Shown: in pieces, positions 1 to 32,000 of the stretch | Numbering within the stretch: position 1 is the stretch's first letter | Layout: the number at the start of each line of letters is the position of its first letter | NCBI GenBank assembly: GCA_965224465.1 | Contig: OZ245049.1 | Span: forward strand, 90,001-122,000 | Direction of reading: 5' to 3' | Origin: Flavobacteriaceae bacterium | GTDB lineage: Bacteria > Bacteroidota > Bacteroidia > Flavobacteriales > Flavobacteriaceae | DNA length: 32,000 nt | Made by a program: the position numbers and the translations under genes | The notes under the pieces: generated by a model | What the model was told of the DNA's origin: nothing | What the model saw: the letters and a program-made list of their open reading frames with translations, nothing else | The model's database searches: none

Positions 1-116
1 CCATGGATATTGATAGCAAAGAGGTATTTCAAAGTGATTTAGTTATGGACTTGTATCCAGGGGAGTCTGGAAGGAATTAGAAACAAGGCGTATTTTAGAT
101 GCATCAAAGCGCTAGT

Positions 117-268
117 TTACAATTCAAAATAACCAATACAAATAGTTTGTTTTACGTTCTAGCGTTGTTAAAAAATAGAACGATAACTATCCATCCATCG
201 ATCCATTTTTCGACTCGCTTAAAAAAATAGTTCCATTTCTAAACCGTCACTTGAAAATGTATTGGTAT
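117..268 (-). repeat. Intergenic repeat family copy (one left + one right module, inverted orientation)
   Basis: It ends in ...CCGTCACTTGAAAATGTATTGGTAT, the reverse complement of the family left end ATACCAATACATTTTCAAGTGACGG. The internal GTTTTACGTTCTAGCGTTGTTAAAAAATAGAACGATA matches the reverse complement of the right module seen at 11937-12711. Confidence 0.8.
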
Positions 269-431
269 AAGTATGAATGGCATGATGCTATTTTGATTAT
301 TGATCATAGAGATATTTTTTATGGTTTTTCTTGGAATCTGCGATTTTCACGTATAGATTCTGTATATTTATAACATATTAGAAGGTTTCTGTTAATTATC
401 GATAAAAAAAATAAAAAAAATCAAATATGAT

Positions 432-463
432 TTGTTTGTTAAAAATAAATTCACATATATTTG
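432..463 (+). promoter_or_regulatory. Candidate Bacteroidota-type promoter for the his leader/operon
   Basis: TATATTTG at 456-463 matches the TAnnTTTG -7 consensus. TTG motifs lie at 432-434 and 436-438, about 17-21 nt upstream. The leader ATG is 19 nt downstream of the box. Confidence 0.45.
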
Positions 464-481
464 TTTTATAATTAAATAAAA

Positions 482-541
482 ATGTACACATTAATACATC
501 ATATGCATCGCTTTTTTTCTGATCCTCATCAGGTGAGCTAG
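482..541 (+). CDS. Candidate his operon leader peptide MYTLIHHMHRFFSDPHQVS (19 aa)
   Basis: ATG at 482, TAG at 539-541. His codons are clustered at 497-508 (H-H-M-H), with one more at 527-529. It lies between the promoter-like box and an intrinsic terminator directly upstream of hisG. Confidence 0.45.
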   Translation: MYTLIHHMHRFFSDPHQVS

Positions 542-575
542 GTATGTAGTGAATTAAACACAAATAATATATACA

Positions 576-611
576 AGTCCTTCCTGATATTTCAGGAGGG
601 ACTTTTTTTTT
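576..611 (+). terminator. Intrinsic terminator (attenuator) immediately upstream of hisG
   Basis: AGTCCTTCCTGA (576-587), loop TATT, TCAGGAGGGACT (592-603). This is a 12-bp stem with one G-U pair, followed by a run of 9 T (603-611). The hisG ATG is at 627. Confidence 0.75.
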
Positions 612-626
612 ATACCAATTACAAAA

Positions 627-1484
627 ATGGAAAAATTAAGAATTGCAGTACAAAAATCGGGTCGATTGAATGAAGATTCGTTAAAATTATTAAAGGATTG
701 TGGAATTTCTGTTGATAATGGAAAAGACCAATTAAAAGCCTCTACCCGTAATTTCCCTATGGAAGTATTCTATTTAAGAAATGGAGATATTCCTCAGTAT
801 TTAAGAGATAATGTTGTGGATATTGCCATTATAGGAGAAAATGTATTGATAGAAAAAGGCGAGGATATTGCGATTGTCGAAAAGTTAGGATTTTCAAAGT
901 GTAGAGTGAGTTTGGCAATTCCTAAAGGAGATACTTATACATCTATCAAGGATTTAGAAGGGAAACGGATTGCAACATCGTATCCAAATACCGTGAAGAA
1001 GTATTTGGCAGAAAAAGGAGTGAAAGCGGACTTACATGTGATCAGTGGTTCTGTAGAAATCGCACCAAATATAGGTTTGGCAGATGCCATTTGTGATATT
1101 GTTTCTAGTGGTAGTACCTTGTTTAAAAACAATTTGAAAGAGGTTGAAAAAATGCTAGTAAGTGAGGCTGTATTGGCAGTTTCAAAAAATATTTCTTCTG
1201 AAAAACAGGAGCTATTAGATACGCTACAGTTCCGAATAAAATCGGTATTGAAAGGAAGGAAAAGTAAGTATATATTGATGAACGCACCGAATTCAAAGGT
1301 CGAAAATATTATCAAACTTTTACCTGGAATGCGAAGTCCTACAGTATTGCCTTTGGCAGAAGAGGGTTGGAGTTCTATTCATACAGTCATAGAAAAAGAT
1401 ACATTTTGGGATGTTATTGATGCATTAAAAAAAGAAGGAGCAGAGGGTATTTTAGTCGCTCCTATCGAAAAAATGGTATTATAA
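627..1484 (+). CDS. hisG: ATP phosphoribosyltransferase, long form
   Basis: 285-aa ORF with typical HisG sequence (LRIAVQKSGRL, DIVSSGSTL). First gene of a collinear his cluster. Confidence 0.95.
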   Translation: MEKLRIAVQKSGRLNEDSLKLLKDCGISVDNGKDQLKASTRNFPMEVFYLRNGDIPQYLRDNVVDIAIIGENVLIEKGEDIAIVEKLGFSKCRVSLAIPKGDTYTSIKDLEGKRIATSYPNTVKKYLAEKGVKADLHVISGSVEIAPNIGLADAICDIVSSGSTLFKNNLKEVEKMLVSEAVLAVSKNISSEKQELLDTLQFRIKSVLKGRKSKYILMNAPNSKVENIIKLLPGMRSPTVLPLAEEGWSSIHTVIEKDTFWDVIDALKKEGAEGILVAPIEKMVL

Positions 1485-1493
1485 AAGAGCATT

Positions 1494-2783
1494 ATGGAAA
1501 TTATAAAATATCCAAATAGAGGAGATTGGGAATTAATGTTAAAGCGTGCTACACAATCCGTTTCAGAGATTGAAGATGTGGTAGTTGATGTGTTTGATAA
1601 TATTAAAACCAGAAAAGATGCAGCTGTTTTTGCGTACACTAAAAAGTTTGACAATGTTTTGTTGGATTCTATGCTGGTGACAGAAAAAGAGTTTGAGAAT
1701 AGTATCTATTCGGTCGATTTGGAATTGAAAGAGGCTATTAAATTGGCAAAATCCAATATAGAAAAATTTCACAGAGCTCAAGAATTCGATGCGAAGCGTA
1801 TCACTACTTCAACAGGTGTGGTTTGTTGGCAAGAAACAAGACCTATTACGGATGTAGGTTTGTATATACCAGGAGGGTCGGCACCGTTATTTTCAACAGT
1901 GTTAATGTTAGTTTGTCCTGCTAAAATTGCGGGGTGTAAAAACATTGTATTGTGTACGCCTCCCGATGAAAATGGTGATATACACCCCGCTATTTTATAT
2001 ACGGCACATTTATGTGGAGTGAGTAAGGTGCTAAAAGTAGGCGGTATTCAAGCGATTGCTGGGATGACGTTTGGTACAGAATCTATCCCTAAAGTGTTTA
2101 AGATTTTTGGACCAGGAAATCAGTTTGTAACCGTAGCAAAGCAATTGGCTACAAAATATGGCGTGGCTATAGATATGCCTGCTGGGCCGAGTGAATTACT
2201 GGTAGTTGCGGATCACAGTGCAATTCCTGCATTTGTAGCTTCCGATTTATTAAGTCAGGCAGAGCACGGAGCAGACAGTCAGGTTATTTGTGTAAGTACA
2301 TCAGAGAAGGTGTTGGAAGCGATACGTTTAGAGCTTTTTGTACAGCTAGAAAAATTACCAAGAAAGGAAGTGGCTGCAAAAGCCATGAAAAATTCGAAAT
2401 TTATTTTACTTGATACAGATGCCATCGCTTTGGAGTTGATAAATGAGTATGGACCAGAGCACTTAATTTTATGCACTTCAAATAATAATTTTTTCTGTAG
2501 AGGAATAGAAAATGCAGGATCAATATTCTTAGGAAACTACTCTCCTGAGAGTGCTGGAGATTATGCTTCAGGAACCAATCATACCTTACCAACTAATGGC
2601 TATACCAAAGCCTATTCTGGTGTGAATTTAAACGCATTTCAAAAAACTATTTCTTTTCAGAAAATATCTGAAAAAGGAATACAACACATAGGACCCTCTA
2701 TAGAGATAATGGCAGATGCTGAGGGCTTGTTTGCTCATAAAAACGCAGTGACTTTAAGGCTAAATAGTTTAAAAAATAAATAA
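1494..2783 (+). CDS. hisD: Histidinol dehydrogenase
   Basis: 429-aa ORF with HisD motifs (GGIQAIAGMTFGT, SQAEHG, GDYASGTNHTLPT). Starts 9 nt after hisG. Confidence 0.95.
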   Translation: MEIIKYPNRGDWELMLKRATQSVSEIEDVVVDVFDNIKTRKDAAVFAYTKKFDNVLLDSMLVTEKEFENSIYSVDLELKEAIKLAKSNIEKFHRAQEFDAKRITTSTGVVCWQETRPITDVGLYIPGGSAPLFSTVLMLVCPAKIAGCKNIVLCTPPDENGDIHPAILYTAHLCGVSKVLKVGGIQAIAGMTFGTESIPKVFKIFGPGNQFVTVAKQLATKYGVAIDMPAGPSELLVVADHSAIPAFVASDLLSQAEHGADSQVICVSTSEKVLEAIRLELFVQLEKLPRKEVAAKAMKNSKFILLDTDAIALELINEYGPEHLILCTSNNNFFCRGIENAGSIFLGNYSPESAGDYASGTNHTLPTNGYTKAYSGVNLNAFQKTISFQKISEKGIQHIGPSIEIMADAEGLFAHKNAVTLRLNSLKNK

Positions 2784-2790
2784 TTAAGAC

Positions 2791-3831
2791 ATGTTTCAAC
2801 TCCATAACTTACTACGAGAAAATATAAAGAATATGAAGGCTTATTCTTCGGCAAGAGATGAGTTTCAAGGCGATGCGAATGCATGGGTGTTTTTGGATGC
2901 GAATGAGAGTCCTTTTGATACGGGGTTCAATCGGTATCCAGACCCTTATCAATACAAAGTAAAGGGATTATTAGCTCAGCAAAAAGGGGTGAAAACAGCA
3001 AATATTTTAATAGGAAATGGGAGTGATGAAGTATTGGACTTAATATTTAGAGCTTTTTGTAATCCTGGTAAAGATGCTATTATTACAATGCCTCCGACCT
3101 ATGGTATGTATCAAGTATTGGCAAATTTAAACGATGTAGCCATTACAGAAGTTCCATTGACTTGTAATTTTGAAATAGAAGTAGCTAAGGTGTTGAAAGC
3201 GCAAAATGAGCAGCATAAATTATTGTTTATATGTTCTCCTAATAATCCTTCTGGAAATGCTTTTGAACAGGAGAAAATGGAAGCATTGATTGAGGGTTTT
3301 AAAGGAATTGTAGTCTTAGATGAAGCCTATATCGATTTTTCTACCAAACCTAGTTTCTTGAAAAAATTGGCGCAATATCCGAATGTTATCATTATTCAAA
3401 CCTTATCAAAAGCTTATGGAATGGCAGGGATTCGCATCGGGATTTGTTATGCTTCTAAGGAAATAATAACCGTATTAAACCGAATAAAACCGCCATATAA
3501 TGTAAATACCTTAACACAGGAAAAGGCCTTGTCAAGATTGATGTTGTATAATGATGTTCAGACAGAAGTTATTCAAATTTTAACCAATCGAACGCATTTA
3601 TTATCGGCATTAAAAAATATTCCGTACGTACAAAAAATATTCCCTACGGATGCCAATTTTATCTTGTTGAGAGTTGATGATGCTGATTTGAGATACCAAC
3701 AATTATTAGACAAAGGTATAGTAGTGCGCAACAGGACTGGCCAACTGCATTGTAACAATTGTTTGCGGTTAACTGTAGGGACGAAAAAAGAGAATACATT
3801 ATTAATAGCAGCTCTAGAGGGGCTTGTTTAA
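2791..3831 (+). CDS. hisC: Histidinol-phosphate aminotransferase
   Basis: 346-aa ORF, class II aminotransferase (NPNNPSG-like CSPNNPSGN, PLP lysine context TLSKAYGMAGIRIG). Confidence 0.93.
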   Translation: MFQLHNLLRENIKNMKAYSSARDEFQGDANAWVFLDANESPFDTGFNRYPDPYQYKVKGLLAQQKGVKTANILIGNGSDEVLDLIFRAFCNPGKDAIITMPPTYGMYQVLANLNDVAITEVPLTCNFEIEVAKVLKAQNEQHKLLFICSPNNPSGNAFEQEKMEALIEGFKGIVVLDEAYIDFSTKPSFLKKLAQYPNVIIIQTLSKAYGMAGIRIGICYASKEIITVLNRIKPPYNVNTLTQEKALSRLMLYNDVQTEVIQILTNRTHLLSALKNIPYVQKIFPTDANFILLRVDDADLRYQQLLDKGIVVRNRTGQLHCNNCLRLTVGTKKENTLLIAALEGLV

Positions 3832-3848
3832 CAAGGGTGTAATATCTG

Positions 3849-4003
3849 TTACAATCCATAATGACCGATATAAATAGGTTGTTTTACGTTCTAGCCTTGT
3901 TGAAAATATAGAACGATAGCTTAGGGTATCTATCCATTTTTCGCCTAGCTAAAACAAAAAATAATTCAATTTCTAAATCATCACTTGGAAATTTAATTGG
4001 TGT
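3849..4003 (-). repeat. Intergenic repeat family copy inside the his operon (hisC-hisB gap)
   Basis: TTACAATCCATAATGACCGATATAAATAGGTTGTTTTACGTTCTAGCC...CACTTGGAAATTTAATTGGTGT, a full left+right element in inverted orientation. It occupies much of a 346-bp gap in an otherwise tightly packed operon. Confidence 0.85.
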
Positions 4004-4177
4004 AATTGGGGTGTAGTGCTGTTTCAAAACAGTAATTAGAAGAAATAAAAAGTGTTTTAGGAATTGTTTTTAGTAGGGTATGTAAGGAGTGGAGCATTTC
4101 TCTTTATGTAGCAATATCCTTCTTATGAAAATATACAAATAAGTAAAAATTTTCCTCGTGAAAAGGGGCAGTCAAAT

Positions 4178-5311
4178 ATGAAAAAAATATTATTTATAGA
4201 CAGAGATGGTACCTTGATTAAGGAACCAGCAGATGAGCAAATTGATAGTTTCGAAAAATTAGAATTCTATCCAAAAGCCATTTATTATATGGCAAAAATT
4301 GCCAATGAGTTGGATTACGAATTGGTAATGATTACCAATCAGGATGGGTTGGGAACGGAAGTGTATCCAGAAAGTACGTTTTGGCCTGTACATAATTTTA
4401 TCATCCAAACTTTTGAAAACGAAGCGGTTATTTTTAAAGATGTGTATATTGATAAAACCTTTGCAAAGGACAATTCTCCCAATAGAAAACCCAATACAGG
4501 CTTGTTAGGGAACTATTTTACGGAAGACTATGATTTGCCAAATTCGTTTGTAATAGGAGACCGTTTGACGGACATACAATTGGCGAAAAACCTAAATGCA
4601 CAAGGGATTTTTATCAATGATAATTCCTATTTAGGAGCAGACGAAATATCTGTTGATAGGGAGGATTTAGAACCGTTTATTGCCTTAGAAACAAAAGATT
4701 GGAAAACTATTTATGAGTTTTTAAAACTAGAAAATAGAACCGCTAGTATTTCTAGAAAAACCAATGAAACCGATATCAATATCACTCTCAATATTGATGG
4801 GACAGGCAAGGCAAATATCAGTACTGGATTGCCATTCTTTGATCATATGTTAGATCAAATAGCTCGGCATGGTCAAATGGACTTGGACCTTCAAGTTTCT
4901 GGAGATTTAGAGGTGGATGAGCATCATACAATTGAGGATACAGCCATTGCTTTAGGAGAAGTTTTTAGAAAGGCTTTGGGAAGTAAATTAGGCATAGAAC
5001 GCTATGGTTTTTACTTACCGATGGACGATTGTTTGGCGCAAGTAGCTATAGATTTTGGAGGGCGAAATTGGCTGGTATGGGACGCTGAGTTTAAACGTGA
5101 AATGATTGGGAAATTACCTACAGAAATGTTTTTTCATTTCTTTAAATCTTTTTCTGATGGTGCTTCGGCAAACCTAAATATTAAGGCAGAAGGAACCAAC
5201 GAGCATCATAAAATAGAGGCTATTTTTAAGTCCTTTGCAAAAGCGTTAAAAGCAGCGGTTAAACGCGATCCTGAAAAAATGATTTTACCAAGTACCAAAG
5301 GGGTGCTTTAA
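4178..5311 (+). CDS. hisB: Bifunctional histidinol-phosphatase / imidazoleglycerol-phosphate dehydratase
   Basis: 377-aa ORF. N-terminal HAD phosphatase (DRDGTL) and C-terminal IGPD ([22 protein letters not shown]). Confidence 0.95.
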
Positions 5312-5322
5312 AAATAAGGACT

Positions 5323-5904
5323 ATGAATTTAGTGATAATAGATTATGGAGCTGGCAATATCAAAAGCATTCAGTTTGCTTTTAAAAGATTGGGAATAACA
5401 GCCGTTTTAACCGATGATCCAATGCGTATAAAAAATGCAGATAAAGTTGTGTTTCCTGGTGTAGGAGAAGCGAGTACTGCCATGGATAAACTAAAAGCAT
5501 CTGGCTTGAACCGTTTAATTCCAAGCTTAAAACAACCCGTTTTAGGTATTTGTTTGGGCATGCAACTAATGTGTAGGTATTCTGAGGAAGGTGCTACGGT
5601 GGGTATGGGGATTTTTGAGATAGATGTCCTCCGTTTTTCTAAAAATGTAAAAGTACCACAAATTGGATGGAATCAAATTTCGAATTTGAAATCTCCTATT
5701 TTTAAGGGGCTCAGCGAATTGGAGTATCAATATTTTGTACATAGTTATTATGTGCCAACCAATACGCAGCAAATAGCAACATGTAATTATGATGGCCGTT
5801 ATGCTGCAGCATTGCAAAAGAATAATTTTTACGGGCTACAGTTTCATCCAGAAAAAAGTGGATTGGCAGGGGAACAAATACTAAAGAATTTCATCAACTT
5901 ATAA
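5323..5904 (+). CDS. hisH: Imidazole glycerol phosphate synthase, glutamine amidotransferase subunit
   Basis: 193-aa ORF. Class I GATase with GICLGMQL nucleophile motif and FHPEKS. Confidence 0.95.
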   Translation: MNLVIIDYGAGNIKSIQFAFKRLGITAVLTDDPMRIKNADKVVFPGVGEASTAMDKLKASGLNRLIPSLKQPVLGICLGMQLMCRYSEEGATVGMGIFEIDVLRFSKNVKVPQIGWNQISNLKSPIFKGLSELEYQYFVHSYYVPTNTQQIATCNYDGRYAAALQKNNFYGLQFHPEKSGLAGEQILKNFINL

Positions 5905-5913
5905 GCGATAAAT

Positions 5914-6675
5914 ATGAGAATTATACCAGCAATTGATATTATTGAAGGAAAATGTGTGCGATTGTCAAAAGGTGATTATAGTACAAAAAAAATATATAGT
6001 GAATCTCCCTTAGAGGTGGCTAAACAATTTGAAGCACACGGAATTACAAGCCTTCATTTAGTAGATTTGGACGGTGCTAAATCAAGTACCATTGTCAACT
6101 ACAAAGTATTGGAGCAAATAGCGACTAAAACGAGTTTAAATATTGATTTTGGTGGTGGAATTAAAAATAACGAATCTCTGAAAATTGCTTTTGAGTGTGG
6201 TGCTCAGCAAATTACAGGAGGGAGCATTGCAGTGAAAAACGAATCGCTTTTTAGTGATTGGATTGCTACATATGGTAATAAAAAAATAATTTTAGGAGCC
6301 GATGCTAGCAACGAAAAGATTGCCATTAATGGATGGATGGAAAAGAGTGACCTAGATTTAATGGATTTTATCAAAAAATATATGGACAAAAGCATTCGAT
6401 ATGTTATTTGTACAGATATTGCCAAGGATGGGATGTTGACAGGGCCATCATTTGATTTGTATCAAAAAATTCTGGCACAATGTCCTCACATTAAATTGAT
6501 AGCAAGTGGTGGGATTTCTACCTTTGACGAACTTCCAAAATTGGCGGAAATGGGCTGCGAAGGAACCATTATTGGTAAAGCTATTTATGAAAATAGAATC
6601 AGTTTAAAACAATTGGAAAATTTTATCCTAACAGTTGGTTCCGCTGATACATTTAGAAATGAGTCAGCGGAATAA
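5914..6675 (+). CDS. hisA: ProFAR isomerase
   Basis: 253-aa ORF ([21 protein letters not shown]). It has about 10 extra C-terminal residues relative to typical HisA length. Confidence 0.93.
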
Positions 6676-6676
6676 G

Positions 6677-7486
6677 ATGAAAGAAACTAGAACAAATACG
6701 TCTTTTGGAAAGCAGCAAAAAAACGAAGGGCAGTTGGCAAAACGAATTATTCCTTGCTTAGATATTAAAAATGGACGCACTGTAAAGGGAGTGAATTTCG
6801 AAAATTTAAGGGATGCTGGAGATCCTGTGGAACTCGCAAAGTTATACAGTAAAAACGGAGCAGATGAATTGGTTTTTTTGGATATTTCTGCCACTGAAGA
6901 AGGGAGGAAAACCTTAAGAGATATGGTGTTAAGAGTTGCGGAAGCGATCAATATTCCGTTTACAGTTGGCGGTGGCGTTAGTTCTGTTGCTGATGTAGCA
7001 GTGTTGTTAAAGGCAGGAGCTGACAAGGTAGGAGTGAATTCAGCAGCAATAAAACGACCCGAATTAATCAATGAGTTGGCACAGAAATTCGGGAATCAAT
7101 GCATTGTAGTAGCGATTGATGCCAAATTGATAAAGGGACGTTGGAAGGTGCATTTAGTTGGCGGAAAAGTACCAACCGAATTGGATTTATTCGAATGGGC
7201 TGTAGAAGTTGAAAAACGAGGTGCGGGAGAACTATTATTCACTTCCATGAATAACGATGGTACAAAAAATGGATTTGCGAATGCGGCATTAGCTAAATTA
7301 TCGGGTTTGGTAAATATCCCTATTATTGCTTCTGGTGGAGCGGGAACCATACAACATTTTGCAGATGCTTTTATAGAAGGGAAAGCGGATGCTGCCTTGG
7401 CAGCGAGTGTGTTTCATTTTAAAGAAATTGAAATTAAGGATTTAAAAAAAGAATTAAAAAACCAGGGAATTCCTGTCAGGTTGTAA
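6677..7486 (+). CDS. hisF: Imidazole glycerol phosphate synthase cyclase subunit (start uncertain)
   Basis: The canonical HisF core starts at [14 protein letters not shown]. The track ORF starts at 6635 and overlaps hisA. ATG 6677 lies 1 nt after the hisA stop. In-frame TTG 6734 would give the canonical roughly 250-aa protein. Confidence 0.9.
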
Positions 7487-7510
7487 AAATCTGTAAATAA
7501 ATAAGATATA

Positions 7511-8107
7511 ATGGAAATTAAATACGATTCAAATACGGGTTTAGTACCTGCAATTATACAAGATGCAGCAAGTAATAATGTACTGATGTTGGGCTATATG
7601 AATGCCGATGCTTATGCAAAAACGGTTGCAGAAAATAAAGTGACATTTTTTAGCCGTAGCAAACAACGCCTTTGGACTAAAGGAGAGGAAAGTGGTCATT
7701 TTTTAGAACTTGTCAGTATTAAAAACGACTGTGATAATGATACTTTACTTATTCAAGTAAACCCTGTTGGCCCGACGTGTCATAAGGGAACAGATACTTG
7801 TTGGGGAACAGAAAACACTACTAAATTTGGTTTTGTTTCTCATTTAGAAGATGTGATTGATCAACGTAGAACTGCCGCAGATGGTGAAAAATCGTATGTA
7901 GCTAGTTTGTTCGATAAAGGCATCAATAAAATTGCTCAAAAAGTAGGAGAAGAAGCCGTAGAAGTTGTGATTGAAGCCATGGATAATGACGATGATTTAT
8001 TCTTAAATGAAAGTGCAGATTTACTATTCCATTATTTAATTCTATTGCAAGCCAAAGGATTTAGATTTAAGGATGTGATTAGTGTATTAGAAGGGAGACA
8101 GAAATAG
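7511..8107 (+). CDS. hisI: Bifunctional phosphoribosyl-AMP cyclohydrolase / phosphoribosyl-ATP pyrophosphatase
   Basis: 198-aa ORF. HisI part (WTKGEESG, CDNDTLL, CH.G..TCW) followed by a HisE part. Confidence 0.93.
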   Translation: MEIKYDSNTGLVPAIIQDAASNNVLMLGYMNADAYAKTVAENKVTFFSRSKQRLWTKGEESGHFLELVSIKNDCDNDTLLIQVNPVGPTCHKGTDTCWGTENTTKFGFVSHLEDVIDQRRTAADGEKSYVASLFDKGINKIAQKVGEEAVEVVIEAMDNDDDLFLNESADLLFHYLILLQAKGFRFKDVISVLEGRQK

Positions 8108-8293
8108 GTGTGTTTTAGCTAGTAGAATTGAATCAATAAATTTAATGGGGTTTAAAAATGGTTACTTAACCCTTATTTATTCATGTTTAAGAATCAACTA
8201 AATAAGGATAGATGTGATCTAAGGAATATTTTACCTTGTAATTTTATAAATCACTAAAAAATAGACGTATTTTTCAATTTTTAAAACAATAAC

Positions 8294-8971
8294 ATGGTAT
8301 TAATTGAACAATCGACCTTCAATTTTTTAAAGGACATAGAGAAAAACAATAATAGGGAATGGTTTGCAGAAAATAAACCGAGATATGTAGAGGAACAACA
8401 AAAATTACTGTTGTTTTATACGGCTTTAGAAGGGAAATTAAATGAGCACGATTGTATCGAAAAACTAAAAATGTTTCGCATTTATAGAGATGTTCGATTT
8501 TCTAAAAATAAAACGCCGTATAAAGATAAAATGTCTGGGCATTTCGTACGCGCTACGAGTCGTCTTAGAGGGGGGTACTATTTAGAAATAAAGCCTAAGG
8601 CATCGTTTGCTGCTGGTGGGTTTTGGGGACCTAATAAAGAAGATTTATTACGTATTCGAAAAGAATTTGAACTGGATGGATTTGAAATTCGTGAAATATT
8701 AGCAGATACACATTTTAAAGCTGTTTTTGGAGAATTGCGTGGAGAGGGTGTGAAATCTGCTCCAAGAGGTTTTGCTAAGGATCATGAAAATATTGATCTA
8801 ATCCGTAAAAAGCAATTTATTTTGGTGCGTAATTTTACAGATAAAGAAGTGTTGAGCAATGATTTTTTGAAGCAAGTAAATGATACATTTATAGCCATGC
8901 GTCCATTTTTAGATTTGATGAGTAGTATTTTAACAACAGATTTAAATGGAGAATCACTGTTTGAAAACTAG
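8294..8971 (+). CDS. DUF2461 (TIGR02453-like) family protein
   Basis: 225-aa ORF with family hallmarks NNNREWF and FRIYRDVRFSKNKTPYK. Confidence 0.8.
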   Translation: MVLIEQSTFNFLKDIEKNNNREWFAENKPRYVEEQQKLLLFYTALEGKLNEHDCIEKLKMFRIYRDVRFSKNKTPYKDKMSGHFVRATSRLRGGYYLEIKPKASFAAGGFWGPNKEDLLRIRKEFELDGFEIREILADTHFKAVFGELRGEGVKSAPRGFAKDHENIDLIRKKQFILVRNFTDKEVLSNDFLKQVNDTFIAMRPFLDLMSSILTTDLNGESLFEN

Positions 8972-9263
8972 TAATACTAGCGTTATTTCCATTGACGGTT
9001 TAGCAATAAAATTATTTTTTTCTTGTTCTCCGACTGGGCGGATAGTTAGGTGAAAAGTGGATGTATAGCCATACCTGTCGTTCTGTTTTTTAACAACACT
9101 AAAACGTAAAGCAACCTATTTGTATCGGTTGTTTTGGATTTTAATTGGTATTATAGCTAGGCGGGAAATCTAAGGATAGCCTTTAGCTATCGTTCTATTT
9201 TTCAACAACACTAGAACGTAAAACAACCTATTTATATCTGTTATTTTGAATTGTATTTGGTAT
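8972..9263 (+). repeat. Intergenic repeat family copy: one degenerate left module + two right modules
   Basis: Starts directly after the TAG of the DUF2461 gene. The first right module ends TTTTAATTGGTAT at 9151. The second (9152-9263) ends GAATTGTATTTGGTAT. Confidence 0.8.
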
Positions 9264-9345
9264 AAATAGGTGTTTTCCCCTAATTTTGGTCAATTCGTAC
9301 CCTTTTTTTTATAATAATCACCACACTACTCATCAAATAGAACTG

Positions 9346-9353
9346 TATATTTG
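9346..9353 (+). promoter_or_regulatory. Candidate -7 box for glmM
   Basis: TATATTTG matches TAnnTTTG and lies 19 nt upstream of the glmM ATG. Confidence 0.4.
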
Positions 9354-9372
9354 TAGCTAACAAAATTAAAAA

Positions 9373-10758
9373 ATGACATTAATAAAATCTATATCGGGAA
9401 TCCGCGGTACTATTGGAGGTGCTACAGGAAATAATTTAACACCTATTGATACTGTAAAGTTTGCAGCCGCTTACGGCACATGGCTAAAAGCACAACATCC
9501 TAACAAACTATTAACTGTTATTGTAGGGCGCGATGCTCGAATTTCGGGAAAGATGGTGAGTAGTTTGGTTTGCAATACGCTTGTTGGAATTGGGATTAAC
9601 GTAAAGGATTTAGGTTTGTCTACAACGCCTACAGTAGAAGTGGCAGTTACAATGGAAAATGCAGATGGAGGGATTATTTTAACTGCTAGTCATAACCCAA
9701 AACAATGGAATGCTTTAAAATTATTAAATAATAAAGGAGAATTCTTAGATGCAGCAGAAGGACAAAAAATATTAGATATAGCTGATACAGATGCTTCTAC
9801 ATTTGCCGAAGTGGATGATTTAGGAACCTATGTTAAGGTTGCAGGTTATATGGATAAGCATGTAAGGGAAGTATTGAATTTGGACTTAGTAGATGTTGAT
9901 GCCATTCAGAAAGCTAATTTTAAAGTAGTGGTTGATGCGGTTAATTCGACAGGAGGCATTGCAATTCCTGCATTATTAAAAGCATTGCATGTGGAATGTG
10001 TAGAATTATACTGTGAACCAAATGGTCAATTTCCTCATAACCCAGAACCTTTAAAAGAACATTTAGGGGTTATTTCTAAGTTGGTTGTAAAAGAAAAAGC
10101 AGATTTAGGAGTGGTTGTAGATCCAGATGTAGATAGATTGGCAATTGTTTCTGAAGATGGAAGCATGTTTGGAGAAGAGTACACACTTGTTGCCTGTGCA
10201 GATTATGTGTTGGGAAGAACAAAAGGTGGAAATACGGTCTCTAATTTATCATCGTCTAGAGCCTTAAGAGACATCACTCAAAAACATGGTGGTACCTACC
10301 AAGCAAGTGCTGTTGGTGAGGTAAATGTAGTTACGCTTATGAAAAAAAATGATGCCGTAATTGGAGGAGAGGGCAATGGAGGTATTATTTATCCAGAATC
10401 ACATTACGGACGTGACTCGTTGGTAGGAGTTGCTTTATTTTTGTCTCACTTAGCACATTTGAAAATATCGTGTAAAGCTTTAAGAGATAGTTATCCTAGC
10501 TATTTTATGAGTAAAAATAAAATTCAATTGACTCCTGAGATTAACGTAGATTTAATTTTAGAGAAAATGGCAGAAAAATATGCCAAGGAGGATGTAAGTA
10601 CCATTGACGGAGTAAAAATAGATTTTGCTACAGAATGGGTGCATTTACGAAAGTCAAATACAGAACCAATTATTAGAGTTTATACAGAGAGTGATACACA
10701 ATCCAGTGCAGATGCATTGGCAGAACGTGTTATTGAAGAAATCAAAGCCATCATATAA
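9373..10758 (+). CDS. glmM: Phosphoglucosamine mutase (alpha-D-phosphohexomutase family)
   Basis: 461-aa ORF. Active-site loop TASHNP, metal-binding DPDVDR, GEGNGG sugar loop. The length and N-terminus SISGIRGT match the Bacteroidota GlmM type. Confidence 0.75.
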   Translation: MTLIKSISGIRGTIGGATGNNLTPIDTVKFAAAYGTWLKAQHPNKLLTVIVGRDARISGKMVSSLVCNTLVGIGINVKDLGLSTTPTVEVAVTMENADGGIILTASHNPKQWNALKLLNNKGEFLDAAEGQKILDIADTDASTFAEVDDLGTYVKVAGYMDKHVREVLNLDLVDVDAIQKANFKVVVDAVNSTGGIAIPALLKALHVECVELYCEPNGQFPHNPEPLKEHLGVISKLVVKEKADLGVVVDPDVDRLAIVSEDGSMFGEEYTLVACADYVLGRTKGGNTVSNLSSSRALRDITQKHGGTYQASAVGEVNVVTLMKKNDAVIGGEGNGGIIYPESHYGRDSLVGVALFLSHLAHLKISCKALRDSYPSYFMSKNKIQLTPEINVDLILEKMAEKYAKEDVSTIDGVKIDFATEWVHLRKSNTEPIIRVYTESDTQSSADALAERVIEEIKAII

Positions 10759-10765
10759 TACATAG

Positions 10766-10788
10766 GTAAATCGTATGGATTTACTTTT
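10766..10788 (+). terminator. Intrinsic terminator after glmM
   Basis: GTAAATC-GTATG-GATTTAC (7-bp stem) followed by TTTT. Confidence 0.6.
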
Positions 10789-10859
10789 AAAATAAAGTGA
10801 TAATTTTTACCTAATAGCATTTTATTTTTAATAATTTTACAGTTCTTTAAATTATTAAA

Positions 10860-11693
10860 ATGAAAAAAATTCTATTAGGTTTTTTAATGTTAAGTTGTAT
10901 AGGATCCTTTGCTCAGGAATCTAGTTTTGAGTTTCAAGAATACAAGAATAAAGGCAAGTTTTTCGCGTATTGGGGTTGGAATCGCGAGAATTATTCTACA
11001 TCGGATATTTCTTTTAAGGGAAAAGATTATGAGTTTACTTTAAGTGATGTTGCAGCACGCGAAAAAGTAAAGCCCTTTGCTTTAGATCCTTATTTCCATC
11101 CTTTAAAAATAACCATTCCACAAACAAACATGCGTATTGGATATTTTTTTAAAGAAAATTATTCAGTAAGTATTGGAGTAGACCATATGAAATACGTGAT
11201 GTATAATAATCGTATGGGAACCATTACTGGAACTATTAACACGGGCGGAAAATATGATGGTGTTTATAAGAATGATAAAATACTGGTATCAGAAGATTTC
11301 TTAACTTTTGAACATACTGATGGCTTGAATTATATAAATGTAGAAGTAGATAGATTTGATAATATAGACAAGTTTCTTAATTTTAAAGTCAGAGGGATTG
11401 ATATTGCTGTGACTGAAGGACTTGGTGTAGGGTTGATGTATCCGAGGTCAAACACAAAAATTTTAGGAAAAGAACGCTATGATCAGTTTAATGTTGCTGG
11501 TTGGGGAGCGTCTGGACATGTAGGGCTTAATATTACTGTTTTTAAATATTTCTTTATTCAAGGTAATTATAAAGTAGGATATATAGATATGGACAATATA
11601 AGAACTACCAATAGTACAGACGATTCTGCATCACAGCATTTTACATTTGTAGAGCGTAGCTTTTTATTTGGAGCACGTTTTAAATTGTTTTAA
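10860..11693 (+). CDS. Putative outer-membrane beta-barrel protein (uncharacterised)
   Basis: 277-aa ORF with a signal peptide ending SFAQE, alternating aromatic/hydrophilic strands, and a C-terminal ...RFKLF. Confidence 0.6.
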   Translation: MKKILLGFLMLSCIGSFAQESSFEFQEYKNKGKFFAYWGWNRENYSTSDISFKGKDYEFTLSDVAAREKVKPFALDPYFHPLKITIPQTNMRIGYFFKENYSVSIGVDHMKYVMYNNRMGTITGTINTGGKYDGVYKNDKILVSEDFLTFEHTDGLNYINVEVDRFDNIDKFLNFKVRGIDIAVTEGLGVGLMYPRSNTKILGKERYDQFNVAGWGASGHVGLNITVFKYFFIQGNYKVGYIDMDNIRTTNSTDDSASQHFTFVERSFLFGARFKLF

Positions 11694-11783
11694 TCCTTAT
11701 TGTAGGGGCGTTTTTTAGAGGTTTTGACTTTGAACTAGAAATTATTTTATCAGAAAATATACCTCGTTCTTTGGGACGAGGTT

Positions 11784-11936
11784 ATACCAAATACATTTCC
11801 AAGCGACGGTTTAGAAATAGAATGATTTTTTGTTATACCAATTAAATTTCCAAGTGACGGTTTAGAAATAGAATGATTTTTTGTTATACCAATTAAATTT
11901 CCAAGTGACAGTTTAGAAATAGAATTATTTTTTGTT
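11784..11936 (+). repeat. Three tandem 51-bp left modules of the repeat family
   Basis: Units at 11784, 11835 and 11886, each ATACCAA(A/T)TA(C/A)ATTTCCAAG(C/T)GAC(G/A)GTTTAGAAATAGAAT(G/T)ATTTTTTGTT. Confidence 0.95.
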
Positions 11937-12711
11937 CTAGCTAGGCGGAAAATCTAAGGATAGCCTTAGCTATCGTTCTATTTTTCAACAACGCTAGCAC
12001 ATAAAATAAACTATTTATAGCTGTCATTTTGGGTTTTAATTGGTATTATAGCTAGGCGGGAAATCTAAGGATAGCCTTAGCTATCGTTCTATTTTTCAAC
12101 AACGCTAGCACATAAAACAACCTATTTATAGCTGTCATTTTGGGTTTTAATTGGTATTATAGCTAGGCGAAAAGCGGATGGATAGCCTTAGCTATCGTTC
12201 TGTTTTTCAACAACGTTAGTACGTAAAACAACCTATTTACATAGGTCATTTTGGATTTTAATTGGTATTATAGCTAGGCGGAAAATGGATGGATAGCCTT
12301 AGCTATCGTTCTGTTTTTCAACAACGTTAGCACGTAAAACAACCTATTTGTATCGGTCATTTTGGGTTTTAATTGGTGTTCTATATAGGCGAAAAATGGA
12401 TGGACAGCCTTAGCTATCGTTCTGTTTTTCAACAACGCTAGCACATAAAATAAACTATTTATAGCTGTCATTTTGGGTTTTAATTGGTATTATAGCTAGG
12501 CGAAAAGTGGATGGATAGCCTTAGCTATCGTTCTATTTTTCAACAACGTTAGCACATAAAACAACTTATTTATATCGGTCATTTTGGATTTTAATAGGTG
12601 TTCTAGCTAGGCGAAAAGTGGATGGATAGTCTTAGTTATCGTTCTGTTTTTCAACAACGTTAGCGCATAAAACAACCTATTTATATCGGTTATTTTGGAT
12701 TGTAATTGTAT
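11937..12711 (+). repeat. Seven tandem 111-bp right modules of the repeat family
   Basis: The TAGCTAGGCG motif recurs at 11938, 12049, 12160, 12271, 12382 (variant TATATAGGCG), 12493 and 12604, an exact 111-bp period. Each unit contains the hairpin GATAGC-CTTA-GCTATC and ends (T)TTAATTGGTAT. Confidence 0.95.
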
Positions 12712-13607
12712 TAGTCACTTATTTTTTTTACTTTTTGTTTTGCATCTTTATGTTTAAAACGATTGTGTGTCCAAAAATAATATTCAGGAGCTTTACGTAT
12801 TTGATTTTCTACGGTTCGTAGGAAAATATCCGTCATTTCAAAGGGTTTCATTTTACGAGTATCTTCGCAAACCAATTTGAATTCACCTTCGTAATAGCCA
12901 CGTTTTACTTTTTTTACATCAAAAAAGACGGTAGATAGGTCAAACCTTTTTGCAAGCATTTCTGCACCTGTATGTACAGGTACTTTTACACCCATAAATG
13001 GTGCCCAATAGAATGTTTTGTGAAGTTCAGGAGATTGGTCACTTAGCAGTCCATAAAAGGCATTAACTCCTTCTTTTTGATCCTTTATAATTTGGGGTAT
13101 TAATTCTTTTCCAGGGATTAAATATCCGCCAAAACGCGCTCTTGATTTGGTGATGAAATTATTAAAATATTTATTTCCAATAGGGGTAAAAATACCATAA
13201 GTTGGAATGTTGGAGTACATGGCAAAAGAAACTACCCATTCCCAGTTTGCATAATGGCTAGCCAATAAAATAACTCCCTTTTTATGGGTTAACGATTCTA
13301 CTAATTCGAAATTTTTAAATTTATATCGTTTTTTAATTTCCTTTTTACTCATGGTAAAAGTCTTGACCATCTCCATAAAAACATCTACAAAATGTTTGTA
13401 AAATTTTCGTTGAATGTGGAGTAATTCTTTCTCCGACTTTTCTGGGAAAGAAAGGTGTAAGTTTTTCATTACTACTTCTTTTCTATAGCCTATTACATAG
13501 TACAATAAGTAAAAAATAAGGTCAGAAAAAATATATAGTATTCGAAATGGTAAGATAGATACCCCCATAATTAAGGGGTAGACGAGGATGTAAATGAGTA
13601 ATTGCAT
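12711..13607 (-). CDS. Lipid A biosynthesis acyltransferase (LpxL/HtrB/MsbB family)
   Basis: 298-aa ORF with an N-terminal TM segment, an HX4(D/E)-type motif SHYANWEW, and a family-typical C-terminus YYFWTHNRFK. Confidence 0.8.
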   Translation of the reverse strand: MQLLIYILVYPLIMGVSILPFRILYIFSDLIFYLLYYVIGYRKEVVMKNLHLSFPEKSEKELLHIQRKFYKHFVDVFMEMVKTFTMSKKEIKKRYKFKNFELVESLTHKKGVILLASHYANWEWVVSFAMYSNIPTYGIFTPIGNKYFNNFITKSRARFGGYLIPGKELIPQIIKDQKEGVNAFYGLLSDQSPELHKTFYWAPFMGVKVPVHTGAEMLAKRFDLSTVFFDVKKVKRGYYEGEFKLVCEDTRKMKPFEMTDIFLRTVENQIRKAPEYYFWTHNRFKHKDAKQKVKKISD

Positions 13608-13702
13608 AATATTGCAAATATCGGATTAAATTTGATTTATAACATAATATTAGAACATAATATACATAAAATGTAGTATTTTCGAATTTTAAAATTGGAA
13701 CA

Positions 13703-14353
13703 ATGAATATAAATAAGGTATTACTAATTGTAATAATAGCCAACGTGCTTTTTTCTCTAAAAGGGTTGAAGGATTATGGTTTTTTTGAAAAGTTTAAATT
13801 TCAAATTGGGGGCATTATGCAAGGGCAAAAAATACGCATGCTGACTTCTGGTTTTTTACATGCAGATTATATGCATTTAGGAATGAATATGTATGTGCTT
13901 TATATTTTTGGGCCTGCAGTTATAGGAGAATTGGGGGAACTTAAATTTTTAATGATCTATTTTGGAAGTTTATTTGCGGGAAATTTATTGACTCTAAAAT
14001 ACCACCAAAAGGAATTGTATTATAGTGCTGTAGGTGCGTCTGGTGCCATTGCAGGAATTGTTTTTAGTAGCATTCTATTGCATCCAGGTATGGAACTTAT
14101 GATATTTCCAATTCCAATTTCCTTGCCTTCTTATGTGTTTGGTGTGGGGTATTTATTGTATTCAATTTATGGAATGAAAAAACAGTTAGGGAATGTTGGG
14201 CACTCTGCACATTTAGGCGGTGCTATTGGAGGCTATGCATTGACCTTGCTTTTAAAGCCGTCCGTATTTACTAATAATATGAATATTGTATTGCTTATTG
14301 GAGTTCCTATAGTATTGTTACTGTTGTTTGGAAAGAGATTACAGCGTGATTAA
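13703..14353 (+). CDS. Rhomboid family intramembrane serine protease
   Basis: 216-aa polytopic ORF with HxxxN-like HLGMNM, catalytic GASGAIAG and HSAHLGGAIGG motifs. Confidence 0.88.
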   Translation: MNINKVLLIVIIANVLFSLKGLKDYGFFEKFKFQIGGIMQGQKIRMLTSGFLHADYMHLGMNMYVLYIFGPAVIGELGELKFLMIYFGSLFAGNLLTLKYHQKELYYSAVGASGAIAGIVFSSILLHPGMELMIFPIPISLPSYVFGVGYLLYSIYGMKKQLGNVGHSAHLGGAIGGYALTLLLKPSVFTNNMNIVLLIGVPIVLLLLFGKRLQRD

Positions 14354-14513
14354 TACCAAACACATTTCCAAGTGAGGGTTTAGAGAAATGAATTATTTTT
14401 TGTTCTAGCTAGGCGGGAAATGGTTGGATAGCCTTAGTTATCGTTCTGTTTTTTAACAGCGCTAGAACGCAAAAGAACTATTTATATCGATCATTTTAGA
14501 TTGTAATTGGTAT
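14353..14513 (+). repeat. Intergenic repeat family, complete single copy (archetype)
   Basis: 161 bp, from ATACCAAACACATTTCCAAGTGAGGG to TTAGATTGTAATTGGTAT. Its first base is the last base of the rhomboid TAA stop. Confidence 0.9.
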
Positions 14514-14627
14514 CCCCCCTTATTGAGGGGGTAATTTTCCGAGATTCTGTCTCGTGATAGAAAAAAGTCTTTTGGAAGCATCCGCGTACTTTAGGGGCGA
14601 GGCTGTTGATTTGATAAAAGTAAACAT

Positions 14628-14661
14628 AAAAAAACCTCAAACAATGTTTGAGGTTTTTTTT
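14628..14661. terminator. A-run/hairpin/T-run terminator downstream of tRNA-Gly copy 1
   Basis: AAAAAAA-CCTCAAAC-AAT-GTTTGAGG-TTTTTTTT. On the minus strand it directly follows the tRNA 3' end. Confidence 0.75.
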
Positions 14662-14663
14662 AG

Positions 14664-14736
14664 AGCGAAAGACCGGGTTCGAACCGGCGACATTCAGCTT
14701 GGAAGGCTGACGCTCTACCAACTGAGCTACTTTCGC
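14664..14736 (-). tRNA. tRNA-Gly (anticodon UCC), copy 1
   Basis: The reverse complement folds as a cloverleaf: GCGAAAG TA GCTC AGTTGGTA GAGC G TCAGC CTTCCAA GCTGA ATGTC GCCGG TTCGAAC CCGGT CTTTCGC T. 73 nt, CCA not encoded. Confidence 0.93.
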
Positions 14737-14747
14737 ATTACCGAGTG

Positions 14748-14755
14748 CGAATATA
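14748..14755 (-). promoter_or_regulatory. Candidate -7 box for tRNA-Gly copy 1
   Basis: The minus strand reads TATATTCG (one mismatch to TAnnTTTG), 11 nt upstream of the tRNA 5' end. A TTG lies 19 nt further upstream. Confidence 0.45.
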
Positions 14756-14960
14756 CAATGGTTTTTTAGAAAAACAAGTCTTTTGAAATACTTTTTTTAG
14801 TAGTTTTTATAAGTGTTTGTCGCTTAAAACAATACCTTGTCTTAGTGAAAAATATAAAGAAATAGTTTTTATAAACAAATAGGAGAGGTTGTTTTTTATA
14901 CCAAGCTGTTTTTAAAGAAATTTTTAAATAATAGGTTTTTTTCTTATAGATATTAAGCAT

Positions 14961-14984
14961 AAAAAAACCTCGATAAAATCGAGG
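14961..14984 (-). terminator. Terminator downstream of tRNA-Gly copy 2
   Basis: The plus strand reads AAAAAAA-CCTCGAT-AAA-ATCGAGG. On the minus strand this is a hairpin followed by a U-run. Confidence 0.7.
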
Positions 14985-14992
14985 TTTCTTAG

Positions 14993-15065
14993 AGCGAAAG
15001 ACCGGGTTCGAACCGGCGACATTCAGCTTGGAAGGCTGACGCTCTACCAACTGAGCTACTTTCGC
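14993..15065 (-). tRNA. tRNA-Gly (anticodon UCC), copy 2
   Basis: Identical 73-nt sequence to copy 1. Confidence 0.93.
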
Positions 15066-15075
15066 ATTACGAGTA

Positions 15076-15083
15076 CAAATATA
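15076..15083 (-). promoter_or_regulatory. Candidate -7 box for tRNA-Gly copy 2
   Basis: The minus strand reads TATATTTG, a perfect TAnnTTTG, 10 nt upstream of the tRNA 5' end. Confidence 0.5.
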
Positions 15084-15333
15084 CAATGGTTTTTTAGTAA
15101 AACAAGCCTTTTGAAATAGTTTTTTCGTTTGTTTTTATAAGTGTTTGTGTTTTAAAACGATACGTTTATTGTTTGTTAGAAAATAAATGAAGGCATTTAA
15201 ATAAATGAAAAAGAGAGGGGTAATTTAATCCCACCAGTGGGTTTTATTCCCCGATACTTGCATCGAAAAAATTATGGTTTTTTCTGTTTCATGCCTCGTG
15301 GGCTTGCTCAGAGATTATTGAATTTTTATGCAT

Positions 15334-15365
15334 AAAAAAACCTCAAACAATGTTTGAGGTTTTTT
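15334..15365. terminator. Terminator downstream of tRNA-Gly copy 3
   Basis: AAAAAAA-CCTCAAAC-AAT-GTTTGAGG-TTTTTT, with the same hairpin as the copy 1 terminator. Confidence 0.75.
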
Positions 15366-15367
15366 AG

Positions 15368-15440
15368 AGCGAAAGACCGGGTTCGAACCGGCGACATTCA
15401 GCTTGGAAGGCTGACGCTCTACCAACTGAGCTACTTTCGC
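15368..15440 (-). tRNA. tRNA-Gly (anticodon UCC), copy 3
   Basis: Identical 73-nt sequence to copies 1 and 2. Confidence 0.93.
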
Positions 15441-15451
15441 ATTACCGAGTG

Positions 15452-15459
15452 CAAATATA
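15452..15459 (-). promoter_or_regulatory. Candidate -7 box for tRNA-Gly copy 3
   Basis: The minus strand reads TATATTTG, 11 nt upstream of the tRNA 5' end. Confidence 0.5.
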
Positions 15460-15729
15460 CAATCCTTTTACAGTATGGCAAGGGGTTTTAGTTAAAAAAA
15501 CTATATTTTTTTCTGTTATTGATGTTCTAATTATTTAGTTCTTTATCGCTCATAAAAACAATTTTATTTTGTGTTTGGTATATAGGTGTTTAACTTGTTT
15601 ATTTCTTGTCTTCTGTTTTTTTATAGGTAAAACCATTCGAACAATTCCTTAGCCACCCCTTGGTTTCTATTAGAAGTATCTATTAGCACATGGTCAGGTT
15701 CTATGATTTTATCACAGGAAAGGTGTGTT

Positions 15730-15892
15730 ATAATAATTAAATTTCCAAGTGACAGTTTAGAGATGGAATTATTTTTTGTTTTAGTTAGGTAAAAAATGGA
15801 TGAATAGCCTAAGCCATCGTTCAGTTTCTTAACAACGCTAGATCATAAAACAACCTATTTATATCGATTATTTTGGATTTTAAATGAATTAT
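15730..15892 (+). repeat. Intergenic repeat family copy with degenerate termini
   Basis: ATAATAATTAAATTTCCAAGTGACAGTTTAGAGATGG...CGATTATTTTGGATTTTAAATGAATTAT. Both modules are present and both tips are mutated. Confidence 0.8.
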
Positions 15893-15938
15893 AAGGAGTT
15901 GATTGATTTTTTATTAATTTAGTCAAAGATATACGGAT

Positions 15939-16868
15939 ATGAAAAAAATTATAGAGAACGACCTGATTTACTTAAGAGAGTTTGCGATTTCTGATGGCGT
16001 TTGTTTTTTTAAATTAAATAAGGATCCTAAAGTAGTAGCATTTACTGGAGATACTCCTTTTTTAGATTTGAATTCGGCAATATCATTCCTTTATAAGTAT
16101 CCAAATTACAAGCGAGATGGCTATGGGAGATGGGCTGTTTGTTTACAAGAGAATAATAAGTTTATAGGCTGGTGTGGACTTAATAAATCACAAGCATCCG
16201 GAAGTATTGATATTGGATTTCGATTCTATAGGGCGTATTGGGGGAAGGGTTTTGCTACGATGGCAGCTCAAATGTGTATAGATTATGGGTTTAAAACAGT
16301 TGGGTTAAGTCAGATAGTCGCCAATGTATATGTTGAGAATACAGCATCGATTCGCGTATTGAAAAAATGTGGAATGACGTTGAATAAAATGGGGATGTAC
16401 GATGGGAGGGAAGCCGTTTTTTATACGATAAATAACATTCAAGTGAAAGAAATAGAAGCAGTAGATACATTGGCCTTAAGAACATCTATTTTACGTCAAG
16501 ACATTCCTCTTTCTACTAGTTTTGAAGGAGATGACAGCAATTCAACAATTCATGTAGGAGCTTTTTTAGAAGGGGAAATTGTTGGGATTTGTTCTTTTAT
16601 GAAATCAAGATCTTCGTTTATAGAAGGGACACAATATCAGTTGCGTGGAATGGCAATTTCAAAAAAGAGTCAAGGAAAGGGAATTGGTTCCATGATGTTG
16701 GCTATGGGACTTGAACGAATAAAGGAAAAAGGAATTTCTTTCTTATGGTGTAAGGCGAGAAAGGAAGCCTTAGGCTTTTATAAAAAACAAGGCTTTGAAA
16801 TTGTTGGAAGTCCTTTTGAAATTGAGTATATTGGTTGGCATTATACCATGTTTAAAAAAATTATTTAA
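15939..16868 (+). CDS. Tandem GNAT-domain N-acetyltransferase
   Basis: 309-aa ORF. The N-terminal half is RimJ/RimL-like (WGKGFATMAA). The C-terminal half is a second GNAT (QGKGIGSMML...FYKKQGF). Confidence 0.75.
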   Translation: MKKIIENDLIYLREFAISDGVCFFKLNKDPKVVAFTGDTPFLDLNSAISFLYKYPNYKRDGYGRWAVCLQENNKFIGWCGLNKSQASGSIDIGFRFYRAYWGKGFATMAAQMCIDYGFKTVGLSQIVANVYVENTASIRVLKKCGMTLNKMGMYDGREAVFYTINNIQVKEIEAVDTLALRTSILRQDIPLSTSFEGDDSNSTIHVGAFLEGEIVGICSFMKSRSSFIEGTQYQLRGMAISKKSQGKGIGSMMLAMGLERIKEKGISFLWCKARKEALGFYKKQGFEIVGSPFEIEYIGWHYTMFKKII

Positions 16869-16871
16869 TTT

Positions 16872-17321
16872 ATGAAAAACGTCACATGTATTCTTTTTGT
16901 ATTTCTTAGTGCAATAAGTTGTACAGCACCTACAAAAAAGGGAAGCAGTCCTTCCAATACCGATATTAAAGAAATCAAACACGTATTAAACCAGTCGGCA
17001 TTAGATTGGACCAAGGGAGATTTAGCGAGTTATATGAATGCTTATTGGAAATCTCCTGACCTTAAATTTATAGGGAGTAGAGGCGTTACTTATGGATGGC
17101 AACAAACACTGGATAATTATAAAAAAGGATATCCCACGAGTGCTCATACAGGAACACTTACTTTTGATTTAATTCATGTAGATATGTTGGCCCCTGGAGT
17201 ATATAGCGTAATCGGAAAATATCATTTGGAGCGTTCTGTAGGGGAGGCTAACGGGATTTTTACCTTAGTATTTAAAAAAATAGAAGGTCAATGGAAAATA
17301 ATTATCGATCATAGCGAATAG
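16872..17321 (+). CDS. NTF2-like (DUF4440/SnoaL-like) lipoprotein
   Basis: 149-aa ORF with lipobox LSAISC and an NTF2-fold-like sequence ending GQWKIIIDHS. Starts 3 nt after the GNAT gene. Confidence 0.65.
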   Translation: MKNVTCILFVFLSAISCTAPTKKGSSPSNTDIKEIKHVLNQSALDWTKGDLASYMNAYWKSPDLKFIGSRGVTYGWQQTLDNYKKGYPTSAHTGTLTFDLIHVDMLAPGVYSVIGKYHLERSVGEANGIFTLVFKKIEGQWKIIIDHSE

Positions 17322-17323
17322 CA

Positions 17324-17362
17324 TAAAAAAAAGGTAGTGATATTAATAATCACTACCTTTTT
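17324..17362. terminator. Bidirectional terminator between convergent genes
   Basis: AAAAAAAA-AGGTAGTGAT-ATTAATA-ATCACTACCT-TTTT. A 10-bp stem flanked by an A-run and a T-run. Confidence 0.8.
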
Positions 17363-17384
17363 AACCTATTTTTAGGCAAGACAA

Positions 17385-18185
17385 TTACTCTACTTTAGGT
17401 TTCTTTATTGTACTTCCTTTTTTGATGGCTTTGTGGTTTTCATAACAAAGTAAGATTGCTTCTATTAATTGCAAATCACTTGCAGATTTTATAAAATAAT
17501 CGGAATAGTTACATTCGTTTAAAAGCTCGTTTAATTCTTGAGCGTTCATATTTAAATACTCCATCATTAATTCGCGATTAAATTTCCCTTCCATCATAGT
17601 ACGTAAATCATCTTGATCACGTAGTTTTTTAAGTTTTCTGAGACGTTTGGGATCTTTAGAGAACATATTGTAGACAAAATCTACAGGGTTAAACAGGGAA
17701 GAAATAGCCGATTTGTATGGAGTAGGTAGTCCAACTTCATATGTTTGTGAGAGTCCATTGATATGAATTCTTGCAAATTTGTCTACGGGGATGTTTTTAG
17801 CATCTATTTCTAGAACTCCCACTAATTTATGTGATCTAACAACAACTTCTTTCATTTCCACTCGCTTTTCATGCAAGGCAATTATTAGTTCGTTTCCTTT
17901 TAATAAATCGTTGGTGATTTTTAATTTGATAGATTGAAATCCTAAATATGATATATATAAGGTGTCATTTACTTTGGCTGGGAAACTAAAAACACCATTT
18001 TCATTACTTACAGCACCTTCTACAGTGTTTATATTAAATAAATTAGCCCCTTTTAGTCCTTTTTTTGTTTTAAAGTTGATGATTTGTCCTTTAAGAGAAA
18101 CAGTTTGTTGGAACCGAGTAATTTCTTGCGAAAACGATTGAAAACTAAGAACCAAAAAGAAGTATATTAATAATTTTTTTATCAT
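17385..18185 (-). CDS. Secreted carboxypeptidase-regulatory-like domain protein
   Basis: 266-aa ORF with a signal peptide and a CarboxypepD_reg-like segment LKGQIINFKTKKGLKGANL...GVFSFPAKVNDTLYISYLGFQ. Confidence 0.65.
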   Translation of the reverse strand: MIKKLLIYFFLVLSFQSFSQEITRFQQTVSLKGQIINFKTKKGLKGANLFNINTVEGAVSNENGVFSFPAKVNDTLYISYLGFQSIKLKITNDLLKGNELIIALHEKRVEMKEVVVRSHKLVGVLEIDAKNIPVDKFARIHINGLSQTYEVGLPTPYKSAISSLFNPVDFVYNMFSKDPKRLRKLKKLRDQDDLRTMMEGKFNRELMMEYLNMNAQELNELLNECNYSDYFIKSASDLQLIEAILLCYENHKAIKKGSTIKKPKVE

Positions 18186-18437
18186 GTTGTAAAACTAGCA
18201 ATTAATGTTAAATTAACAGTTAAAAAACTGTGAAAAGAGTAAATAAATAAATGTTTTTTGTTTTTGGGGTATTACCAATCTCCCCCTGTAAACAGGTATT
18301 TATGGTTTATATGGGTACTTCAAATGGGGCTTTTTCCCCTGCTCTTACTTCTTAAAATGTCTTAAATTTGCAGAGTAATTATTTAACCAATTATTATACG
18401 TATAAAAAGTCCTTTTTTTATGCGTAACAAGTACGAT

Positions 18438-18468
18438 AGGGATTTCACTTTATGTGAAGTCCCTTTTT
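18438..18468 (+). terminator. Orphan intrinsic terminator-like hairpin
   Basis: GGGATTTCAC-TTTAT-GTGAAGTCCC (10-bp stem, one G-U) followed by TTTTT. There is no ORF upstream on this strand. Confidence 0.5.
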
Positions 18469-18524
18469 AGAATTAAATAAATGTTGGGGAATTCGTTTTG
18501 GGAAAAGAAAATGTGTTTTAAAGG

Positions 18525-18562
18525 AATTCCCTCGATTTAATAGTATTATATTCGAGGGAATT
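18525..18562 (-). terminator. Relic terminator hairpin, paralogous to 19056-19087
   Basis: AATTCCCTCGA-TTTAATAGTATTATAT-TCGAGGGAATT. The stem core and 16-nt loop resemble those of the hmuY-like gene terminator. Confidence 0.5.
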
Positions 18563-18631
18563 ACATCAATAAAAAACATTCAAATTTACTCATAATTAAG
18601 AGCTAATAAATACTCGTAATAAGAGATGCAT

Positions 18632-18900
18632 CTAATGGATGTTTTTTCTGAGATAGTTTGGGAAGCCTAATTATATAGTTGCTATTACGAATCTTTCGAA
18701 GCCTTATCATTTTTAGAATAACTGTATCGTTTGTATACGTATTTGATTTCAACCAGTCTAACAGTTTGATTCTCTTTGTAATTACTGAATTAATACCCGT
18801 TTAATTTTGTTAAAGCCGCATCATTAGATGCTTAAATTGGTATGAGGTATTTGTATCGTGCTAATTGTGAAATTACTCTTGTTTTCTTTGTAAGTAGTGA
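18632..18900 (-). pseudogene. Decayed fragment of an HmuY-like gene (3' end)
   Basis: 18637-18723 aligns without gaps to 19179-19265 (3' end of the HmuY-like CDS), at about 65 of 87 identical positions by hand count. The matching frame carries several stop codons. Confidence 0.55.
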
Positions 18901-18905
18901 TAGTT

Positions 18906-18978
18906 ATACCAAATACATTTCCAAGTGACGGTTTAGAAATAAACTATTTATATAGGTCATTTTGGATTGTAATTGTAT
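18906..18978 (+). repeat. Internally deleted 73-bp derivative of the repeat family
   Basis: ATACCAAATACATTTCCAAGTGACGGTTTAGAAAT is joined directly to AAACTATTTATATAGGTCATTTTGGATTGTAATTGTAT. Both termini are kept and about 90 internal bp are missing. Confidence 0.85.
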
Positions 18979-19046
18979 GACTTGTCTTTTTATCATTTTA
19001 TATAGTCCTTGTCAATGGATAATTATAGGGGAGCTAAAATGAATTT

Positions 19047-19087
19047 AAAAGAAAATCCCTCGATTTAATACTATTAAATTCGAGGGA
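19047..19087 (-). terminator. Intrinsic terminator of the receptor/HmuY-like operon
   Basis: TCCCTCGA-16 nt-TCGAGGGA. On the minus strand it is followed by TTTTCTTTT (plus-strand AAAAGAAAA at 19047-19055). Confidence 0.65.
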
Positions 19088-19172
19088 CTAACACTAACAA
19101 AAATAATCAAAATTTTCTGTAACTATGAATTGATAATTTTCCATAATTAGGTATTCATTGTTTTTTTAGGTA

Positions 19173-20123
19173 CTAGAAGGATGTTTCTCCTGAGATAGGT
19201 TGGTATACATAATTGAATGTGTAATATTGTGAACCTTCCGAAGCTATATTATTTTTATAATAACTTAAGATTTCCATTTTTGCATAATTTCCATCAGCTG
19301 TTTTTATAACAATAATTTTTCCAGCGATTGGAGAAATAACATGGTTAGATGGGTTGTAATTGTACCATCCATTTCCTGAACCAGTAGTAATAGCTAGTCC
19401 GTCTTTTTTATCATCTTGCTTCAATTTTCCAGTTTCTACCTTCGTAATCTCATTCATGGTTCCTGTAGTAATATATGCTCCCGATTTTCCAGATCTAGCA
19501 GGTTGATCTTCTAAAGTAGCACTACCGCCATTTACTAATATACTGGTTCCTCTAAATGCAATGTCCCAGTCGTTTCCTTCTGTAATTGCACCTTTTTTAA
19601 AGGAAAATTTAATGTACTCTCCTGTTACACTAGGAGGGTTGGTTGTATAATCCGAAGATTGTTTAGCATATAAGTTTTTAATCTTTCCGCTTATAGGAAG
19701 GTCTTTTTTATAAAGGTTCCACCCGTAATTTTTTGTGTCATCTGCAGCAGGAAATTTCTCTTTTTTACCAGCCTCTAGTGTGGCTACTTGTTTTTTGTAA
19801 ATATTAACTTCCTTTTCTGAATAGTCTTTGAAGAACAATACATAATAGGCATTATTGCTTTCGCGGTATCCAACCCAACGTTTGTCAGATTCTGAGTAGT
19901 ATTTTTTGATAATATCATAGGATGTATTAGCAAATACTCCTTTCAAATGGTATGTTATTTTGTCTTGTGATATTGTATAAGTAGCTCTCTGAGAAATGTT
20001 TTCAACTTCAAAATTTCTACTGAAAGATCCTTCATTTAGGGCGTCTTCTGACTTGTCACTTTTTGTACATGATGTCATAGCTATTAATGCGACAAAGAGG
20101 GCTAAAAATTTAATTGTTTTCAT
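19173..20123 (-). CDS. HmuY-like lipoprotein
   Basis: 316-aa ORF with lipobox AMTSC. The C-terminal half has HmuY-family character (WDIAFRGTSILVNGG, GWYNY, IIVIKTADGNYAKMEILSYY). It lies 22 nt downstream of a TonB-dependent receptor. Confidence 0.7.
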   Translation of the reverse strand: MKTIKFLALFVALIAMTSCTKSDKSEDALNEGSFSRNFEVENISQRATYTISQDKITYHLKGVFANTSYDIIKKYYSESDKRWVGYRESNNAYYVLFFKDYSEKEVNIYKKQVATLEAGKKEKFPAADDTKNYGWNLYKKDLPISGKIKNLYAKQSSDYTTNPPSVTGEYIKFSFKKGAITEGNDWDIAFRGTSILVNGGSATLEDQPARSGKSGAYITTGTMNEITKVETGKLKQDDKKDGLAITTGSGNGWYNYNPSNHVISPIAGKIIVIKTADGNYAKMEILSYYKNNIASEGSQYYTFNYVYQPISGETSF

Positions 20124-20145
20124 AAGTTTCTGTATGTTTATTATG

Positions 20146-22263
20146 TTATAAGTGAATGTTTATTATGCTATAAATGATACGTCCAGCAATATTACTGATG
20201 TCTTTAGGTTTGGTAAAATCAAAAACGTTATCTATACCAAATCCAATGTTTATATGCTGTCCTATTTTTTTGTTTACAGCCCAATTACAAAGGCTATAAC
20301 CCGCAATAAAATCATCATATTTGTCTAAGTATTTATTTGAATTATTATTGTTTAGTTTGTCTGAAGTATCGTCGTATTGTCCGTATAGCCCATATTTACT
20401 TCTGAAGGAGACTCGAATGTTTGTGTCTAAATTCCAAGCGGGATATTCGTAAAACACCTTAAAATTAAACATGTGCTTAGACCTGTTGTACAAGCCTACA
20501 TAATCTGTTTTTTTAAGAGGAAATGATTCTAAGGTATTTGGGTTACGTCCAAAAACTTTTCCTTCTTTAAATTTTTCTACTGCTTCACTATCTTTAGCGT
20601 ATAGCAATTGATAGCCAGCTGCAATTTTTAATTGATTGTAGGGTTTAAACGTGACATTAAATTCGAGACCTGTTGTAATAACTCTATTTATATTCTGATA
20701 ACTAAAAACATTTTGACTATTGGTTTTAGTTGCGATTACTTTGGTGTCTATTAGGTCTTTAATTTTATTCCTAAAAAAGTTGGCTTCTATAGCTACCTCA
20801 GAACAAGGTTTGTAATGCATGCCTATATTAATACTTACAGAACTTTCAGGTTTTAATGCAGCATTAAAGTTTTCTAAAGGAACTCTGAGGGATTCAATAA
20901 GTCCTAAGGCTTGCATAATTGGAATTTGTTTTTTTACGGCATTGTAACCTAATACAGTATATCCTACAGTTGAATTGGTAAAGTCAAAATACAATTGTCT
21001 AAAATCAGGTGCTTTAAAGCCGTATCCGATAGAACTTTTTAAAGAGAGCTGGGGTACTATTTTATATCTCAAAGCTAATTTGGGGCTAAATTGAGATTTG
21101 TATTCGGTGTGATAATCATATCTTGAACCTAAAATGACATTCCATTTTTTATGGTAGTTTACATCCCATTGAACATAAACATAAGGCGAATTAAATTGGG
21201 GGTTTTTAGAGAAATCTGTACGTTCGAGGGTTCTGTAATTTGTTCCAAATCCAGCGATGAATGTTTGATTTTTTTGTGGGGTGTATAAAAGCCTAAAAGC
21301 GGGTTTTAAGAGCGTTTCGTTGTAACTATTTTTAGAATATAAACTACCATCGCTATTGTCTAATTGTTCCGTCGCCTTGTAATTAGTTCCATAGACATCT
21401 AAATATCCTTTCCAGTTAGGGCTAAAGGTGTGATTCAGTTTTATCTGAGAATTCCATTCATTAATTTTTCCAGTTCCAGCGATGGTTTTTGTCGCAATAT
21501 AGTCTTGGTCTTGTCTAAAAAAACGACCCGAAACAAGCAGACTTGTGTTTTTACTAAAATTGTATGCTACTTTAGTGTTAAAGGTATAATTGCTATAAGG
21601 GTCTACTGTTTTTAACTCTTTTTCTGGAATAAGGTCATAACCATCTGTACTATATCTATTTGCAAAAGCACTAATGCTCAGTTGCTCTTTTTTATAATCA
21701 ATGTTTAGATTGGCATCTTGCGTATTGTTTGTGGCGTAATTATAATTAGCAGTGGCTTTAATTCCTTCTGTAGGAGTTGCTGTAATAATATTAATCACTC
21801 CACCCAGTGCTTCGGATCCGTATAAGCTAGAGGATGCACCTTTGACGACCTCAATTTGCTTGATGTTTCCTAGAGCAATCCTACTCAGGTCTAGCGTTCC
21901 CGCAGAGCGCCCAATTAGTGGAACACCGTCTATTAAGATTAAGGTATACTGAGCATCCATACCTTGGAGTTGTATTCCTTCGCCTCCTCCAAAATCAGGA
22001 ATGGTAATCAGTCCGGTTTGTTCATTCAATAGTTTATTCAAACGCGTAGTGTGACTTTTTTTTATTTCTTTTTTACCTATTAGTAATACGGGTAATGGAA
22101 GTGAAGACACCTGTCTATTTGTTCTTGTAGCTGTTATTACGACAGCTTCTAATGTTGTAGTATCTGTACTGTCTTTTTTTGTGGGTTCAATTTTAGATTC
22201 ACTGGATTGTGCTGTCAAAAAGTTGACAGTAAATAGTAGCAATAGGGTATATAGGTGCCTCAT
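20146..22263 (-). CDS. TonB-dependent outer-membrane receptor
   Basis: 705-aa ORF with a signal peptide, plug domain (VVITATRT, GIQLQGMDAQYTLILIDGVP, SSLYGSEALGGVINIIT) and a beta-barrel. Confidence 0.9.
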   Translation of the reverse strand: MRHLYTLLLLFTVNFLTAQSSESKIEPTKKDSTDTTTLEAVVITATRTNRQVSSLPLPVLLIGKKEIKKSHTTRLNKLLNEQTGLITIPDFGGGEGIQLQGMDAQYTLILIDGVPLIGRSAGTLDLSRIALGNIKQIEVVKGASSSLYGSEALGGVINIITATPTEGIKATANYNYATNNTQDANLNIDYKKEQLSISAFANRYSTDGYDLIPEKELKTVDPYSNYTFNTKVAYNFSKNTSLLVSGRFFRQDQDYIATKTIAGTGKINEWNSQIKLNHTFSPNWKGYLDVYGTNYKATEQLDNSDGSLYSKNSYNETLLKPAFRLLYTPQKNQTFIAGFGTNYRTLERTDFSKNPQFNSPYVYVQWDVNYHKKWNVILGSRYDYHTEYKSQFSPKLALRYKIVPQLSLKSSIGYGFKAPDFRQLYFDFTNSTVGYTVLGYNAVKKQIPIMQALGLIESLRVPLENFNAALKPESSVSINIGMHYKPCSEVAIEANFFRNKIKDLIDTKVIATKTNSQNVFSYQNINRVITTGLEFNVTFKPYNQLKIAAGYQLLYAKDSEAVEKFKEGKVFGRNPNTLESFPLKKTDYVGLYNRSKHMFNFKVFYEYPAWNLDTNIRVSFRSKYGLYGQYDDTSDKLNNNNSNKYLDKYDDFIAGYSLCNWAVNKKIGQHINIGFGIDNVFDFTKPKDISNIAGRIIYSIINIHL

Positions 22264-22299
22264 AGTTTATAATTAATCTAAATAAAGGTAATTACAGTG

Positions 22300-22348
22300 C
22301 AAATATATCATTAATTTTAATTTAGATTGGTTTAATATAATATATTTG
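22300..22348. promoter_or_regulatory. Divergent promoter region with two back-to-back -7 boxes
   Basis: CAAATATA at 22300-22307 reads TATATTTG on the minus strand, 36 nt before the receptor start. TATATTTG at 22341-22348 is on the plus strand, 32 nt before the chelatase-like gene start. Confidence 0.5.
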
Positions 22349-22380
22349 TAAAAATATTTATAACTATAATTTTATATCAA

Positions 22381-23289
22381 ATGAAAACATTCAAAATCTC
22401 TTTATTATTAATATGTGCTACCTTATTTGTGGCATGTGGAACCTCTACGGGAGAAAAGAAAAATACGTCTAGCCCAGAAAAAAAAATAGGTATTCTTTTG
22501 GTAAACCATGGATCGGTTGCTAAATCTTGGAGGCAAATGCTCTTAGATGTTGAAGATGACGTTAAAGAAACATTGTTGTCAAATCCTAAGATAAGTAAAG
22601 TTTCGACTGCTTTTATGGAATACACAGAGCCGTCTATTGCTACACGTATGAAGGAGTTTGATGCAGAGGGCTATGATGAAGTGGTTGTAATTCCAATATT
22701 TTTAACAGTAAGTTCACATTACAGTCATGATATTCCAGTAATTTTAGGTGTAAGTGCAGATCCTAAAGCCAAAGACTATATGATAGGGAAAGAGAAAATT
22801 GAAGTTTATAAAGCAAAAGCTAGAGTAACGATAACACCTCCTTTGGATTATTCTACGATCCTTAAAAAGAATGTAGAACGTCGCGTAAAAGCATTGAGTA
22901 AAAACCCTGAAAATGAAGGAGTTTTATTAGTTGCTTATGGGGATGCTAAATACAACCAACAATGGGAAGAAATGGTGGATGAAATAGGTAAGTATTTAAA
23001 AATTAAGACAGGACATGAAAGTATTGCTTATTCATGGTGTGGTCATTTGGTAGGTTATTCTCCAGAACCTACAGTGAAGGGAATTGAGCAGTTACAAAAA
23101 TTGGAAGATAATGTTATTGTAATCCCTGTTTTAGTAGCGAATGATCCTTATTTTCAAGAAAAAATAATACAAACTGCAGTGGATCAAATGAAAGGAAATG
23201 TATTGTATGTACAAGATGCTATTTTACCAGATGCTAATCTAAACAAATGGGTGATTGATATTGCCAATAATACAGTAGAAGGATTATAG
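22381..23289 (+). CDS. Exported class II chelatase-like lipoprotein (CbiX/CbiK/SirB type)
   Basis: 302-aa ORF with lipobox FVAC. Two chelatase-like halves: ILLVNHGS...VIPIFLTVSSHYSHDIP and VLLVAYGD...VIPVLVAND. Confidence 0.7.
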   Translation: MKTFKISLLLICATLFVACGTSTGEKKNTSSPEKKIGILLVNHGSVAKSWRQMLLDVEDDVKETLLSNPKISKVSTAFMEYTEPSIATRMKEFDAEGYDEVVVIPIFLTVSSHYSHDIPVILGVSADPKAKDYMIGKEKIEVYKAKARVTITPPLDYSTILKKNVERRVKALSKNPENEGVLLVAYGDAKYNQQWEEMVDEIGKYLKIKTGHESIAYSWCGHLVGYSPEPTVKGIEQLQKLEDNVIVIPVLVANDPYFQEKIIQTAVDQMKGNVLYVQDAILPDANLNKWVIDIANNTVEGL

Positions 23290-23290
23290 T

Positions 23291-24703
23291 ATGAATAAGG
23301 TTTTACTTTTTGCAAAAGAAGAACAATATAAAATGATAGCAACTACAATTGTTGCTGTCATTTTTCTTTATTTTTGGCTCAATGGTCCTTTGTTGCGCGG
23401 TGTAGAAATACTGAGTCTTGAAACTATTGAAACAAAATTTTCTATGCCTGTTTTGGTTGGGGCTGATGGGGTTGATAACAAAAGTACCCTGTCTACTTTT
23501 CATACCATAAATTTACAGGAAGAAGTTGGTTTTGGTTATGGATTACTTTTCTTAAAAAATCAACGCCCTAAATATTATGGACTCATTGCGGATGTAGAAA
23601 ATAATCCAGGCTTATCACTGGAATTGGGAACGAAACTCTTAGAGCATGCGTTGCAATTTTGTATGCCATCTGAAACGGTAACATTGCATCCTTCAACCAG
23701 TATGTATTATGTAAAAATAGTAGATACTTTGAGTGGAGCAACGCGTATTTATTTAGAAAGCACTGATATTGTCCACAATATTAGAGGCTACGCTGGGACT
23801 ATAAATATGGGAGTTTTTATCAACGATAAGGGAACTATTACTGCAGTAGAACATATTTCATCCAAAGAAACCCAAAGTTATTTAGCGACTATAAAACGTA
23901 CGGGGTTCTATGAGCAATTCGGAAATGTTAACATTAAAAACGGGGCGCATAAATTGGATGCAGTTTCTGGGGCTACGTTGAGTTCAGAAGCAATGGCAAG
24001 TACTGTTTCTGCGTTAATAACACAAGGGATTCCGTATCCTATATCAAATTATGCAGACATCAACCAAGTGAATGCTTTTAGTTTAGCAGCCTTGCTGAAC
24101 AATACTTGGATCATTCATATTTTGGTGATATTTCTAATGTTTGTATTTGCGATGCAGAGAAAGGTTAAAAAGACAAAAAAATCGGTATTAATTTTAAACG
24201 TACTATCAGTTATTTATATTGGATTTTTCCTAAACAATTCATTTACGTACATTTCATTTTTACATCCTTTTGTAGGAACTTCTGTCTCTTCTTTTGTTGG
24301 TTTATATGCGTTGTTTGTGTTGCTAGGAGCTATTTGGGGGAGAAATACATATTGTAAATATGTCTGTCCTTTTGGAAATGTTCAACGTCTAATTATGAAA
24401 TTTGGACCTAAAAATGCGCGTAGGAAATTCTTTATCCCCAATGCTTGGATTTATAAAATTAGAATGACTATTGCCATTGTTTTAATAACAGGGGTATTGT
24501 TAGGGCTTCGGAACTGGAGTAATTTTGAATTATTTCCTGATTTGTTTGGTTGGGCAACGATAGGTGTTTGGTTTGTTGTGGCATTATGTACAGTAGGACT
24601 TACCTTGGTTTATCCTATGATTTGGTGCAGATTACTCTGTCCAACAGGTGCATTACTAGATGGAATTACAGACGTGGTAAAATTTAGATTCAAGCGGAGC
24701 TAA
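23291..24703 (+). CDS. FMN_bind-domain / NapH-NosR-like polyferredoxin membrane protein
   Basis: 470-aa ORF. Has flavinylation-type motifs DTLSGAT and DAVSGAT, then TM helices with two CX3CP motifs (CKYVCPFG, CRLLCPTG). Starts 1 nt after the upstream stop. Confidence 0.75.
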   Translation: MNKVLLFAKEEQYKMIATTIVAVIFLYFWLNGPLLRGVEILSLETIETKFSMPVLVGADGVDNKSTLSTFHTINLQEEVGFGYGLLFLKNQRPKYYGLIADVENNPGLSLELGTKLLEHALQFCMPSETVTLHPSTSMYYVKIVDTLSGATRIYLESTDIVHNIRGYAGTINMGVFINDKGTITAVEHISSKETQSYLATIKRTGFYEQFGNVNIKNGAHKLDAVSGATLSSEAMASTVSALITQGIPYPISNYADINQVNAFSLAALLNNTWIIHILVIFLMFVFAMQRKVKKTKKSVLILNVLSVIYIGFFLNNSFTYISFLHPFVGTSVSSFVGLYALFVLLGAIWGRNTYCKYVCPFGNVQRLIMKFGPKNARRKFFIPNAWIYKIRMTIAIVLITGVLLGLRNWSNFELFPDLFGWATIGVWFVVALCTVGLTLVYPMIWCRLLCPTGALLDGITDVVKFRFKRS

Positions 24704-24757
24704 CTGCATGCATGTAAAATTGCTGTTTTAATTTATGTTTTTAAAAGTTATATATCG

Positions 24758-25426
24758 ATGAAACCTATCGTATCTATTGAAGAACTAGAAAAATTAGAAA
24801 ACCAATTGCGTTGTCCTCAAGGGGAAGATGGAATTGTGATTGCTCAGCAAATGAATACAAGTAATATGGGCATGACAAAAACAACGATCAAAGCCCTCCG
24901 TTTAGAGGTGAATAATACTGTTTTGGAAATTGGTCATGGAAACTGTGGACATTTGTCTGTATTGCTTTCCAATGCTAAAAACCTACAATATACAGGTTTG
25001 GAGATTTCTGAAACTATGCAACAAGAAGCACGTTCTTTAAATAAGGAGTTGCTAAAGAGACATCCTATTGATTTTTTAATTTATAATGGGGTGGAATTTC
25101 CATTTAAAGAGGAGTGTTTTGATCGTATAATGTCAGTTAATACAGTGTATTTTTGGGAGGATCCTTTACTGTTTTTAACTGAAATTTATCGGGTTCTAAA
25201 ACCTGGAGGTCTTTTTGTACTAACGTTTGCGCAAAAAGAGTTTATGAAGACCTTGCCTTTTGTGAGGGATAAATTTCGAACCTATGATTGTGATGACCTG
25301 AAAGAGATATTAGTAGATACAGATTTTATATTTGTTAGTGCAACGGATACAACAGACACTGTAAAAAGTAAATCGGGTAGCATGGTAGCACGTACCTATA
25401 CGGTTATGAGTTTATGCCGTTCTTAG
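24758..25426 (+). CDS. Class I SAM-dependent methyltransferase
   Basis: 222-aa ORF with motif I-like VLEIGHGNCG and post-I/II elements (RIMSVNTVYFW, LKPGGLFVLTF). Confidence 0.7.
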   Translation: MKPIVSIEELEKLENQLRCPQGEDGIVIAQQMNTSNMGMTKTTIKALRLEVNNTVLEIGHGNCGHLSVLLSNAKNLQYTGLEISETMQQEARSLNKELLKRHPIDFLIYNGVEFPFKEECFDRIMSVNTVYFWEDPLLFLTEIYRVLKPGGLFVLTFAQKEFMKTLPFVRDKFRTYDCDDLKEILVDTDFIFVSATDTTDTVKSKSGSMVARTYTVMSLCRS

Positions 25427-25494
25427 ATTTACTTCCTAGGATAATAAAAAAATAATACTGTTTTTAAATAGTTATGTAGAAACATATTTGGTAG

Positions 25495-25530
25495 AATAGG
25501 TGCTGTTTTGTTCAGCACCTATTATTTTTA
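25495..25530 (+). terminator. Intrinsic terminator between convergent methyltransferase and ATPase genes
   Basis: AATAGGTGCTG-TTTTGTT-CAGCACCTATT followed by ATTTTT. Confidence 0.7.
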
Positions 25531-25532
25531 GA

Positions 25533-27485
25533 TCAATCCCATTTCATATATTGTAATCTTACTGCATTTAATATGGCGAGCATGGCGACACCTACATCTG
25601 CAAAAACAGCAGCCCACATGTTTGCTAAACCGAGCCCTCCTAAGACAATCACTATTAGTTTTACGCCAAAAGCAAGGTAGATGTTTTGCCAAATTACCTT
25701 TTGGGTAGATTTACTTATTTGGATGGCAGTATTAAATTTAGAAGGTTCATCTGTTTGGAAAATTACATCTGCAGTTTCTATCGCAACATCACTTCCCATA
25801 GCTCCCATTGCGATCCCTAATTGACTTGCTGCTAGTACCGGAGCATCGTTGATGCCATCGCCTATAAATGCAACTACTTTTGTTGTATCTGTTTGAATTT
25901 CTTGTACAATGCGTAATTTGTCTTCGGGCAATAAACCACCTTGGGCATTTTTGATTCCAAGTAATGCTGCTACTTTTTGACAAATGGAATCCTTGTCTCC
26001 AGACAGCATGATTATTTCTTTTATTCCTAATGATTTTATTCCATTAATGCTCTCTAGAGCATCTTCTTTTAGCGTATCAGCAATAGTTATATAACCAACA
26101 TAGACGTGGTCGATGGCAATGAGTACACACGTTTCCACAATGGTATCTATAAATGTTGGAATTTGGATGTTAAAATGTTCAAGTAATTTTTTGTTTCCTG
26201 CCAATACATGCGTTCCGTTAATTTTTCCTGAGAGTCCTTTTCCTCCAATTTCAGAAACTTCTGTAGATGGATATAATGTTTCATCAAGTTTATAAAGCTG
26301 CAATGCTTTGGAGATGGGATGCGTAGAGTTTTTTTCTAAAGAAATTACAATTCGCATGAATTCCTTTTCGGAAATAGTACGATTCGGTACAATATCCTTG
26401 ATTTCAAATACGCCTTTTGTTACGGTTCCCGTTTTATCCATAACTACGGTAGTTACCTTTGTAATAAGCTCCATATAGGTGGCTCCTTTAAATAAGATTC
26501 CATGTTTGGATGCAGCTCCGAGTCCTCCAAAATATCCTAGAGGAATTGAAATCACTAAAGCGCAAGGACATGAAATCACTAAAAATATAAGGGCTCTGTA
26601 CAGCCAATCTGCAAACTGATAATCACTTACAAAAAAATAAGGGATACACGTGATGGCAATGGCTAAATAAACAACTATTGGTGTGTATATTTTTGCGAGT
26701 TTTCGAATAAGTAGTTCTGTTTTTGCTTTTTTACTCGTAGCATTTTTAACCAATTCTAATATTTTAGAAACGGCACTGTCTTTAAATAATGCAGAAACTT
26801 TTATCTCTATTACCCCTTCCAAATTTATAGCTCCAGCAAATACTTTTTCGTTTGTTTGTACTGTATTAGGCTTGCTTTCTCCAGTGAGTGCTGCGGTATT
26901 TAAACGTGCTTTATCAGAGAGTAAGATGCCATCTAAAGGAATGCGTTCTCCTACTTTAATTTGGATTTTCTCTCCTATGTCAACGTGTTCTGGATGTATG
27001 GATTGATATGCTTTATCTCTGTATACGTGAGCAATCTTTGAGCGTACATCTAGCAAGGCTGTAATGTTGTTTTTTGCACGGTTTACAGCGCTTTCTTGGA
27101 ATAATTCTCCTACAGCATAAAAGAGCATCACTGCTACACCTTCTGAATATTCACCGATGGAAAAAGCTCCAATGGTAGCGATACTCATTAGGAAGAATTC
27201 CGTAAAAAAAGCTCCTTTTTTTATGGATTCTATAGCTTCCATCAAAACAGGGTATGCAACGGGTAGATAGGCTATTAAATACCATGTTATTCGTATCCAT
27301 CCCTTAAAAAAAGACACGTTAAAAATATGTTCAATTGCAAGCCCAGAAAGGAGCATTACAAAACTAAAAATGGCTAAAGTACTTGCATGTACTCCGTGAT
27401 TATGTGCATGTTCTTCTGGTGCTGCACTCGGTGAGCATAGTTCACTAGAACAACAATTACTTTTATGTGAAGTTATATGTTTCAT
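25533..27485 (-). CDS. P1B-2 type heavy-metal (Zn/Cd/Pb-class) exporting P-type ATPase
   Basis: 650-aa ORF with DKTGTVT, GDGINDAP and TM signatures CPCALVISIP, NIYLAFGVK and DVGVAMLAILN. The N-terminus is Cys/His-rich (CCSSELC, HAHNHGVH) rather than an HMA domain. Confidence 0.88.
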   Translation of the reverse strand: MKHITSHKSNCCSSELCSPSAAPEEHAHNHGVHASTLAIFSFVMLLSGLAIEHIFNVSFFKGWIRITWYLIAYLPVAYPVLMEAIESIKKGAFFTEFFLMSIATIGAFSIGEYSEGVAVMLFYAVGELFQESAVNRAKNNITALLDVRSKIAHVYRDKAYQSIHPEHVDIGEKIQIKVGERIPLDGILLSDKARLNTAALTGESKPNTVQTNEKVFAGAINLEGVIEIKVSALFKDSAVSKILELVKNATSKKAKTELLIRKLAKIYTPIVVYLAIAITCIPYFFVSDYQFADWLYRALIFLVISCPCALVISIPLGYFGGLGAASKHGILFKGATYMELITKVTTVVMDKTGTVTKGVFEIKDIVPNRTISEKEFMRIVISLEKNSTHPISKALQLYKLDETLYPSTEVSEIGGKGLSGKINGTHVLAGNKKLLEHFNIQIPTFIDTIVETCVLIAIDHVYVGYITIADTLKEDALESINGIKSLGIKEIIMLSGDKDSICQKVAALLGIKNAQGGLLPEDKLRIVQEIQTDTTKVVAFIGDGINDAPVLAASQLGIAMGAMGSDVAIETADVIFQTDEPSKFNTAIQISKSTQKVIWQNIYLAFGVKLIVIVLGGLGLANMWAAVFADVGVAMLAILNAVRLQYMKWD

Positions 27486-27533
27486 AAGTATCTCTATTTT
27501 GATAGTACAAAGCTAAGAGATAATTACTGCAAC

Positions 27534-27944
27534 TCAATTGCAATTTGAGCAGATGCCTTTAAGGACTAAATTATATTGTTTCAGGATAAAGTTTTTGGGC
27601 AATTCTAATGTTGGGATTTCCATGTGGTTTAAGCAAAAAGTTTCATCGCATTTTTCACAATAAAAATGAAAATGTTGATCTTTTAAACTGCAATCACATG
27701 TTGCTGTACAAAGGCCGTATTTAAGGATTCCGCTTCCATCTTCTATTTTATGGATCACTCCATTTTCTTCAAATGTTTTTAGGGTTCGGAACAGCGTACT
27801 TCTATCAGATTGTAAAAAATGAGCCTCCAAATCCAATAGGGAAGTGGTATGCCCCAAATTTGTTAGGTATTTGAGAATCAGAATTCGCATGGCTGTCGGG
27901 CGAATTCCTCTTGTAGAAAGCTTTTTTTCTTCTTTATCATTCAT
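27534..27944 (-). CDS. Fur-family metalloregulator (Zur-like)
   Basis: 136-aa ORF with a winged-helix N-terminus (RPTAMRILILKYL), HFHFYCEKC and a C-terminal CSNC pair. Confidence 0.8.
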   Translation of the reverse strand: MNDKEEKKLSTRGIRPTAMRILILKYLTNLGHTTSLLDLEAHFLQSDRSTLFRTLKTFEENGVIHKIEDGSGILKYGLCTATCDCSLKDQHFHFYCEKCDETFCLNHMEIPTLELPKNFILKQYNLVLKGICSNCN

Positions 27945-28027
27945 AATTCATCTGCTTTGGTCTTCAACATCATACTTGTACTTATAACAATCAATTGTAA
28001 AATAGATTGTCAATATGTTCTTAAATA

Positions 28028-28073
28028 ATTATTAAACACTAGAATAATTAGAATCTTTCTAGTGTTTAATAAT
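28028..28073 (-). terminator. Long perfect palindrome, probable ndh terminator (or operator)
   Basis: ATTATTAAACACTAGAA - 12 nt - TTCTAGTGTTTAATAAT, a 17-bp perfect stem. It lies 82 nt downstream of the ndh stop. On the minus strand it is followed by TTATTTAA. Confidence 0.5.
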
Positions 28074-28154
28074 GATGTTGAAATCGTCTACGCATCGGTG
28101 TGATTGCGCTTGAATAGATTGTAAATAGAACTGATACGCTTGATTGTATTTGAT

Positions 28155-29426
28155 CTATTTTTCGCGATCCCTAGGTTTAATAATCATTCTAAAAGATTGG
28201 TCTTTATAAATATAATATCCAGTCCAGTCATATACAGCTCTTAATTTGTTTCTAAAGTTAACCAAGGACATAATGTGGACAAAAATCCATATAAACCATG
28301 CAAAAAAACCATTGATATGATGTTTGTGATTAGGCGTGTCCAAGACCGCTTTGTTTCGTCCTATTATTGCTAAGGATCCTTTGTCTGTATATTGGAAAGG
28401 TTTCCAAAACTCCTTTTCTAAATGTAGGTTCCTTCCTAAATTTTGAGCTTGTTGTATCGCTACTTGTGCTACTTGTGGATGCCCTCTTGGCGTGTTTTCA
28501 TCTCCTGTGATAATAGCACAATCTCCTAAGGCATAAATGGAGTCATATCCTTCAATTAAGTTAAAGAGATCGGTTTTGAATCTTTTTCCAGGTCCTTGAC
28601 ATTCGGTACTAAAACCTTCAAATGTTCTCGCCGTAATTCCTGCAGCCCAAATTAAATTTTTAGTATGAATTTCACTGTCGTCAGACAAATATACAATCTC
28701 ATCCTTAAAGTCTTTTACTAAGGTGTTTAGTTTGATTTTAACATTGAGTTCTGTGAGTTGTTTGTGCGTATATCTTTGAGATTTTTTAGACATGGGTGCA
28801 AGCACCGTATCTTGACCGTCTATTAAATAGATTGGTCCTAGGTCTTCAGAACTCAGTTCTGGATAATCTTTTTGTATTATATGGAGTTGCATTTCCGCGA
28901 AAATTCCAGAAAGTTCTACCCCTGTTGGTCCAGCACCAGCAATTACGTAGGTCAATAATTTTTTACGTTGTTCTGTACTTTTTAAACGAGTAGCCCTTTC
29001 TAAGCGTGTAAAAATCACATTTCTTAAGGATAGCGCATCACTTATTGTCTTCATAGGAAGACTTAATTTTTCTATGTTTTTATTGCCGAAATAATTGGTT
29101 TCTACTCCAGTAGCCATTACTAAAATATCATACTTTAATTCTCCGTTACTCAATATGATTTTTTGTTCTGTTGGTACAATTTTGTCTAAGGTCCCCAACC
29201 AAAAACGTACATTTTTTTTATTTCTAACTATTTTTCTAAACGGATAACTAATGGCAGATGGCTCCATAAATCCTGCTGCTACTTGGTATATTAATGGAGG
29301 GAAAAAGTTGTAGTTGTTGGTGTCTACTAGAACAATATTATATGTATTGCAATTGTCTAATTTGTTAATGAGTTCTAGGCCTGCAAATCCTCCTCCTACA
29401 ATAACGATGGTTTTTTTATTTTTCAT
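28155..29426 (-). CDS. ndh: Type II NADH dehydrogenase (NAD(P)/FAD-dependent oxidoreductase)
   Basis: 423-aa ORF with two dinucleotide-binding motifs (VIVGGGFAG, IAGAGPTGVE) and a C-terminal membrane-anchoring region. Confidence 0.85.
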   Translation of the reverse strand: MKNKKTIVIVGGGFAGLELINKLDNCNTYNIVLVDTNNYNFFPPLIYQVAAGFMEPSAISYPFRKIVRNKKNVRFWLGTLDKIVPTEQKIILSNGELKYDILVMATGVETNYFGNKNIEKLSLPMKTISDALSLRNVIFTRLERATRLKSTEQRKKLLTYVIAGAGPTGVELSGIFAEMQLHIIQKDYPELSSEDLGPIYLIDGQDTVLAPMSKKSQRYTHKQLTELNVKIKLNTLVKDFKDEIVYLSDDSEIHTKNLIWAAGITARTFEGFSTECQGPGKRFKTDLFNLIEGYDSIYALGDCAIITGDENTPRGHPQVAQVAIQQAQNLGRNLHLEKEFWKPFQYTDKGSLAIIGRNKAVLDTPNHKHHINGFFAWFIWIFVHIMSLVNFRNKLRAVYDWTGYYIYKDQSFRMIIKPRDREK

Positions 29427-29649
29427 GTTTAACGGTACTAATAAATAAGTGTCTTATGCAAAACGTTTGTTTTAGGCTGGATATTAAACACTTGCGAAAT
29501 CGCTGTGCATAAGCTGTGTTTCAGGCAATAAATGTACGATTTTTTTATGTGTTCTCTATCGTTTCAGAGTAAGAGATAGGGGTTTTAGTAGGGATGCGTG
29601 TTTTTAGAAAAAAAAGTACTGCATGTCTTTTTTATAAAACAACACCAAT

Positions 29650-29812
29650 AATACCAAATACATTTCCAAGTGACGGTTTAAAAATGTAATTGTTTTTTAT
29701 TTTAGCTAGACAAAAAAAACTAAGGATATCCTTAGCTATGGTTCTCTTTTTTAACAACGCTAGAATGTAAAATAAATTATTTATATAGGGGTTTGGCTTT
29801 TTTGCCATTGTA
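29650..29812 (+). repeat. Intergenic repeat family copy with a degenerate right end
   Basis: ATACCAAATACATTTCCAAGTGACGGTTTAAAAATG...CTAAGGATATCCTTAGCTATGG...AACAACGCTAGAATGTAAAATAAATTATTTATATAGG. The right terminus has diverged. Confidence 0.75.
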
Positions 29813-29828
29813 AAAAAACAGAGGGTTT

Positions 29829-30266
29829 TTAAATGGCACTCTTAATAAAATCTTCGTATTCTACGTAGAATTGTTCGTATTTATCCATTGTTAGATTAAA
29901 AAACTCATAGGCGTCACGCCATGTATTTTTATTGTGAATATTAAATTTTACAGAATGTTGGCAATAGATTCGATAGATGTGTTTTCCTGTTTCTAGTACA
30001 TAGGAATTGTCAAAAACTATTCCAGGGATAAATTCATTTCTCAAAATAGTTTGTAGCGCTGTTATTTGATCGTAAAGCAGTTTGTTTTTTATAGCATTGT
30101 TAGATGTTATATCTAGAACTACCATTGCGGTTTTATAATCCGCAACAAATTTAAAACTAAACCCTTTTATTTTTGTATTGTATAAAATCCATTTTCGAGG
30201 AAATGACTTTCCAAAACTAGTCCAGAATTCTTTTCTTATACTTGCTGATTCTTCTCTACTGAACAT
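29829..30266 (-). CDS. DUF4268 domain protein
   Basis: 145-aa ORF with a family-like N-terminus (IRKEFWTSFGKSF). Confidence 0.6.
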   Translation of the reverse strand: MFSREESASIRKEFWTSFGKSFPRKWILYNTKIKGFSFKFVADYKTAMVVLDITSNNAIKNKLLYDQITALQTILRNEFIPGIVFDNSYVLETGKHIYRIYCQHSVKFNIHNKNTWRDAYEFFNLTMDKYEQFYVEYEDFIKSAI

Positions 30267-30344
30267 ATTGGTGGTAAGATGTTTACTGTTTAGATATAGG
30301 AGTGTTTTTAAGAAGCCTGGATAGTACTTAAGTTATCTCGTTGG

Positions 30345-30926
30345 TTAGCCATGCACCGTAGGGCTCGTTCCTCGTTGTTTCATAAAATCAGCTTCGTATT
30401 GTAATAATGCTTCCCATTTTTCGTCAACTATTTTACGATCTTGATACTGTCTAGCAAAGGCTAAAAAGGTAGTGTAATGTCCCGCTTCAGAGATCATTAA
30501 TTCTTTATAGAATTTTGACAATTCTTCATCTTCCATGTTTTCTGAAAAAACCTTAAATCGTTCGCAACTACGTGCTTCTATTAAAGCAGCAATTAGTAAC
30601 CGTTGGATGAGGCTTTCGTCTCTGTCTTTGGTTTTAGTAAAGTATTTTTGTAGGTGTGCGGCATAATCGTTTTTAGAGGCACGGCCTAGGGTCATTCCAC
30701 GTTTTACCATCAAATCATGCACCATTTTAAAATGCTCTAATTCTTCAATAGAAATTAGTGCCATTTCTTTAACCAATTCCGTTTGTTCGGAATAATTCAT
30801 TATAATAGAGATGGCATTTGAGGCTGCCTTTTGCTCTGCATACGCATGGTCTGTTAATATTTCTCGTAAATCGCTTTTAGCTATTTCTGCCCAAGAAGTG
30901 GCAGTTTCAAATTTTAATCCTAACAT
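30345..30926 (-). CDS. miaE: tRNA-(ms2io6A37) hydroxylase, ferritin-like di-iron
   Basis: 193-aa ORF with MiaE-type motifs (DHAYAEQKAA, EELEHF, ALIEARSCERF, EAGHY). Confidence 0.8.
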   Translation of the reverse strand: MLGLKFETATSWAEIAKSDLREILTDHAYAEQKAASNAISIIMNYSEQTELVKEMALISIEELEHFKMVHDLMVKRGMTLGRASKNDYAAHLQKYFTKTKDRDESLIQRLLIAALIEARSCERFKVFSENMEDEELSKFYKELMISEAGHYTTFLAFARQYQDRKIVDEKWEALLQYEADFMKQRGTSPTVHG

Positions 30927-32000
30927 TATGAGTCAAACTTTATTTTTATTTCTTCTAAACTATTTTCAGAACCAACCAAGGTCATTTCATCTCCTAAGCG
31001 CAATCGAGTATAACCGTGGGAAATAATCATTTGCCCTTTTCGTTTTACCGATAATACGATTACATCAGAAGGAAGGCGTAAATCACGTAAATTGAGTCCA
31101 TGAATATCGCTATTTCTAATTTCTATGTCCATGGTATCTTGACCTTCGTCCATTCCCAGTAGGAGGGAAGTAGCATTGGGAGATCGTACAAAATGATCCA
31201 TTAGACTTACCATTGCAGTTGCCGGTTCGATAATTAGCACACCTAATTGATGGAATTTATCAAAATTTTCTCGCTCATTTAATCGTACAATTATATCCTT
31301 GGTTCCTACATACTCATATAATAGCTCTGCAATTTTGTAGTTTTCTTGATCAGAGAGCATCAATACGATGGCTTCTGCTTTTTTTAATTGTAATTCTTTA
31401 AAAACATCAATAGAAATTGTATCCACTTGAATAATATCATGTATGCTATCATCGGGTTTCATACCTTTTAAACAAACAATACGAGTGTTCCATTTGTGTT
31501 TTTCTAATTGTGTTGCTAAGGCAATAGATTGATTTTCAATACCAAAAATCACAGCATCTCTCGTGCCATCAAAATCAGGAACTTTGGCGCGTAAATGTGT
31601 TTCTTTAACATAATTTAGGGCGTACTTAAATAATGGAGGTCCAACCAATTGATTGATAACGATAATTGCAATAACAATGGTTTCAAATTCGTGACCCCAA
31701 GTAGGGAATTCTTTTGCAATAATGGTTGCTAGTCCAAGAGCAACTCCTGCTTGTGTTAAAAAGGGCATCCATGCAATGGGAATGTATTTTTTATCGTCCT
31801 TGGCTGCAAGTACTCCAAAGGCGCCTCCTAGAACCATGGTTATCAGTCTTAAAAAAAACAACGCAATTGCTATTCCAAAAACACTCATTAACACTTGTAG
31901 TGATAAAGACGCTCCAGTAAGCGTAAAGAATACGATAAAAATTAAAGGACTGATGTCGTGTAATAATTTGGAGAATTCTATGCGATGTTTGCTGTAATTT
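30926..32000 (-). CDS. Cation/H+ antiporter with C-terminal RCK/TrkA-C domains (5' end outside the window)
   Basis: The track ORF starts at a GTG (31894), but I read the frame as staying open to position 32000. The TM region runs into a TrkA-C-like tail (DIEIRNSDIHGLNLRDLRLPSDVIVLSVKRKG). Its stop codon overlaps the miaE ATG by 1 nt. Confidence 0.8.
   Translation of the reverse strand, partial: NYSKHRIEFSKLLHDISPLIFIVFFTLTGASLSLQVLMSVFGIAIALFFLRLITMVLGGAFGVLAAKDDKKYIPIAWMPFLTQAGVALGLATIIAKEFPTWGHEFETIVIAIIVINQLVGPPLFKYALNYVKETHLRAKVPDFDGTRDAVIFGIENQSIALATQLEKHKWNTRIVCLKGMKPDDSIHDIIQVDTISIDVFKELQLKKAEAIVLMLSDQENYKIAELLYEYVGTKDIIVRLNERENFDKFHQLGVLIIEPATAMVSLMDHFVRSPNATSLLLGMDEGQDTMDIEIRNSDIHGLNLRDLRLPSDVIVLSVKRKGQMIISHGYTRLRLGDEMTLVGSENSLEEIKIKFDS

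Follow-up and report, generated by a model that had tools for sequence, protein, structure and literature searches.

A conserved, predicted Fur-regulated gene module proposed to release iron from haem in the periplasm

Overview

A locus in the window (the whole 32,000-nucleotide stretch of DNA from a Flavobacteriaceae bacterium that was analysed) is, by sequence comparison, a conserved gene module of marine Bacteroidota and of some sulfur and methane Gammaproteobacteria. Our preferred reading, to which we give an even chance, is that it is a Fur-repressed iron-starvation module that frees iron from haem by reductive de-chelation in the periplasm. If true, this would be a route of periplasmic haem iron removal new to the literature, in which no paper was found that describes the combination of receptor and HmuY partner, exported chelatase and redox protein.

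Results

Layout of the locus

The open reading frame map and profile searches bear out where an earlier note on this DNA had placed the five open reading frames of the locus and their domains. The features, in window coordinates, are as follows.

19173-20123, minus strand: HmuY-like lipoprotein (316 aa; PF14064)
20146-22263, minus strand: TonB-dependent receptor (705 aa; Plug and barrel domains)
117 bp between the receptor and chelatase operons: divergent intergenic gap
22263..22285, plus strand: predicted Fur box 1, TAGTTTATAATTAATCTAAATAA, between the receptor -7 box and the receptor start codon
22300..22307, minus strand: Bacteroidota-type -7 promoter box of the receptor/HmuY operon, TATATTTG on the minus strand (sequence read directly)
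22318..22340, minus strand: predicted Fur box 2, weaker, with a good half-site; immediately next to the -7 box of the chelatase operon
22341..22348, plus strand: Bacteroidota-type -7 promoter box of the chelatase/redox operon, TATATTTG, 33 nt upstream of the ATG
22381-23289, plus strand: CbiX/SirB-type chelatase-like lipoprotein (302 aa; PF01903, lipoprotein signal peptide)
23291-24703, plus strand: RdhC/PceC-type membrane flavoprotein (470 aa; FMN_bind and Fer4_5)
24758-25426, plus strand: methyltransferase, outside the conserved module
25495..25523, no strand assigned: bidirectional terminator-like hairpin (11-bp stem, then a T-run)

The membrane protein gene begins 1 nt past the chelatase stop codon, and the hairpin ends the plus-strand transcription unit 3' of the methyltransferase. 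The latter, which the earlier note lists with the locus, is not conserved alongside the other genes and was rejected as a module member, as were an ATPase and a Fur-family gene.

Conservation of the gene neighbourhood

The comparative set comprised 80 related loci, 52 of them with full flanks. In 49 of the 52, spread over Bacteroidota and Gammaproteobacteria, the gene for the chelatase-like lipoprotein is the direct neighbour of one for a membrane redox protein, a frequency in two phyla that chance would not come close to explaining. In 39 loci the gene directly 3' of the chelatase gene encodes an RdhC/PceC-type flavoprotein; in a further 10 the partner is a PepSY_TM-like protein. In a sister clade the RdhC-like protein is replaced by a PepSY_TM_like_2 protein (PF16357, 65.7 bits); the FoxB/XusC siderophore reductases, which are integral-membrane proteins (PF03929), belong to the PepSY_TM group too. 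That the conduit can be swapped in this way argues that reductase function is what is required.

In 42 of the 52 full-flank loci a receptor homologous to that of the window lies no more than 6 kb from the chelatase; these receptors form one single-linkage cluster with the window receptor. HmuY-family proteins, the usual companion of the receptor in Bacteroidota, are found in about 38 of the 52, and the ChaN haem-binding protein (PF04187, 210 bits), an occasional companion there, in seven. Conservation of the neighbourhood, a check that the earlier note had proposed, thus extends to gene pairs co-conserved across two phyla. The divergent pairing that it described is real in the window but is a minority arrangement; a single operon is the usual layout elsewhere, and in two genomes the redox-protein reading frame runs in frame into that of the receptor.

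Predicted Fur regulation

The two best Fur-box matches of the window both fall inside the 117-bp divergent promoter. Box 1, at 24.6 bits, outscores every other position weight matrix (PWM) match in the window (the maximum over 50 shuffles was 15.6) and is the sole window match to ATTTAGAATTANTCTAAAT at up to three mismatches; box 2 is second at 15.8 bits, the third match scoring 6.3. Loci L002 and L003 have a full second Fur box at the position of box 2. The Fur consensus of the module agrees at 18 of 19 positions with the Fur box of R. anatipestifer, which is supported by EMSA, and this palindrome is enriched about 48-fold upstream of the module, where it occurs in 42 loci. Gammaproteobacterial modules are preceded by classical Fur boxes; one in L043 matches at 19/19 positions, and one in L055, a genome of 66% GC, at 16/19. 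GCAAATATA is kept in all six divergent-type intergenic regions, and the -7 box of the chelatase operon in L001-3 and L008. We predict from these sites that the module is iron-regulated and Fur-repressed. Co-regulation of the two operons, on which the earlier note had placed weight, would fit the location of both best predicted boxes in a common promoter and the occurrence of Fur boxes in both phyla.

The exported chelatase-like lipoprotein

The lipoprotein matches PF01903 at 53.6 bits; its signal peptide ends at Cys19, and the family keeps the lipoprotein signal in both phyla. An AlphaFold model (pLDDT 77) has the two-domain chelatase fold, with SirB 5zt9 (TM 0.74), the B. subtilis ferrochelatase and the periplasmic CbiK of D. 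vulgaris as top PDB matches. His43, Glu80 and His113, together with an HxxHDIP motif, align with the active sites of CfbA and SirB and are invariant over roughly 46-100% identity in the two phyla. The catalytic histidines that the earlier note had asked for are present, the alignment leaving the His/Glu/His site intact. With a class II two-domain fold and invariant SirB/CfbA metal residues, the lipoprotein looks like a catalytic enzyme, and we propose it as a periplasmic haem de-chelatase.

The membrane redox protein

Two CX3CP motifs (Cys355 and Cys446) and a DAVSGAT flavinylation motif (residues 223-229, with Thr229 the predicted flavinylated residue) are invariant in 45 homologues of the membrane protein, which scores 52.2 bits for FMN_bind and 45.4 bits for Fer4_5. 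The string SGAT occurs twice, and one of the two is conserved; the several flavinylation motifs reported previously come down to this single site. Hydropathy and the positive-inside rule predict a TM helix at the N-terminus, an FMN-binding domain on the periplasmic side and a membrane module with some five TM helices. This is the four-segment module common to RdhC, NapH and NosR, with both CX3CP motifs predicted to face the cytoplasm.

FMN_bind and the CX3CP motifs therefore stand from the earlier reading of this protein, but its identity as a polyferredoxin does not, since domain searches found no ferredoxin or polyferredoxin domain. NapH or NosR proper is likewise rejected, the scores (NosR 22.6, NapH 20.3) being far under the curated cut-offs of 1000 and 213. 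By sequence the protein is RdhC/PceC-like, and we propose it as an electron conduit.

The receptor and the HmuY-family lipoprotein

Plug (74.7 bits) and barrel (131.3 bits) domains define the window receptor. Its best full-length NCBIfam alignment is to TonB-hemin, at 159.6 bits (under the cut-off of 316.85), and its top partial match is to TIGR01779 (TonB-B12), at 165 bits (far under the cut-off of 599.7). On direct reading, the stretch from its FRAP-like to its NPNL-like box contains no His. The Bacteroidota receptors of the module score under the haem-family cut-offs; the Thiorhodococcus receptor beside the pair reaches 572 bits on TIGR01785 (haem/haemoglobin receptor; cut-off 317) and is, by this model, a true haem/haemoglobin receptor. 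We regard the window receptor as a putative haem or tetrapyrrole importer.

In the HmuY-like protein an acidic/Lys stretch comes after the lipobox Cys. The PF14064 match of this protein is modest (35.4 bits, cut-off 27) and is confined to the C-terminal half (residues 170-305); the N-terminal ~165 aa matched no known domain. A DWDIAF motif and the C-terminal strands are common to this protein and 8b6a, a solved HmuY-family lipoprotein. Orthologues adjoin the receptor in L001-3, and shorter forms are found in L010 and L021.

Proposed mechanism and alternatives

We infer a substrate, a catalytic direction, an electron path and a fate for the iron as follows. A surface HmuY-family lipoprotein would catch haem and pass it to the TonB-dependent receptor, which would bring it into the periplasm, where the lipid-anchored CbiX/SirB-type class II chelatase would bind it. 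The inner-membrane RdhC/PceC-like protein would take up electrons on the membrane or cytoplasmic side, with quinol the probable donor, and send them on to covalently bound periplasmic FMN, which would reduce Fe(III)-haem to Fe(II)-haem. Running in reverse at His43/Glu80/His113, the chelatase would then release Fe(II) and protoporphyrin IX, the Fe(II) being imported by an unlinked ferrous-iron transporter.

HmuY and ChaN, the TIGR01785 receptor of Thiorhodococcus and a haem-oxygenase fusion within the chelatase family (P0134) together make the context haem-related. The reading is further supported by the fact that no alternative haem route is linked: HmuS/CobN, a haem ABC importer, HemS/ChuS and Feo are absent from the neighbourhoods of the module loci, and HmuS from all 80. 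There is also precedent, as Bacteroides frees the iron of haem in the periplasm and brings it in via FeoAB, and HmuS requires a reductant (NADH) to yield protoporphyrin IX and Fe(II). Of the metalloporphyrin de-metallation system suggested by the earlier note, the haem-type TonB/HmuY context with an exported chelatase and a conduit holds in every comparative test; reductive reverse chelation we infer. Nothing seen here falls under the findings on which that note would have given up its reading: the triad is intact, the genes are co-conserved and the receptor context is haem-type.

The equilibrium of ferrochelatases favours metal insertion; de-chelation would therefore call for an Fe(II) sink, which the module does not encode. 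Most module hosts are probably aerobes, where both Fe(II)-haem and reduced flavin would readily be oxidised; this counts against de-chelation, as do the negative result for reverse activity of FetB/IhtB on haemin, the window receptor's score under the haem-receptor cut-off and its missing His, and the modest HmuY match (35 bits).

It is conceivable, if unlikely, that the module is a haem shuttle with a haem reductase and that nothing is de-chelated. The lipoprotein would act purely as a haem-binding chaperone in the periplasm, and the flavoprotein would reduce haem either for its release from the receptor or HmuY or in preparation for an unlinked inner-membrane transporter or degrading enzyme. 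The class II fold does resemble periplasmic binding proteins, which are among the lower-ranked structural matches of the model; metalloporphyrin binding is known for FetB and for the periplasmic CbiK of D. vulgaris; and the fusion in P0134 would suit a haem hand-off domain, a role that it fits equally well as a catalytic one. However, simple binding would not need an invariant SirB-type triad and HxxHDIP motif, and none of the loci has a linked haem-degrading enzyme or haem transporter of the inner membrane.

An intact catalytic site is also what a chelatase working forwards would have. Metal (Fe(II) made from Fe(III) by the reductase, or Mn or Co) would be put into imported metal-free porphyrin, the outcome being extracytoplasmic metalloporphyrin synthesis or metal exchange. 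FetB/IhtB, the sole exported class II chelatase assayed, inserts Co and Mn, is needed for Mn-PPIX formation and had no reverse activity on haemin, in an assay whose reductant supply is unclear. We nevertheless find this distinctly unlikely: Fur-type repression speaks for iron acquisition and not consumption, the Thiorhodococcus receptor belongs to the haem/haemoglobin receptor family, the haem-oxygenase fusion points to breakdown of haem, and porphyrin salvage has no obvious need for a dedicated reductase in two unrelated forms.

We place little credence in reductive uptake of a ferric siderophore or ferric iron in the style of XusABC/FoxB, by which a ferric chelate would enter through the receptor and be reduced by the membrane protein, leaving the lipoprotein only to capture the released Fe(II) at His/Glu/His. 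XusABC consists of a TonB-dependent receptor, a surface lipoprotein and a PepSY_TM reductase, and the sister clade has a PepSY_TM-like partner; Fur regulation suits any iron uptake system, and the Bacteroidota receptors are under haem-family cut-offs. Yet HmuY and ChaN families bind haem wherever tested, the Chromatiaceae loci have a bona fide haem receptor, a family member carries the haem-oxygenase fusion, and the tetrapyrrole-chelatase fold is retained in full.

Salvage of corrinoids (vitamin B12) or another non-haem tetrapyrrole is scarcely credible: the receptor's partial TIGR01779 match and public annotations of the lipoprotein as 'cobalamin biosynthesis protein CbiX' (CbiX being annotated as a cobaltochelatase) point that way, but regulation is Fur-type, an exported protein cannot serve cytoplasmic B12 synthesis, a search of the window and of seven diverse loci gave no cobalamin riboswitch, and the loci have no linked cob, cbi or btuFCD genes.

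Comparison with known systems

Reductive de-chelation, as proposed here, would resemble the action of HmuS, the NADH-dependent anaerobic haem de-chelatase: iron is removed outside the cytoplasm with the ring uncut, a reductant is needed, and the products are Fe(II) and protoporphyrin IX. The module also shares an HmuY-family lipoprotein and a TonB receptor with the hmu operon (HmuY-HmuR-HmuS-HmuTUV). HmuS, however, is a class I (CobN/ChlH-like) chelatase of ~1400 aa, whereas the candidate is a class II lipoprotein of 302 aa, and the soluble NADH of HmuS would be replaced by a dedicated flavinylated membrane protein. The Hfp system of Flavobacterium psychrophilum (HfpR/HfpY) is likewise a flavobacterial iron-repressed TonB receptor with a haem-binding HmuY-like protein and without HmuS. 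Its genes belong to a region that responds to iron and is said to encode transmembrane electron-transfer proteins; a chelatase is neither reported there nor mentioned in its supplement.

P. gingivalis IhtB/FetB and D. vulgaris CbiK are exported class II chelatases that bind metalloporphyrins, and IhtB, long proposed as a reverse ferrochelatase, is a lipoprotein whose gene adjoins that of a TonB receptor. Both belong to the CbiK family (PF06180), in contrast to the CbiX/SirB-type module protein, which has its active site in the N-terminal domain. Unlike the module, the Iht system has an ABC importer and lacks a redox partner; IhtB is thought to be surface-exposed, whereas the module lipoprotein must face the periplasm to reach the FMN domain.

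In XusABC of Bacteroides and FoxB-type systems, too, a TonB receptor works with a surface lipoprotein, and a reductase of the inner membrane frees iron from an imported chelate in the periplasm. The module differs in its haem-type ligand context (HmuY, ChaN and the TIGR01785 receptor) and its chelatase-fold protein, and the reductase in the clade of the window is flavin-based and RdhC-like, not PepSY_TM.

RdhC/PceC, NosR and NapH share with the membrane protein the N-terminal TM helix, the exocytoplasmic FMN_bind domain with its ApbE flavinylation motif and the membrane module with two CX3CP motifs; NosR and NapH have in addition a C-terminal 2x[4Fe-4S] domain that the module protein lacks. 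PceC has the same architecture, and its exocytoplasmic FMN domain has been shown experimentally. Flavinylated 'NapH-like' proteins are used modularly to supply periplasmic redox enzymes, in a survey of extracytosolic flavinylation that makes no mention of chelatases (Meheust et al. 2021). The known relatives serve reductive dehalogenase, N2O reductase, nitrite reductase or alcohol oxidase, whereas the client of the module flavoprotein would be a chelatase.

Conservation of the chelatase–redox gene pair

The locus comprises five open reading frames at the positions reported in the earlier note, and profile searches bear out the domains assigned to them there.

19173-20123 (-): HmuY-like lipoprotein, 316 aa; PF14064 at 35.4 bits (cut-off 27), C-terminal half
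20146-22263 (-): TonB-dependent receptor, 705 aa; Plug and barrel domains
22381-23289 (+): CbiX-like lipoprotein, 302 aa; PF01903 at 53.6 bits (cut-off 22), residues 43-158
23291-24703 (+): membrane protein, 470 aa; FMN_bind (PF04205) at 52.2 bits, Fer4_5 (PF12801) at 45.4 bits
24758-25426 (+): class I SAM methyltransferase, downstream of the membrane-protein gene

The divergent start codons lie 117 bp apart, a single base separates the chelatase stop codon from the start of the membrane-protein gene, and a hairpin terminator stands 3' of the methyltransferase. A sigma-70 promoter scan of the window returned 45 sites against 44 expected, and is uninformative for Bacteroidota.

By tblastn and clustering of all open reading frames we compared 80 loci with relatives of the chelatase, from Bacteroidota and Gammaproteobacteria (Chromatiaceae, Methylococcales sponge symbionts and Thiotrichales). 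Adjacency was counted in those 52 whose flanks each extend to 6 kb or more. A membrane redox protein is encoded directly 3' of the chelatase in 49 of these 52, and a homologous TonB receptor lies within 6 kb in 42; the association proposed from a single locus is conserved across two phyla. The methyltransferase, which the earlier note had listed after the membrane protein, is not conserved among the compared loci, and neither it nor the nearby P1B-ATPase and Fur-family genes, none of them co-conserved, can be counted as parts of the module.

The redox partner is RdhC-like in 39 of the 49 loci and a PepSY_TM_like_2 protein of ~190 aa in the other 10, the latter being confined to a sister clade whose chelatases are 46-50% identical. 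This smaller partner is assigned to the PepSY_TM group, along with the integral-membrane siderophore reductases FoxB/XusC. In Persicobacter diffluens pPD1 (L037 10904-14539 and L044 11002-14637) the RdhC-like frame runs into that of the TonB receptor to give one 1211-aa open reading frame, with a Lys-rich linker and a signal-peptide-like segment but no stop codon at the junction. It would be unusual for an inner-membrane protein to be joined to a barrel of the outer membrane: the product is either a fusion cleaved at the internal signal peptide, or the receptor has an internal translation start. The interchange of two unrelated reductase types, together with this run-on in two genomes, points to a redox protein integral to the uptake system.

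The commonest layout in Bacteroidota is a single operon encoding an HmuY-like protein with a T9SS tail, the chelatase, the RdhC-like protein, the receptor and a second HmuY-like protein, often with a LuxR response regulator and histidine kinase upstream. The Chromatiaceae order is chelatase, RdhC-like protein, receptor; the divergent layout of the window is common only to the close relatives Wocania and Maribacter. In Flammeovirga, Reichenbachiella and Flavicella marina a ChaN-type haem-binding protein (PF04187, 210 bits) is added. Two optional genes, for a hemerythrin-like and a DUF6686 protein, may stand between the RdhC-like gene and the receptor in the Bacteroidota operon. In locus L015 they encode ~200 aa with a weak hemerythrin HHE match (12320-12931) and ~107 aa with a CxxC motif (12937-13260), and equivalents occur between redox gene and receptor in about 8-10 loci. 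A 78-aa frame with CxxC, 5' of the receptor in Methylococcales loci (L042 6449-6685), appears to resemble the DUF6686 protein. These small proteins perhaps serve iron sensing or regulation. Feo, ApbE, a haem ABC importer and HemS/ChuS are absent among the recurrent neighbour clusters.

Several neighbours are recorded in their own right. In Thiorhodococcus a divergent operon beside the module (L055 8594-9400, -) encodes a DUF4198 periplasmic protein, a second TonB receptor, ExbB and TonB, which may mark part of a more extensive island for iron or metal uptake. In the window, 25533-27944 (-) holds a Zn/Cd/Pb-type P1B-ATPase beside a 136-aa Fur-family regulator with CxxC pairs, which is probably of Zur or metal-efflux type and not a Fur acting on the haem module. 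About 1 kb 3' of the HmuY-like gene, at 17385-18185 (-), lies the gene for a 266-aa protein with a CarboxypepD_reg-like domain, whose best NCBIfam match is the BamP family (a Bacteroidota-specific BAM component; 57.5 bits against a cut-off of 230). The ~1 kb between these two genes (18186-19172) has the lowest G+C of the window (0.28) and only frames of 49 aa or less. Three identical tRNA-Gly(TCC) genes stand in tandem at 14663-15440 (-), spaced by ~330-375 bp.

The chelatase-like lipoprotein

The lipoprotein belongs to a sharply conserved family: identity between several Bacteroidota orders is ~70%, and 126 columns of a 16-sequence alignment are invariant. It scores 76.6 bits on NCBIfam CfbA, under the equivalog cut-off of 120. 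Its AlphaFold model (pLDDT 77.2) has the two-domain alpha/beta fold of class II chelatases, and the top Foldseek matches are SirB (5zt9; E 1.5e-8, TM 0.74), Bacillus subtilis ferrochelatase (1ak1) and the Desulfovibrio periplasmic CbiK(P) (2xvz). The metal-binding His/Glu/His residues, on whose conservation the earlier proposal depended, are present: 16 homologues show no change at His43, Glu80, His113, His116, Asp117, Ile118 or Pro119, which align with their active-site counterparts in CfbA and SirB (HGS, xE..EP and HxxHDIP motifs, N-terminal domain).

Both phyla retain a signal peptide that ends in Cys, the gammaproteobacterial proteins having a classical L-S-G-C lipobox without Asp at +2. 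The family falls into 67 clusters at 50% identity (E ≤1e-30), publicly annotated as 'cobalamin biosynthesis protein CbiX' or 'sirohydrochlorin chelatase'. Because its members carry an export signal, these biosynthetic names are contradicted. In the compared loci, no sirohaem, B12 or F430 biosynthetic genes are linked to the lipoprotein.

The wider family holds some unusual members. In P0134 (542 aa, no signal peptide; gene at L081 6216-7844) a close family member (247 bits on the family profile) is fused with a haem oxygenase domain (PF01126); it lies on a high-GC contig among MerR, ECF sigma/anti-sigma and thioredoxin genes. The gene 3' of it, considered as a redox partner, is unrelated and Fic-like. 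Four proteins of 1100-1650 aa (P0167, P0207, P0221, P0235) have about four CbiX matches each (two tandem chelatase units), with SLH, copper-amine-oxidase-N-terminal, cadherin-like or FmdE domains in addition; their resemblance to Gram-positive cell-surface proteins hints that class II chelatases outside the cell form a broader class.

The membrane redox protein

The FMN domain of the membrane protein lies between TM1 and TM2, and is predicted to be exocytoplasmic by the positive-inside rule; in PceC, experiment has placed the equivalent domain on the outer side. An alignment of 45 homologues keeps the ApbE-type flavinylation motif DAVSGAT (223-229) unchanged throughout. The other 'SGAT' string, at residue 148, shows no such conservation and was rejected as a flavinylation site, which reduces to one the several sites claimed earlier. 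Two CX3CP motifs, CKYVCP at 355 and CRLLCP at 446, are likewise invariant, and fall on predicted cytoplasmic loops.

The protein has six Cys in total and ends 20 residues past the second CX3CP. With the C-terminus so close there is no ferredoxin domain, and the former label 'polyferredoxin' has to be dropped. NosR and NapH proper can also be set aside (22.6 bits against a cut-off of 1000, and 20.3 against 213; no C-terminal 2x[4Fe-4S] domain): the architecture is that of the RdhC/PceC type. A sequence search against solved structures gave only a marginal match to RnfG.

Receptor, HmuY-like proteins and ligand

Haem is a major source of iron, both in hosts and in the iron-poor ocean. On the TonB-hemin model TIGR01785 the window receptor scores 159.6 bits full-length, under the curated cut-off of 316.85, and the Bacteroidota receptors are too distant from these proteobacterial models for classification. 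The receptor directly after the gene pair in Thiorhodococcus drewsii (L055) reaches 572 bits, and on that score genuinely belongs to the haem/haemoglobin receptor family; that of the Methylococcales locus L042, at 244.7 bits, comes close to the cut-off. Where FRAP and NPNL boxes are expected, direct translation of the window receptor reads 'FKAP...NAALKPE', with no His between. In HfpR of Flavobacterium psychrophilum, a proven haem receptor, these motifs are also conserved only in part.

The HmuY-like protein of the window is a lipoprotein with a lipobox Cys, and its gene adjoins that of the receptor; relatives in other loci score 47-67 bits on PF14064. HmuY-family proteins bind haem wherever tested, Flavobacterium included. 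The match to the solved homologue 8b6a is weak (E 0.003), and the alignment too weak to place the haem-ligand positions (His/His or Met/Met pairs).

Predicted Fur regulation

Alignment of the divergent intergenic regions revealed a palindrome, TTATTTAGAATnA(A/G)TCTAAATAA, just after the Bacteroidota -7 boxes. Its half-site occurs 48 times in the intergenic DNA upstream of the module in 42 loci, an enrichment of ~48-fold, and the palindrome agrees at 18 of 19 positions with the Riemerella anatipestifer Fur box ATTTAGAATTATTCTAAAT, which was predicted with RegPredict and is carried by fragments that bound Fur in EMSA. A weight matrix trained on other loci and then scanned over the window placed its best two sites at 22263-22285 (24.6 bits) and 22318-22340 (15.8 bits), the next scoring 6.3; each adjoins one of the two divergent -7 boxes. 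Classical Fur boxes also stand upstream of gammaproteobacterial modules (L043 19/19, L055 16/19, L066 15/19), the L055 and L066 genomes being of ~65% GC. With boxes at both operons and in both phyla, we predict that the module, including both window operons, belongs to the Fur regulon and is iron-repressed.

The same type of box occurs 5' of an AraC regulator and a siderophore-type TonB receptor beside the module in Maribacter and Flammeovirga (L021 15662; L048, L049 and L054 ~8629), as would fit a shared iron regulon.

Mechanism

The earlier note proposed that the chelatase runs in reverse outside the cytoplasm, with electrons supplied by the flavinylated membrane protein. Reductive periplasmic de-chelation of imported haem is the best reading of these data, and we give it an even chance of being correct. 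The redox partner would hand electrons to its own FMN on the outer side, reduction of Fe(III)-haem would follow, and the class II chelatase would free Fe(II) and protoporphyrin IX; chelatase substrate, catalytic direction and electron source are each what we infer. There are precedents: in Bacteroides fragilis haem iron is removed in the periplasm, with FeoAB needed for uptake, and HmuS converts haem to protoporphyrin IX and Fe(II) only with the reductant NADH. The chief reservation about this reading comes from FetB/IhtB, the only exported class II chelatase assayed, which inserted Co and Mn and had no reverse activity on haemin.

The strongest rival, itself unlikely, is that the lipoprotein is a non-catalytic haem shuttle accompanied by haem reduction; it leaves the invariant active-site residues to be explained. 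Forward chelation, the activity seen in FetB/IhtB, is distinctly less probable, and ferric-chelate reduction is very improbable. Corrinoid salvage, the role that the CbiX name would evoke, is scarcely credible, an Rfam search over the window and seven diverse loci having returned only tRNAs, with no cobalamin riboswitch in any of them and no riboswitch of any kind in the window.

If periplasmic reductive de-chelation is correct, then the module may represent a second, evolutionarily independent bacterial route by which iron is taken from haem with the ring intact, a proposal that we hold tentatively and at slightly less than an even chance. A small class II lipoprotein would work in periplasmic reverse, powered via a covalently flavinylated RdhC-like protein or, in the sister clade, a PepSY_TM-like reductase, and the route would be widespread among Bacteroidota of marine and aquatic habitats and among Gammaproteobacteria that are sulfur-oxidising or related to methanotrophs. 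To our knowledge, it has been suspected since 2000, and not proved, that exported class II chelatases act as reverse ferrochelatases; the module supplies what was lacking, a dedicated reductase, together with a testable gene set in culturable hosts. The 'reverse ferrochelatase' activity long proposed for IhtB-like exported chelatases would finally be shown, and the gap left by missing HmuS or haem oxygenase next to HmuY/TonB haem receptors would be filled. A large uncharacterised branch of flavinylated 'NapH-like' extracytosolic proteins would gain a client and a function, and the widespread mis-annotation of the chelatases would be corrected.

Comparison with known systems

A survey of flavinylated systems leaves the function of most NapH-like clusters unknown and does not mention chelatases. 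We found no paper describing an exported class II chelatase, a flavinylated conduit and haem uptake together, and the available part of the supplement to the F. psychrophilum Hfp paper contains no linked chelatase or flavoprotein. The canonical hmu operon combines CobN-like HmuS and HmuTUV with HmuY/HmuR, whereas the window has no HmuS and none of the large open reading frames annotated in the 80 loci is CobN-like (they are RpoC, molybdopterin oxidoreductase, AcrB, TPR proteins and other receptors). The Iht system (IhtABCDE) joins a CbiK-family lipoprotein to a receptor and an ABC importer; the window protein, in contrast, matches CbiX and not CbiK, and no ABC importer is recurrently linked to the module. 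What is already known, separately, is periplasmic removal of haem iron without ring opening by hmu/HmuS, the exported class II chelatases IhtB/FetB and CbiK(P), and flavinylated NapH-like conduits.
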